A DNA stretch of 64,000 nucleotides, taken from positions 263 through 64,262 of the forward strand of contig JAJDAW010000013.1 in NCBI GenBank assembly GCA_029261635.1. The letters are read 5' to 3'. The translations under genes were made by a program, and so were the position numbers. Shown here in pieces: positions 1-64,000 of the stretch (the first letter of the stretch is position 1; each line of letters starts with the position of its first letter). This stretch comes from Nitrospinaceae bacterium (lineage in GTDB: Bacteria > Nitrospinota > Nitrospinia > Nitrospinales > VA-1). The notes under the pieces are model-generated. The model was not told the DNA's origin and ran no database searches. It worked only from the letters and a program-made list of their open reading frames with translations.

Positions 1-791
1 TCGTTGTCCAATCAACTTGTTTTCCGGGCAATACCAATTTGATGGAACTGCTGATTATGATCGATGCTTTGCGTCGTGCTTCAGCAAAAAGGATAACTGC
101 CGTGATCCCTTATTACGGGTATGCTCGGCAAGACAGGAAAAACGAACCACGGGTTCCTATCACATCCAAACTGGTTGCCGATTTAGTGGTTACAGCAGGT
201 GCAGATCGCGTTTTAACAGTTGATTTACACGCCGGGCAAATTCAAGGTTTTTTTAATGTCCCTGTGGATCATCTATTCGCAATAAATGTTTTGATCGAAT
301 ATATCAAAGCGCAGAATCTGAAGAATATGATCGTTATTTCACCGGATGCCGGAGGCGTGGAAAGGGCTCGCGCTTATGCAAAACGATTAGATACCTCCCT
401 TGCAATTATTGATAAGCGCCGGGATATTCCCAATGAAGCCAAAGCGATGAATATCATTGGTGATGTAAAAGGGAAAATAGCTTTCATCGTGGACGATATG
501 ATTGATACCGCGGGAACGCTGATGGAAGCAACCGATGCGCTTTTGGGCGCAGGGGCGAAGGAAGTGCATGCCTGTTGTTCTCACCCGGTATTATCGGGTC
601 CAGCGGAAGAACGTATTGCAAACTCACCTATTAAATCCGTGGTGACAACCAATACTATTCCCTTGAATGATGAGCTGAAAAAAAACCCTAAGATAAAAGT
701 GTTATCTGTTGCCTCTCTTTTAGGAGAAGCAATTTTAAGAATTCATCAGGAAACCTCTGTCAGTTCCTTGTTCGATTCAACAAAGGATTAA
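1..791 (+). CDS. prs: Ribose-phosphate pyrophosphokinase, 5' end cut by window edge
   Basis: Frame open from nt 3 reads [28 protein letters not shown]; PRPP-binding loop [12 protein letters not shown]; ORF track 39..791. Confidence 0.95.
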
Positions 792-838
792 AACATAGGT
801 CGCCTGCCAGAAATTTTTTACATTGATTGGAGTTTCAA

Positions 839-1492
839 ATGTCAGTTTTAACAGGAAAAATAAGAGAACCAAATGGCAAATCAGCTGCACGAAAACTGCG
901 GACGGATGAATGCATCCCCGCAGTTGTTTACGGCCTCCATGATAACGTCAGCTTATCGGTCAACCCAAAGGAACTAAAGAAATTGATTGAAGCCAAAGGA
1001 CGCAATGTTCTTATTGAGTTGAAGGTCGATGGCGATAAAGCAGAAAACAGAAACGTAGTACTACAAGAATTTCAAACTCATCCTCTTAAACCGGGCTGGG
1101 TGCATATTGATTTTCTTGAAATTGATGTAACCAAAAAGATCAAAGCAAAAATCCCTGTTATTCTGGTTGGTGTTTCCCCTGGAGAAAAACAGGGTGGGCA
1201 TGTAAACCACATTATCCGCGCTTTGGAAATTGAAAGTCTGCCGAAAGACATTCCCGAAAAAATAGAGGTGGAAATGGGTGAGATAGAACTAAATCAGATG
1301 GTTCATGTCTCCGATCTAAACCTGGGGGGATCTGTATCCATAGTAAATAACCCCAACGATGTCGTTGTGAATGTTCATCTCGAAAAAGTAAAAGAAGCCA
1401 AAGCTGAAGGAGAAGAAGAAGCAGAAGGAGATGCTGCTGCTCCCGTAGACTCCAAAGAGGATACCGGGAAGAAAGAGGACGGTAAAAATTAA
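839..1492 (+). CDS. rplY: 50S ribosomal protein L25 / general stress protein Ctc
   Basis: ARKLRTDECIPAVVYG and long-form Ctc body with acidic tail; ATG 839 sits 6 nt after TGGAG; classic prs-ctc-pth neighbourhood. Confidence 0.9.
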   Translation: MSVLTGKIREPNGKSAARKLRTDECIPAVVYGLHDNVSLSVNPKELKKLIEAKGRNVLIELKVDGDKAENRNVVLQEFQTHPLKPGWVHIDFLEIDVTKKIKAKIPVILVGVSPGEKQGGHVNHIIRALEIESLPKDIPEKIEVEMGEIELNQMVHVSDLNLGGSVSIVNNPNDVVVNVHLEKVKEAKAEGEEEAEGDAAAPVDSKEDTGKKEDGKN

Positions 1493-1494
1493 TT

Positions 1495-2052
1495 GTGTTT
1501 TTGATTTTAGGCTTGGGCAATCCCGGGCCACGTTATGAGCTGACAAGGCATAATGCGGGATTTCTTGTTTTAGATAATCTTGCTGATAAATATAAAATCA
1601 AGCTGACTCAACATAAGTATCGTTCCCTTTATGGAAAAGGGGAAATTGAAGGGCTTCCGGTTATTCTCGCAAAACCGATGACCTACATGAACGAGAGTGG
1701 AAAAGCTGTCAAAGCGCTTCTTTCCGCTTTTAATCTTTCCCCAGAGCAGATTCTGGTAACACATGATGACATTGACCTCCCACTTGGAAAAATAAAGACC
1801 AAGCTTAAGGGGGGCGATGGTGGTCAATTGGGAATTAGATCGACCATAGAGACACTGCGAACCAGAGAGTTTTATCGGGTGCGCATTGGGGTCGACCGCC
1901 CTGAAGATAGAGAGGACATTGTAGATTACGTCTTGTCCCCTTTTACTGAAGAAGAGTCAGGGCTGTTAAATGATGTAATGGACAAAGCGGTGCAAACGAT
2001 AGAAGCGGCGCTCAAGGAACTCACTAAACAGAACAACCCTACGAAGGAGTAA
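1495..2052 (+). CDS. pth: Peptidyl-tRNA hydrolase
   Basis: [22 protein letters not shown]-terminal signature; GTG start. Confidence 0.95.
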
Positions 2053-2057
2053 TAAGA

Positions 2058-4133
2058 ATGTTATCGGAACACAAAGGAGAAATTGGCTTCATCGGTTTTG
2101 CCATGGTGGCATACCTGGTGATGGCCGCTTTTGACGCATCGCAAAATTATGTGTACCTAGCTGTTATTTTTGGTCTCTTCGGACTCATCATCGCTTGGAA
2201 ACTATTCGAAGGTGTCGATGACGCACCAGCTGGAAATGAAAAAATGACAGAAATCGCCGATGCCATCCATGAAGGCGCTATGGTATTTCTTTCAAGGGAA
2301 TACAAAATACTCGGCTACTTTATCGCAGGAATTTTTCTACTCCTGCTTGTCCTGATTTCCATGCAAAAAGGAATCTGGATTGGACTTTGGACAGCCGTTT
2401 CCTATGCTATCGGGGCAGGTTGTTCTATGCTGGCTGGTTTTTTTGGCATGAATGCAGCGACAACATCCGGTGTTCGTACTTCCCAAGCTGCAGTTGACGG
2501 TGGACAATCCAAGGCACTTCTCATCGCATTCAATGGTGGCGCGGTGATGGGGCTTTGTGTAGCAAGCCTCGGGCTTCTGGGTGTCGGTGGATTATTCCTT
2601 CTATTCGGACGCGGAGATTCTTTTACAGTCATCAGCGGGTTTGCCATGGGTGCAAGCTCCATTGCATTGTTCGCTCGCGTAGGCGGCGGTATTTATACCA
2701 AAACCGCAGACGTTGGCTCCGACCTCGTTGGTAAGGTCGAAGCAGGTATTCCAGAAGACGATCCACGAAACCCTGGCGTTATCGCCGATAACGTAGGCGA
2801 CTGCGTAGGCGACACAGCAGGACTGGGTGCAGATATTTTTGAATCTTATTGTGGTTCCATGATCGCGGCTATTGTCATTGGTGCCAGTATGGCGACCTTG
2901 CGATTCGAATACATGGCTCTTCCTATTATGATCGCCATGGTGGGTTTACTTGCCTCGGTCATTGGTATTCGTGCCATGACATCTTTAGGCAACATGGACC
3001 CTTCAGCAGCTCTTAGAAACTGCACCTTTATTAGTGCCGGGGCCATGTTATTCGTGGCATTTTTTCTTATTAAAGTCATGGGCCTCCCTTCAGGCGTATT
3101 TATCGCGCTCCTGTTTGGTTGTCTGGCAGGTATAGGTATCGGATTGATAACCGAATATTACACAGCCAGTAAGCCTGTTGTGCGCATTGCAGAATCGAGC
3201 AACACAGGAGTTGCAACAGTAATGATCACAGGTCTTGCGGTTGCCATGGAAAGTTGTGTAATCCCTGTGATAATTATGGCTCTGACCATTTATGTTAGTG
3301 CTGAATCTGCGGGTCTTTATGGTGTTGCACTGTCTGCCGTGGGTATGTTGGCAACAGTAGGTATTACCATGTCAGTCGACGCTTATGGACCCATCGCTGA
3401 TAACGCGGGTGGAATTTCAGAGATGGCAGGACTGGGAGAAGAAACTCGAAAGATTACAGATGGACTCGATCAAGTGGGTAACACCACAGCCGCTATTGGT
3501 AAAGGCTTTGCTATTGGCTCTGCTGCTTTGACAGCGCTGGCCTTATTTGCAGCGTTCACTCAGGCAGCAAATATCGACTCCATTGACATCACAAAAACCA
3601 ATGTGGTTATTGGTATGTTTCTTGGTGGTGTCGTGCCATTTTATGTTGCCGCTCTGACCATGACTTCGGTTGGGAATGCCGCAATGACAATGGTTGAAGA
3701 AATTCGCCGACAGTTCCGCGAAATTCCAGGACTTATGGAAGGCACTGGCAAACCCGATAGTGCACGTTGTATCGATATCAGCACCCAGGCAGCGTTGAAG
3801 GAAATGATTGCTCCCGGTGTAGTGGCTTTCTTAACCCCTATCATAGTCGGTTGGATGCTCGGCGCAGAAGCGTTGGGTGGAATGCTGATGGGAGCAACTT
3901 TGGTCGGTGTTTTATTGGCGCTGTTCATGTCGAATGGCGGTGGTGCCTGGGATAATGCTAAAAAATATGTGGAAGCAGGAAACCTGGGCGGAAAAGGTTC
4001 CGACGCTCACCATGCTACCGTTGTTGGAGATACGGTGGGTGATCCTCTGAAAGACACCTCGGGTCCGGCAATGAACATCCTCATCAAATTGATGTCGATT
4101 GTTTCGCTGGTGATGGCACCGTTTTTTCTCTAG
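2058..4133 (+). CDS. hppA: Membrane-bound ion-translocating pyrophosphatase
   Basis: 691-aa polytopic protein with [18 protein letters not shown] and [17 protein letters not shown] motifs; AAGGAG RBS. Confidence 0.95.
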
Positions 4134-4178
4134 TAGTTTTTAGTTTTACTTTAAAGGGATGGGGGGTTCCCCCATCAC

Positions 4179-5015
4179 ATGTTGATTTTCAGGAGATTAT
4201 TTAATTTGTTAAAATTTGGTATTCACGATTTCATCAATGCACAACCGTTACGCGATGCCCTGAATACTATGGGTGACTGGACAATGATAGAGATTCATAC
4301 CGAAACCCCTGCTCACCTTGCCGATCAGCTTAGCCGGGGCGAGCTTGATCTGGCCATGATCCCCGCCATCGAATATTTGAAACACGCAGACAGCTTGCGT
4401 TTACTTCCAGGGGTGTCCATTGCATCCAAGGGGCAAGTCGGAACGGTTTTGCTGGTTACCAAATATCCACTGAAGACAATCGACACTTTGGCCATTGATA
4501 ACCGGTCTCGTACTTCAGTGGCTTTATTGAAATTGCTGTTTAAAAAGGAAATGGCGCCTGATTTGAAATGGGTGGAATGTGATCCTAATCCCGAAAAAAT
4601 GCTGGAAGAACATGATGCCGCGCTCATCATTGGCGATCCCGCTCTGGGATTTAAAAAAGAAGGCACAACGATATACGATTTGAGTGAAGAGTGGTATCAG
4701 AGAACGGGGAAGACTTTTGTGCACGCGGTGATTGCAGTCAAAGAAGGAGTCGAAATTGACGAACGAATTGTAGAGATTTTTCGCGTTGCAAAACAAGAAG
4801 GGTTGATGAAAATTGCCAGTACGGTTCGTAGTCAGGCGCGTCTTACGAATTTCCCTGAACCCGTATTACTCGATTATCTGCAAAATAAAATTCGATATAA
4901 TTTAGGAGGCGAAGAGTTAGACGGATTGAGCCATTTCCAGTCTCTTTGTAAATCTGCCGGACTGATTGACAAAAAAACTCCCTTCGAATTCGCTTTCGAT
5001 GAAGGAACTATTTAA
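4179..5015 (+). CDS. mqnA: MqnA-like chorismate dehydratase (futalosine menaquinone pathway family)
   Basis: Periplasmic-binding-like fold pattern FINAQPL...GELDLAMIPAIEYLK typical of MqnA/MqnD family; alternative TTG start at 4206. Confidence 0.6.
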   Translation: MLIFRRLFNLLKFGIHDFINAQPLRDALNTMGDWTMIEIHTETPAHLADQLSRGELDLAMIPAIEYLKHADSLRLLPGVSIASKGQVGTVLLVTKYPLKTIDTLAIDNRSRTSVALLKLLFKKEMAPDLKWVECDPNPEKMLEEHDAALIIGDPALGFKKEGTTIYDLSEEWYQRTGKTFVHAVIAVKEGVEIDERIVEIFRVAKQEGLMKIASTVRSQARLTNFPEPVLLDYLQNKIRYNLGGEELDGLSHFQSLCKSAGLIDKKTPFEFAFDEGTI

Positions 5016-5023
5016 ATTCCCGC

Positions 5024-5797
5024 TCAACCAATAGATTGCTTTAAGAAATCTTTTCCTTTGAAGAATCCTGCTTTAATCAGCTCGCCTATTTTAACAAGAG
5101 CTGATTCAAAGAAATCGAGATAAGCCTGAACGGCTTCATTCCGCTTGTTCTTTTCCGGTTGAACAGGAGGTTTTGATGGCTGGGGAGTGAATACAGGTGC
5201 TTGCTCCACAAACCTTTCCTGAACTTCAGGTTCTTCCACTACGACTTCAACATCGGGTTCCACTAATGTAGTGTTGCCAGAAATTTTAGCAAGATAATCG
5301 GTATTTGCTGGTTCAGAAAGGGGTTCTGTTGGAGAACCGCTGATATGTTCCATCTCCACTTCTACTGGGGAGGGTGAAACAATTTCAATGGGTGGCTCTT
5401 CCTCAACATCTAGAGGTTCTTCAAAAACGGGTTTCTCTTCTAAGGTAATCGGTTTTTTTTCAGGGGGACTGGCTACTACTGGAGGTCTTGCAATGGGATC
5501 ATGTTGTTTCGGTTGCGATTCAATAAGTGGCTCAATCCACTGCATGATTTGCGGTGGAACCTGATTGGTGTAATAAAGGTAACCACCGCCACCTGTTAAT
5601 AGCAAAAGGATGAAAATAAGGAAACCGCAACCGCTCTGTTTTTTTCTTTCAGCGGGGAGGACTTCTCCCTCATGTTCTTCAAACGGAGACTCATCTTCAG
5701 ATGATTCAGGAATTTCAGAGGTTTCTTCAACATCAGAAGAGTTTTCCTCTTTTTCCGGAGTGTCTGCGTCTTCTGGTTTTTCAGTGTTTTCTTGCAT
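5024..5797 (-). CDS. Hypothetical acidic Glu/Pro-rich single-pass membrane protein
   Basis: 257-aa ORF; acidic N-terminus, one TM (GFLIFILLLLTGGGG), Pro/Glu-rich C-terminal part; no recognisable family. Confidence 0.5.
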   Translation of the reverse strand: MQENTEKPEDADTPEKEENSSDVEETSEIPESSEDESPFEEHEGEVLPAERKKQSGCGFLIFILLLLTGGGGYLYYTNQVPPQIMQWIEPLIESQPKQHDPIARPPVVASPPEKKPITLEEKPVFEEPLDVEEEPPIEIVSPSPVEVEMEHISGSPTEPLSEPANTDYLAKISGNTTLVEPDVEVVVEEPEVQERFVEQAPVFTPQPSKPPVQPEKNKRNEAVQAYLDFFESALVKIGELIKAGFFKGKDFLKQSIG

Positions 5798-5907
5798 AGG
5801 AAATACGAGGCGGAAAGCCTCTTTGACAAACTACATCCAAAAGCACAAGGGTCTTCGTTCGCCCAAAAATAAAATGACTCGCCCCTACTACGTGGGAAGC
5901 AACTCCC

Positions 5908-5985
5908 CTATAGTAAAATGCCTTAAAACCTATATTTGCTGCTCGGGTTTCGACCCATTGGCCCCACGCCTAGTGGTGGCTAGTG
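5908..5985 (-). repeat. REP/MITE-like element, long form (hairpin + CCAATGGGTC core + TTTTACTATAG tail)
   Basis: GACCCATTGGCCCCACGCCTAGTGG at 5952-5976 and CTATAGTAAAATGCC at 5908; aligns with copies at 8734, 12243, 34491. Confidence 0.6.
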
Positions 5986-6858
5986 GATGATTTTGTTTAA
6001 TGGATATTCGACGATATCTTCCGCGCCGGCTTTTTTAAGATCGGGAACGCAATCCCGCACCAGTTTTTCTTCGAGAATCACATTGATAGCTACCCATTTT
6101 GAATCGTTCAATTCAGAAACCGTTGGTTTTTTACCCGACGGAAAAATTTTAACGATTTCATCCAGCTTGTCTTTCGGCGCGTTGAGCATCAGCCCTACCT
6201 TGCCGTTGGCTGCCATGGCACCTTGCAACATCATTACCAGACGATCGACTTTATTGCGTTTCCAGGCATCTTGGTTTGCCGTCTTGTTCATAATAAAGCG
6301 AGTTGTAGATTCCATTAAGGTATCGACAATCCTTAGATTGTTTGCTTTGAGAGACGACCCGGTCTCTGTCACTTCAACAATCGCGTCGACCAACTTGGGA
6401 GCTTTGACTTCTGTAGCACCCCAGGAAAACTCAACGTTGGCAGTCACTCCATGGCCTTTCAGCCAATCTGTTGTCAGATTGATGACTTCAGTGGCAATCC
6501 GTTTTCCTTGCAGGTCTTGAACTGTTTTGATAGAGGAATCGTTAGGCACAGCCAGAACCCAGCGAACCGGTCGGGCTGAGACTTTGGAATAAACCAGCGG
6601 TGCTATTTCTTCCACATCAGCGCGGTTTTCCATAATCCAGTCTTTACCCGTCAAACCCGCATCGAGAACACCATCTGCTACATAACGTGCAATTTCCTGG
6701 GCGCGAATTAACATGCACTCAATTTCAACGTCATCGATACTGGGGAAATAAGAACGGCTTTTAATTCTGATGTTGTAACCTGCCCGGGCAAAAAGTTTTA
6801 CCGTTGCTTCTTCCAGACTGCCTTTGGGAATTCCTAGTTTCAATACTTTACCGCTCAT
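5980..6858 (-). CDS. hisG: ATP phosphoribosyltransferase (long form)
   Basis: [23 protein letters not shown] start, 292 aa with C-terminal regulatory domain. Confidence 0.95.
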
Positions 6859-6886
6859 GGATTGATCTCTTTCTTATATGGTTAAT

Positions 6887-7258
6887 TTATTTTTTATAAA
6901 CTTTTTCCGGGTCGAATACTTTTTCTTCTACTATTTTCACATCCCCGTCAACTTTTCTAAAAAAGCAACTGGTATAGCCCTTATGACAGGCGGCTTTACC
7001 TACCTGTTCTACTTTCAAGAGCACCGTGTCATCATCGCAATCGACAAACACTTCTTTCACAATTTGGACGTTGCCACTTTCTTCCCCCTTCATCCATTGT
7101 TTGTCCCGTGAGCGGCTGTAGAACCATGCTTTTCCGGTTTCCAGGGTCTTTTCCCAGGCAATGGTGTTCATATAGGCGAGCATTAACACTTTCCCAGTTT
7201 CCGCGTCTTGAATTATCGCCGGAACCAGACCACCCATTTTTTCAAAATCAAGTTTCAT
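6887..7258 (-). CDS. hisI: Phosphoribosyl-AMP cyclohydrolase
   Basis: [22 protein letters not shown]...[16 protein letters not shown]...[27 protein letters not shown]. Confidence 0.9.
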
Positions 7259-7529
7259 ACCATTGCCCTCTAGCTAAAATTACTCAAAAATTAATAGAAT
7301 TTGGCTACTTATCTTCAGTTGCCAGTCAAATGGATTGGTTTACTTCCCCAAGCTTTGAGTGAAGCTTGGAAATCTAAAATATAATTGATTTTCTGTCAAC
7401 CTTATAATAGCCTGTTTACAATCGAATTAGTTCTTTTTGTTGGTTTTTTTAATCATTTTTTAGCGCTAAACCTGTTAATTTCATATTTATTACAAGGTTA
7501 CCGCTATTCCAAAAATATAAGGGGTCTAG

Positions 7530-8150
7530 ATGCCTTCCATAACACATTTTGATATTTACAAACCTGCAGAGCCTTGTACTTTGACAGGCGATAAGTTGCA
7601 GGAGGCCATGAAAAAAGTTGTTGGAGAGACCTTGAGTCAGGATGGCAAAGAACTGAACCTGAAAGGGTATTGTGTCGGCCAAAATGGAATGACTATTATC
7701 ACTCGTGATGAGCGTGTAGCAAAAGTGCGCCGACTGAATCTTGGAGGAAACCGTATAGGGGATGTAGGAGTACAATTGCTCGCAGAGGCTGAATTATTTT
7801 CCAAGGTCAATTGGATAGAATTAGGCGGTAACGATATTGGCCCGGAAGGGATTCGTCATCTTATCCGATCTAAAGTTTTACAAAAGGTGAAGTCGCTCAA
7901 CCTGTACCGGAACTGTATTAAGGATGAAGGTGCAAAAATAATGGCAAGGGATAACGGATTAGCAAAATTAGAAGATCTGGATCTGGCGCAGAACGAAATC
8001 GGTGATGAAGGAATTATGGCATTGGCTCTTTCGACAAAGTTCCCCGAATTGGTAAGTATTGCCTTGGACAACAATTTTGCTTCTGCCGAAGGAAAAGAGG
8101 AAGCTAAGGTAGAACCCAATTTCAAAAAACTTCAATCCTTAAACTTGTAA
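7530..8150 (+). CDS. Leucine-rich repeat protein, ribonuclease-inhibitor (RI) type repeats
   Basis: Successive ~28-aa units LNLGGNRIGDVGVQLL, ELGGNDIGPEGIRHL, LNLYRNCIKDEGAKIM, LDLAQNEIGDEGIMAL. Confidence 0.7.
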   Translation: MPSITHFDIYKPAEPCTLTGDKLQEAMKKVVGETLSQDGKELNLKGYCVGQNGMTIITRDERVAKVRRLNLGGNRIGDVGVQLLAEAELFSKVNWIELGGNDIGPEGIRHLIRSKVLQKVKSLNLYRNCIKDEGAKIMARDNGLAKLEDLDLAQNEIGDEGIMALALSTKFPELVSIALDNNFASAEGKEEAKVEPNFKKLQSLNL

Positions 8151-8157
8151 TTGCGTC

Positions 8158-8733
8158 ATGCCAGAACCATCCAATGAAGAATATGGGAAAGGATATTTCC
8201 TGATCGCCAATCCGGTATTACCCGACCCCAATTTCTCGCGCACGGTTGTTTTGTTGTGTAACCATGATGACGAAGGTTCTTTTGGGCTGGTGATCAATCG
8301 ATCCGCCCCCATAGATGCCAAAGAAGTCTTTGCGGAAATGGGTATGTCCGAGTTTCCTTCTGGGAAAATATATTTGGGCGGTCCGGTCTCCCCTTCACAA
8401 GTATTTTACCTGTGTCATTCCGAAGAACCTTTACCTGAACTGGAATCCATTTGCGAGGGTGTCTATCTGGGAATGAGTTGGGAATTGCTGGATAATTTAA
8501 TGACTCGTGTTAAAAATCCGGAAAAGAATATCCGCTTTTATCTCGGATACTCAGGTTGGGGTGCCGGACAATTGGCAGAAGAAATGACCCGGCTCAGTTG
8601 GTTGACCTCTAAAGCCTGCGGTGAATTTGTTTTTCAGGAAAATGAAGACGGAATCTGGGCAAATGTGGTGCGCTCTCTCGGTAAAGATTACGAATATCTC
8701 GTGCAAGCCCCTGTAAATCCCCAATGGAATTAA
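8158..8733 (+). CDS. YqgE/AlgH family protein (UPF0301)
   Basis: GYFLIANPVLPDPNFSRTVVLLCNHDDEGSFGLVINR signature. Confidence 0.85.
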   Translation: MPEPSNEEYGKGYFLIANPVLPDPNFSRTVVLLCNHDDEGSFGLVINRSAPIDAKEVFAEMGMSEFPSGKIYLGGPVSPSQVFYLCHSEEPLPELESICEGVYLGMSWELLDNLMTRVKNPEKNIRFYLGYSGWGAGQLAEEMTRLSWLTSKACGEFVFQENEDGIWANVVRSLGKDYEYLVQAPVNPQWN

Positions 8734-8806
8734 GCGGCTAACCTCCGCTGGTAATGAGTCAATACCCAAAAAGCTAAAAAGGTTGTTGAGCTTTTTACTA
8801 TAGTAC
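8734..8806 (+). repeat. REP/MITE-like element, long form
   Basis: GCGGCTAACCTCCGC hairpin directly after stop codon, tail GAGCTTTTTACTATAG; aligns to reverse complement of 34491-34568. Confidence 0.55.
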
Positions 8807-8893
8807 GCACCGTCACCTCAGCACGTCATCGCGAGCAACGAGAGGGAGCGTGGCGATCCATATTTTAATATTATTTCATTTTTTGGGTCTAAC

Positions 8894-9799
8894 GTGATGG
8901 TGGATGCATTATTCCAACCCGCAGCAAGCCAGCAGATATATAAGTCTTCTCCTTCGCCGCAATATTGTGGGCTTTCTATTGAAGAGTATTTTGCTTCCCG
9001 TTTTACGTATCAATCCAGGCAGGACTGGATCGCTCAAATAAAAAATGGAGATATTTGGGTAAACGGCGTGACCGCGCAGACAGGTTATATCCTGAAAGAA
9101 GGGGACCACATTATTACCCATGCCGGAATGCGGCAGGAACCGCCAGCAGATCGCAGGTTAAAAGTTATTTATCAGGATTTGCATATCCGGGTATTCGATA
9201 AACCGGCTCCTATCCCGGTTCATCCCAGCGGACGATATTTCCAAAACAGCATGACCGAAATTTTGAAGCAGTGGTATCCAGAAGAAGTTCCCCGGCCGGT
9301 ACAAAGACTGGATGCGACGACCACAGGTGTGATCGTATTTGCCCGGACACGCGAAGCAGCAGGCGCCTTGATGAACGAATTCAAGAGCCATAAAATAAAA
9401 AAAGAATACCTTGCTTTAGTAGAAGGTGAACCCAAGACGGAAAAATTTTGCATTGATGCGCCCATTGGAGTTTTAAAGGGGTCGCATAGAGGTGTCGGCG
9501 ATCAAATAGAAAATGGGAAATCAGCAAAAACTGAAGTTCAATGGCTTGCTTCCAAAAAAGGACAATCGCTTTTAAAAGTTTCTCCTCTTTCAGGTAGAAC
9601 AAACCAGATTCGAGTTCATCTTTCAAGTTATGGGCTGCCCATTTATAATGATCTGGTTTATGGACAAGGAACCGCAGGAATCTATCAATACGGTTTGCAT
9701 GCCTGGGGTCTCGAGTTTCAGTGCTTTGATCGGACGATGGAATTTAGAGTTGCGCCGCCTGCACATTTTGAATCCTTATTAGAAATAGCAAAAATATAA
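8894..9799 (+). CDS. RluA-family pseudouridine synthase
   Basis: VFDKPAPIPVHP and QRLDATTTGVIVFARTREA catalytic-Asp region, N-terminal S4-like part. Confidence 0.85.
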   Translation: MMVDALFQPAASQQIYKSSPSPQYCGLSIEEYFASRFTYQSRQDWIAQIKNGDIWVNGVTAQTGYILKEGDHIITHAGMRQEPPADRRLKVIYQDLHIRVFDKPAPIPVHPSGRYFQNSMTEILKQWYPEEVPRPVQRLDATTTGVIVFARTREAAGALMNEFKSHKIKKEYLALVEGEPKTEKFCIDAPIGVLKGSHRGVGDQIENGKSAKTEVQWLASKKGQSLLKVSPLSGRTNQIRVHLSSYGLPIYNDLVYGQGTAGIYQYGLHAWGLEFQCFDRTMEFRVAPPAHFESLLEIAKI

Positions 9800-9804
9800 A
9801 TACA

Positions 9805-10845
9805 ATGAACACCTTTTCTCCACCTCATCCCGCTCACGAAAATCCGGAGCTAAAAACAGAAGGTTTGTTTGCCAAGGCGCGCAATCCATTCTGGCTAGCA
9901 CCTATGGCGGGCATCACCGATGTTTGTTTCCGGCAGTTGATGGATGAAATGAGTGCGGGTGTTTTAATCTCTGAGCTGGTTTCTGCTAAAGGACTTTTCT
10001 ATAACTCCGAAAAAACCCAAAAAATGATGCGGATTCATGCAGATTCCAAATCCATTGTTGGCATTCAGCTATTTGGAGAATCAGCGGAAGATATTGTGCG
10101 TGCCTCTGAGTTTGTAGAGTCTACCGGGGCGGATTTTATCGATATTAATCTGGGTTGTCCGGTTAAGAAAGTGGTTAAGAAAGGTTGTGGTGCCGCATTG
10201 CTACGCGACCCGGCCTATCTGGAAAAATTTCTTTCTACTGTAAAAAAGGGTATTCGACTTCCCCTTACAGTAAAGATGCGCACCGGGTGGAATGAAGAAG
10301 AACTGACGGTACACGAATGCGTCAAAGCGGCTTACAATTCAGGCTGTGAATGGGTGGCGATACACGGTCGCACTCGCGCTCAGGGCTACGATGGTAAAGC
10401 CAATTGGGACTTGATGGCAGAAGTTAAAGAGGAGGCAAAAATTCCTATCATCGGTAATGGAGATATTCGTAGCGCGGAGCAAGCAAAGAAAAGATTGAAG
10501 GAATCAAAAGTCGATGCGGTTATGATAGGCAGAGGCGCTTTGCGTAATCCCGGAATATTTAACGAGTGCATCGGACTGAGTAACGATAGCTCTTGCCTGA
10601 AAATAATCCATCGCTATCGAAACAGTTTAAATGAACATTACGATACGCGTTTTTCACTCATTTTATTGCGAAAATTCTCGGCCTGGCTTGCGTTTGGAAA
10701 TAAAGGAGCCGCAAAATTTCGCAAGAGTATGTTCGAGTGCGTAACCACCGCCGAGGTAATGGAAAGGGTAGAAGAATTCTTTCAAAACGAGCAACCCCTC
10801 CGCTTTGACGATAACGAAGAGTTTATGATGGGCGGCCACGGCTAA
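9805..10845 (+). CDS. tRNA-dihydrouridine synthase
   Basis: APMAGITDVCFRQL, DINLGCPVKKV, AIHGRTRAQGY motifs. Confidence 0.9.
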   Translation: MNTFSPPHPAHENPELKTEGLFAKARNPFWLAPMAGITDVCFRQLMDEMSAGVLISELVSAKGLFYNSEKTQKMMRIHADSKSIVGIQLFGESAEDIVRASEFVESTGADFIDINLGCPVKKVVKKGCGAALLRDPAYLEKFLSTVKKGIRLPLTVKMRTGWNEEELTVHECVKAAYNSGCEWVAIHGRTRAQGYDGKANWDLMAEVKEEAKIPIIGNGDIRSAEQAKKRLKESKVDAVMIGRGALRNPGIFNECIGLSNDSSCLKIIHRYRNSLNEHYDTRFSLILLRKFSAWLAFGNKGAAKFRKSMFECVTTAEVMERVEEFFQNEQPLRFDDNEEFMMGGHG

Positions 10846-10846
10846 C

Positions 10847-10877
10847 CCCACTCGCCGTGGGGCAATAGGTCAGAGCT
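10847..10877 (+). repeat. REP-like element, short form
   Basis: CCCCAC-TCGCC-GTGGGG hairpin followed by CAATAGGTCAGAGC. Confidence 0.6.
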
Positions 10878-11007
10878 GAGATGCGGAACTTTGATTATTC
10901 TGCTTCTGGCAAAGGGTTTATTAATAATTCCCCCTGATAAGGGGGATATAGGGGGTTGATATCTAGAGAGCCATTATTACCCCTAAATTTTTTGTGAGTA
11001 AATAATT

Positions 11008-11835
11008 GTGATCGATAAAGAACCAAAAGTATTTAAGAAGACCCATTCCGATGGGGATAGAGCGAAGCATAAAAAGCAAGAAGAGTTTACTCTTTATGGT
11101 TGGAACGCTTGCATGAGTGCGTTTAAAAAACGCCCTGAAAGTTTGCTACGCTTGTTTTTCAGTCGCGCCCGAGCAACCGAATTGAAAGAAGCAAAAGCTT
11201 GGTGTGCTGAGAAGAAACTTCCTTTTCGCCAGTTGGATCAAGAGTCATTGAATAAAGTAGCATCGGGAATGCATCACGAAGGAATTGTCATGGTGGTGCG
11301 TCCCCGCGTTTGTGGATCGGTTCATAAATTAATTCGTGGCAGTATTCCTGAGAACGGAATCGTGGTAGCCCTTGATGGCATTGATAATCCTCACAATCAG
11401 GGCGCGATCATACGAAGTTGCGCTTATTTCGGAGTGCACGGTTTGATAGTGCCCGGCACGGGAAAAGTGACAGGCATTACCCCTTCCGCCGCAAGGATGG
11501 CTGAAGGCGGGTGGGAGTCGGTCTCGGTTTATAACAGCAGCGATCTATCTTCTTCACTGAGAGATTGTCGCGAGCAAGGTTGGTGTGTAGTGGGTGCCGA
11601 CCCGAGCGCAAAAGAATCCCTTAGCTCGGCAAAGATTCGTTTCCCCGCTGTTCTGGTGCTTGGCAATGAACATGAAGGCCTTTCAGCCCGTGTAAAAAGT
11701 CGTTGCGATACTCTTGTAAACATTCCCGGCAAAGGAGATATGCAATCCTTAAACGTTTCCGTAGCGGCGGGTATTATGCTTGCAGAACTTGATCAACGCA
11801 GAACCAGCGGTAGAAAATCGATAAAATCAAAATGA
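11008..11835 (+). CDS. SpoU/TrmH-family RNA 2'-O-methyltransferase
   Basis: LDGIDNPHNQGAIIRS, LVLGNEHEGLS, IPGKGDMQSLNVSVAAGI motifs; GTG start. Confidence 0.85.
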   Translation: MIDKEPKVFKKTHSDGDRAKHKKQEEFTLYGWNACMSAFKKRPESLLRLFFSRARATELKEAKAWCAEKKLPFRQLDQESLNKVASGMHHEGIVMVVRPRVCGSVHKLIRGSIPENGIVVALDGIDNPHNQGAIIRSCAYFGVHGLIVPGTGKVTGITPSAARMAEGGWESVSVYNSSDLSSSLRDCREQGWCVVGADPSAKESLSSAKIRFPAVLVLGNEHEGLSARVKSRCDTLVNIPGKGDMQSLNVSVAAGIMLAELDQRRTSGRKSIKSK

Positions 11836-12263
11836 TGTTTTTTGCGAAGTTGCACCCCTTAATCGTTCATTTTCCCGTTGCATTGTTAACCAGCGGTGTC
11901 GTGTTTGAAGTTTATGGCAGTTTAAGAAAAGATGAGGTGGTTACAACGGCAGGTCGGTTTAACACACGATTAGGATTCTGGTGCATTTTCCCCGTTTTGT
12001 TGGTGGGTTTTCTGGGGATGTTGAGTCTGGGTAATACGGAAAAATTTAAAGACTTCCTTTCCGACCACCTGCGTTTTGCTTTTCTCACCGCAGCTACTTT
12101 CCTTATTGCGATGGTTGTTTCCCGCTATTTTCGCAGCCGACTCGGTCGAGTGGTTTACTTTCTAGCCCTTGCCGCAGGTCTCGTTTGTGTGCTCCGCACC
12201 GGCTACTACGGCGGAGAACTAGTCCACCGCTTCAACTTACCAGCCAGCGGCTGGGCGCAATAG
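11832..12263 (+). CDS. DUF2231-family membrane protein
   Basis: HPLIVHFPVALL N-terminal motif, 4 predicted TM segments; last codons lie in a REP-like element. Confidence 0.7.
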   Translation: MMFFAKLHPLIVHFPVALLTSGVVFEVYGSLRKDEVVTTAGRFNTRLGFWCIFPVLLVGFLGMLSLGNTEKFKDFLSDHLRFAFLTAATFLIAMVVSRYFRSRLGRVVYFLALAAGLVCVLRTGYYGGELVHRFNLPASGWAQ

Positions 12264-12312
12264 GTCTTTACCCATCAAGCTATCAAATACGGTTGAGCCT
12301 TTTACAATAGGT
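12243..12312 (+). repeat. REP/MITE-like element, long form
   Basis: CCAGC-G-GCTGG hairpin, GCAATAGGTC core (contains the stop of 11832..12263), tail GAGCCTTTTACAATAG. Confidence 0.6.
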
Positions 12313-12387
12313 TCGCAATTATTCCCTAATTAGAGCAGATAAATTTCTTGTGACTATGCATAAAAAATTCTGCTAACAATGCGGGTT

Positions 12388-12416
12388 CTGACCTATTGGC
12401 CCCACGCCGAGTGGAC
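12388..12416 (-). repeat. REP-like element, short form
   Basis: CTGACCTATTGGCCCCACGCCGAGTGGAC; reverse complement gives hairpin + CCAATAGGTCAG; contains stop of 12393..12788. Confidence 0.6.
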
Positions 12417-12788
12417 AAGTTGATAGCCGGAAAAAAGGCAAATGCACATGGTCAACAATCCGACAATGTAAAAGCCTTGAGCCGTTTTAGAAAAAGAATT
12501 GGTGTAGGAGTAGCCAGTAACAAAACCGTAAAGGACTGTGAATAGGAAAGAATAACCTTGGTGCCCTTCCACATCTATCGTTGTGCGCAAGTTGATATCG
12601 ACCGAAACCATTCCCGAAAAACTAGCGACAACAGCAGCCATCAATCCAAGACTGAAATTAAAACTCGCGGCGGAACCAAGTTTCGGGTCGTTTCTCTTTT
12701 TAGATAGAAAAAGCAGGGCCAGCCCTGCAACAAATAAGGCAGGCGGAAAATGCGAAATAAAAGGATGAAATGTAACAGAACTAATCAT
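12393..12788 (-). CDS. DUF2231-family membrane protein (paralog, convergent with 11832..12263)
   Basis: HPFISHFPPALF motif, 4 TM segments. Confidence 0.7.
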   Translation of the reverse strand: MISSVTFHPFISHFPPALFVAGLALLFLSKKRNDPKLGSAASFNFSLGLMAAVVASFSGMVSVDINLRTTIDVEGHQGYSFLFTVLYGFVTGYSYTNSFSKTAQGFYIVGLLTMCICLFSGYQLVHSAWGQ

Positions 12789-12956
12789 ACTGCTCCGCGC
12801 CAGCGTGACGCTGGACTCTAAAGGTCAGGACGCTATCTCCAGACAAAATTGCTTATGCATATTAACAAGATATTTTTCTAGCGAGGGAGGTTTAGATGGA
12901 CGAGTTTAAAAAACTCAATCTAGAGGCTTTATTGAGATAGTTCGCTCAAAAATGTT

Positions 12957-12994
12957 CTGACCTATTTCCTGCGGCGGTTCGCCGCCTAGAGGTC
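12957..12994 (-). repeat. REP-like element, short form
   Basis: CTGACCTATTTCCT + GCGGCG-GTT-CGCCGC hairpin; near-identical hairpin at 34548-34562. Confidence 0.6.
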
Positions 12995-13279
12995 TTTTTT
13001 GATATCGCCGGCGATATCAAGATCCATTTCAGAAAGATTGACATCGACATCGATTTTCGTGGCCGCGCCGATATCTTGTTCTAGGGCATCGATATTAACC
13101 GTTTGTTTGAGGCCTTCAGCTTCATCCATAACGTCCTGTTTCAATCCGCTGAAAGTATGTTGAAATTCTCCCCAGCCCTTGCCGATAGCTTTTGCAAGTT
13201 TAGGAAGGTTTTGCGGGCCAATCACCACAACGGCGATTCCCATAATTATCATCAGCTCAAAAAATCCGATATCAAACAT
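12986..13279 (-). CDS. tatA: Twin-arginine translocase TatA/TatB-family protein
   Basis: MFDIGFFELMIIMGIAVVVIGPQNLPKLAKAIGKG signature, acidic C-terminal tail. Confidence 0.85.
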   Translation of the reverse strand: MFDIGFFELMIIMGIAVVVIGPQNLPKLAKAIGKGWGEFQHTFSGLKQDVMDEAEGLKQTVNIDALEQDIGAATKIDVDVNLSEMDLDIAGDIKKDL

Positions 13280-13421
13280 TCAAATGCTCCTTTTTATTCG
13301 GGTAGGTTTATTTTAGCAGAACCCGAGCCGTTTTTCATCTGTTCCTAGGTAACTATTTTACGGATCCGCTATCCCAGGGGCTTGAAATATCAAGCTATTG
13401 AGGTAGACTGGAGTCAGATTT

Positions 13422-14351
13422 ATGAAAATAGTACGCGGAACTAAAAATATAAGCGGTCCCCTTCCCTACCCTGTGGTGACCTTGGGCAATTTTGACGGGG
13501 TGCATGTAGGCCATCAGATTCTTTTTCGCAAAGCGGCTGAGATTGCCTTAGAGAAAGGCGGCACCTCCATTGCGTTCACGTTCGAGCCTCATCCTTTAAA
13601 AATCATTGCTCCCGAAAAAGTTCCACCCCTGCTGACCCATTTCCACAAAAAAATGGAACTCATCGAAGCCTGTAATATTGATAGCGTCATTTGCGCCGAT
13701 TTCAACCGGCAGTTTGCAGACCAACGACCCCGCGACTTTTCAAAAAATATCCTCAGCGATAAAATTGGCGTAAAAGAAATGGTGGTCGGCTTCGACTATG
13801 CCTTTGGTCGCGGTCGCGAAGGCACCATTCCTTATCTGAAAAAAATGGGAGAGGAATTTGGTTTCATAGTTCATGTGGTCGAGCCGTTCAAACTCGATGG
13901 ATTAACCGTTAGCAGTTCCCATGTCCGCGAAGTAATCGAATCGGGAAACATGGAGTCGGCACGAAATTTTTTGGGTCGCTATTATTCTATCGTCGGACCC
14001 GTAGTTGCCGGGTATAAAACGGGACAGGCTATTGGGTTCCCCACTGCAAATATTGATACCAGCAAAGTTCAGATTCCAGGAACAGGCGTTTATGCAGTGC
14101 GCATGATTTATCAAAATGAATCCTACGATGCTGTAGCGAATATCGGATTTAATCCTACCTTTCACCGCGACCGGTTGAGCGTAGAAGTCCATATCCTTGA
14201 TTTCAATCAAGTGATTTACGGAAAGGAAATAGAAGTGGAATTCATCGCCCGCATCCGTAGCGAAATAGAATTCAAGTCGAAAGAAGAATTGGTCGTTCAG
14301 ATCAACAAAGATATCGAAAAAGCCAAAATTCTGCTTGAGGAATCAGATTGA
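13422..14351 (+). CDS. ribF: Bifunctional riboflavin kinase / FMN adenylyltransferase
   Basis: VVTLGNFDGVHVGHQ, GFPTANI, and C-terminal kinase domain pattern. Confidence 0.95.
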   Translation: MKIVRGTKNISGPLPYPVVTLGNFDGVHVGHQILFRKAAEIALEKGGTSIAFTFEPHPLKIIAPEKVPPLLTHFHKKMELIEACNIDSVICADFNRQFADQRPRDFSKNILSDKIGVKEMVVGFDYAFGRGREGTIPYLKKMGEEFGFIVHVVEPFKLDGLTVSSSHVREVIESGNMESARNFLGRYYSIVGPVVAGYKTGQAIGFPTANIDTSKVQIPGTGVYAVRMIYQNESYDAVANIGFNPTFHRDRLSVEVHILDFNQVIYGKEIEVEFIARIRSEIEFKSKEELVVQINKDIEKAKILLEESD

Positions 14352-15418
14352 AAAAAGTACGACAATCGCTGATAGGGTTGGTCATCGCTTTCGGTGCACT
14401 TTATTACACCCTTAGAAACATTTCCTTTGAAGAGCTGGCAACCTCGCTCAAAAATGCAGAACTCATTTATATATTGCCGGGCCTAGCACTCATTTGCCTT
14501 AGTTACGTCACCCGCGCCTACCGCTGGCAGGCTCTGTTGAGGCCTTTTAAGGAAATCCCCGTGAAAGAGATTTATTCACCCTTGATGATTGGGTTTATGG
14601 GGAGCATCCTTCCTGCAAGAGCAGGTGAAATATTACGAGCTTATGTCGTAGGAAAAAAACATAACATTACCTTTTCTGGAGCCTTTTCGACGATCATCGT
14701 TGAACGGCTGTTTGACCTCATTTGCTTGATGGCTATGTTCGTTTGGGTCTTTGTGTTCAATACAGAAATGTTCGATCCAAATCTGACCTTTTCAGGGGTC
14801 TCCGTGCAGACCATGGCAATAGGATTTGGCCGTTTTTGCTTTGTTCTGGTCTTTGGTTTGTTGGGATTCATGTTTCTACTTACCTGGCAGGAAGAAAAAG
14901 TAAAATCATGGATAAGCTGGTGCATTCGACCCCTATCCGAAAATTGGAAAGAAAAAATAATTTACATGGTGGGTGAGTTTGCCCTGGGGTGCCAAGTCAT
15001 CAAAGATAAAAAATCCTTGATGCAGATAACCATATTCTCAGTTTTGACATGGACTCTGATAGTAGCGTTGTATTATCCATTTTACTTTGCCTTTGACCTG
15101 CAAACCCGGTCGTTAGACTCTCTTCTAATTTTGACCGTGATGGTTTGTATCCTCATTACCGTGTTACCCACTCCGGCCTTTCTTGGGTCTTACAACGCAG
15201 GGGTACTTATAGCCTTGCACGAAATAATGGGGGAAGCAGAAGTGACCGCCGTCAGTTTTGGCATGGTGGTGTGGGCCGCATCGTTTTTTGTAGTATTCGC
15301 AGGTGGGTTTTACTTCATCCTCAGCGATCACATGTCGGTGAAGTCTCTGATGAATGCAGAAGAGGAAGCCGAGTCGGCTCTCGAAGAGGCAGAACATGCC
15401 CCAAAAGATAGCAAATAG
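14348..15418 (+). CDS. Flippase-like (lysyl-PG synthase TM-region, UPF0104) membrane protein
   Basis: Polytopic protein with RAYRWQALLRPF motif; TTG start overlapping ribF stop by 4 nt. Confidence 0.65.
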   Translation: MKKVRQSLIGLVIAFGALYYTLRNISFEELATSLKNAELIYILPGLALICLSYVTRAYRWQALLRPFKEIPVKEIYSPLMIGFMGSILPARAGEILRAYVVGKKHNITFSGAFSTIIVERLFDLICLMAMFVWVFVFNTEMFDPNLTFSGVSVQTMAIGFGRFCFVLVFGLLGFMFLLTWQEEKVKSWISWCIRPLSENWKEKIIYMVGEFALGCQVIKDKKSLMQITIFSVLTWTLIVALYYPFYFAFDLQTRSLDSLLILTVMVCILITVLPTPAFLGSYNAGVLIALHEIMGEAEVTAVSFGMVVWAASFFVVFAGGFYFILSDHMSVKSLMNAEEEAESALEEAEHAPKDSK

Positions 15419-15466
15419 CTTGGTGCTGCCAATGGCAATCGTTCGCTTTTTAATTCGACCTTGGCT

Positions 15467-17215
15467 TTAGGGAGTGGAATATTGCTGGAGAAGTTTCCGT
15501 ATTTCGTTGGCGTCTTTCTGATTAGGGTCCAAGGATAGAGAGCGGGAAAAATAAAGCAGACTCTCTTTCAGGTTTTTTAAATGATAAAAATGCAGTACGC
15601 CCAGATTTTTAAAAACATGCGAAAATCGAGAATCGATCTCGATACATTTTTTGAAATAAATATCTGCCAATTTCCATTTTTTTCGAGCTAAATATATTTC
15701 TCCCAATTTGGCATAAGTTTCTGGAATTTCTGGCTTGAGCTTAAGGGCAGATTGGAAACGCACGATCGCTTCTTCAACTCGACCTTCCTTAAGATATATT
15801 TCTCCCAAATTATATTGAATAACAAAAATACCAGGTCCTTTGAAAAGAGCCTCCTCATAATACCGGACGGCATCTTCTTTATTCCCTTCTATACTATGAG
15901 CCCTTGCCAGATTGATTAAAGGGCGAAGTTTGTCTGGCGATTTTTTATAAGAGTCCGACCATAAAGTTAGCTCGTTTTTCCAGACCCTATTCCTTTCAAT
16001 ATTTAATGTCCCCAGAATAAGAGTCAGTCCGCATAAGATAAAGACACATGACTTTTGATTTTTTAAAGTGTCGAATATACCGTAAGACAAAATAAATACC
16101 ACACCGGGTAAAGCCAGATATACCCGATGCTCTGCGGCGAGATCATGCAGGGTAACGATAGATGAAGAGGGTGAGAGAATTATAAAAAACCAGCTGAGGA
16201 AGAAAATATAAAACCGCCATGCTTTTTGTTTCCACAAATAATAAGCAATAAAAGCGATCAGCATCATGCTTACAATAAAACTAAAGGAAAAAAGATTAGT
16301 CACAACTTCAATGTCGGGATCGACATTTAAATTTATTGGAAATAAAATTTTATGCAGATAATAAAAAACAACCACAGCAGGTTGGCTGAGCATATACTTC
16401 TCTCTGCCCACCATTTCATGGGGGTTCGATGGGCCAATTAGAAAAGTTTCGTCTGAGAGAAGTTTATATAGAAGAAGGCTTGAAAATATAAATACAGCGG
16501 TTGCTATTTGCCATTTCCAATTGAGAAGAAATTTTACAACCGGAGAATCTAAAGGGCAGATGGATATATAGTACAAAAATAGAATCAATGGGAATGTCGC
16601 AAGCGTTTGTTTAACGCTGAACCCGACTGCGGTCAGGAACAGTATGACCAAAAATAATATAATTCTTTTTGGTAGTGAATGGCGTTTGTGTAGATCCAGA
16701 CAGGTTTGGAATAATAAGAAACCAAGCAGATAAAAGGACGATGCAAAAACTTCTGACCGGCTAATTATGTAGATCACTGATTCTGTTTGAATGGGGTGAA
16801 CTAGAAAAATAGTTGCAGCAAAAAAAGAAATAGCAGCATTGTTTCCGCTATTCTTATTTTTGAAATGAAGTAAGGCTTTCTTGAAAATATGAAAAATTAG
16901 AACCGTATTAAAAATATGAATTACGAGATTAAGCACATGGTAGCCAAAGGGACGCAGTTCACCGAGATGAGCGTTAAGCGCCATGGTAATTGATAGAAGC
17001 CCTCTGGCAAAAAAATTCGATATCCAGAATTTCAGGGTTAGCATGGATTCTGGATTCTTCAAGCTCAGGTTGTTTTTTATGTAGGCAACGCTATCAAACT
17101 GGAAGGTGTTTTGTAGATGGTTTCCATAAACAAGAATGCCAATTAAGGCCAAGGCAATGCTGCAATAGATTTTTTGGACCCGTGTTGAGGAAGGAACTAT
17201 CAATTTAGAAACCAT
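15467..17215 (-). CDS. TMTC/DUF1736-like GT-C membrane domain fused to C-terminal TPRs (putative glycosyltransferase), paralog 3
   Basis: First-loop motif FQFDSVAYIKNN, ~10 TM segments, C-terminal TPRs. Confidence 0.6.
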   Translation of the reverse strand: MVSKLIVPSSTRVQKIYCSIALALIGILVYGNHLQNTFQFDSVAYIKNNLSLKNPESMLTLKFWISNFFARGLLSITMALNAHLGELRPFGYHVLNLVIHIFNTVLIFHIFKKALLHFKNKNSGNNAAISFFAATIFLVHPIQTESVIYIISRSEVFASSFYLLGFLLFQTCLDLHKRHSLPKRIILFLVILFLTAVGFSVKQTLATFPLILFLYYISICPLDSPVVKFLLNWKWQIATAVFIFSSLLLYKLLSDETFLIGPSNPHEMVGREKYMLSQPAVVVFYYLHKILFPINLNVDPDIEVVTNLFSFSFIVSMMLIAFIAYYLWKQKAWRFYIFFLSWFFIILSPSSSIVTLHDLAAEHRVYLALPGVVFILSYGIFDTLKNQKSCVFILCGLTLILGTLNIERNRVWKNELTLWSDSYKKSPDKLRPLINLARAHSIEGNKEDAVRYYEEALFKGPGIFVIQYNLGEIYLKEGRVEEAIVRFQSALKLKPEIPETYAKLGEIYLARKKWKLADIYFKKCIEIDSRFSHVFKNLGVLHFYHLKNLKESLLYFSRSLSLDPNQKDANEIRKLLQQYSTP

Positions 17216-17223
17216 AATACCGC

Positions 17224-19152
17224 TTACCGTATTTGTCCAATTGAGAACTGAAGTAGTTTTTTGGCATTAATATTTTCCGGTTGTAGGCTTATTAACTTTT
17301 CCAAATGAGGAATCGCTTTCTTAAAATCTCCACTTTTTATATAAATAGCCGCTAGATTATTATGTATTGTTGGAATATTAGGTTTAATACTCACTACTTT
17401 TTCGAACGAAACTTTGGCCTGATCCACCGCCCCTAAAGTCCAGAAGATGGTGCCCATATTATTGTGGGCTTTATAATGGTTTGGATCAATTTCCAAAGTT
17501 TTACGGTACTGATGTAGAGCATCATCATATAATTTTAGATGTTTATATGAGTTACCAAGGTCGAAATAATAATCGGCCTTAAAAGGTTTCATGCTGATGG
17601 CCTTTTTGAAATAGGGTACAGCCTCTTCAAATCTTCCCAGATTATTTCGAGCAAACCCGGAGTAATAAAAAGTGTCGGATTTTTGGGTTCCGAGACTTAT
17701 TCCAAGATCAAACTTTTCTATAGCTTGTTCCCAGTTTTTCTCACGTCCTGCAATATGACCTAAATTTACGTGCGAATCGATTTGCAAAGGATTAATAGCT
17801 AAAGCCGCTATAAGTGCGGCCTTGGCCTCTCTCAACTGATTGGTTGCCATATAAGCGGTGGCCAGATTATTATGAACCAAGGCCTTTCGAGGTGACTTTT
17901 GAGACGTGTCTTTCCAGAGAGAAATTTCAGATCTGAAATCAAGGGACCGGTTCAAGGTTAAAGTGGATATTAATAGAATAAAAACCAGAAAAAGCACTCG
18001 GGTCATTATCCGGCAGTCTCTGATATTTAAAAACATCCATCCTAAAATCAGGGTAAACCCTAAGCCTGGCAAATAGGTCCGATGTTCCGTCGCCAATTGT
18101 TTTAACGGAATAAAACTGGATGTGGGAAGAAGAGCGATAAGAAACCATAATGCGCCAAATTTTATAAGGTTTGATTTTTGTCTGAAAATCACGATTCCCG
18201 CTATGAGGAGGATTGTTAGAGAAATAATCCAATCCCAATGGAACCAACTATTATAAAAGACTATATCTGGTTCAAAGTTTAAATTGACGGGAGCTAACAA
18301 TTTTACCAGGTAATAACCCACGACCACTTTTATTTGGCTTAATAAATAGAGCAGGCGATGGGTGTCCCCTGAAGTAGGGTCGGCCTTAAGTGAAAAAAGG
18401 TTTCCTTGTTCGAAATATCTATAGCCCAGGAAAATCCCTAGTAAAAATAATATGGATATAAATTTTGGAATTAAACTTTTTCTTTTTTCATTAGGCGTTG
18501 CTAACCATAGATAAACGATCGCTATCAAAGGAAAGGAAGCTACAATTTCTTTTGAGGCAATTCCCAGAAATAAAATCAATAAAAGACTAAGGATCAGTAT
18601 AGGAGTTCGGAGCTTGGAGGCTTCTTCCTTGGCCGGTTTTAGAATTTTTAGAAAAATATAGAAAGCCAGTAAATAAAAAAAGGTGGCCAATAATGATGAT
18701 CGGCTGGATATGTAAGTTACTGCTTGCACATTCAAAGGGTTTATCAGATGAATGATCGAGCAGACCAGTGGTAAGGTTTTTAGTTGAGATCGATTGTTAA
18801 ATGGTTCGATGCTTAGAAAATCTTTAACAAGAAAAAACCAAAGGATTGCGCTAAGGATGTGGATTAAAATATTAACGAGATGATACCCAAAGACCTCCAT
18901 CTCTCCTAGGTGTTGGTTGACCGTAAAAGAAAACAAGAGTGCGGATCTGTTGAAAATATTCTGAATGCCTACCTTCTCCTGGAATTTGCTCAGGTCTTTT
19001 ATATGCGGGTTTTCAACGATTGCATGTGCGTCATCATAGTGAAACGGGGAATGCAGGGTTCCGTAGAATACGAGTAATCCCAAACAACAAAGAAAAAAAA
19101 TGGCCTTGATCTGGGACGCTATGGGATCAAAATTTTGCGAATGAGGAGTCAT
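17224..19152 (-). CDS. TMTC/DUF1736-like GT-C membrane domain + TPR protein, paralog 2
   Basis: FHYDDAHAIVENPHI loop motif, LATEHRTYLP motif shared with paralogs, 6-7 C-terminal TPRs. Confidence 0.6.
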   Translation of the reverse strand: MTPHSQNFDPIASQIKAIFFLCCLGLLVFYGTLHSPFHYDDAHAIVENPHIKDLSKFQEKVGIQNIFNRSALLFSFTVNQHLGEMEVFGYHLVNILIHILSAILWFFLVKDFLSIEPFNNRSQLKTLPLVCSIIHLINPLNVQAVTYISSRSSLLATFFYLLAFYIFLKILKPAKEEASKLRTPILILSLLLILFLGIASKEIVASFPLIAIVYLWLATPNEKRKSLIPKFISILFLLGIFLGYRYFEQGNLFSLKADPTSGDTHRLLYLLSQIKVVVGYYLVKLLAPVNLNFEPDIVFYNSWFHWDWIISLTILLIAGIVIFRQKSNLIKFGALWFLIALLPTSSFIPLKQLATEHRTYLPGLGFTLILGWMFLNIRDCRIMTRVLFLVFILLISTLTLNRSLDFRSEISLWKDTSQKSPRKALVHNNLATAYMATNQLREAKAALIAALAINPLQIDSHVNLGHIAGREKNWEQAIEKFDLGISLGTQKSDTFYYSGFARNNLGRFEEAVPYFKKAISMKPFKADYYFDLGNSYKHLKLYDDALHQYRKTLEIDPNHYKAHNNMGTIFWTLGAVDQAKVSFEKVVSIKPNIPTIHNNLAAIYIKSGDFKKAIPHLEKLISLQPENINAKKLLQFSIGQIR

Positions 19153-21422
19153 TTAGAAATATTTTTAATTTTATCTTTTAATATTTTTTCAAGACCAGAA
19201 TCTTGGTTTAGATTTAAAGCTATACGATATTTCTCTTCGGCTTCCCTGGTATTGCCTTGAGCCAAAAATACATCGCCTAGAAGAATCAAAGTATTCATGT
19301 TTGTTGGAAGCATGCTCAATGATTTTTCGAAAAAGGATTGGGCATTCACCCAGTCTTTTAAGTTCAAGTAATTGAACCCGATCTGGGTAAGTGTCGATGG
19401 CTTGGGTCCTGTGACTGCCATATAGTTATTGAACCCGTTAATGGAGTCTTGCCAATGCATTTGTTTTTGTTTGACGAGAGCAAGGTTGAATAAAGCGGGT
19501 TCATGCTTATTGTTCATCTCTAAACATTTTAATAGGTATTTTTCTGCTCGATCAAATTCACCTTGCATCATTAAAGCTGTTCCTAGATTGAAATGCGCTG
19601 GTAGTAAAGAGGGGTCTTGCTGAATCGCCGTTTCCCATTCCATAATCGCTAGAGAAATTTTTCCGGTTTTACCATAGACTTCTCCGAGATTTAGATGAGC
19701 AAGTGGAAAGAAGTTGTTACCACTTTGCGATTGTTTATCTTTGATTGCTTGTTGGTAGAGTTTTTCGGCTTTTTCATAAAGCCCTTTTTTGTTATAGACA
19801 GAGCCTAGCCCTATTTTTGCGGAAGAATGGTTGGGTCTGAGTGAAAGCGTTTTCTGGTATTCCTTTTCTGCGAGACCCAGTTTGCCCTGATCCAAATAAA
19901 TACTGGCAAGGTTATAGTGAGGTTCAACGAGTTCGGCTGCAATTCGCAGGTTGGGGTTGTTGAAGTTTGACGGGTCTCTTTTACTTAAAAGAAGCTCTTC
20001 TGCATTTCTCAGATTAAATTTGTCTTCTGTAAATTTAGGAATATTCGCAATACTCTTTTCAAAATGATAGCCCGCGCGTGCGAGGTTCCCTTTTTCGAAG
20101 TAAGCTTTTCCAAGGTTATTATGTGCTCGGGACGACGATGGATTTTTCCTTGCGACGTCTTCCCATAAGCTTATTTCACTGATCCAATCACTATTTCTTG
20201 TAATGGTTGTCAAACTGAGAGCGATTATTATTAGTGATAAAAAACCAGATCTCCACATTGAACAAAAGCGGGATAGTCCCCAACCTACTACCATGCATAT
20301 TCCTAATGTCATTGGAAGGTAGGTGCGGTGCTCCACCGCTAGATCGTTCAGCGGCATAAAACTTGAGGTTGGTGCGAGTGTTATGAAAAACCATGCTGTT
20401 CCTGCCAACAACCATAAATTTCGTGACCTAATAACAGCCACTACCAGACCTACTATGATTAATATCGCCAAGGCAATAAGAGGGTCTTCATTGATGGAGC
20501 TGAAGGGCATGCCGCTGTCCACACTTAAGTTGAATGGAAAAAGGAATAGCCTTAAATAATAAAAAACAATCACCTTTATTTGGATAAGCAGGTAGGGTAG
20601 TTGGCCATACAACTCGAACCCTTGGTCTTTTGCTTTGTAAAGCCAGGAATCTCCTAATAAAAATAATGATGCGATAGAAAATAAAATGAGCAGTAAATAG
20701 GCCCAGACCCTTTTCCACAATGCTTCTTTGTCTTCTCTGGGAAAAATGAAAACAAAATACCAGAAGCCCATCAACAGCGGTAAAGTCGCAGCGATCAATT
20801 TGGACGCAAGACTTAGATACATTGTTGCGATCATTGGCGGGATTATGATCAAGTATTTTGTTAAGGAGATATTCCTTTTTTTAGGACTAAATAAATTCAG
20901 AAAAAGGTATAAAGAAATTAAATAGAAAAATGTCGCAAGAACCGATGAGCGAGCAGAAATATAAGATATGGAATCTGTATTTAAAGGGTGTAGTGAAAAT
21001 ATTAGAGCGGTTATGAATGGAAATATCCAGATCCCGTTCGAATTAATTGTTTCGGGACTTTTATTGCGTGTTCTATTAAAACTTCTGTAAAAAGAAGAAG
21101 TTTTTAAAACTAAAAAAAATATTAGAAGAGTGACTCCAATATGGAGCGTAAGGTTAACTAAGTGGAATCCGAATTCCTTGTTTTTACCTAGAGAGTTGTT
21201 TAGTGCATAAGTCCAAAGAAGAACGGGTCGATTTTCAAACGCAGAAAATTTTACAAATTGGTTGAATGATTCCAAGTCTGCAATCCAATGGCTGCTGATC
21301 AGAGGAACATCATCGAACTGAAAAGAACCTTTTAGCGAATTGAAATATATCCCGGTGCTGGATAAAATCAACAGTAGAACGCAGGCCAGTTGTTTTTGTA
21401 TTCTTGCCGGGAAGAGAACCAT
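19149..21422 (-). CDS. TMTC/DUF1736-like GT-C membrane domain + TPR protein, paralog 1
   Basis: FQFDDVPLISSHWI loop motif, LAVEHRTYLP motif, long TPR C-terminus; stop overlaps next start (ATGA). Confidence 0.6.
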   Translation of the reverse strand: MVLFPARIQKQLACVLLLILSSTGIYFNSLKGSFQFDDVPLISSHWIADLESFNQFVKFSAFENRPVLLWTYALNNSLGKNKEFGFHLVNLTLHIGVTLLIFFLVLKTSSFYRSFNRTRNKSPETINSNGIWIFPFITALIFSLHPLNTDSISYISARSSVLATFFYLISLYLFLNLFSPKKRNISLTKYLIIIPPMIATMYLSLASKLIAATLPLLMGFWYFVFIFPREDKEALWKRVWAYLLLILFSIASLFLLGDSWLYKAKDQGFELYGQLPYLLIQIKVIVFYYLRLFLFPFNLSVDSGMPFSSINEDPLIALAILIIVGLVVAVIRSRNLWLLAGTAWFFITLAPTSSFMPLNDLAVEHRTYLPMTLGICMVVGWGLSRFCSMWRSGFLSLIIIALSLTTITRNSDWISEISLWEDVARKNPSSSRAHNNLGKAYFEKGNLARAGYHFEKSIANIPKFTEDKFNLRNAEELLLSKRDPSNFNNPNLRIAAELVEPHYNLASIYLDQGKLGLAEKEYQKTLSLRPNHSSAKIGLGSVYNKKGLYEKAEKLYQQAIKDKQSQSGNNFFPLAHLNLGEVYGKTGKISLAIMEWETAIQQDPSLLPAHFNLGTALMMQGEFDRAEKYLLKCLEMNNKHEPALFNLALVKQKQMHWQDSINGFNNYMAVTGPKPSTLTQIGFNYLNLKDWVNAQSFFEKSLSMLPTNMNTLILLGDVFLAQGNTREAEEKYRIALNLNQDSGLEKILKDKIKNISK

Positions 21423-21655
21423 TGCACCTTAAATGAAGAGGAAACAGCAAAATCGTAGGGAAGGCCAAAAATGTTCCCTAATTATATATATAATAACCTT
21501 GGAAAGAGTTAAACCTTCAATTTTCTGATTAGTTTTCTGCTGATTTTGGTTGAGCAGCATATGGGAAAGAGGGCTGGATTCTGAATCGAATAGTTTGTTC
21601 TGGTATAAATATTTGAAAACCTCATTGAAATAGGGTTCGGTTCTAGCCAGATATT

Positions 21656-21742
21656 GCCGAAGTGGCGGAATTGGTAGACGCGCATGATTCAGGTTCATGT
21701 GCGCGAAAGGGTGTGGAAGTTCGAGTCTTTTCTTCGGCACCA
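21656..21742 (+). tRNA. tRNA-Leu (anticodon CAG), CCA encoded
   Basis: Hand-folded cloverleaf: acceptor GCCGAAG/CTTCGGC, anticodon stem CATGA/TCATG with loop TTCAGGT, long variable arm, TTCGAGT T-loop, terminal ACCA. Confidence 0.85.
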
Positions 21743-21830
21743 CTCGCTAGTGTGAGGGGTAAATAATAAAATGAAGAAGGTGCTAAAGCAAAGTTACATG
21801 CTCCCATCAATTGCTTTAAAGTTGGCTGAT

Positions 21831-22625
21831 CTAAGAAAGTTTTTTAGTAGATACTTTCAGTGCGGGATCTTGTCGATAAAAACCCTGTAAAACCTGATAA
21901 AGTTTTGGGTGATAGCGTTTCATGTTTTCAGGTTTGCAAAAAAAATGTTCCGTCACCACCGCAAAAAATTCAGCTTCGTCAGTTGCTGCATAACTATCAA
22001 AAAATGTAGACTTGCCATGGCCTACCTTGTTGCATAGCTCTAGATATTCTTTGGAGCATACTTCAATCCACCGCTGATATTCCTCAGAAGTAGTTAGCAA
22101 TGGAGTGCCATCTGCACTGCCATCAAGCATGTCCAATTTGTGAGCAAATTCATGATAGACAACATTATGACCGTGCTCGGGATGCCGGGTTTCCTTTTTC
22201 ACCACATCCCAAACAAGTATCACTGGGCCACGATGGTGGGCTTCGCCTAGAATTGGCATCGCTCCTTGCACGGGAGTAGTGCGAACTTCAAAAAAACCAG
22301 CGGAATTCTGAGGAGAAAAGATTGTTGAAGGATAGACATAAATGGATTCCACATTGCGGTAATAGTCATTTGGCAGCGCGAGTATCATCAAGCAGGCATG
22401 GGTAGCGATCATGACGCGAATTTCATCCGTCAATTCCAAGCCATTGCACCCCAACCATGACTTTTCGGCAATAAAGATTTGGATGAGATCTTGTAAACGC
22501 GTTTTTTCTTTATGGTTGAGGTATTGATAATATGGAATGTTATTTTGAATATGCCTCTCCCACTCGCTTGAAAAAGGAGTGGCTATTATTTTTTTTCGCC
22601 GATTATTCCTAAACCACTGCCACAT
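21831..22625 (-). CDS. MtfA-like zinc metallopeptidase (M90 family)
   Basis: YHEFAHKLD zinc motif; start placed at ATG (MWQWFRNN) rather than upstream TTG at 22661. Confidence 0.75.
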   Translation of the reverse strand: MWQWFRNNRRKKIIATPFSSEWERHIQNNIPYYQYLNHKEKTRLQDLIQIFIAEKSWLGCNGLELTDEIRVMIATHACLMILALPNDYYRNVESIYVYPSTIFSPQNSAGFFEVRTTPVQGAMPILGEAHHRGPVILVWDVVKKETRHPEHGHNVVYHEFAHKLDMLDGSADGTPLLTTSEEYQRWIEVCSKEYLELCNKVGHGKSTFFDSYAATDEAEFFAVVTEHFFCKPENMKRYHPKLYQVLQGFYRQDPALKVSTKKLS

Positions 22626-22981
22626 AAAATTGAACCTCGCTGAATCACCGCCACGCCTCAAAAAATTTGGAAATCAAAGGTCAAAGTGGCGTTGTTGCTT
22701 GCTATATTAATCCTTTCCTCAAATTCACTCTACCCATAAAGTATGTATCAAACTTCCTCTCAGAAATATCTAGTTATGGTCGATTTCCGCCAAAACAGAC
22801 CCTTTCAAAACCCATTAATAGTCAGCGATCGACCATAATCTGGCCTCAAACAATTAATATTGATACCTGTTTACTGTGAGACTGAAATTTTACCCACCTT
22901 GCAACCCAATTCTAGATAAAAGGACGTAGTTAAATGTTATAGGTTTTCCTTGTATATTTTGATTATAGTATTGTATTTTTA

Positions 22982-25015
22982 ATGTTTAACCATATAAATA
23001 AAATAATGAAACAGATTTTATTTTTAATTTTGACTCTAGCTTTAATTCTGAGTGGTTCCGCCGTGGCAAACGAAGCATTAGGGACTGTTGTGGAATTAAA
23101 CCTTGAGGAGCGGGAATGGATCAAGGACCACCCAACTATAAGATTATCGCCAGACCCCGATTTTCTTCCCCTCGAATATATTGATAAATCGGGAAAGTAG
23201 GTAGGTATTGCTGCCGATTATGTTCGTTTGTTGGAAGAAAAACTGAATATTCATTTCAAAATTTTAAAGTTAAAAAATTGGGATGAAGTAATCGAAAAAA
23301 CCAAAATAAGAGATACAGATATGTGGGGGGCGGCCACCCCAACGCCGCAACGTTTAGAGTACATGCTGTTTACCCAACCTTTTATTGAACTTCCTGCAGT
23401 AATAATTGTAAGAAATAAAACACAAGCGACTCTTTCATTGAAGGAGCTTAAAGGATTAAAGATAGCGGTTATTTCTGGGTATGGAATTCACGACTATCTT
23501 TCCCTAAACCATCCTGAAATAAAATTGGATGTTGTATCTGATATATCCACGGGATTAAAAAAAGTTTCCTTTGGCATGGTAGATGCCATGATTGCGAATA
23601 TAGCCTTGGCAACACATTATATTGAGAAGGATGGAATCAGCAATCTCCGCGTGGCAGGAAAATCTGGTTACATATATAAATGGGGATTAGCTAGCCGAAA
23701 CGATTGGCCAGAATTAAATAAAATCCTCCAAAAAGGAGTAGACCTGATTGACGAAAGAGAAAAAAATGAAATTTATCGGAAATGGGTTGGATTAAAAATA
23801 GCTTCTTCTCTGACTTTCAAAGATTTTGTCCTACCAGTATTATCTCTTCTGTCTTTATTTGCTGTAATTGCCATCATCATTTCAAATCGTGTTCTGAAAA
23901 AACAGGTAAAAAAAAGAACCCGAGATTTACAAATGATCCTAAATTCAGTTGGCGAAGGAATATTTGGTTTAGATTTAAAGGGGCAGACCACATTCAGTAA
24001 TCCAGCAGCCCAAAAAATGCTGGGCTATTCCCTGGAAGAAATGTCTGGTCAAAACCAGCATTCATTAATTCATCATACAAAATCAAATGGGGAACCCTAC
24101 CCTAATCAAGAATGTCCAATATATCTGGCCTTGAGGGATGGAAAAACACATCATGTCGCTGAAGAAATATTCTGGAGAAAGGATGGAACTTCATTCCCCG
24201 TTGAATATGTTAGTACTCCGATAATTGAAGATAAATTGCCCGTGGGAGCTGTCGTTACTTTTAGAGATATAAGTAAAAGAAAGAATGATGAAATCTTACT
24301 AAAGCAATATTCAAATAGTTTGGAAAGAAGCAACAGAGAGCTTTCCAGTTTTGCCAGTATTACTTCGCATGATTTAAAAACACCCATCCGAAAAATTGCA
24401 AATTTTTGCGTTTATATCGATGATGGTGAATCCAGATTGTCTGATCAAGCGAAAAAATATTTAAGCAAAATTGACCTGGCAGCGACTCATGCGGCCGATT
24501 TGGTTGATGGGATTTTAAGTTATTCGCAGCTGGGGGAAGACACGGCTCCGTATAAAAAAATAGACCTAAATAAAACAATATTAAAAGTTAAGGAATATTT
24601 GGAAGTTGAGATTAGAGAAGTAAAGGGTAAGATTGAGTTTAATAACCTTCCATCTATTTTTGGAAATGAGCTTCAAATAGAACAATTGTTTGAAAATCTA
24701 ATATCCAACTCCCTAAAGTATAAAAAGGAGGGAGTAGCCCCTATTATTAAAATAACTCATTCTGAAAAAAGTGAGGGCAATTTACAGTTATTCGTAAAAG
24801 ATAATGGAATAGGTTTTAAAAATATTTATGCTGAAAAAATCTTTGATCCATTTCAACGGCTGGATGGGGATATCTCTAAAATAGGAAGTGGACTGGGATT
24901 GTCAATATGTAAGAAAATAATGTTAGCGCATGAGGGTGATTTGACGGCAGACGGTGAAATCGGTCAAGGAGCGGAGTTTACCCTTACATTTAAGAAGATG
25001 ATCGAAAATGAATAG
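22982..25015 (+). pseudogene. Sensor histidine kinase (periplasmic SBP_bac_3-like domain, TM, PAS, HisKA, HATPase) interrupted by one in-frame TAG at 23198-23200
   Basis: ORFs 22982..23200 and 23228..25015 share a frame. Read-through gives signal peptide ...PLEYIDKSGK*VGIAADYVRLLEEKL, a contiguous solute-binding-domain motif. H-box ITSHDLKTPIRKI; DNGIGF; GSGLGLSICKKI. Confidence 0.7.
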
Positions 25016-25439
25016 AAACGGTCTTAATTTAGTGATTGTTGATGACGATCAGCATGATTATGAATTTCTTTCTCGCATGTTAGAGGGATTTGATCTCCCT
25101 CTTAAAACAATATGGCTTAAAGATGGTGAAGAAGTAATTGACTATTTAGAAAAAATGGCAAGTTTTAGGGACCAAAATTCATATAAAAATGTGTTTATTA
25201 TGGATATAAACCTGCCAAAAGTGAATGGTTTGGAGCTGATCAAAATAATTAAAAATCATTGTAATGCCAAAGAAAGTTTTGTCATTATGCTATCTGGATC
25301 AATGTCAAAAAGCGATTTAGAAACCGCAGAAAAAAATGGATCCGATTATTTTTTAAAGAAACCCTTTGGAAAACGAGAAATCGATGAATTTAGCAACTCA
25401 CTTTTCTCCAAATTATCTTCCCTGATTGAAGTGAGTTGA
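25008..25439 (+). CDS. Single-domain response regulator (receiver only)
   Basis: VIVDDDQHD, MDINLPKVNGLELIK, SGS...K pattern; overlaps kinase stop by 8 nt. Confidence 0.85.
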   Translation: MNRNGLNLVIVDDDQHDYEFLSRMLEGFDLPLKTIWLKDGEEVIDYLEKMASFRDQNSYKNVFIMDINLPKVNGLELIKIIKNHCNAKESFVIMLSGSMSKSDLETAEKNGSDYFLKKPFGKREIDEFSNSLFSKLSSLIEVS

Positions 25440-25834
25440 ATTTTCAATTAGAAATAGGGGGAAGGTTAGTAGCTAGGCGTAATGATACTAAAAAAATAGC
25501 CCTTAATTTCTTCTTTTGTCCGAACCCTGCCAATAAAGGTTCTTTTCTACACCTTAAAAATCGATAACAGGCTCGTTACAGGGTCTCACCTCATACGCCT
25601 GACAGGGTGTAGCAATTTGAATCTTCTTTTTTGTGATCTCTAGGGAGAGCCGTAAATTAAAAAATCGACTCAGTAACAATGTTTTTGCTTTGCCATAGTG
25701 AATGGAATGATGATATTTGCTATCGACTAAAGCAGAAACTTAGGAGGGTTTGTTAATTTAGTGCTGCTTATACTCCAATGCGAGTTTTCCGCCTGGCACA
25801 TAAATATAAAGAGGATTCTACGGAAAAAACCTTC

Positions 25835-25987
25835 CTACATAGCTTGAAATTGTTTGGTAGGAGAACTTTTATCCTTATTTGTTTTTTTCAGTTGTTCGAA
25901 TTTAGTATTTGCCATTTTTAGCTGAGATTCGAGAATTGCTAAACGAACCCGCAATTGGCTGGACTCGTTGTATTTAAGATCAATCAT
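25835..25987 (-). CDS. Possible small coiled-coil protein (50 aa), below ORF-track cutoff
   Basis: Hand translation MIDLKYNESSQLRVRLAILESQLKMANTKFEQLKKTNKDKSSPTKQFQAM; GGAG 6 nt upstream of ATG; Fur-box-like sites in its promoter region. Confidence 0.35.
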   Translation of the reverse strand: MIDLKYNESSQLRVRLAILESQLKMANTKFEQLKKTNKDKSSPTKQFQAM

Positions 25988-26040
25988 TTGTTTCTCCACT
26001 TTTTAAGATTTTGCGCCTGATAATCATAACTTTTAACCAT

Positions 26041-26059
26041 AGTAATGAGAATCATTATC
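26041..26059. promoter_or_regulatory. Fur-box-like operator
   Basis: AGTAATGAGAATCATTATC matches 16 of 19 positions of GATAATGATAATCATTATC; second partial site TGATAATCATAAC at 26018-26030. Confidence 0.45.
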
Positions 26060-26278
26060 AAAGTCAAGCTATTATTGATAAAATCGATCAACTAAGGACG
26101 TTTTTGGGGGAAATAGTTCTCTTTACTCCAAATAAACCAATGATCACCCCGTTTCAAAGTCTCACCACACTACCAACTACAAAAAATAAATGTTAACTTA
26201 GGTTATTGATCTTGATGCTTTATAAGAGTTTTTTAGTTTATTGCCACGATTCATTTTTCCAAAGAAGGAGGTATTAAT

Positions 26279-26632
26279 ATGCATAAAAGACTATCACTAG
26301 GAAGTTTGCTATTCGGAGCAATGGCTTTTGTCTCTCTCGTAGCTATGTCGACTATGGTTTCGGCCAGCCATGAGAATCATGTTTACGAATCTATTTTGCA
26401 TGCAGCTGAAGCCAAAGCTCATGGAGAAATGGGACATGCGGATGATGCAACCCAGCATGCTAAAGCGGCAGTTTCACATGCAAAGATGGGCACCAAGGAA
26501 TCAAAAAATCCGCATCTTGCAGAAGGCCTTAGTCATCTTGAAGAAGCTGTTGACCACGGTCAACAAGGACATGCTAAAGTTTCAGCCAAACATGCGGGTG
26601 AAGCTTTAAAACATCTTAGGCAGGTTCATTAA
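26279..26632 (+). CDS. Secreted His-rich small metal-binding protein, SmbP-like
   Basis: Signal peptide then repeated H-containing helical heptads (HAKAAVSHAKMG, HLEEAVDHGQQGHAKVSAKHAGEALKHL); AAGGAGG RBS. Confidence 0.6.
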   Translation: MHKRLSLGSLLFGAMAFVSLVAMSTMVSASHENHVYESILHAAEAKAHGEMGHADDATQHAKAAVSHAKMGTKESKNPHLAEGLSHLEEAVDHGQQGHAKVSAKHAGEALKHLRQVH

Positions 26633-26675
26633 AAAATAATTTTCTGATTTATCAGTATTAGTTTAGCTACAAATT

Positions 26676-26721
26676 AAAGCCCGCTTCTCACTAGTTACTA
26701 AGTGAGGGGCGGGCTTTTTTT
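26676..26721 (+). terminator. Rho-independent terminator
   Basis: 16-bp stem AAAGCCCGCTTCTCAC / GTGAGGGGCGGGCTTT (two G-U pairs) followed by T7. Confidence 0.85.
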
Positions 26722-26978
26722 ATTTTTCTGTCCCCAAAATAATCTGTAATAACTTAGGGATCTTTTTTGGGTTCACTCGCAAGAGTCTGAAGTCAAATTA
26801 TGCCCGACCGCAGATAGAGCTTTTCTCCCTTCTATATATAGGCATAGCACGGCAGTTCAATTAAAACCTGAAGCCTCACAAACAAGCAATCTTGACTATA
26901 AGAGCATTACCCACACTTTTTAATTCGGGGGTGTGGTAAAACATTTCCAGATATTAACGAATAGCGAGGAGATAAGTT

Positions 26979-27293
26979 TTGGCAAATTATATGATTGCAT
27001 ATTACGGAGGAAAACAACCAAGTTCCCAAGAAGAAGGAATGGCCCAGATGGGTAAATGGAAAGCTTGGGTAGAAGGGCTTGGTAACAAAGTAGTCAACCC
27101 CGGAACACCTTTAATGGAAACTAAAGCTATAACTTCAAGTGATGTTCAAGACGAAAAAGATCCCAATGCGATGAAAGGTTTTGCTGTTGTTAAAGCGGAT
27201 AGCATAGAAGCGGCTGTTGAAATTGCCCAGTCTGATCCATTTTTAGAAAATGGAGGAACAATTCGTGTCTCTAAAATGATGGAAATGAATTAG
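26979..27293 (+). CDS. YCII/DGPF-like domain protein
   Basis: YMIAYYGG...GFAVVKADSIEAAVEIAQSDPFLENGGTIRV pattern; TTG start 7 nt after GAGGAG. Confidence 0.55.
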   Translation: MANYMIAYYGGKQPSSQEEGMAQMGKWKAWVEGLGNKVVNPGTPLMETKAITSSDVQDEKDPNAMKGFAVVKADSIEAAVEIAQSDPFLENGGTIRVSKMMEMN

Positions 27294-27340
27294 ATAAATC
27301 TCTATCGCCAACAATAGCGTTTTTTTCTGGTTGAATTTGA

Positions 27341-27967
27341 ATGATGCAATGCCCTAAATGCAAATTTGAACAGGCCGCCTCTGAAACTTGCACCAATTGC
27401 GGAATCATATTTTCCCGATATAAAGAAGCACAAGAACGAAATAAAGAGATCGCAAAAGATATTCGCCCTTCTCCACCAGTACAAAAGAATATTGGCAACG
27501 ATATTTTGTTCTATTCCATGTGCGTTATCTTTGTCGCAGTTGTTTTTGCACGAATCATCTTTTTTATAGAATTTCCTGTTTTTTTAGACCCCTATTTTAG
27601 GCTGCTTATGTTGGGTGCAATGGTATGGTTGGGGTTCGGCATTGTTCCTCGCGGCGGGGCTCTGTTTGCTCGTTTGGATCAAAAAACCGATACAAGGTGG
27701 GGGCTGGATGGTTTTAATGTTTATGATAAAAAAGCCATCTTTATTTTTTCAGCATTTGGTTTGGTGTTATTTGGCTACCTTGCGCGGGCGTTGTTAAGTG
27801 GTAGCATAGATTGTTTCGCGGGCAGAAATCAAACCTGCCATGAGATTTACGATTCCATTGCTGATCCTGGCGAGTTTTGGGTCACCGCATTAGTTTATTA
27901 TTTCGTTGCCCTGATTCCTACTATTGTAGCTTTCATGGGCGTGCAATTGAGACGCAACAGAGAATAG
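27341..27967 (+). CDS. Membrane protein with N-terminal zinc-ribbon
   Basis: CPKC...CTNCGIIFSRYKE followed by 4-5 TM segments. Confidence 0.6.
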   Translation: MMQCPKCKFEQAASETCTNCGIIFSRYKEAQERNKEIAKDIRPSPPVQKNIGNDILFYSMCVIFVAVVFARIIFFIEFPVFLDPYFRLLMLGAMVWLGFGIVPRGGALFARLDQKTDTRWGLDGFNVYDKKAIFIFSAFGLVLFGYLARALLSGSIDCFAGRNQTCHEIYDSIADPGEFWVTALVYYFVALIPTIVAFMGVQLRRNRE

Positions 27968-27972
27968 CTCTA

Positions 27973-29124
27973 ATGAAAATATGTTTAACAATTAATTCTT
28001 CGCCTTGGTCTAAGTTTAAGGGCGGCGGTCAGCTTGCGGTTCATCAACTGGCCTGCGCGCTTTCTGCTAAGGGCCACGAAGTGCATGCCTTGTATTCAAA
28101 ATATCCTGATGAACATTTCGAAGTGGAAGTTCCTTATAAAGTCCATTGGGCACAACATCACGATTTTGCTACGGTCAATTTAAATATATTTTCCTATTCC
28201 AAGGTTCTGGCTCCGTTAGCGAAGAAAGAAAAATTTGATGTCATCCATGGCAACGCGGAAGAAGCTTGTGGAGTAGGAAATATTGCGGCGAGAATAAAGG
28301 CTGCTTATGTGTTCACTTCGCATGCGCCGAACATCCCTACTACTGGGATGCTGAGGGGCATGGCTCATCCGATTCGGTTTCTAAAAAGCATCAACACTTA
28401 TCTTTTGCGACAAGCGATGGATGAAGCCGATCGTATCGTGGCGTTCAGTCAATTTTCTCGCGATCTCATTGTAAAAGGGCTGGGCAATGCCTGCGCTAAA
28501 CGTGTGGAAGTGGTTCCGCCTGGAATAGAAAGTTCCTGGTTTGAAGTGGAAAGAAATCAAGTTGCCCCTGCACAGCTTTTATTTTGGGGCCGGGTGGAAG
28601 AGGAAAAAGGTTTGCCTGAACTTTTCGTAGCCTTAAAAACGGTTGCTAAAAAGTTTGAGAATGTAAAATTGACTCTGGTCGGCGAAGGCAATCGATTGCA
28701 AGAGTATGAAACCCTTGTGGCCGATCTTGGCCTAGGGGATCATGTGGAATTTACCGGATGGCTAAACAATCGGGAAATTCAAACTCTGGCAGCTAAAAGC
28801 AGTATCGGTATTTTTCCTTCCCGAATCGAAAGTTTTGGCTTATCCGTGGTGGAGGCCATGGCGACGGGGCTACCGGTGATCGCCGCCCGTGGTGGAGCTG
28901 TCCCGGAAAATATCGAAGATGGAGTGACTGGAACACTGGTGCCCGTTAATAATTCCGATGCCTTGGCCGAGGCTCTGATTAGAGCTCTAGAAATTCCGCA
29001 ATCAGCAGAAACGATGGCAAAAGCAGCAAAATCTGGGGTTAATCAGAAGTTTTCATGGCTCCGGGCTGCTGACAGCATGATCGAAATTTATAAGAATATC
29101 CGCATGAAAACACCTTCTATATAA
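27973..29124 (+). CDS. Glycosyltransferase family 4 (GT-B, Glycos_transf_1)
   Basis: MKICLTINSSPW..GGGQ start, GRVEEEKG, ESFGLSVVEAMATGLPVIA motifs; start moved to ATG 27973. Confidence 0.85.
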   Translation: MKICLTINSSPWSKFKGGGQLAVHQLACALSAKGHEVHALYSKYPDEHFEVEVPYKVHWAQHHDFATVNLNIFSYSKVLAPLAKKEKFDVIHGNAEEACGVGNIAARIKAAYVFTSHAPNIPTTGMLRGMAHPIRFLKSINTYLLRQAMDEADRIVAFSQFSRDLIVKGLGNACAKRVEVVPPGIESSWFEVERNQVAPAQLLFWGRVEEEKGLPELFVALKTVAKKFENVKLTLVGEGNRLQEYETLVADLGLGDHVEFTGWLNNREIQTLAAKSSIGIFPSRIESFGLSVVEAMATGLPVIAARGGAVPENIEDGVTGTLVPVNNSDALAEALIRALEIPQSAETMAKAAKSGVNQKFSWLRAADSMIEIYKNIRMKTPSI

Positions 29125-29173
29125 AGAAATCGGTTAAAATATCCGTTAAGACAGGAAACTTTCAGGTCTTTCA

Positions 29174-30361
29174 ATGAACGAAACCTCCACGATAGAAAAA
29201 GTAGACGAATTGAGTGAAATTGACGCTTCCGCTGTCTCTGCTATCCAACAGAATAACCCGAATCCTACAAGTGAGAATCCAGTAAAAAAGTGGATCAAGA
29301 AGATTCCCTTTTTCCCTGCTATGGATTATTTCCGTCGTAAGGTTTACGACTCACCTCTATTCGATGGATCGGTCCGCCCCCTGGCAAAAACGCTTGAAGA
29401 ATGGCCAGGTGCCTTGTTGATCGACATCACCAATCGTTGCAACGCGAAATGTGTTTGGTGCCCGAATCCGGACCTCACGAATGTGGGAGCGATGGATATG
29501 GATGTGTATCGCAAGATCATTGACGATTTTGGAACCCGTGGTGGTGTGCTGACGTTTGGAACGTTTGGTGAACCATTGATGGATAAGTTTATGCGGGAGC
29601 GTATTGAATATCTGAAGCGCTATCCCAAAATTCATAAGGTTGAGGTTCTCACTAATGGGTTCTTCCTCAACGATAAAATTGTTCCTACACTTCTTAAGCA
29701 TGGGGTCGGGGTAGACATCAGTCTCGATGAACTCGACAAGCAAACCTTTGAAGATGTAAAAAAAATGAGCTTCGATGTGGTGCGCGACAATATAGTGAAT
29801 TTTCTCGAAGAGAATAAAAAAGCAGCGCGACCTGTTCCGGTCAATATTCGTATTAAGACTCTGAGAACGGTGGAAGAAACCATGGAGCAGGAGTTATTTA
29901 AAATAATTTCCTCCCACGATTGTTCGGTGGTATTGAACTCCATCGATGACAATATTATTTCGAACTGGGCTGGAAAGCTTGATAAAGATTCTTTTGTCAA
30001 AGAATACGAAATCTCCACCAACAATAAAACGCGTTACACACACAAACGGTTCAATCAGACCAACGTTGCCCCCTGCACACAACTATGGAAATGGATGGTT
30101 GTTTATTGGGATGGTAGTGTAGTGCTTTGTTGTGCCGACATGTTTTCCCGCACCGTTGTCGGCGATCTAAAATCAAACTCTATCACTGAAGTCTGGAATG
30201 GACCTCAGCTAAAAAAATATCGCGAACAAATGGTGAGTCGGAAACGTTTTGACGTTGCCATCTGTCAGGATTGCGATATCCATTTAAGCTGGCATAACCT
30301 GAAAGAGTATTACGATTCCAGCGGCAAGTTTTTACCCGATAAAAAATTCATCATGGGCTAA
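29174..30361 (+). CDS. Radical SAM protein with SPASM/twitch-like C-terminal Cys motifs
   Basis: CNAKCVWC (CX3CX2C); C-terminal CTQLWKWMVVYWDGSVVLC (CX12GX4C) and CQDC; ~85-aa N-terminal extension. Confidence 0.8.
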   Translation: MNETSTIEKVDELSEIDASAVSAIQQNNPNPTSENPVKKWIKKIPFFPAMDYFRRKVYDSPLFDGSVRPLAKTLEEWPGALLIDITNRCNAKCVWCPNPDLTNVGAMDMDVYRKIIDDFGTRGGVLTFGTFGEPLMDKFMRERIEYLKRYPKIHKVEVLTNGFFLNDKIVPTLLKHGVGVDISLDELDKQTFEDVKKMSFDVVRDNIVNFLEENKKAARPVPVNIRIKTLRTVEETMEQELFKIISSHDCSVVLNSIDDNIISNWAGKLDKDSFVKEYEISTNNKTRYTHKRFNQTNVAPCTQLWKWMVVYWDGSVVLCCADMFSRTVVGDLKSNSITEVWNGPQLKKYREQMVSRKRFDVAICQDCDIHLSWHNLKEYYDSSGKFLPDKKFIMG

Positions 30362-30454
30362 CCGGCGAGCCGCCGGTGGCAATGGGGCAAGACTTTTATT
30401 AGAAAGTCATCACTCTTGCGCTTTTGGATGTAGATACCCCTCCTAAAATAAAAA

Positions 30455-31399
30455 ATGAATTCTCCTGTTTTTAAATTTCCCAAATCTGCAGAATTAGACA
30501 TGACTCTTGTTATCGTCAGTTTCAATACTCGCGATATTTTGTTGCGCTGTTTAGGATCGATTAAAAAGCACACACAGGAAATTTCTTATGAAGTAATTCT
30601 TATTGATAATGCCTCAGAAGATGGAACGGTGGAAGCTGTGGTCGAACTTTTCCCTGAAGTGAATGTGATTTCTAATAAAGATAATCGTGGTTTTTCTACT
30701 GCCAATAACCAGGGGTTTGTCGAATCACAAGGTCGAAGAGTCGCATTGCTGAATCCCGACACACTTTTAACTGAGAACAGTTTTAAAAAAATTATCGATT
30801 TTATGGAGGATCATCCCGAGTTTTCCATTCTTGGAACGGGTATCGTTGATGAGAACAGCCAACCTTGCCCCATCCGCTTATGGGAAGACACTCCGCAGGA
30901 TGCGGCATTGAAAATCATGGGACTATACAACCCTGCCAGCGAACTAAAAAAAATGGGCCCCATGATAGCAAAAGAAGCAAAAGTAATTTCAGGTTGTTGT
31001 TTTGTGGTTAGTCGAGACTTGATAGAATCCATCGGTTTGATGGATGAAAATTATTTTTTGTATAACGAGGAAGATGATCTTTGTCGTAGAGCCCGAAAAG
31101 GTGGGAAGAAGATCTGTTTCTACCCAGAAACCTCAGTACAACATTTACACGGTCAAAGCACGCATCAGGACCGCCACCGAAAAAAAGTGATGATGGAAGC
31201 TTATCGAAGTAACCTTTATTTTTACTCCAAACATTATTCCTGCGGATGGAACTTCATTTTAAGGTCTCTTTATAAAGTGACTTTCTTTGTAGGATTACTG
31301 CGTTCCACATTTCGTCACCTCACAGGTTCTGCCACAGCAGATGATTCCGTGTCATTAAAGCTAAAGCTTCTATTGATGAGTTCGGGAAAGGGTCGCTGA
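30455..31399 (+). CDS. Glycosyltransferase family 2
   Basis: LVIVSFNTRDILLRCLGSI...EVILIDNASEDGT, NEEDDLC (DXD-like). Confidence 0.85.
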   Translation: MNSPVFKFPKSAELDMTLVIVSFNTRDILLRCLGSIKKHTQEISYEVILIDNASEDGTVEAVVELFPEVNVISNKDNRGFSTANNQGFVESQGRRVALLNPDTLLTENSFKKIIDFMEDHPEFSILGTGIVDENSQPCPIRLWEDTPQDAALKIMGLYNPASELKKMGPMIAKEAKVISGCCFVVSRDLIESIGLMDENYFLYNEEDDLCRRARKGGKKICFYPETSVQHLHGQSTHQDRHRKKVMMEAYRSNLYFYSKHYSCGWNFILRSLYKVTFFVGLLRSTFRHLTGSATADDSVSLKLKLLLMSSGKGR

Positions 31400-31409
31400 C
31401 AAAACCTCT

Positions 31410-32216
31410 TTATTGCTTCTCACCTATAAACAAAAGATAGTTGCACGAGGCCCAGGGGAAAAACTTTCGCAGTACCGCTGCTAATCCTTCTGCAAGACTG
31501 TTTGTTCTGCCATTGGTATCCTTGTGAAAGCATTCGCACCCCAAATACAAATTGAAGCTGTGGCTCATCGGCTGTTCATGAATGATTTTGAACTTGGATG
31601 TCTCCAGGATGATGCGCATCTCATCCCTCCCATGCAATTTGAAATAGGTGAGGTGTTCTTCCTGGGGTTGAAGAGGCGGTTTGCCCATGAGTTTTCTTAC
31701 CAGACCATTCCTTCTTAGTTTATGTAGAAAGTTCTGTTCGTTATAGACGAATTGCGTTACCGGATTACTTGCTGGGACCATCATGAAAATCAACCCGCCG
31801 GGTTTTAAAACCCGATGGGCTTCAAAAATGGCATCTTGCGGTCCTTGCGGAAAATGCTCGACCACACCATAAGAAAGGTAAGCACCGAAAGTCGATTCAG
31901 GGAAAGGTAGCGCATGCACATCCGACTGTGCGATAACGAGATTAGGATCGTGTTTTTTGACCTGTTCGAGTGCGGAATAAATATAGTCGATTCCCAATAT
32001 TTGATAATTTTTGCTATCAAAGTGAATGAGTTTAGGGCCGAGTCCGCATCCCGCTTCCAGTATGAGGTCGTCTTTCGGAAGAAACTTTTCCAAACAGTCG
32101 AATTCTTCCTTTGTGCGCGGATACTGGTTGGTCTTTAAAAGAGCCTCAACCGAGGTTCCTTCCCACTCCTCTTCGAACTCGCGCTTAATATCTTTATTTA
32201 CTGCTTTCAGATCCAT
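31410..32216 (-). CDS. Class I SAM-dependent methyltransferase
   Basis: ILEAGCGLGP motif I, LKPGGLIFMMVP motif. Confidence 0.8.
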   Translation of the reverse strand: MDLKAVNKDIKREFEEEWEGTSVEALLKTNQYPRTKEEFDCLEKFLPKDDLILEAGCGLGPKLIHFDSKNYQILGIDYIYSALEQVKKHDPNLVIAQSDVHALPFPESTFGAYLSYGVVEHFPQGPQDAIFEAHRVLKPGGLIFMMVPASNPVTQFVYNEQNFLHKLRRNGLVRKLMGKPPLQPQEEHLTYFKLHGRDEMRIILETSKFKIIHEQPMSHSFNLYLGCECFHKDTNGRTNSLAEGLAAVLRKFFPWASCNYLLFIGEKQ

Positions 32217-32286
32217 TTATATGTTCACGGTTTGGTTTATTTTTTAAAAAACTAGAGTTTTACTGTAAGATAATGACTCAATTCTG

Positions 32287-34161
32287 ATGCAAGGTAACAT
32301 GAAAAGATACGATGTCATAGTTATAGGAGGCGGCCACGCAGGTTGTGAAGCGGCTTTAGCCTCAGCGAGAATGGGTTGCGCCACAGCGTTAGTCACCCTT
32401 GAAGCGGATAAGATTGCGCTTATGCCGTGCAACCCTGCCATTGGCGGGGTAGGTAAGGGACATATCGTGCGTGAGATCGATGCCCTCGGCGGTGAGATGG
32501 CCAAGGTTATTGATGAAACCGGCATCCAGTTTCGGCTATTAAATTCTTCAAAAGGGCCTGCTGTTCACGGCTACCGCGCACAGGCCGACAAACACCAATA
32601 CAAAAATGCCATGCGCCGGGTTCTCGAAAACACGGCCAATCTGGAACTTATCTATGAAGAAGTCGATGAACTGATTATAGATAACGCAGAGGTTAAAGGA
32701 ATTCGTACTGGCAGTGGAATGGAATTGCAATCTGCCACCATCGTCATCACCACAGGAACTTTTTTAAACGGACGCATCCATATCGGGCTCAACAGTCGTC
32801 CTGCAGGCCGGGTGGGTGAAAAACCATCTACAAAATTATCGCAATCGTTTCTCGCGGCAGGGTTCGAGCTCGGTCGCCTGAAAACAGGAACACCGCCGCG
32901 ACTGAAAAAGGATACCATCGACTTTTCCAAGTGCATTGTTCAAGATGGCGATGATATACCTCGTCCTTTTTCTTTTTCCACTTCTCATATAGATCGCAAG
33001 CAGGTGCCTTGCTATATCACTGCAACCAATGAAAAAACGGCAGAAGTGATTCGTAAGAATTTGAATCTGTCACCGCTATATAGCGGAATCATTGAAGGCG
33101 TCGGTCCGCGCTACTGTCCTTCTATTGAAGACAAGGTGGTCAAGTTTCCTGATAAAAATTCGCATAATATTTTCCTCGAGCCAGAAGGTCTGGACACCGA
33201 CTGGATTTATCCTAATGGTATTTCCACCAGCATGGATGAAGAGGTGCAGCGACAACTGGTTCATACGATTCCTGGATTAGAAAATGCCGAGATTGTTCTC
33301 CCCGGTTACGCAGTGGAATACGATTTTGTTCCGCCGACACAGCTAACGCCTTCTCTCGAAACGAAACGGGTGAGCGGATTATTCCACGCAGGCCAAATCA
33401 ACGGAACCTCGGGCTATGAAGAGGCGGCTTGTCAGGGGTTGATGGCAGGTATCAACGCTGCTCTCAAATCACAAAAACGCAAACCGTTTCTGCTGACAAG
33501 AATGGATAGTTATATTGGTGTGCTCATTGATGATCTTGTTACCAAAGGCACGCAAGAACCTTATCGCATGTTTACTTCCAGAGCCGAATACCGATTGATT
33601 CTAAGACAGGACAACGCCGACCAAAGGTTGATGGGAAAAGGCCATGAACTCGGGCTGGTAAGCGAAAATCTTTATAGCCACTGTATGGAAAAATACAATG
33701 CTGTGGATCGTGAGATTCAAAGGCTGGAATCAACAACGGTGGTGCCCAATCCCGATACGCTAACGCGGCTGTCCAAACTGGGTATTAATGAGTTACGTAA
33801 CGCAACGACCTTGAATGTTTTATTGCGGCGACCCGAAGTAACACATGATGGGCTGCTTCGTGCATTCGAAGGCGAAGAAGTTCCACCATTGGTCGGCGAG
33901 CAGGTAGAGATTCGCGTTAAGTACGAAGGGTTCATTGCTCGCCAGAATCAACTGGTGGAAAAACAAAAACAGTTAGAGCATTACCGCATCCCGGAAGATT
34001 TTCAGTACGAAGGAGTACCCGGTCTTTCGCATGAAGTAGCACAAAAGCTGGAAGAAATCCGTCCCGTCACACTTGGGCAAGCGGCGCGTATATCTGGCAT
34101 CACGCCTTCTGCCGTCAGCCTGATAATGCTGTTGCTCGAAAAAAGTCGCGTTTCTTCCTGA
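32287..34161 (+). CDS. mnmG: tRNA uridine 5-carboxymethylaminomethyl modification enzyme
   Basis: [23 protein letters not shown]; full-length GidA/MnmG pattern; ATG 32299 is an alternative start. Confidence 0.95.
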
Positions 34162-34171
34162 ATAAAATTTT

Positions 34172-34402
34172 ATGCACAACGATTCCATTCAATGGCAAAT
34201 AGAAGTTGATAAAAAAGACATCGCCTACATCGTCAGCATCTTTGAAGGCTACGATCATTTAGCGGTGGTGCGAACCATAGACCCCGCACGTGGCCTCATC
34301 GAACTGATGATATCCCCCGACTTTTTAGAAGACACCCGTAAACTCTCCGAAGCCCTGGCCAAAGAAATCCCCTTCCGCCGGGTTAGCACCCGGGAGCAAT
34401 AG
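34172..34402 (+). CDS. DUF4911-like small protein
   Basis: 76 aa, IAYIVSIFEGYDHLAVVRTIDPARGLIEL pattern; stop codon lies in REP-like core GAGCAATAGGCCCGAGC. Confidence 0.55.
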   Translation: MHNDSIQWQIEVDKKDIAYIVSIFEGYDHLAVVRTIDPARGLIELMISPDFLEDTRKLSEALAKEIPFRRVSTREQ

Positions 34403-34490
34403 GCCCGAGCTTCATTTCCGAAATACAGCTCCAGGCATGTGAACAAGAAATTTACATGCTCCTTTGTTATGTGGACGGCAATATTAGTAA

Positions 34491-34568
34491 ACTATAGTAA
34501 AAGGCCCAACGACCTATTTTAGCTTTACGGGAATAGACCTATCCCCCGCGGCGGTTCGCCGCTAGAAG
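34491..34568 (-). repeat. REP/MITE-like element, long form
   Basis: ACTATAGTAAAAGGCC...AGACCTATCCCCC + GCGGCG-GTT-CGCCGC hairpin abutting the apt stop. Confidence 0.6.
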
Positions 34569-35083
34569 TGGATTAGGGAGTGGATGGGGGTGTCTTTGAG
34601 TTTTTCGCGTCCGTTCAGGAAATCCAGTTCGATTAGAAAAGCGGTCTCAACAATTTCAACATTTTTAAAATTGTTACGTATCAGGTTCAAAGTTGCCGCA
34701 AGAGTTCCACCGGTGGCGAGAACGTCATCGATGAGGACAATACGTTCCCCTGGCTGAAAAGCATCTTGATGAATTTCGATCGTATCTGTTCCGTATTCTA
34801 GAGAGTAGGTTTCCTGATACGTTTTATAAGGTAGTTTTCCTGGTTTGCGAACCAGGGTTGTGCCTGCCTCGAGCGCATAAGCCAAGGCTGATGCGAAGAT
34901 GAATCCCCGCGCTTCTACTCCGACCACCGTGTCGATCTGCTTATCTGCATACCTTTCTTTTAACGTGTTGATGGTTTTCCCAAATGCAGATGCATCTGCA
35001 AGTAGCGGAGTGATATCTTTAAAAATAATTCCTTCTTTGGGGAAGTCAGGAATATCGCGGATGATTTGTTTAACAGATTCCAT
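34562..35083 (-). CDS. apt: Adenine phosphoribosyltransferase
   Basis: IRDIPDFPKEGIIFKDITPLL and VLIDDVLATGGT motifs. Confidence 0.95.
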   Translation of the reverse strand: MESVKQIIRDIPDFPKEGIIFKDITPLLADASAFGKTINTLKERYADKQIDTVVGVEARGFIFASALAYALEAGTTLVRKPGKLPYKTYQETYSLEYGTDTIEIHQDAFQPGERIVLIDDVLATGGTLAATLNLIRNNFKNVEIVETAFLIELDFLNGREKLKDTPIHSLIHF

Positions 35084-35150
35084 GGTTGTGCCTTTCTTGT
35101 GATGATCGAATGTTTTTAGTTTTTAACAAATATGTGCAGAATTAGAAAAT

Positions 35151-35870
35151 TTATCTTCTCATAGGTAAATATTTTATGGGGTTTTTAGGTTCCGTATCGT
35201 TTCTTACTTCGAAATGAAGATGCGGTCCGGAGGAGCGTCCCGTGCTTCCCATTAGAGAAATTTTTTGTCCCTGTTTCACGCGGGTGCCTTTCTTTACCAA
35301 TATTTTTGAGTTGTGTGCATAAACGGTTGTAAGGTGGTGCTGGTGTTTTATGATAACCATTTTTCCATACCCCGTTGGCCCCCAACCGCTAAAAACCACT
35401 TCACCGGCAGCGGCAGAGTATATGGGTGTTCCTTTCGGTGCGGCGATATCAATGCCCTCGTGCTTACGTCCGTTTCGTTTGCCAAAACTTGAAGTGAGTG
35501 TGCCCTTTGTAGGCCAGACAAGGATTCCTCTACGAGGTTTGACCGTGGGCGATTTTTTCTTTTTCGCAGTGCGTGAAGGAGACTTTGAAGAAGAGGTTTT
35601 AGGAACAGTGCGCACACGACTTGCACCGGGTATCCATAACTGCATTCCCTCTTTAATTTTTGATGCATCCCTTATAAAGTTTGCGCGGCGTAAAACTTCC
35701 AGGTCAATATCATAAGCCTGGGCGATGCGATACAAAGTCTGGCCTTTTTGTACCGTGTGGTGAATGCCGAATTGTTTGTCGGGCCATGGGTCGAACTTGA
35801 ACCCCTGACAAGCCGTCAAAAATAAAAAGGCTATAAAAAACAAGAATTTGAAATTATTATGGAAGGGCAT
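35151..35870 (-). CDS. LysM + M23 peptidase lipoprotein (NlpD-like)
   Basis: Lipobox LTAC, LysM HTVQKGQTLYRIAQAY, M23 HEGIDIAAPKGTPIYSAAAGEV and GPHLHFEVR. Confidence 0.85.
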   Translation of the reverse strand: MPFHNNFKFLFFIAFLFLTACQGFKFDPWPDKQFGIHHTVQKGQTLYRIAQAYDIDLEVLRRANFIRDASKIKEGMQLWIPGASRVRTVPKTSSSKSPSRTAKKKKSPTVKPRRGILVWPTKGTLTSSFGKRNGRKHEGIDIAAPKGTPIYSAAAGEVVFSGWGPTGYGKMVIIKHQHHLTTVYAHNSKILVKKGTRVKQGQKISLMGSTGRSSGPHLHFEVRNDTEPKNPIKYLPMRR

Positions 35871-35998
35871 ATTTCGAGGCGAAGTGAGATATAACTTATT
35901 GAAAAGTATATCATTTTTTCAAATTCGTTTACAAGTTCCGAGGCATCCTGTATAACCGAAAAATCGTTTTAAACTTGTTTTCAATTGAGACACGGGTG

Positions 35999-37126
35999 AT
36001 GAATTTCTATAAATCGTTTTCCATTCTTTTAGCAACGGCAATGTTGTTTGGCTGTGGGCCAAGCGAACCCGCGCCGGATATTTTTGCCCTGCCTGTTTCT
36101 TATATGGTTGGCAAAAAACCGGAAGTGGTTGTTGCCCACGATATGAATAATGACGAGTTCCCCGATATCATCGTTGTGAATTCTGCGGATCGTACTTTGA
36201 GTTATTTCGAAGGTCTGGGAGACGGAACATTTAAAGACGGGCAGATTATTGAAACCGGTCGCGAGCCTTTTGCGGTTGAAGTAGCAGATTATAATGGGGA
36301 CTACATTGCCGATATCGCATTATGTAATTATGGCGATGGTGAAGTTTCTATCATACTCGGACAAAAGGACGGACTGTTCAAACTAAAGACCAATGTGAAG
36401 GTCGGGCGTTTGCCAATTGCAATAACATCGGGCGATTTTAACAACGATGAAATAAAGGACCTCGCAGTGACACTGCGCTTCAACAAAATGATCATTCTCC
36501 TGGGTGTTGGGGATGGCACGTTCAAAGTAGCCGAAGCCTATCAGGCGGCGCCCACTCCCGCCCATATGATGGTTAGCGATTATAACGGAGATGGCAATCA
36601 AGATATCGCCATGGTCCTCAACGCAGTGAAGGTGCGATTTTTAAAAATGTTCTATGGCAATGGCGATGGCACTTTCGCACCGCCTAAGTTGGTCGAGGGG
36701 GGAAGTCAATCCTCTTTCCTCACACACCACGATATGAATTTGGATGGACACCTTGACCTGTTGACATCAAGTCCGATGAAAGACAGTCTCAGCATTTTTA
36801 TGGGGAACGGAAAAGGCGACTTCACCAAAATGCAAGATTTTGCTGGAGAGAAAGGTCCGCATAATATTGTCGTAGGCGACTTTACGGGTGATAAGGTTCC
36901 CGATATTGTTGTCTGCAATCGGCGCGGCGGGTCTATTTCCATCATCCCCGGCAACGGCGATGGAACTTTTGTTTACCCGCATTACAACTATGTGGTTGGC
37001 TCACAACCCCGGTCTATTGCCGGTGCCGACTTTAATCGCGATGGTATGATGGATATCGCCGTGGTGCTCTACCAGAAAAAAATCCTCGAAGTCTTCCTAA
37101 GAAAAGCCACCGCCCCACCCCTTTAG
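35999..37126 (+). CDS. FG-GAP/VCBS repeat lipoprotein
   Basis: Lipobox LFGCG; repeated DxNxDGxxDI calcium-loop units (DYNGDGNQDIA, DMNLDGHLDLL, DFNRDGMMDIAV). Confidence 0.8.
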   Translation: MNFYKSFSILLATAMLFGCGPSEPAPDIFALPVSYMVGKKPEVVVAHDMNNDEFPDIIVVNSADRTLSYFEGLGDGTFKDGQIIETGREPFAVEVADYNGDYIADIALCNYGDGEVSIILGQKDGLFKLKTNVKVGRLPIAITSGDFNNDEIKDLAVTLRFNKMIILLGVGDGTFKVAEAYQAAPTPAHMMVSDYNGDGNQDIAMVLNAVKVRFLKMFYGNGDGTFAPPKLVEGGSQSSFLTHHDMNLDGHLDLLTSSPMKDSLSIFMGNGKGDFTKMQDFAGEKGPHNIVVGDFTGDKVPDIVVCNRRGGSISIIPGNGDGTFVYPHYNYVVGSQPRSIAGADFNRDGMMDIAVVLYQKKILEVFLRKATAPPL

Positions 37127-37150
37127 CAAGGGGAGGCAATAGGTCGAGGC
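37117..37150 (+). repeat. REP-like element, short form
   Basis: CCCCTT-TAGC-AAGGGG hairpin (contains FG-GAP stop) + GGCAATAGGTCGAGGC. Confidence 0.6.
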
Positions 37151-37210
37151 TCCACTCCTCCGCGGAGGGCGAGCTAAAACTTATTATCTTCAGTTCTTAT
37201 AAAGTAAAGA

Positions 37211-37247
37211 GGGCATAGGTCGAGGCGCTCCCTCTTTTTAAAGAGGG
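37211..37247 (+). repeat. REP-like element, short form
   Basis: GGGCATAGGTCGAGGC followed by CCCTCTTTTTAAAGAGGG hairpin. Confidence 0.5.
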
Positions 37248-37440
37248 CTGGGGTGATTTACCTTCAGGAATGTCATCCTGCGTTATATTCCTTTGCGCCC
37301 AGCAAAGATAAGGCCCCCGAAAAACCTCACTTTTAACCCTTCTTTTCCCTGTTTCAATACATTAAAATTGTAAAGATGTTGTCCGAAAGAAGTGCAACCA
37401 CGAGACCAAAATAAAAACACACACAGGGACTAAGACGAAA

Positions 37441-37602
37441 ATGTCAAAAGAATATAAAAGGATCAATAGTGACAAGCATAAGTCTATAGGACAGAAAGAA
37501 GTAGAGCAGATGAACGGCACACGCGAGATGTCAACCGAAGAACGACAACAAAGCAGAAGAAAGAAAAAAAGAGTGGGTGGCGACGCCTTGCGACACAGAT
37601 AG
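37441..37602 (+). CDS. Small highly charged protein (53 aa), tandem paralog 1
   Basis: Hand translation MSKEYKRINSDKHKSIGQKEVEQMNGTREMSTEERQQSRRKKKRVGGDALRHR; homologous to 37668..37856. Confidence 0.4.
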   Translation: MSKEYKRINSDKHKSIGQKEVEQMNGTREMSTEERQQSRRKKKRVGGDALRHR

Positions 37603-37667
37603 GCATATAATCTAAACAAATTTCCTACGAGAGATCAAAAACAAAAACACACGAGGCAAGGACGAAA

Positions 37668-37856
37668 ATGGCAAAAGAATATTTACAGACACATAGTGAC
37701 AATGGCGATAAAAGAAGAGGAAAGACTTTAGGGCAGAAACAGGTAGAGCAAATGATGGGCACACGCAAGATGTCAGACGAAGAGCGAAAACAAAGCAGAA
37801 AAAAGAACAAAAAGGAGATGAAAGGGCCAGACGATACTCACAGGAACAGAACCTAA
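37668..37856 (+). CDS. Small highly charged protein (62 aa), tandem paralog 2
   Basis: MAKEYLQTHSDNGDKRRGKTLGQKQVEQMMGTRKMSDEERKQSRKKNKKEMKG...; differs from paralog 1 by an in-frame 15-nt indel; AAGGA 5 nt upstream. Confidence 0.45.
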   Translation: MAKEYLQTHSDNGDKRRGKTLGQKQVEQMMGTRKMSDEERKQSRKKNKKEMKGPDDTHRNRT

Positions 37857-37993
37857 ACAAATGTCCTAATGGTTGGCTGTTTATACGCACTCGAATGTGT
37901 GAAGGTTCATCACTTATCGCCACCCGTTCCTAACGTACTGCCCGATGCTTCAAGCATCCGCTTACGTTCAAGAAGCTCCTTATATTATCCTCC

Positions 37994-38088
37994 ATTGCCG
38001 GTGCCGATTTTAATGGCGATGGCATGATGGATATCGCCCTCTACCAGAAAAAAACCTCGAAGTCTTTCTAAGAAAAGCCACCGCCCCA
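37994..38088 (+). pseudogene. Decayed duplicate of the 3' end of the FG-GAP gene
   Basis: Aligns to 37016-37117 with 4 substitutions, a 6-bp deletion and a 1-bp deletion that breaks the frame (IAGADFNGDGMMDIALYQKKTSKSF*). Confidence 0.8.
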
Positions 38089-38218
38089 AAGATGGATCTA
38101 TAGCCATATACCTGCAAAGGTAAGGCCCTCGAATAACCCCACTATTAACGCTTCTTTTCCCTATTTCAATACAATAAAATCCGAAAGTGCAAATCAGGGC
38201 CACCTTGTAGTCAAGGAA

Positions 38219-38241
38219 AGATTTGACCCCTTTTCTTTTCC
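38219..38241 (+). repeat. Left 23-bp inverted repeat flanking the DUF2075-like gene
   Basis: AGATTTGACCCCTTTTCTTTTCC; exact reverse complement at 40363-40385. Confidence 0.9.
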
Positions 38242-38290
38242 TTAATTAAAAATTTTCTTCATATATTGGTAAGTTTCTAAAGATTTGTAG

Positions 38291-40252
38291 CTAATTCAAT
38301 TCTTTAAATCCACAAGATAAAAGATATTCATAAATTGGATCGTAAAATTCAGGTTTCCTTGTATCGTCTTCCTTGTCACCTTCTGGAACAAAAATAACCA
38401 TACCTTGCCGAGCACGTGTCATTAATACTCTATACGAATTTAATAAATAAAATTGCCTTTCTGTTTGGGCATTATTTTGCCACTTAGTACCTTTAAAGGA
38501 ATAAAATTCCCAATTACCATCGTTTCTTCTTAAATTAGCATCCCAACAAAGACCAACCCAGTCAAGTTCAAGCCCTTGAATTTCAAATTCTGACGCAGCA
38601 TCTTCCAAATAGTAACTTGATCGAATATCTTGTTTATTTGAAAGAAACCAATGGGTCGGATCAATTTTAGATTTCATGTTCAAACCGTAAGGTTTTAGTC
38701 GAATCGCATTTGATGAAGAAACCAAGCCATATCTTTCGGACCCTCTAGAAACTTCTTTCAACCAATTCTTAACTTGTGTAAGGCTTCTTGATATATACAG
38801 TGGATAATTTTTTAACCCGCATAAAACCTCTTTTGCTTGTTGATTTTCCCCTTCTAATACCTTTCCAATATATTCTGAAAGACGTTCAGATCGAAAGGAT
38901 CTGATTGATGTCCCTAAATGAAGTTCAGAATATTTATTGATGAATGAAGGTCTGATTTTGTTAAATAACTCTGATGTGTTGCCATGTTCATATTCATAAA
39001 GTTTACTGGAAAAATAAATTGTCCAATCCTTTTTTGACTTTTCAACTGCCTTTACCCACTCAGCAACACCGGCTTCGCCAGAGTTAATTTCTTGGCCATT
39101 ACCAATTAAACATATAACAACGCACCAATCCTCATGTCGTGCCATCACGGATAGAAGAAATTCCGGTTCTGACTGTTCAAAATCACTTATACCCCGCTTT
39201 TGATTCATAAACCTACGTGTAGCACTTAGGTTCCAAGCCCTTTGTGCTTCGTCAAATACAACAACTTTTTCATGAGGTGGATTGAAATTACTTAAATATT
39301 CGTCTCTAAAGTGGTGAATATTTTGAACAAATGTTTTAGCTTTTTGCATAGCAGTTTTTTTAGAGACTTCATTTCTTTCCACTTCATCTCTAGCAAGGGC
39401 TTCCCTTAAAACATCGGCAAGGGGCCCATTTCCAGTTAGAAACACGCCTTCATCCTCAGAGTGACTTGCCCTTCTTGAAGAGGTGGCAATCTCTAATCCC
39501 GCCAAAGTTTTTCCAGAACCGGGAACACCTGTCACAAAAATAACCGATTTTTTTTTATTGGTTTTTGCCTCCTTAATTATTGAGAGGACTTTTGTGGCGG
39601 TTTCTTGTAAATTTTTTACACCAGCTTCTGATCTAGTTATTTCTTTTACTGAATGTCCGCTAAATAATGCCTTAGCAGCCTCTACAATCGTAGGTGTGGG
39701 CTTGTAACCGCTTGATGCCCAAATTTCGGATTTCCCATCAGGGCTGCCAAAGTTATTGGTAACTTCGATTAATATTTGCGTTAGTTTTTCAGGAGAAACT
39801 GCCGTAGGAAATGCGACTTTATCGTCAGCAAAATTACACGATTGAGATGGAAGATCAGTTTCTGTGGGAATCAAAATTGGGACAATGTATTTATTATGAC
39901 TACCAAGGTGAAAGTTTTTCAAGTCAAGTGAGTAGTCATGAGCCTGATCTAATCCGGAACTATCAGGTTGGTTTGCTCCAACTTTATACTCTAATAGGAA
40001 AATTATATTTTTTATCAACAGAACAATATCAGCACGCTTCCCCATTCTAGGAATGGAAAATTCAAAATATATTCTTCCTTCTTCTTTTATTTCTAATAGT
40101 GTCCGTTTGAGATGCTTAACTTGGAATTCCCATGCGCGCTTTTGATTTAAATCAAGAGCAAAGAAATGGGCTTTGGTTAGCTTTCCCATTATCTCTGAAT
40201 CGTTGAGCCTAAGAAATGTCTTAAAATCAAGATCGATGTATGAACGTTGCAT
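38291..40252 (-). CDS. DUF2075/Schlafen-type P-loop ATPase-helicase with N-terminal PD-(D/E)xK-like nuclease motif (Nhi-like candidate defence protein)
   Basis: GKRADIVLL...FLLEYKVG; Walker A VTGVPGSGKT; Walker B VVVFDEAQRAW; C-terminal YRVLMTRARQGMVIF. Confidence 0.7.
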   Translation of the reverse strand: MQRSYIDLDFKTFLRLNDSEIMGKLTKAHFFALDLNQKRAWEFQVKHLKRTLLEIKEEGRIYFEFSIPRMGKRADIVLLIKNIIFLLEYKVGANQPDSSGLDQAHDYSLDLKNFHLGSHNKYIVPILIPTETDLPSQSCNFADDKVAFPTAVSPEKLTQILIEVTNNFGSPDGKSEIWASSGYKPTPTIVEAAKALFSGHSVKEITRSEAGVKNLQETATKVLSIIKEAKTNKKKSVIFVTGVPGSGKTLAGLEIATSSRRASHSEDEGVFLTGNGPLADVLREALARDEVERNEVSKKTAMQKAKTFVQNIHHFRDEYLSNFNPPHEKVVVFDEAQRAWNLSATRRFMNQKRGISDFEQSEPEFLLSVMARHEDWCVVICLIGNGQEINSGEAGVAEWVKAVEKSKKDWTIYFSSKLYEYEHGNTSELFNKIRPSFINKYSELHLGTSIRSFRSERLSEYIGKVLEGENQQAKEVLCGLKNYPLYISRSLTQVKNWLKEVSRGSERYGLVSSSNAIRLKPYGLNMKSKIDPTHWFLSNKQDIRSSYYLEDAASEFEIQGLELDWVGLCWDANLRRNDGNWEFYSFKGTKWQNNAQTERQFYLLNSYRVLMTRARQGMVIFVPEGDKEDDTRKPEFYDPIYEYLLSCGFKELN

Positions 40253-40362
40253 GCAAGGTGCTACTTTCTATAGTTTATTTTTCATAATAAATGGTTGATA
40301 GCATATGATAGCGGATTGATATCTAAAGGGGTCATGAATGAAGGTGAAGGGGTCAAAAAAGG

Positions 40363-40385
40363 GGAAAAGAAAAGGGGTCAAATCT
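40363..40385 (-). repeat. Right 23-bp inverted repeat flanking the DUF2075-like gene
   Basis: GGAAAAGAAAAGGGGTCAAATCT; preceded by two further AAGGGGTCA copies at 40326 and 40347. Confidence 0.9.
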
Positions 40386-40420
40386 CCTCTTGGCTGCAAG
40401 TTTGAAAGAGGTACCCACGT

Positions 40421-41758
40421 TCAGGTATTGCTTATCGATTTCAATGCCTGCATCTCTTGTTGAGCAAACAGGTGGAAAGCTTTCTGGTTTTTTTCTTGCA
40501 GGTCTGGTCCGCCGGGTGACTGGAATGTCAGGGGGTTGATCGACTTTCCATTTTTTCTGAGATGAAAACAAAGGTGGGGTCCGGTTGCGGCCCCGGTGGC
40601 GCCTACATAGCCGATTACCTGGCCTTGCTGGACTTTCTTTCCCCGCGACATTTTCGCAGCATATCTCGACATGTGAGAATAAGAACTTACATATCCATTA
40701 CTATGTTTCAATTTAATATGTTTGCCTGAACGGGAACTGCGCGACACGTTAATCACCTCTCCATCACTGATGGCATAAATCGGTGTTCCTCGTGGTGCGG
40801 CATAATCGACAGCGCGATGAGCCAAGTGTTTTTTATAGATGGGATGAAACCGACTGTGGGTGAATCGAGATGTGATCCGTGTATATTTTAACGGACTCTT
40901 CAAAAATTGTTTCTTTAAGGGACGGCCATCAGAGCTGTAGTATCCACCATGCTCTCCTTCGGGCTTATAATAAACTGCGGACAAGCTTTTGCCCCGGTTT
41001 TGAAATGTAACGGCTCTTATTTTTCCAAAATCGACAAACTCTTGATCGAGAAACTTTTTCTCTACCAGAACTTTAAATGAGTCCCCCACTCGCAGGTCTT
41101 TAAAGAAATTGATCTGCCATGCAAAAATTTCTTCAAGGTCGATTGCTGTCTGATAGCTTCCCCCTGCTTGCAACACGGTCGTGATTAAGTTTTTTTGGAT
41201 GGTGCCTACCAGAGTTCCCATTCGGATTTCATATTCAGGAACTATAAAGCGAGAGACAAACTCAGCGTCTTTCCGTTCAATCAACAGCTCACGTTCCTTT
41301 TCTATTTGATAGCTAAAGGCAACCAACTGGTCATCAGAATTCAGTTTGATGGAATAGGGGTGCCCAGGGCGCAAGCGGCGAAGGTTATAGGTTGGCCGGG
41401 TTTGTTTTACCATCTCCAACACGGTCTTCAACGGTATTCCATGGTCGCCCATTAAATCTGACAAGCTTTGGTTTCTTGCAATTTTTCCTTCGATCAAACG
41501 GTAAACGGGTTCTACAATTTCAGGTTCTTTTAATTCGGGCTCTGGCACTTGTATTGGTTTTACTTCTAATGGACGAAATTCAATTTCATCCACTTGAGGG
41601 CTTTGAATGGTTTGGATGGGCTTGCCTTCGAAATAATGTGAAGCTCCAACCAAAAAAATGCTGATCAAGGCAACTCCAACAAACCAGACCTGCCGCCTCC
41701 ATTTGAAAATTTTTGGGTTGCTGGGTTTATTAGAAATATTTTGGTGAGTATCTGACAT
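40421..41758 (-). CDS. M23 family peptidase with N-terminal TM anchor (MepM/Csd3-like)
   Basis: HRAVDYAAPRGTPIYAISDGEV, GPHLCFHLRKNG. Confidence 0.85.
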   Translation of the reverse strand: MSDTHQNISNKPSNPKIFKWRRQVWFVGVALISIFLVGASHYFEGKPIQTIQSPQVDEIEFRPLEVKPIQVPEPELKEPEIVEPVYRLIEGKIARNQSLSDLMGDHGIPLKTVLEMVKQTRPTYNLRRLRPGHPYSIKLNSDDQLVAFSYQIEKERELLIERKDAEFVSRFIVPEYEIRMGTLVGTIQKNLITTVLQAGGSYQTAIDLEEIFAWQINFFKDLRVGDSFKVLVEKKFLDQEFVDFGKIRAVTFQNRGKSLSAVYYKPEGEHGGYYSSDGRPLKKQFLKSPLKYTRITSRFTHSRFHPIYKKHLAHRAVDYAAPRGTPIYAISDGEVINVSRSSRSGKHIKLKHSNGYVSSYSHMSRYAAKMSRGKKVQQGQVIGYVGATGAATGPHLCFHLRKNGKSINPLTFQSPGGPDLQEKNQKAFHLFAQQEMQALKSISNT

Positions 41759-42041
41759 GCGATCCTATCTCCGTAAAGAAATTATGCTTGAGGGTTGGGC
41801 AACGGGGGGAACCGGGCATATCCGCCAAAAAAATTACATAAAAACAATTTTCCGTTTGCACGCAAACAGCGATAATCGTAACTCATTCAATGACATAACG
41901 AAAGCATATTTTTACTTTTTGCATCAACGGCATTTATTGATTGGATTGGTAGAATACTTTTTCTTCAATCTGACGGGTTATTTTTGAAAGACCAAAAGAG
42001 AATGGATTATGACTACAACGGTCGGGTTGACCGGGGTCACT

Positions 42042-42224
42042 CTAGATTTCTGAATCTATAAAAGGGTCATCACTTTCGATGACATACTTTCCATCCAGCC
42101 AGGCACCGAGGTCGATGGTGCGACAACGCTCCGAGCAAAAGGGAAGATAGGGATTTTGCTCTTTATCCATTTCTGATGGTTTTTTACAAATGGGGCATTT
42201 TAATTTTTTTTCTTTTTCAGTCAT
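42042..42224 (-). CDS. yacG: DNA gyrase inhibitor YacG (zinc finger)
   Basis: CPICKKP...PFCSERCRTIDLGAWLDGKY; start placed at internal ATG (MTEKEKKL), ORF track extends to 42281. Confidence 0.75.
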   Translation of the reverse strand: MTEKEKKLKCPICKKPSEMDKEQNPYLPFCSERCRTIDLGAWLDGKYVIESDDPFIDSEI

Positions 42225-42612
42225 TTTTTCAGGCAATTTTTTGGAATGTTTTGGGGCAGAAAATTTACGAGATTTTAGCACCTCTTCTACTAGCTAAATC
42301 TATAAAATCCACACCTTAATTGCCAATAAAAATCCATTTTAGCCCACCTTTCGGTGTCTAATTGTCCGACACAATCATAACTACTTGTATATTAAGCTTT
42401 TATTGCTTTTTTGGTGGAATGGGGATACAATGGCGGTAATTGGGGTAAGGCATAACCATTTGAAAACAAGGGAATAATCATATTTCTCTCTAAATTCAAA
42501 GAGAAAGCTTTGCCGACAGGCAGTAATAAACTAATAAGATAACTATCAACAACTTACAGCTCTATTGCTGAAAGAGTGGCTGATACTTAACTAACCAGAC
42601 GGAAGAAAGCGC

Positions 42613-44697
42613 ATGATAACCGAAGTTCAATCACCGGATTTTTATAAGTTGTTGGGTGTGGAACCCAATGCCAACCAAAAAGAGATCGACCGTGCCTATC
42701 AGAAGCTAATAGGTAAGTTTGATTCTTCGGAAGGTAAAAGGGCATCGCTTGATAAACCTACCTTGAAAGAGCAGATCGAAGCGGCACAGGAGGCTTATGA
42801 CACGCTCTCTAATAAGGAAAAGCGCGAAGCTTATGATGCTGTGGCTCAGGTGAAAAAGAAGCCAGAACCTTCTGCTCCTGTTAAACCTGGCCCTCTTCAA
42901 TTTATGGGTCGCAAAGGTCAATCAAAAAATGCGAAGCACCAAAATGTTTATCAGGATTTTTTTGGTTTTTCTGAAAAGCCGTTCGACCTTACCCCTGATC
43001 CGAAATATCTCTATCTGAGTCCGAAGCATAAAGAAGTGCTGGCGCATCTGGTTTATGGTTTGCAGGAGAATAATGGATTCTTAAAAATTGTCGGCGAAGT
43101 GGGAACTGGCAAGACGATGATCTGCCGTAGTTTTCTAAGGGAGCTGAGAACAGATTTTAATATCGCTTATATATTTAATCCGGCTATCAATGGACTGGAA
43201 TTATTACAGACCATCAACAGTGAATTGGGGTTGCCTAGTAAAAGTAAGAGCAAAAAGAAACTGATCGATCTGCTCAACGCTTTTTTGCTGGAAGAAAGAG
43301 CGAAAGGCCACAGAGTCGTCGTTATTATTGATGAAGCTCAGGATTTAGAACCCAAGGTAATGGAACAGTTGAGGTTGCTTTCGAATCTTGAAACGGATAC
43401 TGAAAAACTCATTCAGATTGTATTGATCGGTCAGCCGGAGTTGGAAAAAGTCCTCGCCAAAGACGGACTGCGTCAGTTGCGTCAACGCATCACCATTCAG
43501 TGGGAACTGTTACCGCTCAATCTTGAAGAGACCCGTGGTTACATTCAACACAGGTTGAATGTGGCATTAGGAAAAGGGAAGGTTCGCTTTTCTCGCCCAG
43601 CAGTTGAAACGGTTTTTCGTTATTCGCGCGGAATTCCGCGAATGATCAATGTCATCTGTGACCGGACTTTGTTGATCGCTTACACAGAAGGCACCAAAAA
43701 GATTATTCCGCAAATTGTTAAAATCGCTGTGAAAGATATTGGTAGCCTGGTGCCGCTTGAATCCTGGACCGACAAGTTTTGGAAGCTGGTGATTCCTTCG
43801 GCGATTGCGGCGGGGCTTGGTTTCTTCGCTCTAAACTTTTTCGCGTTACCCGAATTCGATAACAAACCTCAAGGCAAAGATATTGCCGCTTTAATTAAAG
43901 AAGACCCTATCGACTTATCGTCACCGGGTGAGCTGATCAATTATTCTGCTGCCTCTGCAACCGTTGCTCCAGCTCTTCCAATAAATATTCCTGAAGTGGT
44001 GCCACAGCCAGCTGTTGTTGAAGAAGTTGCACCCCAACCGATTCCAAGCAATGGAATGTTGAGCATATCGGATTCGGAGAAACTTGTGACGTATCTTTCC
44101 AGCCTGACACTAATGGAAAGTAAGCTGGAAGCCATTAAATGGATTTTCGAAGCCTGGGATATTGCTCCCGAAAACCTTCAAGACAAAGAAGACTTGGAAA
44201 TATTGATAGAGGATCATCAGTTACTTCAGTATGAAATGAATGGAACTATGAAGCGATTGCAGAGCCTCAACTATCCTGCTCTTTTAGAGATTGCGCTTCC
44301 CAATGCACAGGGAACCAAATATTTGGCCCTGTCTTCTATTAAAGGAGATAAAGGCGTGTTCGGGTCAGTGGATAAAATTGAAATGCCGCTTTCGATCATC
44401 AATTCGATTTGGACAAGGAAAGCGATTGTTTTATGGAAAGATTTTGAAAACCTGCCAGAATCATTTGATCTGGGATTCGAAGGTAAAGAAGCGGTTTGGC
44501 TGCAAAAAAATCTTCGCCTTCTCGGTTATTTTCAAGGGCGAGAGGCCCCTTTGTATGGCCCTAAAACGATTCGCGCTGTAAGAAGACTTCAGCGTAACAA
44601 CAATATTAAAGATGATGGCAAATTTCAAATAGATAGCAAGATGCTTGTATATAATCTTCTGCAAATTTATCAAACCCCGGAGCTAGTAACCCGGTAA
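42613..44697 (+). CDS. J-like domain (HPD replaced) + ExeA/GspA-like AAA+ ATPase + TM + C-terminal peptidoglycan-binding domain
   Basis: DFYKLLGVEPNANQKEIDRAYQKLIGKFDSSEG...AYDTLSNKEKREAYD; VGEVGTGKT and VVVIIDEAQ; TM at ~aa 390-415; LQKNLRLLGYFQG...GPKTIRAVRRLQ. Confidence 0.75.
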   Translation: MITEVQSPDFYKLLGVEPNANQKEIDRAYQKLIGKFDSSEGKRASLDKPTLKEQIEAAQEAYDTLSNKEKREAYDAVAQVKKKPEPSAPVKPGPLQFMGRKGQSKNAKHQNVYQDFFGFSEKPFDLTPDPKYLYLSPKHKEVLAHLVYGLQENNGFLKIVGEVGTGKTMICRSFLRELRTDFNIAYIFNPAINGLELLQTINSELGLPSKSKSKKKLIDLLNAFLLEERAKGHRVVVIIDEAQDLEPKVMEQLRLLSNLETDTEKLIQIVLIGQPELEKVLAKDGLRQLRQRITIQWELLPLNLEETRGYIQHRLNVALGKGKVRFSRPAVETVFRYSRGIPRMINVICDRTLLIAYTEGTKKIIPQIVKIAVKDIGSLVPLESWTDKFWKLVIPSAIAAGLGFFALNFFALPEFDNKPQGKDIAALIKEDPIDLSSPGELINYSAASATVAPALPINIPEVVPQPAVVEEVAPQPIPSNGMLSISDSEKLVTYLSSLTLMESKLEAIKWIFEAWDIAPENLQDKEDLEILIEDHQLLQYEMNGTMKRLQSLNYPALLEIALPNAQGTKYLALSSIKGDKGVFGSVDKIEMPLSIINSIWTRKAIVLWKDFENLPESFDLGFEGKEAVWLQKNLRLLGYFQGREAPLYGPKTIRAVRRLQRNNNIKDDGKFQIDSKMLVYNLLQIYQTPELVTR

Positions 44698-44717
44698 CAC
44701 ATATACAGGCATAATAA

Positions 44718-45488
44718 ATGAGCACGATTTTAAAAACGCTAAAAAAACTTGAAGAAGAAAAAAGCGTTTTAGAAAAAGGATTGGACTTAAAAGAACTGGT
44801 TCTTCAGGATGAAGAAAAGCTTTTTTTTGATTCGCCAACTCCCCGAAGAACAATTTTAATAAGCGCAATATTATTTAGCGGAATCGCGTTCGGCCTGTTT
44901 TGGGTGTGGAAGGGCACCCCCCCAGAGAATCAAGTTGCTCGGGTTTCACCGCCGCGTACAGATCACTTTAAAATCCCGACTCCAGTTAAGAATCAATACG
45001 TCACACCGGTTCCCGGCATACCGCTTTCAAATATTCCAGAGCAAAAAAGACCTCATCAAGATTCTTCTGTGGTGAACAATTTTTATGCGGTAGAAAAAGA
45101 AATCCCAGAAATAATAGAGAGAATCATTGAGCCTGCTAAGCCGCCAGCCGTTCTTGCAAGAGGCAATCCTCAGAAGCAGCAAAAGCAGGATGTTTATGAA
45201 ATCCAGTCTTTAATCGCAACCGCAAAATCGTTGGCAGATGAGCCGGAAGAAATTCTTATTCCACAAATCAACAATGGTCTTTCCATTCCCGGTTTAAAAG
45301 TAAAAGGGATTATCTATTTTTCCGCTGGCAGTTCTTCCAATCATATTTTTGTGTCGACCCAAAAAAGTAATAACCATAAAATGCGTGTTGGCGATTCAAT
45401 TGATTCTGCCACTCTTATGAAAATAGAATCAACGGGTGCGGTGTTTGCTTATCAAGGCGGCATGGTTCTTCAAAAGCTTGGTGGATGA
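44718..45488 (+). CDS. GspB/ExeB-like protein
   Basis: MSTILKTLKKLEEEK N-terminus, one TM, C-terminal LKVKGIIYFSAGSSSNHIFV...GDSIDSATLMKIESTGAVFAYQG. Confidence 0.6.
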   Translation: MSTILKTLKKLEEEKSVLEKGLDLKELVLQDEEKLFFDSPTPRRTILISAILFSGIAFGLFWVWKGTPPENQVARVSPPRTDHFKIPTPVKNQYVTPVPGIPLSNIPEQKRPHQDSSVVNNFYAVEKEIPEIIERIIEPAKPPAVLARGNPQKQQKQDVYEIQSLIATAKSLADEPEEILIPQINNGLSIPGLKVKGIIYFSAGSSSNHIFVSTQKSNNHKMRVGDSIDSATLMKIESTGAVFAYQGGMVLQKLGG

Positions 45489-45506
45489 GCCCATTACAGC
45501 TCAACC

Positions 45507-45875
45507 TCACTCGCTTCCTTCCAAATTTTTGTATTGAATAGTTTTTCCTGGATAGCCTTGTTCGATTAAAAGGTCGATCACATTTTTTGTAGACTTGATA
45601 TGCAATTGCGCCGAAGGCATGCCATCGTGGTCCGGGCCTTCTTCCTCTAGAGAAATAATGCCGGGGCCAAGGTAGTTGCAATAAAAAGCTCCGAGAGGAC
45701 GAAAATTTTTTAGAGGCTCATTTTCCGGGCTGGAGTTGACGACTATCATCTTTGTCATTTCGTCAGGACCGGCATAAACTTCGAATAATCCCCCCTTCTG
45801 AATCGTGTGGTTCTGGCAATATGCAATAATGCGTTTGACCTCTTCGGGGGGGAGTGCTTTATAAATGGTATGCAA
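45507..45875 (-). CDS. Hypothetical protein
   Basis: 122-aa ORF, no motif recognised. Confidence 0.45.
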   Translation of the reverse strand: MHTIYKALPPEEVKRIIAYCQNHTIQKGGLFEVYAGPDEMTKMIVVNSSPENEPLKNFRPLGAFYCNYLGPGIISLEEEGPDHDGMPSAQLHIKSTKNVIDLLIEQGYPGKTIQYKNLEGSE

Positions 45876-45982
45876 ATATTATCTCCTGTTCTTGACTTGT
45901 ATGTAAATTTTATCAGTTTTTTTTCAGGAGTGGTTTGTAAATAATATTTTTGTTTAAATTAAATATTAATTTTAGGGAAATC

Positions 45983-46573
45983 ATGGAAGACAAACTCAAC
46001 CAAATTTTAAAAGGCATTCAAAAACTGGAAAACCAATTAACTTTTGAGCTTCAAAAAGGGGAAGAGGAGTTTTTTTATAAGGTTCAAAAAAAGCGTGTCA
46101 GATTTGAGCGAGAGATAAAAGCCAAGCATCGTTTAATGATAAAGCGGGTTCGCGATTATATTAGAGACGCAGCTTTTTTAAATGTTTTAACAGCTCCAAT
46201 TATCTGGTCCATTCTTTTTCCTGCAGTTTTTATGGATATGGTGATGTCGTTTTATCAGGCAGTCTGTTTCCCAATTTATGGGATTCCAAAGGTAGATCGC
46301 AGTAAATATATTGTTATCGACCGGCACTATCTCAGCTATCTAAATGGTGTGGAAAAACTAAACTGCGCCTATTGTGGGTATGTAAACGGTTTAATTGGCT
46401 ATATTCAGGAAATAGCAGCGCGGACGGAGCAATATTGGTGCCCGATAAAACATGCGCGAAAAACCCGGTTTGTGCATGGCAGGTACTCCAATTTTCTCAG
46501 TTATGGTGATGCGGAAGGGTATCGAAAACATATTGAAACCATCCGCCGTAAATTTGATGACATAAAGCAGTAA
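45983..46573 (+). CDS. Hypothetical membrane-associated protein with CxxC...C motif
   Basis: Coiled-coil N-terminus, hydrophobic segment IIWSILFPAVFMDMVMSFY, CAYCGYVNG...EQYWCPIKHA. Confidence 0.5.
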   Translation: MEDKLNQILKGIQKLENQLTFELQKGEEEFFYKVQKKRVRFEREIKAKHRLMIKRVRDYIRDAAFLNVLTAPIIWSILFPAVFMDMVMSFYQAVCFPIYGIPKVDRSKYIVIDRHYLSYLNGVEKLNCAYCGYVNGLIGYIQEIAARTEQYWCPIKHARKTRFVHGRYSNFLSYGDAEGYRKHIETIRRKFDDIKQ

Positions 46574-46666
46574 ATTCTTCTGTGGCTTTATGGTTTAGTC
46601 TTTTTGGTTTAATATTTTTAGATAATGTTGACTTTTTTGGTTCATCTCTGATAAACCCTATCGGCT

Positions 46667-47542
46667 ATGTATTTTCAAGATATCATTTTAAATCTTCAGA
46701 ATTTTTGGGCATCACGTGAGTGCGCCATCCATCAACCTTATGATATAGAGGTGGGGGCTGGCACGTTTAATCCCTGCACTTTTTTCAGGGTGCTGGGTCC
46801 CGAACCTTATAATGCTGCGTATGTAGAGCCCTCTCGCCGCCCGACGGATGGCAGGTATGGTGAAAACCCGAACCGTCTGCAACATTACTATCAGTTTCAG
46901 GTGATTCTTAAACCGTCCCCACAAGATGTGCAGGATCAATATTTAAACAGCCTCACTGTTCTGGGTGTGGACCCTTTGAAGCACGACATCCGGTTTGTTG
47001 AGGATGATTGGGAGTCGCCTACCCTGGGAGCCTGGGGGCTGGGTTGGGAAGTTTGGCTGGATGGCATGGAAATTACCCAGTTCACTTATTTCCAACAAGT
47101 GGGTGGAATAGATTTAAAACCGATTACCGCAGAGCTGACTTATGGATTGGAACGCATCGCGATGTATTTGCAAAATGTGGAAAATGTCTATGATTTGAAA
47201 TGGAATAAAAATCTTTTATATGGCGATGTCCACCTCGAAACAGAAAAACAGTTTTCCCGCTATAATTTCGAAGCCTCCAATAAGGAACGATTGTTTCAGT
47301 GGTTTGATATGTATGAAGCAGAAGCAAAAGAGTTACTGGAAAAAGAACTGGTTCTTCCTGCTTATGACTACACATTGAAATGCTCACATGCGTTTAATTT
47401 GTTAGATGCGAGAGGGGCTATCAGCGTAACCGAGCGAACAGGCTTTATAGGGAGGGTTCGCAACCTTGCGCGTTTATGCGCTGAAGTTTATGTGCAGCAG
47501 AGAGAGGCTATGCAGTTTCCACTGTTAAAAAATAAATCTTAA
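46667..47542 (+). CDS. glyQ: Glycine--tRNA ligase alpha subunit
   Basis: [24 protein letters not shown]..., [23 protein letters not shown]. Confidence 0.97.
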
Positions 47543-49935
47543 TCAGGCGAAATTTCGTTATCCGCCATGGTTGAAGTTTCACCCCATTTTCTTATTTGTG
47601 TACGCACTGCCATTGAATCGGGATGCTTGATTTCTTCATAAATTTTTAAGACTTCATTTGCACGCTCGCTGGCTTCGAGAAGTTTTTCTTGAATTCCCAA
47701 TCCAAGACATATTTTCCAGAGTGCTTCCCCTTCCAACTGTCGATTGCCAATTTTTTTCGATAATTCCAGAGCATCTTCAAAGTAAATTGCTGCCTGGTCA
47801 TTTTCATTATTTTCCTGATGCGTGTTCCCTAGTTGTATCAATAGGCTACCTTCCCCCTGCACGTCCTTTTGTTTCCTTACCGAGAGCAAACCATTTTCGA
47901 GGTAGATAAGGGCTTTCTCCATATCTCCAGATTTAACGGCGAGTTCGCTTAATTTTTTGGTTATTTGAGTTTCTAAGGGATGCCCCCCTTTCGTTCGTTG
48001 TGCCAGGTCAAGACCATTTTCAAAATAGTCGAGAGCTTTTTCCATTTCTTCCAGTCCCAAACAGGTTTCCCCCAGCATATTCAACAAATCAACCTGTTTT
48101 AATTTATCATCTTTTTGTTTTGCCATTTCAAGAGCTTGGTCGCCAAAATCGACAGCTTTTTGAAAGTCTCCGATTTGGTTGTTTGCTTCCCCCAGTTTTT
48201 CGAGGATGTCCGTTTCCTCCGATTTTTCACCTGCCGCCTGGGTGAATTTCAGGTCTTGTTCCAGAAACTCTATGGCGCGTTTATAATTTTTTAGGGCCAT
48301 GCAGGCCACCCCCAAATGTCGGAGTGCTGTTTTCTCTCCCTGGGTGTCGCCAGTTTTTTTGCAAAGAGAGAGTGCGCGCTCCATGAACTCCAATGCTCTT
48401 TGTGGTTGATTCAACCTGTTGTATTCAGGCCCCAGATTCAAGAGATGCATACGTTCGGCTTCTTTATCGCCCAGTTGCTGAGCTGCAGACAAAGCGGCTT
48501 CAAACCAGCGGATGGTATCAGCAGGTTGCAAGCGTTTTACAATTAGTTCAGCGCCATTTTCTGTGTAGGCGCTGCATATTTTTGCCGCATCTGTATCCTT
48601 GGAACAATTTTTCTGAGCCCATTCTTGTCCGGCTTTAATATTATCCAGTTCTTGGTCGAAATACATCATGCCTTTGATTTGGGCTTTACCCCCTTTGACA
48701 CTTAACTGTTGTGCTGTTTCCAAGGCATTCATGAATTCGGTGGCCAAACGTCGCTCAGCCATTCCTTGCTCTCCACCTGATATAAGGGGTTTGACAAATT
48801 TCCTTACAAGATCATGCAGGGAAAAACGATCCGTGTTTTCATTAGTTTGAACGAGACCATATTGGACAAGACCAATCAGAGATAAATTATCTGTGTCTTC
48901 GCAAACAAATGCTTCTGCTTTTGCGCTGAAGGAGCCGGGAAAAACAGTCAGCTTTCTTAGTACTACAGCTGCCTTATCTGGCAAAAGAGTGTAGCTATAT
49001 TTTAACGCAGCTTCGATGCCCGTGGCCAGAGTTTCGTTGTCACCATGGCCAAGGCCTTTCTTAACATCGCGCAACTTATTGGCAAAGTATTCGGGGTCCA
49101 TAGTGGCGTTGATGGCAAACAATTTACCAATCAATTCCAGTGCAATTGGAACGTCTTTACAGATTTTTGAAATTTCTTTAATTGCATGGCTGAGTTTCGG
49201 GCAGAGCCGTGTCAGCATATTATGTGAATCGAGAAAATCCAAAGAATCCAGTGCAATGGAAACAAAACCCGGAATTTTGACAGGTTTAACGGAAGTGACG
49301 ATTAAAAGCCATGAAGGAGGTGGAATAAGGGGCTTTATCTGTTTTGGGCCAGCAGAATTATCGAGAATCAGTATGCCCTTTTGCTTTTTTAAAGTTGTTC
49401 GATATAGCTTTGCCAGAGCCTTGGTGTCTGTTGGTAAAGTCTGGTTTGGTTTGAAGCGGGTGATGATTCGGCCCATTATTTCTACAGGTGAAGGGGCTTT
49501 GGGGTCACTGCCCCGCATATCCATAAAAACCTGATCGCCAGAAAACTGCGAGGCGAACTTTTTAATCATCATTATAGCCAAAGTGGTTTTGCCTGTACCT
49601 GCATGACCACTGAAGCTGATCATCACCGGGGGTTTGCCCGTGCGCGATACCACATCCTTGAATATTTCTTTTCTTCCAATGAACAACTCAGGTTCAGGGG
49701 GAGGTCGGTAAAGTTTGACACTCCCTACGCCCATTTCAGGAGACATCTTGATTGCCTTTTCCACCAATGCCTGCGCTTTTTTTGCGTGATTGGGGTTACG
49801 CAACTTAGGTCCACTCGATTCTGAATCGGGTGATTCAGATGATTTTTTTTTGCCAGAAGAGCCCTTTTTCGACATCTTTGAAATCAGGCCTGCGACAATG
49901 GCTATGACTGCAATGACTATAATAATAGTGGTCAT
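47539..49935 (-). CDS. Membrane-anchored NB-ARC (STAND) NTPase with C-terminal TPR array
   Basis: N-terminal [19 protein letters not shown] + Lys-rich stretch; P-loop [11 protein letters not shown]; ILILDN; LLIVTS; [10 protein letters not shown] (GxP-like); at least 8 TPR-like repeats. Confidence 0.75.
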
Positions 49936-50147
49936 TTAAGTATCCGTATCATAGTTCAAACAAAGGAAATTCCAGACAGGGCAAAATATGGAGTAAGACA
50001 GAGAATATATCATATTATGATTCCCGCTATTTGTGTTTCGTATAAGAATTCTGAAGGTTGACTTTAAAAATTTTTGCTCGATAATACTCATTTTTGCCCT
50101 TATCTCATTTGTTTTCAGGAAATTCTGGTTTAAAGACACCTTAAATT

Positions 50148-52220
50148 ATGGCTGAGTTATTTTTAGAAATTGGCTCTGAAGAGCTTCCTTCCGGGTATGT
50201 TCAACCTGCCTTGGACTATATGCACAAAGAACTGTCTTCGTTTTTTGCCAAGAACCGAATTGAAGCAGAGGCCCCTAAAACCATGGGCACTCCAAGACGA
50301 CTGATTGTCTCGGTAAAAGGAGTGATGGCCATGCAGGAAGATTCTGTGGATGAGTTTCTCGGGCCAGGAGTTTCAGTGGCCTATGATGACCAAGGCCAAC
50401 CCACTAAAGCCGCAACAGGTTTTGCCCGTGGTAAGGGAATTGATGTTTCTGATCTGACTCGTAAACAAACACCTAAAGGAGAAGTGATTTGCGCCCGGGT
50501 CGAAAATAAAGGTCGTGTCACTTCATCTTTATTAAATGAATATCTGCCTCAATTAATTAGTCAAATTCCATTCCCCAAAAAAATGCGCTGGCAAAATAAA
50601 TCCCAGCCCTTTGCCCGACCCTTGCATTGGGTTACCGCTTTGTTTGAGGGGCAAGCCCTACAGTTTGAATTCGATGGTATTGCCAATGATGTGATTTCGC
50701 GAGGACATCGATTTCTGAATCCTGAAAGATTTCAGGTCAAGGACCTTGAATCCTATTTAACGGAATGTGAAAAGCATTTTTTAGTAGTAGATCCCGATAT
50801 CAGAAAAAGAACCATTTTGGAACAGGTTCAACAGTTAGCCGAAAAGGCCGGAGGTCATATTAAAGAAGACGAGGAATTGCTGAACCTGGTAAATTTTCTT
50901 GTTGAGTTTCCGGTAGCCATTAAAGGGGATTTTGATTCCGGTTTTTTAGAGTTGCCGCAAGAGCTACTGGTGATAACAATGAAATACCACCAGAAATATT
51001 TTCCCGTTTGGGATAAGGAAGAAAAGCTTCTCCCTTGTTTTATTACCGTCAGCAATATGCCTGCATCGGAAGGGAATGAAATACAAAAAGGCAACGAGCG
51101 TGTTTTGCGTGCACGACTAGAAGATGCTCGATTTTTTTACGATGAGGACCGAAAGAAAAAAATCGCAGATTTTGTTGAACCTTTAAAAGGGGTCGTGTTC
51201 CAGAAAAAATTAGGAACGGTTTATGAAAAAGTAAGTCGTGTTACCGATCTCGCGGGAATCCTTGCGAGTGAAGTATGTCCGCAAAAAGAAACACAAGCGA
51301 GAAGAGCCGCTGAATTATGCAAAGCCGATCTGGTCAGCCAGATGGTCTTCGAATTTCCCGAGCTGCAGGGAATCATGGGCGGCTATTATGCTTCCCACTC
51401 AGGAGAAGAAGCCGAAGTTGCCCAGGCGATTAAAGAACATTATCTCCCCACCTTCGCAGGGGATGTTTTGCCCTCTTGTGATTCAGGGGCCAGTGTTGCC
51501 ATAGCAGATAAACTCGATACTATTATCGGTTGTATAGGCGTAGGGCTGATTCCATCCGGCTCTGAAGATCCTTATGGATTGAGAAGGCATGCTCTGGGTA
51601 TTTTGCAAATCGTACTGGATAGAGGGTGGCAGCTTTCTTTTCTAAGCCTCGTGGAGAATGGCCTCAACCTAATTGCCGATAAAGCTAAGCTGGACAAAGG
51701 TGAAATTAAAAAGCATGTAGAAGACTTATTTTCTCAGAGATACAAAACTTTGTTGAATGGAGAAGGTTTTCCTTACGACGCTATTGATTGTGTCCTATCA
51801 GCGGGAATGGATTCTATTGTTGATGTGAAGGCAAAAGTGGCGGCTTTTTCTGATTTAAAAAAGCAGCCTTATTTTGAGCCTCTTGCCATTGCTTTTCGGC
51901 GGGTTGCCAGTATTTTAGATAAAAAAGTAGATGGAGAAATCGATCCTGGATTGTTGAATGAACCGGCAGAAAAACAACTGTATGCCGCTTTTTTAAAGGT
52001 GCGTGATCCGGTATTGAATCATATTAAGAATAAGGAGTTTTCCAGCGCATTGGAAAAAATGGGGGAGATAAAACCCTCTGTGGATGATTTTTTTGACAAT
52101 GTGATGGTGATGGTAGAAGACCCTGCCCTGCGCGTAAACCGCCTTTGCCTACTACGCGATATATCCGGCTTATTCTCGGATATTGCTGACTTTTCAAAAA
52201 TCGTTTTGAAAAAAGGTTAA
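50148..52220 (+). CDS. glyS: Glycine--tRNA ligase beta subunit
   Basis: MAELFLEIGSEELPSGYV..., full-length 690 aa. Confidence 0.97.
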   Translation: MAELFLEIGSEELPSGYVQPALDYMHKELSSFFAKNRIEAEAPKTMGTPRRLIVSVKGVMAMQEDSVDEFLGPGVSVAYDDQGQPTKAATGFARGKGIDVSDLTRKQTPKGEVICARVENKGRVTSSLLNEYLPQLISQIPFPKKMRWQNKSQPFARPLHWVTALFEGQALQFEFDGIANDVISRGHRFLNPERFQVKDLESYLTECEKHFLVVDPDIRKRTILEQVQQLAEKAGGHIKEDEELLNLVNFLVEFPVAIKGDFDSGFLELPQELLVITMKYHQKYFPVWDKEEKLLPCFITVSNMPASEGNEIQKGNERVLRARLEDARFFYDEDRKKKIADFVEPLKGVVFQKKLGTVYEKVSRVTDLAGILASEVCPQKETQARRAAELCKADLVSQMVFEFPELQGIMGGYYASHSGEEAEVAQAIKEHYLPTFAGDVLPSCDSGASVAIADKLDTIIGCIGVGLIPSGSEDPYGLRRHALGILQIVLDRGWQLSFLSLVENGLNLIADKAKLDKGEIKKHVEDLFSQRYKTLLNGEGFPYDAIDCVLSAGMDSIVDVKAKVAAFSDLKKQPYFEPLAIAFRRVASILDKKVDGEIDPGLLNEPAEKQLYAAFLKVRDPVLNHIKNKEFSSALEKMGEIKPSVDDFFDNVMVMVEDPALRVNRLCLLRDISGLFSDIADFSKIVLKKG

Positions 52221-52308
52221 AACATTACCGTTGTTTTGGACAATTTGGTAAAATTCCTCCCTCAAGTTTTTAACCTTATATTGTCAAACGTCTACCGCTT
52301 AATTTTAA

Positions 52309-54939
52309 ATGACTAAAAAATATATATATGCTTTTGCCGGTGAAAAAACCGATGGCAAAGCAGACATGAAAAACCTACTGGGAGGCAAAGGTGCCAATCT
52401 TGCTGAAATGGCATCATTAGGTATAAATGTCCCGCCCGGGTTTACTATTTCCACCGATGCCTGTGTTTATTATTTAAAAAATAAGAATAATCTTCCGCCA
52501 AAGCTTTGGAGTGAAGTCCTCGCTCAATTAGCAGGTCTCGAAAAAACGATTGAAAAAAAGTTTGGTGATTCTAACAACCCCCTTCTAGTTTCGGTTCGTT
52601 CAGGAGCACGTGTGTCGATGCCGGGGATGATGGATACGGTTCTGAACCTGGGCTTGAATGAAAGCAGCGTGCTCGGTCTTGCTAAAAGAACGCAGAATGA
52701 ATGGTTCGCCTTCGATACCTACCGCCGATTTATTTCAATGTTTGGCAATGTTGTATTGAATATTTCGGGTGAAAGTTTCGAATCTATTCTCGAAAAAGAA
52801 AAGTTTAAGAGAGGCATCAAATTCGACACAGATTTTTCTATTAAAGATTTAAAAGCCATTGTCAAAAAGTTTAAAGCTCTTGTGGTTCGCGAAACAAAGA
52901 AAAAATTTCCTGACGACCCCATGAAACAATTACGAATGGCAGTAGAAGCGGTGTTTAATTCCTGGAACACAGACCGAGCGGTTATATATAGGAAAATGAA
53001 TGGCTTTTCACATGATTGGGGAACGGCGGTAACAGTACAGTCAATGGTTTTTGGCAATATGGGTAAAACTTCCGCAACGGGGGTGGCGTTCACCCGCAAT
53101 CCCGCTACTGGGGAAAATAAATTTTTCGGCGAGTACATGATCAATGCGCAAGGCGAAGATGTGGTTGCGGGAATTCGCACCCCAAATTTTATTGACCAGC
53201 TTGAAATCGAAATGCCAGAAATTTATCAGGATCTTGTGAGTGTCTACCAAAAGCTGGAAAAACATTACAAGGATATGCAGGACATAGAGTTCACCATTGA
53301 AAACCAAAAGTTGTATTTGTTACAGACCCGATCTGGAAAACGGACTGCGGAATCGGCCATCAAGGTGGCGGTCGATATGGTGGATGAAGGTTTGATAGGC
53401 AAACGCGAAGCTTTAATGAGAGTTCCAGCAAATCAACTTGATCAAATCTTTCATCCCATGATTGACCCCAAGGCAAAATTAAAAGTCTTGGGCAAAGGAT
53501 TGGGAGCTTCACCTGGGGCGGCTTCAGGAAAAATTGTTTTTACTCCAGAAAGAGCGCAGGAACTGGCTAAAAATAATGAAGATGTGATCCTCGTCAGAAT
53601 GGAAACTTCTCCAGAAGATATTCTCGGTATGAGTGTCGCGCAAGGGATTATCACTGCGAAAGGCGGGATGACCTCCCACGCTGCGGTGGTTACCAGAGCA
53701 ATGGGAAAACCCTGTGTTTCTGGAGTGGAGGAGTTAATCGTAAATAGTAAAAGTAAACAATGCCAGTTGGGAGGAGTTAAATTGAAAGAGCTGAGCCCTC
53801 TCACTCTCGATGGCTCTTCCGGAATGGTGATAAATGGAATGGCTCCTTTGATTCAATCGCGTTTAACCCGCTCTTTTACGAGCATGGTGACTTGGGCAGA
53901 TGAAGTTCGGAAGTTGAAAATTAGGGCGAATGCAGATACCCCTCATGATGCAAAGATGGCAAGGAAATTCGGAGCAGAAGGAATAGGTCTTTGCCGAACC
54001 GAACATATGTTTTTCAATGAGGAGCGCATTTTTTTAGTTCGAAAAATGATCCTTGCTGATAACGATAAAGCTCGGAACGAAGCATTGAAAAAGCTACTCC
54101 CCATCCAACGTAAAGATTTTATCGGGATTTTTAAGGTTATGGAGGGGCTTCCGGTAACGATTCGATTACTCGACCCCCCTCTTCATGAGTTTTTGCCTCA
54201 TTCAACCCGCGAGATTAAAGGTCTAGCTCGAGAACTGAAAGTCTCAAGTACGACTTTACTAAAAAAAATCGAGAGTCTGAGTGAAGCGAATCCTATGTTA
54301 GGCCACCGTGGATGCAGGCTGGGAATCACCTATCCTGAAATTTATAAAATGCAAGTTCGTGCGATTTTAGAGGCAGGGTGCAGACTAACTAAAAAAGGAA
54401 TTAAAGTTAATCCCGAAATCATGGTTCCTCTGGTAGGGCATGTCAATGAATTTAAAATTGTCCGCGAATATATACTGGAGGTTGCGGCGGAAGTTTTAAA
54501 GAAAGAAGGTGTCGACCTGCAATATAAAATTGGTACGATGATTGAACTTCCCCGAGCTGCCATGACCGCAGATGAGATTGCCATGGAAGCAGATTTCTTT
54601 TCATTTGGCACGAACGACCTCACGCAAACGGCTTTTGGGTTAAGCCGCGATGATTCGGCGAGTTTTCTCAGGCAATATGTCGAGCAGGGATTGCTGAATC
54701 ACGACCCCTTTGTAACGCTCGACCAGGACGGTGTTGGGAAATTGATCCAGATAGCTGTTGAAAAGGGAAGAAAGGCTAAGCCTCGCATCCATATGGGAGT
54801 ATGCGGAGAACATGGGGGTGACCCTGCATCTATTGATTATTTCAACCGACTGGGATTGGACTATGTGAGTTGCTCTCCTTACCGAGTGCCAACGGCGATC
54901 CTAGCTGCAGCTCAGGCTGTTATAAAGGAAGATCATTGA
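52309..54939 (+). CDS. ppdK: Pyruvate, phosphate dikinase
   Basis: LLGGKGANLAEM, phospho-His region GGMTSHAAVVTRAMGKPCV, GLCRTEHMF, FFSFGTNDLTQ. Confidence 0.95.
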   Translation: MTKKYIYAFAGEKTDGKADMKNLLGGKGANLAEMASLGINVPPGFTISTDACVYYLKNKNNLPPKLWSEVLAQLAGLEKTIEKKFGDSNNPLLVSVRSGARVSMPGMMDTVLNLGLNESSVLGLAKRTQNEWFAFDTYRRFISMFGNVVLNISGESFESILEKEKFKRGIKFDTDFSIKDLKAIVKKFKALVVRETKKKFPDDPMKQLRMAVEAVFNSWNTDRAVIYRKMNGFSHDWGTAVTVQSMVFGNMGKTSATGVAFTRNPATGENKFFGEYMINAQGEDVVAGIRTPNFIDQLEIEMPEIYQDLVSVYQKLEKHYKDMQDIEFTIENQKLYLLQTRSGKRTAESAIKVAVDMVDEGLIGKREALMRVPANQLDQIFHPMIDPKAKLKVLGKGLGASPGAASGKIVFTPERAQELAKNNEDVILVRMETSPEDILGMSVAQGIITAKGGMTSHAAVVTRAMGKPCVSGVEELIVNSKSKQCQLGGVKLKELSPLTLDGSSGMVINGMAPLIQSRLTRSFTSMVTWADEVRKLKIRANADTPHDAKMARKFGAEGIGLCRTEHMFFNEERIFLVRKMILADNDKARNEALKKLLPIQRKDFIGIFKVMEGLPVTIRLLDPPLHEFLPHSTREIKGLARELKVSSTTLLKKIESLSEANPMLGHRGCRLGITYPEIYKMQVRAILEAGCRLTKKGIKVNPEIMVPLVGHVNEFKIVREYILEVAAEVLKKEGVDLQYKIGTMIELPRAAMTADEIAMEADFFSFGTNDLTQTAFGLSRDDSASFLRQYVEQGLLNHDPFVTLDQDGVGKLIQIAVEKGRKAKPRIHMGVCGEHGGDPASIDYFNRLGLDYVSCSPYRVPTAILAAAQAVIKEDH

Positions 54940-55006
54940 TCAAACTTAATGCTACTGAAGACTTTTCCTGAAAGCTTGTATCTGGACAAAAAAATCGTGA
55001 AAAAGG

Positions 55007-55035
55007 TTGACATCATTTTTGCGGATAATCATAAT
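55007..55035 (+). promoter_or_regulatory. Sigma70-type promoter candidate for epimerase/decarboxylase operon
   Basis: TTGACA, 17-nt spacer, CATAAT; about 60 nt upstream of ATG 55095. Confidence 0.5.
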
Positions 55036-55094
55036 AAAAAATTCTGCATGAAAATAACGAATAAAAATAATTCCGCAAGGATTTGGAGGAACAA

Positions 55095-56033
55095 ATGAAT
55101 ATTGCACTCACCGGCATTACTGGAATGGTGGGCTCCCATTTTATAAAAAAACTTTTAGAAGATAATGCCGAGAGTTCAACTTACAACGTCAAAGCTTTGA
55201 TTCGCGAGGGCAGTGTTGTTGAACATTTAAAAACTTTCGAAGATATTGATTACATCATTGGCGGTCTCGAAGATAAGGAGTCGCTTGCGAAATTGGTGCA
55301 GGATGCAGAAGTTTTGGTACATCTTGCTCATTTCCCCGGACCGGTTCAAACTGTGGAAGAATTGGTAAAGGTCAATATCGATGGTTCTTTTGATTTGTTG
55401 GAAGAAGCGCGTAAGGCCAAAGTGAAACAGGTCATTTTTATGAGTGCCTGCACGGTTTTTGGAGAGGTTCTGCCTACCGTAAATAAAGAAAACCCGATGG
55501 ACGAAAATCATCCTGTTCGGCCTGGCAATCTGTATGGTTCCATCAAAAACTCGATTGAAGGATTTTGTTTCCAATTTCATAAAAGTCGCGCATTCGATAT
55601 CACTATCTTGCGACCTGTCACCGTTTATGGTGTGCGCCCACAGCTGGATAAGTCGGAATGGTTTCAAACCATTGACTATCTTGCCACCAACTATAATGTT
55701 GACCTAAAGGGCAGCACCAAATACGTTTCAGTCGACTCTGTTGTGCAAGGCATTCAGCGCACACTTGGAAATGCCGATGCGGCGGGGAAAATTTATCACC
55801 TGGTGGATGGTCATATACATAACCTGACATTAGGAAAGATGATTGCTGATACCATCGATTCTTTCGGTGAATGTGAAGGCGTCCCAGGCGATGATGGAGT
55901 CCCCATGTCCAATCAAGCAGCAAAAGATATTGGTGTGGAATTTCGCGGTGAAGAATCCATTGTCGAATATATCAAGCTCATCCATAAACTCCAGGGGGAG
56001 TATGGTGGTGAGCGTAATATCCAAAATTGGTAA
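55095..56033 (+). CDS. NAD-dependent epimerase/dehydratase (extended SDR)
   Basis: IALTGITGMVGSHF Rossmann motif, YGSIK catalytic YxxxK; start at ATG 55095 after GGAGGA. Confidence 0.85.
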   Translation: MNIALTGITGMVGSHFIKKLLEDNAESSTYNVKALIREGSVVEHLKTFEDIDYIIGGLEDKESLAKLVQDAEVLVHLAHFPGPVQTVEELVKVNIDGSFDLLEEARKAKVKQVIFMSACTVFGEVLPTVNKENPMDENHPVRPGNLYGSIKNSIEGFCFQFHKSRAFDITILRPVTVYGVRPQLDKSEWFQTIDYLATNYNVDLKGSTKYVSVDSVVQGIQRTLGNADAAGKIYHLVDGHIHNLTLGKMIADTIDSFGECEGVPGDDGVPMSNQAAKDIGVEFRGEESIVEYIKLIHKLQGEYGGERNIQNW

Positions 56034-56043
56034 AGGACTTAAT

Positions 56044-56565
56044 GTGTCTTCCTTAACATCCCAATCTTTTATTGAACGTTTGATTCAAGAAGATTATAAA
56101 TTTTTTACTGGCGTGCCGTGCTCTTTGCTATCTGGGTTGATTTATGAGCTCGAAGACCAGAACCAGAACCAGAAAGAAGAAATTCGCTATATTCCTTCTG
56201 TTCGCGAAGATGCAGCCGTGGGTTTGTGTGTCGGTGCGTACCTTGCTGGAACGATGCCCGTTCTACTCATGCAAAACTCTGGCTTAGGATACTGCCTCAA
56301 TGCCTTCACTTCCCTGAACCTGATTTATAAGATACCCGCGTTGGTCATTATGAGTTGGCGTGGTAAAGCGGGTAAAGATGCTCCTGAGCACATCATCATG
56401 GGAGATATCGACCAGGAACTTCTCAAGACTGCGGGCATGGAATATTCAATCCTCAGTGAAGAAAATTGTGAAGAGGTGCTTAAAAAGGCAAAACAGAAAA
56501 TTTGCGAAGAAAAGTTACCCTATACACTGATTGTTGAGAAAGGGTTATTTGATGAAAGGCACTGA
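56044..56565 (+). CDS. TPP-dependent phosphonopyruvate/sulfopyruvate decarboxylase family, alpha (N-terminal) subunit
   Basis: FFTGVPCSLL, MQNSGLGYCLNAFTSL, IMSWRGKAGKDAPEH; GTG 56044 preferred (AAGGA 6 nt upstream), ATG 56002 is an alternative. Confidence 0.65.
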   Translation: MSSLTSQSFIERLIQEDYKFFTGVPCSLLSGLIYELEDQNQNQKEEIRYIPSVREDAAVGLCVGAYLAGTMPVLLMQNSGLGYCLNAFTSLNLIYKIPALVIMSWRGKAGKDAPEHIIMGDIDQELLKTAGMEYSILSEENCEEVLKKAKQKICEEKLPYTLIVEKGLFDERH

Positions 56566-57109
56566 AGCATTTCAGGAATTGATTCCTCTAATTGAAGACG
56601 AGCCGGTGGTTCATGCTAATGGTTTCATTTGTCGTGAATCGTTTGCCCTTAAAGATCGTGAAGCTAATTTTTATATGATCGGTTCGATGGGGTTGGCCTC
56701 ATCCATTGGCTTGGGGGTTGCTTTATGCAAGCCTGATAAAAAGGTAATCATCATTGATGGCGATGGAAACGTGCTGATGGCGATGGGTACTCTGGCCATG
56801 ATTGCCGCAGAGGCACCGAAAAACCTAATTCATGTTGTTATAGATAATGAAGTGTATGAATCGACAGGAAGTCAGCGATCCCTCTCAAACAAAGTAAAAC
56901 TGGAAGAAGTTGCGAGAAGTACGGGCTATAAAAATGTATTGAGAGTAGAAAAAAAGGAAGAAATTAAAGCAGCATTTTTGAAACTGAAAGATTCTGAAGG
57001 CCCGAATTTTCTACTGATCAAAGTCGAACCCGGATTCGACCCCGCCACCGGACGCGTAACCCACACTCCCGAAGAAATCACCGATCGATTTATGCAGGCC
57101 ATCGGTTAA
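56552..57109 (+). CDS. TPP-dependent phosphonopyruvate/sulfopyruvate decarboxylase family, beta (C-terminal) subunit
   Basis: GSMGLASSIGLGVAL, IIDGDGNVLM TPP-binding GDG motif, DNEVYESTG; start overlaps alpha stop. Confidence 0.65.
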   Translation: MKGTEAFQELIPLIEDEPVVHANGFICRESFALKDREANFYMIGSMGLASSIGLGVALCKPDKKVIIIDGDGNVLMAMGTLAMIAAEAPKNLIHVVIDNEVYESTGSQRSLSNKVKLEEVARSTGYKNVLRVEKKEEIKAAFLKLKDSEGPNFLLIKVEPGFDPATGRVTHTPEEITDRFMQAIG

Positions 57110-57129
57110 CGATTCCCAATTGCGGATAA

Positions 57130-57163
57130 AAAAAACCGCTACCCCTTTAAAGGGTAACGGTTT
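57130..57163. terminator. Bidirectional hairpin terminator between convergent genes
   Basis: A-run, stem CCGCTACCC / GGGTAACGG (one mismatch), TTT. Confidence 0.55.
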
Positions 57164-57199
57164 GGATAAAACGGGTCTTTTTGCCTCCACAATCGTGGA

Positions 57200-57469
57200 T
57201 TAGGCTACGACGTCTACCTGTCCGCCTGATCCGGACTCAGAGGTTTGTGCATTTGCTGAAGCAGAGTTATCCTGACTCACAACGCTTCCTTCTTCACCAC
57301 CCAAATCGCTAGGTGCTTGTACAGGAGGAACAGCGCTGGTTTGTGCTTCCTGAGATACCTGACCTTGAGTTTCATTCGATGCAGATTGTGTGGTATCTGC
57401 AGTTTCTGTGCTGGTTGCAGCAGTGGATCTTGGTGCTGCGGCCAAACTTCCTAAGCTTGAAACGTCCAT
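57200..57469 (-). CDS. Hypothetical low-complexity Ser/Thr/Ala/Gln-rich acidic protein
   Basis: 89-aa ORF with no hydrophobic core; immediately downstream of FlaG-like gene. Confidence 0.4.
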   Translation of the reverse strand: MDVSSLGSLAAAPRSTAATSTETADTTQSASNETQGQVSQEAQTSAVPPVQAPSDLGGEEGSVVSQDNSASANAQTSESGSGGQVDVVA

Positions 57470-57526
57470 AGTGTTGTGCCCCCTTCTTTATTTTAAAAAG
57501 AAAAAATTATTTTATAAGAATGTAAG

Positions 57527-57865
57527 CTAAATCTTATCGAGCTCATCCCGAATTGCATCTCTTAGCTCTAACTGTTCTTCTGAAGGAACGGTTCTAACGA
57601 CTTTCTGTGTTTGTGGGTCAATGACTTCAAGCACGACATCGTTGTTATCCGTAACCGAGAGTTTTCTTTGTTCAATACCAGCAGAGGTTGTTTTGCTGGA
57701 AGATGCTTTTTCCGGCTGAGCCAAATCCTGAGCTTCTTGCGACAAGCTAACTGTGTCCCCAGTTTGGGCAGATGTAGATTCTGCTGCGGAACGCGAGCTG
57801 GAAGCAGTCGGTTTTGGTTTTGGTGCTGTCGGATTTCCCGCATTATTTACGGCCTGGGTATCCAT
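57527..57865 (-). CDS. FlaG-like protein
   Basis: C-terminal DNNDVVLEVIDPQTQKVVRTVPSEEQLELRDAI resembles the FlaG family core; disordered N-terminus. Confidence 0.55.
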   Translation of the reverse strand: MDTQAVNNAGNPTAPKPKPTASSSRSAAESTSAQTGDTVSLSQEAQDLAQPEKASSSKTTSAGIEQRKLSVTDNNDVVLEVIDPQTQKVVRTVPSEEQLELRDAIRDELDKI

Positions 57866-58251
57866 GGTGTTACCTCTAATTTATTGAAAAACAACGTATT
57901 ACTCTCGCGAGCCTTTGGGTAATTCTTTTTTTGGCGCAGTGCCCGCATTCTTCTTAACGGTGACTTTAGGGGAAACTTTAGGCTTATTTCGTTTTTTTTT
58001 ATTAATATTGGAAGCCCTTATAAAACAATAAAAAATCAGAGGGGAGAGCAATTTTTCATATGTAATCTTAATTAAAGAATAAAACCTGAAAAAGGCTGGA
58101 GGGTGGAAAAACCCTGCGATAAGGTTTGAATTGAGCTTTTCAAGGGGTTATGATATCTCCTCCAAAAATATTGAATTTATTGTTATTTAAGGGATTTTTG
58201 CTGAGTTTTTGCCGATTGAGCGAGTTATCGACCCGGATTTAGAAAGAGAGT

Positions 58252-59991
58252 ATGAAAGAATTTCGAAAAATTTTGAAATATGCCAAGCCCTATACCAAAA
58301 GCCTGGTATTCGCTTTTATTTGTTTAACGCTGACTTCTTTAGTCAATCTGGTGTTGCCTTTGATTGTCCGTAATATGATCAATGCGGTAGTGGTTCTTAA
58401 AGATAGTCAGGTGCTCGACGGACATGCGTGGGATTTGCTTTTAATCATTCTCTTACAGGCCGTCTTTGCGGTTGTTCACAATTATGTTTTCGGATTTGTC
58501 GGGCATAGAATGACCACCGATTTTCGTATCGAATTCTTTTCCCACATTCAATCTTTGTCTCTGCGATTTTTTCAGAACCATCGCGTGGGAGAAATTCTTT
58601 CGCGGATGAGTAATGATATATCGGTTATCCAGAACGCTTTGGTTACCATTCCTGTAGCTTTGCTACGGCAAAGCATCACGCTCATTGGAGCCTTGGCAAT
58701 TATTTTATATCTGAACTGGAAGTTGACCGGCCTTATTCTGCTGATCCTTCCGCCATTAATGATTTTTGCCAGAGTGTTCGGGAAACGTTTAAGACAATTT
58801 TCTGAAAAACTTCAGGATCAGGTTGCCCAGGCAATCGTTGTGCTAGAAGAAGTTGCTTCCTCTATAAAAATTGTAAAATCATTTACCCGAGAAAACTATG
58901 AGCGTGACCGGTTCACGAACCAAATTGAAACCGCGTTCGAAAAAGCGGTCGACAAGCTGAAGATTTCATCGTTCTTCGGTCCTTTCATTCTTGGCCTTAC
59001 TTTTTTGGTATCAGCAGTTTTAATCTGGTACGGAGGCTATCAAGTGATGCTGGGAACAACGACACCGGGAGAATTAACCGCTTTTTTTCTTTATGCCTTG
59101 ATTGTCGCCGGGCCAATCGGAACCTTTGTTCGTCTTTATACTCAGATTCAGGAGGCATCGGGAGCGATAAGAAGAGTTTATGAAATTCTAGACACCCAGC
59201 CTGCTATTGAGAATCCTGACAACCCGATATTCTTGGAAAATATTAACGGACGTATCCAGTTCGACAATGTTTCTTTTGGCTACCGCGAAGAATCTGAAAT
59301 TTTACACAATGTAAGTTTTGATATCCAACCGGGGCAGACCGTTGCTTTAGTCGGGCCTAGCGGAGCGGGAAAATCGACAGTTATAAAATTATTGCACCGC
59401 TTCTTCGATGTCAGTCAAGGTAGCATCCGCTTAGATGGTCATAACATTCAAGAATTAGATCGTAAAAGCTTTCTCAGTCAGATTGCATTGGTTCCTCAGG
59501 AGACGCTACTGTTTGGTGGAACCGTGAAAGAAAATATACTCTACGGAAAACTGGATGCGTCGGAAGAAGAATTAGTGGAGGCTGCCAAAAAGGCAAATGC
59601 CCATGACTTCATTGTGGAATTGGAAAAGGGTTATGAAACCATAGTAGGGGAAAAGGGAGCCAAGCTTTCAGGGGGTGAGAGACAAAGAATTGCTATTGCG
59701 AGGGCTATCTTGAAAGACCCTAAAATTCTAGTGCTGGATGAAGCGACGTCTTCTTTGGACAATCGCTCAGAAGCTTTAATTCAAGAGGCTGTAGAAACGC
59801 TGATGCAAAATCGCACCACATTTATTGTGGCGCATCGACTCAGCACCATTCATCAAGCGGATCAGATTATAGTTCTTGAAAAAGGCAAGGTTGTTGAAAT
59901 TGGACAGCACGAAGAATTAATGAACAGCAAAAACCTGTATTACAATTTATATAAACTAAAAATGCAGGACCCCGTCACTCTAGGAGAATAG
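58252..59991 (+). CDS. ABC exporter, fused permease/ATPase (MsbA-like)
   Basis: 6-TM N-terminal domain, GPSGAGKST, LSGGERQRIAIARA, ILVLDEATS. Confidence 0.9.
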   Translation: MKEFRKILKYAKPYTKSLVFAFICLTLTSLVNLVLPLIVRNMINAVVVLKDSQVLDGHAWDLLLIILLQAVFAVVHNYVFGFVGHRMTTDFRIEFFSHIQSLSLRFFQNHRVGEILSRMSNDISVIQNALVTIPVALLRQSITLIGALAIILYLNWKLTGLILLILPPLMIFARVFGKRLRQFSEKLQDQVAQAIVVLEEVASSIKIVKSFTRENYERDRFTNQIETAFEKAVDKLKISSFFGPFILGLTFLVSAVLIWYGGYQVMLGTTTPGELTAFFLYALIVAGPIGTFVRLYTQIQEASGAIRRVYEILDTQPAIENPDNPIFLENINGRIQFDNVSFGYREESEILHNVSFDIQPGQTVALVGPSGAGKSTVIKLLHRFFDVSQGSIRLDGHNIQELDRKSFLSQIALVPQETLLFGGTVKENILYGKLDASEEELVEAAKKANAHDFIVELEKGYETIVGEKGAKLSGGERQRIAIARAILKDPKILVLDEATSSLDNRSEALIQEAVETLMQNRTTFIVAHRLSTIHQADQIIVLEKGKVVEIGQHEELMNSKNLYYNLYKLKMQDPVTLGE

Positions 59992-60054
59992 TGATATTTT
60001 TTGAGGACATACTAGTTAATATTTTCTTAATTATCTAGTATGCCCCCTATTTTC

Positions 60055-60465
60055 TTACTCTCCAGGATCGGCGCCAATTAGAAATCCGATTAAATGCGCT
60101 TTCTTTTCTGCATCGCCGCGATAATAGGTGCGGATAAGCCTTTGAATTAGTTCCGTCAAATTGGGATCTTCTCCATACGCTTCCAGTTCTTCATTAACGG
60201 CAGGCTCTTCGCCAGGAGCGTGCTGGGTTTTTCTGATAGGGCCTTTCCCAGTCAACAACCAGATGATATTCAGGTTCGTGTGTTGATACAATTTTGCGAT
60301 TGTATCCGCAGAGGGAAGAGATTTGCAATTTTCAATATCTGATAATGAACCTTGCGAAATCCTAATTAATTTCGCAAGTTGGTAAGATTTCAATGGAAGT
60401 GATTTTCTCCATTGTCGTAGCCGTACACCTAAAAATTTCGCTGTTCCAGATTTTATTTCTTGCAT
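60055..60465 (-). CDS. XRE-family helix-turn-helix transcriptional regulator
   Basis: LGVRLRQWRKSLPLKSYQLAKLIRISQGSLSDIENCKSLPSADTIAKL; start placed at internal ATG. Confidence 0.7.
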   Translation of the reverse strand: MQEIKSGTAKFLGVRLRQWRKSLPLKSYQLAKLIRISQGSLSDIENCKSLPSADTIAKLYQHTNLNIIWLLTGKGPIRKTQHAPGEEPAVNEELEAYGEDPNLTELIQRLIRTYYRGDAEKKAHLIGFLIGADPGE

Positions 60466-60710
60466 ATTTCGTATACCAATACTATAATTAATAATGCCCA
60501 ACTGCGCCCCGAACGTTATTGGCGTTAGACTAAAACCCAATTCTTAGTAGAAAAGGGTAACCTCATTGCTAGCCCTCAAAAAAAATAGTTAATTTGATAG
60601 GGCTTTATATCAGATAATCAGTGGGCAGCTAGCACTTTTCCAGTATCAATTATTCCCTCACCTGATTTAGCTATAGTTCCCGAAAAAAAGTTGTCCGTCA
60701 ATCTTTATTA

Positions 60711-60745
60711 ATAAAAAATGAGGAATTTTAGAGGTTAAATTCCTC
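60711..60745 (-). terminator. Rho-independent terminator of 60757..62433
   Basis: 9-bp perfect stem GAGGAATTT / AAATTCCTC, then T-run on the minus strand. Confidence 0.7.
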
Positions 60746-60756
60746 TATCGATAAGA

Positions 60757-62433
60757 CTACGGGTTATTCTGTGGTGATTTGGGGAGAAGAATTTGGAATA
60801 GCCCAATTATTTCCTTAAACCAATAATTTTCAACTAGATATTTATAAACATGGGGGGCATAGTTTTTCAGTCTCCTCTCCTCCTTGCCATCTATCGCAAT
60901 GTCAATGTAAATAACTATTTTGGGAGGCTCTGCTTTGAGAGTTTCTACCATTTCTAATTCCATATTTTCATCCAACATACCGGGCAAAACCCATTCATAC
61001 GGAGTTGGGTTAACGCGGTCCGTTAAAAAATAAAAAATGGGATTAAGTGGCAGAGCAAGAATAGGATCCCCTTTTTTTGAATACATATTTATTCGTTTTA
61101 CAACTTCATTTATCCACTTGGCTTCATTAGGGCTCGTCAGAGCATCTATTCTTTCCAGTTTTATTCTAGTGGTTGCGGGATGCATGGCCTTAACGTCTTT
61201 ATTGATAACCCAACCTCTTGCACCAATACTGCCTGCGTAAAACCCATGATGTGTATTCATTTCATAATAGAAGAGAAAAGGTAGAAAAACGATGAGCAGG
61301 CTTAAAGGAATGCGAGTGATTTTGGAATAGATTGGATTTTCTGACGCACTCTGAAATACAACTACTTTTTGCCAGATCTGAAATAGCAAATAACAAAATA
61401 GAATATAAAAAGGTGGAAGCGTTCTTAAAAGGTTGTCGAATCCGGCTCGCCAGATTACCAGTCCGAATGCACAAATACCAAAACCCACAATGGCGAGCAA
61501 ATGCAAATCGGAAGATGTCATTTTGCGTTTTTGTAAAATAAACCGTGACAGAATAATTACCAGCACAAACCCATAGACCCAAATGGGAAGATGGAATAAA
61601 ACTCTTTCGAAAAAATTATGATATCCCAGCTCATTATAAAGTTCAGGAAGGGGTAACAATTGTGGAAACGGATTTCCCCAAACCTGATGCGCATCCACAA
61701 CTATTTTGAAAACCTGATAAAAATATCCATCCTTTCCCAAGTTGAACAAAAAAAGTCCTGCCAGCACAATTCCTCCACCAGAAAGGTAAGCCATTTTTTT
61801 TGAGGAAAGATTACTGCTGTTTTTCAACCGGGTATCAGATGAATCATAAAAATATAATATTCCCAAGACGACCAGACTGATCAAAATTGAGAAGAGCGTT
61901 ACTTCAAATTTAAAGAAAGAACTTAGAAAAATTGCTGTTACCAGCCCAACCAAAGTTTTCAAGTTTCTTATTTCGATTGTCTTTGTAAGGAAATAGAGAG
62001 TCAGAACGACGAAGAAGGGATAAAACCGGTTGTAGTACATCGAAGGTGCCGAAAGCATGAATAAGGCTGCCAAAAATGAAAATCCGGCAGGCATTATTTT
62101 TCGACTAATCGAGTAAACCATTAAAATCATCGCGGGTGTCAACAACGCGACACCGATTCGCAGGCTTTGAATTTCTATCCCGAAAAGCTTGAAAAATAAT
62201 AGGCCGTACCAATAACGGCCGGGGAGGTAGCCATTGGGGTTAAAATCTATAAGTGCTCTCTCCCCGTTGAGAGTTCTTAGGGTTCCATTGGCATACCCCC
62301 CTTCATCCCAAATATTCAGTCCATATTGGGAAAAAGACAAAAAATAAGCCACCAGACCTGCATATATAATAAGAAGCAAGCCCCATTTTTTTCTAGGGGA
62401 TGAAAACGATTTTTCTTCAGATAACTTATCCAT
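60757..62433 (-). CDS. GT-C fold membrane glycosyltransferase (family 39/ArnT-like)
   Basis: About 12 TM segments, first-loop NIWDEGGYANG acidic motif, soluble C-terminal domain. Confidence 0.55.
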   Translation of the reverse strand: MDKLSEEKSFSSPRKKWGLLLIIYAGLVAYFLSFSQYGLNIWDEGGYANGTLRTLNGERALIDFNPNGYLPGRYWYGLLFFKLFGIEIQSLRIGVALLTPAMILMVYSISRKIMPAGFSFLAALFMLSAPSMYYNRFYPFFVVLTLYFLTKTIEIRNLKTLVGLVTAIFLSSFFKFEVTLFSILISLVVLGILYFYDSSDTRLKNSSNLSSKKMAYLSGGGIVLAGLFLFNLGKDGYFYQVFKIVVDAHQVWGNPFPQLLPLPELYNELGYHNFFERVLFHLPIWVYGFVLVIILSRFILQKRKMTSSDLHLLAIVGFGICAFGLVIWRAGFDNLLRTLPPFYILFCYLLFQIWQKVVVFQSASENPIYSKITRIPLSLLIVFLPFLFYYEMNTHHGFYAGSIGARGWVINKDVKAMHPATTRIKLERIDALTSPNEAKWINEVVKRINMYSKKGDPILALPLNPIFYFLTDRVNPTPYEWVLPGMLDENMELEMVETLKAEPPKIVIYIDIAIDGKEERRLKNYAPHVYKYLVENYWFKEIIGLFQILLPKSPQNNP

Positions 62434-62441
62434 TCAAGCTG

Positions 62442-63509
62442 TTATTCCGTCAGGTAGGAGCGCATTTCTTCAGCGAGTTTCTGATTTTCTTCCAGAATCT
62501 GCTCAAGATCCATTTCATCTTCGTCGGTAAGTTTTTCCTTGGACTTCATGATTCGATTAAACGAATTGTCCACAGTTTCGTGAGGGATTTTTCCGGTTTC
62601 TATTCCATCGATCATAGCATCTTGTAATCGGGTGACTTTATCAAGGTCGTGACAAATAAGAAACAGGTCAACGCCAGCGTTGATAGCTAAAGCAGGCAAT
62701 TCTTCAGGAGTTTGGGTTACTGCCTGCATTTCCAAATCATCAGACATGACCAATCCTTGAAAATGCATTTTCTTACGTAGCAAATCATTCAAAATGTATT
62801 TTGAAAATGTTGCCGCAGAGTGTTCATCCCAAGCGGGGTAAACTACATGCGCCGTCATTATTACCTCCAACCCTTCCCGAAAAGCTTGGTCAAAGGGAAT
62901 CAACTCAATTTTTTCTAGAGATTCTTGATTTCGCTCTACCCGTGGTAGAGTCAAATGCGAATCTTGCGAGGTATCGCCGTGTCCGGGAAAATGTTTGCCG
63001 ACCGGAAAAGTTCCAGCATCCTTGAATCCTTGAATTATCTTGCAACCCAATCGCGCAACGACTTCAGGATTAGAGCTTATAGCGCGTTTCCCGATAATGG
63101 GGTTTTCGGGATTGGAATGGACATCAAGAACCGGAGCGTAATCCATATTAATTCCCACGGCTTTCATTTCTTTGCCCATTGCCATTCCAAACCGATAGGC
63201 AAGGTCGCCGGAGTTTGCCTCTCCCAGACAGCACATAGGCGGGAATTGCGTGAAGGGCTCTTTCAATCTAGCCACGCGCCCCCCTTCCTGATCGACAGAT
63301 ATAAATAAAGACGGCGAATTTTTCGCAGTAAGGGACTGCAAATCTGCGATCAGTTTTTTAAGTTGTTTTGGGTTTTCGTAATTGCGTTCGAACAAAATCA
63401 GGCCACCAATGCCTTGCTCTGCAATTAGCTTTTCGGTCCGAGAATTGAGGCAGGTGCCCTCGAATCCGGAAACGATCATTTGACCTGTTTTATGTTTAAG
63501 TGATAACAA
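62442..63509 (-). CDS. nagZ: Beta-N-acetylhexosaminidase (GH3)
   Basis: DQEGGRVARL, KHFPGHGDT, SDDLEM motifs. Confidence 0.9.
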   Translation of the reverse strand: MLSLKHKTGQMIVSGFEGTCLNSRTEKLIAEQGIGGLILFERNYENPKQLKKLIADLQSLTAKNSPSLFISVDQEGGRVARLKEPFTQFPPMCCLGEANSGDLAYRFGMAMGKEMKAVGINMDYAPVLDVHSNPENPIIGKRAISSNPEVVARLGCKIIQGFKDAGTFPVGKHFPGHGDTSQDSHLTLPRVERNQESLEKIELIPFDQAFREGLEVIMTAHVVYPAWDEHSAATFSKYILNDLLRKKMHFQGLVMSDDLEMQAVTQTPEELPALAINAGVDLFLICHDLDKVTRLQDAMIDGIETGKIPHETVDNSFNRIMKSKEKLTDEDEMDLEQILEENQKLAEEMRSYLTE

Positions 63510-63655
63510 GTTAGGTTGGTAGTCGCAGATATAAAAGGGTACCCCAAAAACTCTCTTAACTGGGGGGCTTAGGGGGGTTAAACATTTCCTCTCTAGGCCT
63601 GCTATGTTAACATAAATTGTTAGCCCACATTCAATCAGAAAGCTGATTTCGATAT

Positions 63656-64000
63656 ATGCTTCGTAGAGTCGTTATAACTGGTTTGGGGGCAGTCAGCCCA
63701 AACGGAATAGGCCAGAAAAAATTCTGGGAAAATACTTGTAAGGGGATAAGTGGCATCGACCGCATTACAAGTTTTGATCCTGCAGATTTGGCTTGCCAAA
63801 TTGCTGGCGAGGTCACAAACTTCGATCCTTCTCTTTATTATTCTTCCGCAGATTTAAAAAAATTACCGCGCACCGTTCCTCTTGCCGTCGCCGCAACCCA
63901 GGAAGCCCTGGCGAATGCCGGAATTGATCTTGATTCCTTTTCGGAGGAAGATTTTGAATCACTCGGTGTGCTTGTAGGCAGTGGCGGTTCCGGCTTCGAT
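63656..64000 (+). CDS. fabF: Beta-ketoacyl-ACP synthase II, 3' end cut by window edge
   Basis: Hand translation MLRRVVITGLGAVSPNGIGQKKFWENTCKGISGIDRITSFD...VGSGGSGF. Confidence 0.85.
   Translation, partial: MLRRVVITGLGAVSPNGIGQKKFWENTCKGISGIDRITSFDPADLACQIAGEVTNFDPSLYYSSADLKKLPRTVPLAVAATQEALANAGIDLDSFSEEDFESLGVLVGSGGSGFD

Follow-up and report, generated by a model that had tools for sequence, protein, structure and literature searches.

The window, by which we mean the whole stretch of 64,000 nucleotides of Nitrospinaceae DNA that was analyzed, carries the genes for both subunits of glycyl-tRNA synthetase in the same order and orientation as the canonical glyQS operon of the E. coli type. 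In contrast to that operon, glyS is not next to glyQ here: the interval between them is 2.6 kb long and holds a 2.4-kb antisense gene, together with a separate predicted promoter for glyS. As the preliminary description had reported, the open reading frames of the window place a minus-strand frame of 798 aa (47539-49935) between the two subunit genes. The features of the locus are the following.

46667 to 47542, plus strand: glyQ, glycyl-tRNA synthetase alpha subunit, 291 aa (Pfam tRNA-synt_2e, 506.6 bits; NCBIfam glyQ, 500.8 bits)
47539 to 47542, no strand: TTAA common to the convergent stop codons of glyQ and the STAND gene (direct sequence read)
47539 to 49935, minus strand: STAND gene, 798-aa single-pass NB-ARC/TPR protein with a predicted membrane anchor (ORF, Pfam, alignment of 20 orthologs, AlphaFold2)
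49936 to 50147, no strand: divergent spacer between the STAND gene and glyS, 212 nt (200-290 nt in orthologous loci)
50148 to 52220, plus strand: glyS, glycyl-tRNA synthetase beta subunit, 690 aa (Pfam tRNA_synt_2f, 675.5 bits; NCBIfam glyS, 822 bits)
52309 to 54939, plus strand: ppdK, pyruvate phosphate dikinase, syntenic partner downstream of glyS (PPDK_N/PEP-utilizers domains in orthologous loci; 68-81% identity by tblastn)

The glyQ stop codon occupies 47540-47542 and the minus-strand stop of the STAND gene 47539-47541. They share the TTAA, and a search of this convergent junction found no terminator-like site, in line with the earlier claim that the overlap leaves no room for a terminator. 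In most orthologous loci the two genes are -15 to +13 nt apart; two others (L012 and L013) have a gap of 79-91 nt. Convergent gaps of 8, 10, 48 and 63 nt are found elsewhere in the window, and since short ones are common there, we discarded the overlap as a special feature and regard it as ordinary genome compaction. The GC content of the STAND gene does not differ from that of its flanks, and the spacer measures 212 nt, both as first described.

The STAND protein can be divided into five regions.

49879 to 49935, minus strand: predicted N-terminal TM helix, aa 1-19 (hydropathy)
49684 to 49878, minus strand: Lys/Ser-rich linker, aa 20-84, poorly conserved and predicted to be disordered (pLDDT, identity)
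48751 to 49683, minus strand: NB-ARC nucleotide-binding/oligomerization module, aa 85-395 (Pfam, ortholog alignment, AfsR alignment)
48436 to 48750, minus strand: post-winged-helix helical domain, aa 396-500, where the protein is most conserved (ortholog identity, omega)
47581 to 48435, minus strand: TPR array of about 14 helix pairs, aa 501-785, with the lowest conservation of the folded regions (Pfam, structure resemblance)

This agrees with the preliminary description, which had read the protein as one N-terminal TM helix followed by a Lys-rich stretch, an NB-ARC-type NTPase and a long TPR array. Over 17 residues, the hydrophobic segment at the N-terminus averages 3.0 on the Kyte-Doolittle scale; a K/R-rich stretch follows it, and in 20/20 aligned orthologs the 17-mer of highest hydropathy is located at residues 1-6 (KD 2.3-3.3). 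One ortholog (L027) seemed to be without the helix, an artefact of calling ATG starts only; with a GTG start the helix is restored (MTTTILILIL...). No positive charge stands before the helix and the sequence after it is Lys-rich, so that the topology, by the positive-inside rule, is probably N-out/C-in. The AlphaFold2 model has a pLDDT of 81.6, falling below 50 for aa 1-50 and 64-75, and linker identity is 72/35/18% across three ortholog groups. Pfam NB-ARC (PF00931) matches aa 99-192 with 29.5 bits against a gathering score of 23.5, over profile positions 15-107 of 248 only, and the profile search thus puts the NTPase in the NB-ARC STAND class, as had been proposed. The post-winged-helix domain is 89/65/41% identical across the same groups (omega 0.039) and contains a motif common to P0048-P0062, that is, to relatives with TIR, DUF4062 or two TM helices. 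The TPR array (TPR_12, 105.8 bits; TPR_MalT, 49.1 bits; 78/37/30% identity) resembles the TPRs of LGN/Pins and of PH0952. Apart from the TM helix, Pfam, NCBIfam and structure comparison recognized no output domain, again as first stated, and Pfam recognized no DNA- or RNA-binding domain.

The translation contains each of the four motif strings that the preliminary description quotes. The P-loop, GHAGTGKT (G110-K116), conforms to GxxGxGK[T/S], with G110, G113, G115 and K116 invariant in 20 orthologs; the hhGRxE motif upstream of it is FIGRKE, with F85, G87 and R88 invariant; the GxP (GLPL-type) motif of the helical ARC1 domain is DVPIALE, with P263 nearly invariant; and the MHD-type motif of the winged helix is LHD, with H374 invariant. 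In Walker B (ILILD192), the invariant D192 is followed by Asn (N193) and not by an acidic residue, and the downstream Asp of the relatives' Walker B (DNAxD) is missing. The 'DN' was considered as the mark of a dead NTPase and this was rejected, since AfsR has the same LDN (LLDN). The sensor-I Arg (RNBS-B, TTR/TSR) is absent from the window protein, which reads TSVK; as TSR, this residue is found in 0/13 Nitrospinota proteins vs 15/16 outside relatives. Its loss, the only clade-specific one among the NTPase oddities, appears to be a derived change of the whole Nitrospinota clade. These motifs are best read as those of a STAND switch of the NB-ARC (AP-ATPase) type that depends on nucleotide.

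Among solved structures, the best sequence match to the NB-ARC module is AfsR (PDB 8k60; also 8jke), a Streptomyces SARP, to which the full NOD aligns, over aa 97-385 (E 1.7e-20). AfsR and related SARP STAND regulators also combine NB-ARC and TPR with the LDN variant of Walker B. However, AfsR is a soluble transcription activator with an N-terminal SARP/BTAD DNA-binding domain, and the window protein has neither trait: Pfam finds no SARP/BTAD, LuxR or HTH domain in it, and its N-terminus is the TM helix, a predicted membrane anchor, and the disordered linker. Its NCBIfam AfsR score of 127.6, against a cutoff of 1430, led us to discard an AfsR equivalog; HaaT (NF041717, 159 bits, cutoff 1125) and FxSxx-COOH TPR (NF040586, 70.5 bits, cutoff 300) were discarded likewise. 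The best full-length structural match is PH0952 (PDB 6mfv; Foldseek E 3.8e-15, 693 aligned columns), an archaeal MalT-like STAND protein that has the same NOD followed by a TPR sensor arm, but is soluble without a TM anchor, belongs to another STAND clade and shows 15% identity with low TM-scores (0.41/0.49).

Outside Nitrospinota, the nearest relatives include TIR- and DUF4062(NIR)-NB-ARC-TPR proteins (P0049, P0052, P0055), which resemble the window protein in NB-ARC, post-WHD helical domain and TPR, with 28-35% identity over nearly the full length and the same tripartite layout of N-module, NOD and repeats. Outside relatives at this identity keep the NB-ARC and helical core, but their N-termini are TIR, DUF4062, two TM helices or HTH instead of one TM helix; one DUF4062 form and one two-TM form are sisters (90% bootstrap). 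They retain the sensor-I Arg and lie in unrelated, sometimes conflict-type contexts, never between glyQ and glyS; one adjoins a TIR-CHAT-AAA16-TPR gene. In PADLOC, the TIR of the relatives matches ThsB models and DUF4062 matches PDC-S60. As these relatives carry TIR, DUF4062 (NADase), two TM helices or HTH in the N-terminal position, the ancestry of the STAND protein is NLR/Avs-like. DUF4062 has been shown experimentally to be an NADase effector of Avs proteins, and the DUF4062-STAND-TPR protein PsAvs2 is antiviral (bioRxiv 10.64898/2026.09.04.749371). Furthermore, STAND clades with and without a defense function are interspersed, which implies functional switches (PMC13581612).

One explanation of the gene, then, is an active anti-phage NLR/Avs-like receptor, in which the TPR array would sense a conserved phage protein, NB-ARC would oligomerize and the TM helices would breach or depolarize the membrane in abortive infection, chromosomal fixation in the phylum being happenstance. 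We consider this a serious possibility, though somewhat less probable than not. It is suggested by the immune effectors or paired TM helices that the closest relatives have at the position of the TM helix, by module swapping between sister proteins, by the antiviral DUF4062-STAND-TPR proteins, by the one relative beside a TIR-CHAT-AAA16-TPR gene and by the listing of TM modules among bacterial NLR domains (PMC13581612); the clade-wide sensor-I change argues against it, as does the presence of just one TM helix, carried on a linker that is long and floppy. The TPR array is the fastest-evolving folded part of the protein, which counts in favor of such a receptor, but its omega is only ~0.05-0.12. 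The Avs layout of N-terminal effector, STAND and C-terminal repeat sensor fits the window protein only if the single TM helix counts as effector. In PADLOC the window protein gives generic TPR matches and no STAND model, though the library has no model for the NB-ARC core; since in a control the TIR/DUF4062 relatives also match only through their effector and TPR parts, this negative is uninformative and excludes nothing.

The distribution of the gene bears on the same question. An ortholog survey by peptide patterns, covering the genomes retrieved, found the glyQ/STAND/glyS-ppdK layout in 21/21 Nitrospinota species genomes with an ortholog (a lower bound), plus metagenome contigs, with STAND identity from 92% down to about 30%. 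The STAND family separates glyQ and glyS in every Nitrospinota lineage found to carry it, which is the first part of what the preliminary description had said would refute it. The second part was a housekeeping role, and there the natural null alleles described below contradict essentiality. In a neighbor-joining tree (425 columns) the Nitrospinota proteins form one clade with 100% bootstrap, and STAND and glyS identities drop together (92/95, 83/84, 48/72, 36/64 and 30/60%). A syntenic relative (L036) has glyQ and glyS adjacent, with an empty site and the same flanks, and this adjacency is probably the ancestral state. These comparisons indicate a single origin and vertical descent at one locus, and the insertion is old, as had been supposed. 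The whole neighborhood is syntenic, and position alone is no proof of a constraint specific to the STAND gene. Among 75 informative control loci from other lineages, glyS directly follows glyQ in 64; in the other 11 it does not, none of them with this STAND gene, and a split glyQ/glyS is consequently not unique to Nitrospinota.

None of the ortholog names in protein clusters is from a cultured strain. Phage and viral collections hold no STAND relatives, and plasmids only distant SARP regulators, and carriage on a mobile element was rejected on these grounds; the STAND gene is neither a recent nor a mobile insertion. No neighbor within 5 kb has a significant PADLOC match and the gene does not lie in a defense island, the closest defense candidate (PDC-S41) being 7.3 kb away and missing from the relatives. 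Nor is the distribution patchy or horizontally spread, with one monophyletic clade at one locus in the 21 Nitrospinota genomes recovered. For an active receptor, a fixed locus with vertical descent to ~30% identity in 21/21 species genomes is atypical, as defense genes go, and the context and effector criteria of PMC13581612 would score the clade as non-defense. Of the earlier view that the protein has an NLR-like (Avs-type) layout, the kinship stands, given the TIR/DUF4062 relatives, but the gene is not a typical accessory Avs-type defense gene, because it has a fixed locus, vertical descent, no defense-island context and no mobile-element relatives.

Selection was estimated from relatives with unsaturated dS, as dS is saturated in all but the closest comparisons and those with pS >0.6 were disregarded; the dN/dS values of glyS in L013 and of STAND in L016 were set aside as artefacts of ORF-boundary calls. 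Omega is 0.09-0.11 for the STAND gene, 0.055 for glyS and 0.03 for glyQ, and by region it is 0.04-0.05 in the WHD and helical domains of the STAND protein and ~0.05-0.12 in the TPR. On these values the STAND gene is under purifying selection in Nitrospinota, with dN/dS about 0.1. Null alleles also circulate in wild populations: a deletion of codons ~86-459, the whole NB-ARC module, has the same junction in three assemblies, and a frameshift caused by a 22-bp tandem duplication is found on five contigs. The STAND gene is therefore not essential. Such recurrent loss would suit an active receptor, as it suggests a costly, conditionally useful gene. It would also suit a relic without function, left by an old insertion and in slow decay, as would possible frameshifts in two further lineages (L024 and L120). 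But in nearly all lineages the frame, about 780-835 aa long, has stayed intact in spite of divergence to ~30% identity, catalytic and structural residues are invariant, and omega is low, above all in the WHD and helical domains; a relic is already strongly disfavored and in our judgment hardly credible.

The preliminary description had argued that glyS must use its own promoter in the spacer, where three sites were found.

49985 to 50014, no strand: second conserved spacer block (AATATGGAGTAAGACAGAGAATATATCATA; AACATTGCATAA... in the 48% group)
50058 to 50085, plus strand: predicted sigma70-type glyS promoter, -35 TTGACT, 16-nt spacer, -10 GATAAT (10/12 match, conservation)
50081 to 50108, minus strand: low-confidence candidate STAND promoter, ATGAGA-N16-TATTAT (9/12 match)

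The predicted glyS promoter lies 62 nt upstream of the glyS ATG. Its hexamers and position, TTGACT-N16-GATAAT, are identical in 15/15 loci of the 47-92% groups, in which the -10 ends 51-65 nt from the ATG, and TTGACT is kept in the 36% group. This conservation bears out the earlier argument and suggests that glyS uses its own sigma70 promoter. The candidate STAND promoter shares its -10 block with that of glyS on the opposite strand; a similar site occurs 138-158 nt upstream of the STAND ATG in 13/15 lineages, and it may be conserved simply because the glyS -10 block is. Rfam at E<=1 matched no family over 45800-52400, with no T-box or other riboswitch or leader, and by RNAalifold, which predicted no pairs, the putative STAND leader of 145 nt has no conserved RNA structure.

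Such an arrangement could mean a link with glycyl-tRNA synthetase. The STAND gene has a divergent promoter region in common with glyS and a convergent 3' end that overlaps glyQ, through which its transcription might tune the expression of both; or its protein might act as a regulator of GlyRS. Across lineages the spacer keeps its length and the 3' end of the STAND gene stays close against glyQ, and promoters that read one -10 block on opposite strands would compete. Yet the promoter on the STAND strand is a weak match, short convergent gaps are nothing out of the ordinary in this genome, the syntenic neighborhood may make the linkage inertia, and there is neither a T-box/Rfam element nor a conserved leader structure; the STAND protein lacks a DNA- or RNA-binding domain, and lineages with deleted or frameshifted STAND genes keep glyQ, glyS and ppdK intact. 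We consider this link very improbable.

The reading we prefer, to which we give about an even chance, is that the STAND protein is a vertically fixed, membrane-tethered, ligand-gated NB-ARC switch of immune ancestry, likelier exapted than used in defense. A physiological or stress-switch role acquired by exaptation is narrowly favored over a still-active anti-phage role. In the NLR/Avs-like family to which it belongs, the module at the N-terminal position would serve for output and be interchangeable (TIR, DUF4062 NADase, two TM helices or HTH). In an ancestor of Nitrospinota, one copy would have entered the glyQ-glyS junction in antisense orientation and been passed on vertically at that site, with its own conserved sigma70 promoter driving glyS. 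In the present protein, the TM helix and the flexible ~65-residue linker would tether NB-ARC to the cytoplasmic face of the inner membrane, and the C-terminal TPR superhelix would serve as the ligand-binding arm. A cytoplasmic protein or peptide in the TPR groove would release autoinhibition, and nucleotide exchange would then lead to NB-ARC oligomerization at the membrane and clustering of the TM helices. Since nothing but these helices occupies the output position, the signal would be delivered at or through the membrane. Purifying selection, the fixed locus, the lack of defense neighbors and the clade-wide sensor-I change make the gene behave like a resident chromosomal gene of Nitrospinota, and not like a mobile defense gene.

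Against this exapted switch, a flexible linker of ~65 residues would couple oligomerization to TM packing only loosely, and immune ancestry, a TM helix in effector position and recurrent loss in the wild fit an active immune receptor about equally well.

In plant CC-NLR resistosomes such as ZAR1, NB-ARC acts as a switch and oligomerization joins the N-terminal helices at the membrane, a functional analogy for how an output of TM helices alone could work. In ZAR1 the helix lies within a folded CC domain and enters the membrane only once activated, and an LRR does the sensing. The window protein differs in its predicted constitutive anchor helix on a long disordered linker. By this analogy, the protein could be a resistosome-like, germline-fixed receptor in which oligomerization of NB-ARC, triggered by a ligand, bundles pre-inserted TM helices into an ion-conducting or membrane-disrupting assembly, at one locus in a whole phylum. 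We find this unlikely; if true, it would be an unusually stable, vertically inherited prokaryotic NLR with a minimal effector of TM helix only, kept by a whole phylum at one housekeeping locus for hundreds of millions of years.

Bacterial NLR-like STAND proteins have been studied mostly as mobile, patchily distributed anti-phage genes. The Nitrospinota gene is a clean natural opposite, an NLR of the TIR/DUF4062 family with a TM helix only and vertical inheritance at a fixed non-defense locus, in a phylum of globally important marine nitrite oxidizers. The case also documents that the operon of an essential synthetase with two subunits can be split and then rewired through a new internal promoter, a conserved one. 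With intact and null alleles coexisting in the ocean, and effector-bearing relatives available for comparison, the domestication of an NLR becomes directly testable.

The glyQ and glyS genes of the window are separated by a gene on the opposite strand coding for a 798-aa protein (the STAND gene); on this arrangement the ORF list and the Pfam and NCBIfam identities agree with the preliminary description.

46667-47542, plus strand: glyQ (ORF list; Pfam 506.6 bits; NCBIfam equivalog well above cutoff)
47539-49935, minus strand: STAND gene, 798 aa (ORF list)
50148-52220, plus strand: glyS (ORF list; Pfam 675.5 bits; NCBIfam equivalog well above cutoff)
52309-54939, plus strand: pyruvate phosphate dikinase gene, ppdK (ORF list)

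Sequence reading confirmed the other features previously described for this locus: the convergent stop codons of glyQ and the STAND gene share TTAA at 47539-47542, no terminator-like site is present at this junction, the divergent spacer between the STAND gene and glyS is 212 nt, and the GC content of the STAND gene is indistinguishable from that of its flanks. The stop-codon overlap is ordinary for this genome, because other convergent ORF pairs within the window lie similarly close (gaps of 8, 10, 48 and 63 nt). In two 92%-identical relatives (L012 2354-2444; L013 7383-7461) a gap of 79-91 nt without TTAA overlap lies between the STAND and glyQ stops, so even close relatives do not all share the overlap.

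The four motif strings originally quoted are all present in the STAND translation, and the proposed NB-ARC-type NTPase and TPR array are borne out by Pfam, with NB-ARC at aa 99-192 (29.5 bits against a gathering score of 23.5), a weaker AAA_22 match, and strong TPR families, TPR_MalT among them. The best NCBIfam models are the NB-ARC/TPR proteins HaaT, AfsR and FxSxx_TPR, and identity with any of these was rejected, all scores being far below the cutoffs. A sequence search of solved structures gave AfsR as the sole match to the NB-ARC region (8k60; E 1.7e-20, aa 97-385) and LGN/Pins as matches to the TPRs. In a 20-ortholog alignment, little or no variation occurs at R88 (hhGRxE Arg), at G110, G113, G115 and K116 of the P-loop, at D192 (Walker B Asp), at P263 (GxP Pro) or at H374 (MHD-type His). 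The AlphaFold2 model computed from this alignment is confident (mean pLDDT 81.6) except for residues 1-50, 64-75 and the C-terminal tail; it predicts an alpha/beta domain with the P-loop, then helical and winged-helix domains, and a TPR part of about 14 helix pairs. Over the full length, the PDB entry that fits the model best is PH0952, an archaeal STAND-TPR sensor (6mfv), and Avs3 is a distant structural match at rank 38. The N-terminal TM helix and the Lys-rich stretch after it have counterparts in all 20 orthologs, where the 17-mer of highest hydrophobicity is found at residues 1-6 (Kyte-Doolittle mean 2.3-3.3) and a net-basic stretch comes after it. Since no positive charge precedes the helix, the positive-inside rule points to a signal anchor of N-out/C-in topology and a cytoplasmic NTPase.

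Homologs of the same length (~780-810 aa) and 93-33% identity, publicly named only 'tetratricopeptide repeat protein' or 'hypothetical', are found in Nitrospina, Nitrospinaceae and Nitrospinota MAGs; none was confirmed from a cultured strain. In the three contexts checked, those of orthologs at 80%, 48% and 36% identity, the gene order is that of the window, namely, in window orientation, DnaJ-AAA22-PG_binding, small hypotheticals, glyQ, antisense STAND, glyS, ppdK, epimerase and TPP enzyme. The first of these genes (42613-44697, plus strand), conserved and syntenic across Nitrospinota loci, codes for a 694-aa protein in which a DnaJ J-domain at the N-terminus is combined with an AAA_22 ATPase and, at the C-terminus, a peptidoglycan-binding domain, a GspA/ExeA-like layout plus an added J-domain; a conserved 256-aa protein without a Pfam match follows it. 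A locus scan with one genome per species, restricted by the peptide patterns used, gave 25 loci, of which 21 are from Nitrospinota, and in every one of these 21 on a long enough contig the STAND gene lies between a convergent glyQ and a divergent glyS-ppdK pair. STAND identity across these loci goes from 92% down to ~30%, with glyQ still at 83-98%; near the four loci from outside Nitrospinota there is neither glyQ nor glyS. The STAND-glyS spacer is 200-290 nt across orthologous loci, and in most lineages the distance between the STAND and glyQ 3' ends is -15 to +13 nt. Furthermore, STAND identity declines in parallel with glyS identity (STAND/glyS pairs of 92/95, 83/84, 48/72, 36/64 and 30/60%), as co-divergence predicts. 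These results show a single origin of the gene at the glyQ-glyS site followed by vertical descent, and uphold the earlier suggestion that the insertion is probably old.

As controls we used 80 glyQ-anchored metagenome loci from other lineages (L036-L115; glyQ identity 65-81%), 75 of them informative. In 64 of these, glyS comes straight after glyQ in the same orientation, and in 11 it does not; none of the glyQ-anchored control loci has a STAND homolog. The order glyQ-glyS-ppdK occurs in 16/80 (including L038, L039, L041 and L043), so the glyS-ppdK linkage is older and wider than Nitrospinota. The closest control, L036 (4465-7630), has Nitrospinota-type flanks on both sides: a DnaJ-AAA22 gene (58%), hyp256, hyp122 and glyQ (81%) lie upstream, and genes for the epimerase and TPP_N lie downstream. 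Here glyS starts ~184 nt after glyQ, and neither the STAND gene nor ppdK is present. L036 is thus an empty-site relative, whose state may either predate the STAND insertion or reflect a clean loss of the gene.

That glyS must have its own promoter within the spacer had also been proposed, and the best promoter match in the region, TTGACT-N16-GATAAT at 50058-50085, supports a predicted independent and conserved one: both hexamers and their position are identical in 15/15 loci of the 47-92% groups, the -10 end lying 51-65 nt from the ATG, and the -35 hexamer is still present in the 36% group. The same -10 block reads TATTAT on the opposite strand and, with a weak -35 nearby, is a low-confidence candidate for the STAND promoter, 138-158 nt upstream of the STAND ATG. 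A second conserved block at 49985-50014 (AACATTGCATAA...GAATATATCATA in relatives) carries no promoter assignment. The spacer gave no Rfam match and no conserved structure by RNAalifold.

Outside relatives at 28-35% identity share with the Nitrospinota proteins the NB-ARC core and a post-winged-helix helical domain; no other part of the Nitrospinota proteins is as well conserved as this domain (89/65/41% identity in three ortholog groups). Their N-termini differ:

TIR: P0049, P0058 (match Thoeris ThsB models)
DUF4062: P0052, P0054, P0055, P0060 (P0055 matches PADLOC candidate PDC-S60)
Two TM helices: P0050, P0051, P0053, P0059, P0061, P0062
HTH-like segment: P0048

A neighbour-joining tree built from 425 core columns places all 13 Nitrospinota proteins in a single clade (100% bootstrap) nested among these relatives. 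P0051 (two TM helices) and P0055 (DUF4062) are sisters in it (90% bootstrap), so N-terminal modules have been swapped outside the Nitrospinota clade. In the contexts examined these relatives never adjoin glyQ or glyS, and one adjoins a gene (L007 2377-6405) for a 1342-aa TIR-CHAT-AAA16-TPR protein; this neighbour and the module-swapped sisters are signatures of a conflict-system family. Two 2026 preprints show DUF4062 to be an NADase effector resembling TIR, among other cases in an Avs2 protein of DUF4062-STAND-TPR layout. Because relatives carry TIR or DUF4062 effectors, the Nitrospinota family is of NLR/Avs-like ancestry, its members being single-pass, predicted membrane-anchored NB-ARC/TPR proteins with the TM helix in effector position. 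The Nitrospinota NTPase has changed as well. The sensor-I arginine ('TSR') is found in 15/16 outside relatives and in 0/13 Nitrospinota proteins, where TS[VIT]K, TSIQ, ASSK, TSAS and VSNS take its place, and the P-loop Lys, Walker B Asp and MHD His are kept. The alignments thus show a clade-wide loss of this arginine, from which we infer an altered nucleotide cycle, perhaps with slower hydrolysis. Walker B 'DN' was discarded as a diagnostic of the clade, since AfsR also has it.

Omega, calculated against L011 and L013, the two relatives whose dS is not saturated (0.4-0.5), is 0.09-0.11 for the STAND gene, 0.055 for glyS and 0.03 for glyQ; within the STAND gene, the WHD and helical domains have 0.04-0.05 and the TPRs ~0.12. 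That the gene is a functionless relic is very unlikely. Null alleles nevertheless occur in close relatives (84-92% nucleotide identity):

L116, 5562-6829
L117, 1-1245
L118, 2695-3724
L119, 4268-6899

The first three come from separate assemblies and have one deletion junction in common: codons ~86-459 are gone, and with them the entire NB-ARC module. Their TPR parts carry additional deletions and frame changes, which differ among the three; an 87-aa remnant ORF is present on 8 contigs. In L119, a 22-bp tandem duplication at about codon 160 causes a frameshift, seen on five contigs, one at 92x coverage. Single frame changes in L120 and L024 could be assembly errors. On the longest contig, L116, glyQ, glyS and ppdK are intact, and the shorter L117 and L118 show intact glyQ and intact glyS, respectively. 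The STAND gene is therefore under purifying selection where intact, yet non-essential and dispensable in nature, and the integrity of the GlyRS genes is independent of it; a direct regulatory link between the gene and GlyRS seems improbable to us.

The STAND gene is not mobile and does not lie in a defence island: its neighbours within 5 kb gave no significant PADLOC match, no relatives were found in IMG/VR or GenBank phages, and plasmid relatives are SARP-type regulators only, at 29% identity or less. The window protein has no PADLOC STAND match either, which is uninformative because the NB-ARC cores of effector-bearing relatives also go unmatched. Elsewhere in the window (38291-41758, minus strand), a 653-aa protein with a Schlafen group-3 helicase domain matches PADLOC candidate PDC-S41 over its full length (908 bits) and is adjoined by an M23/Csd3-like peptidase; the two occupy 5.5 kb between the FG-GAP and DnaJ-AAA22 genes, an interval of ~0.3-0.6 kb in L005 and L001, and are an accessory insertion with a candidate defence gene, unlike the fixed STAND gene. 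In a systematic study, 198 of 589 prokaryotic STAND clades were scored defence-associated by context or effector criteria, and clades of the two kinds are intermingled, which implies switches of function (PMC13581612); by these criteria the Nitrospinota clade would be scored non-defence. The Avs-type layout of the preliminary description holds for ancestry, but the gene behaves as a resident of the chromosome, unlike a mobile defence gene.

A still-active immune receptor with a TM effector would suit the family ancestry and the recurrent loss, and we regard it as a real but lesser possibility, since exaptation is favoured by the fixation of the gene throughout the phylum at a locus unrelated to defence, by its low omega and by the altered NTPase. 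Our preferred reading, held at about even chances, is that the protein is an exapted physiological or stress switch. The TPR arm would bind a ligand, nucleotide exchange would drive oligomerisation at the inner membrane face, and clustering of the TM helices would be the sole available output. TPR sensors in STAND/NLR-like proteins, bacterial NLRs with TM modules, and the separation of glyQ from glyS are each already known; what is new is their combination in a TM-helix-only member of a TIR/DUF4062 NLR family that is fixed at one housekeeping locus across a phylum, together with a clade-specific NTPase change and natural knockouts.
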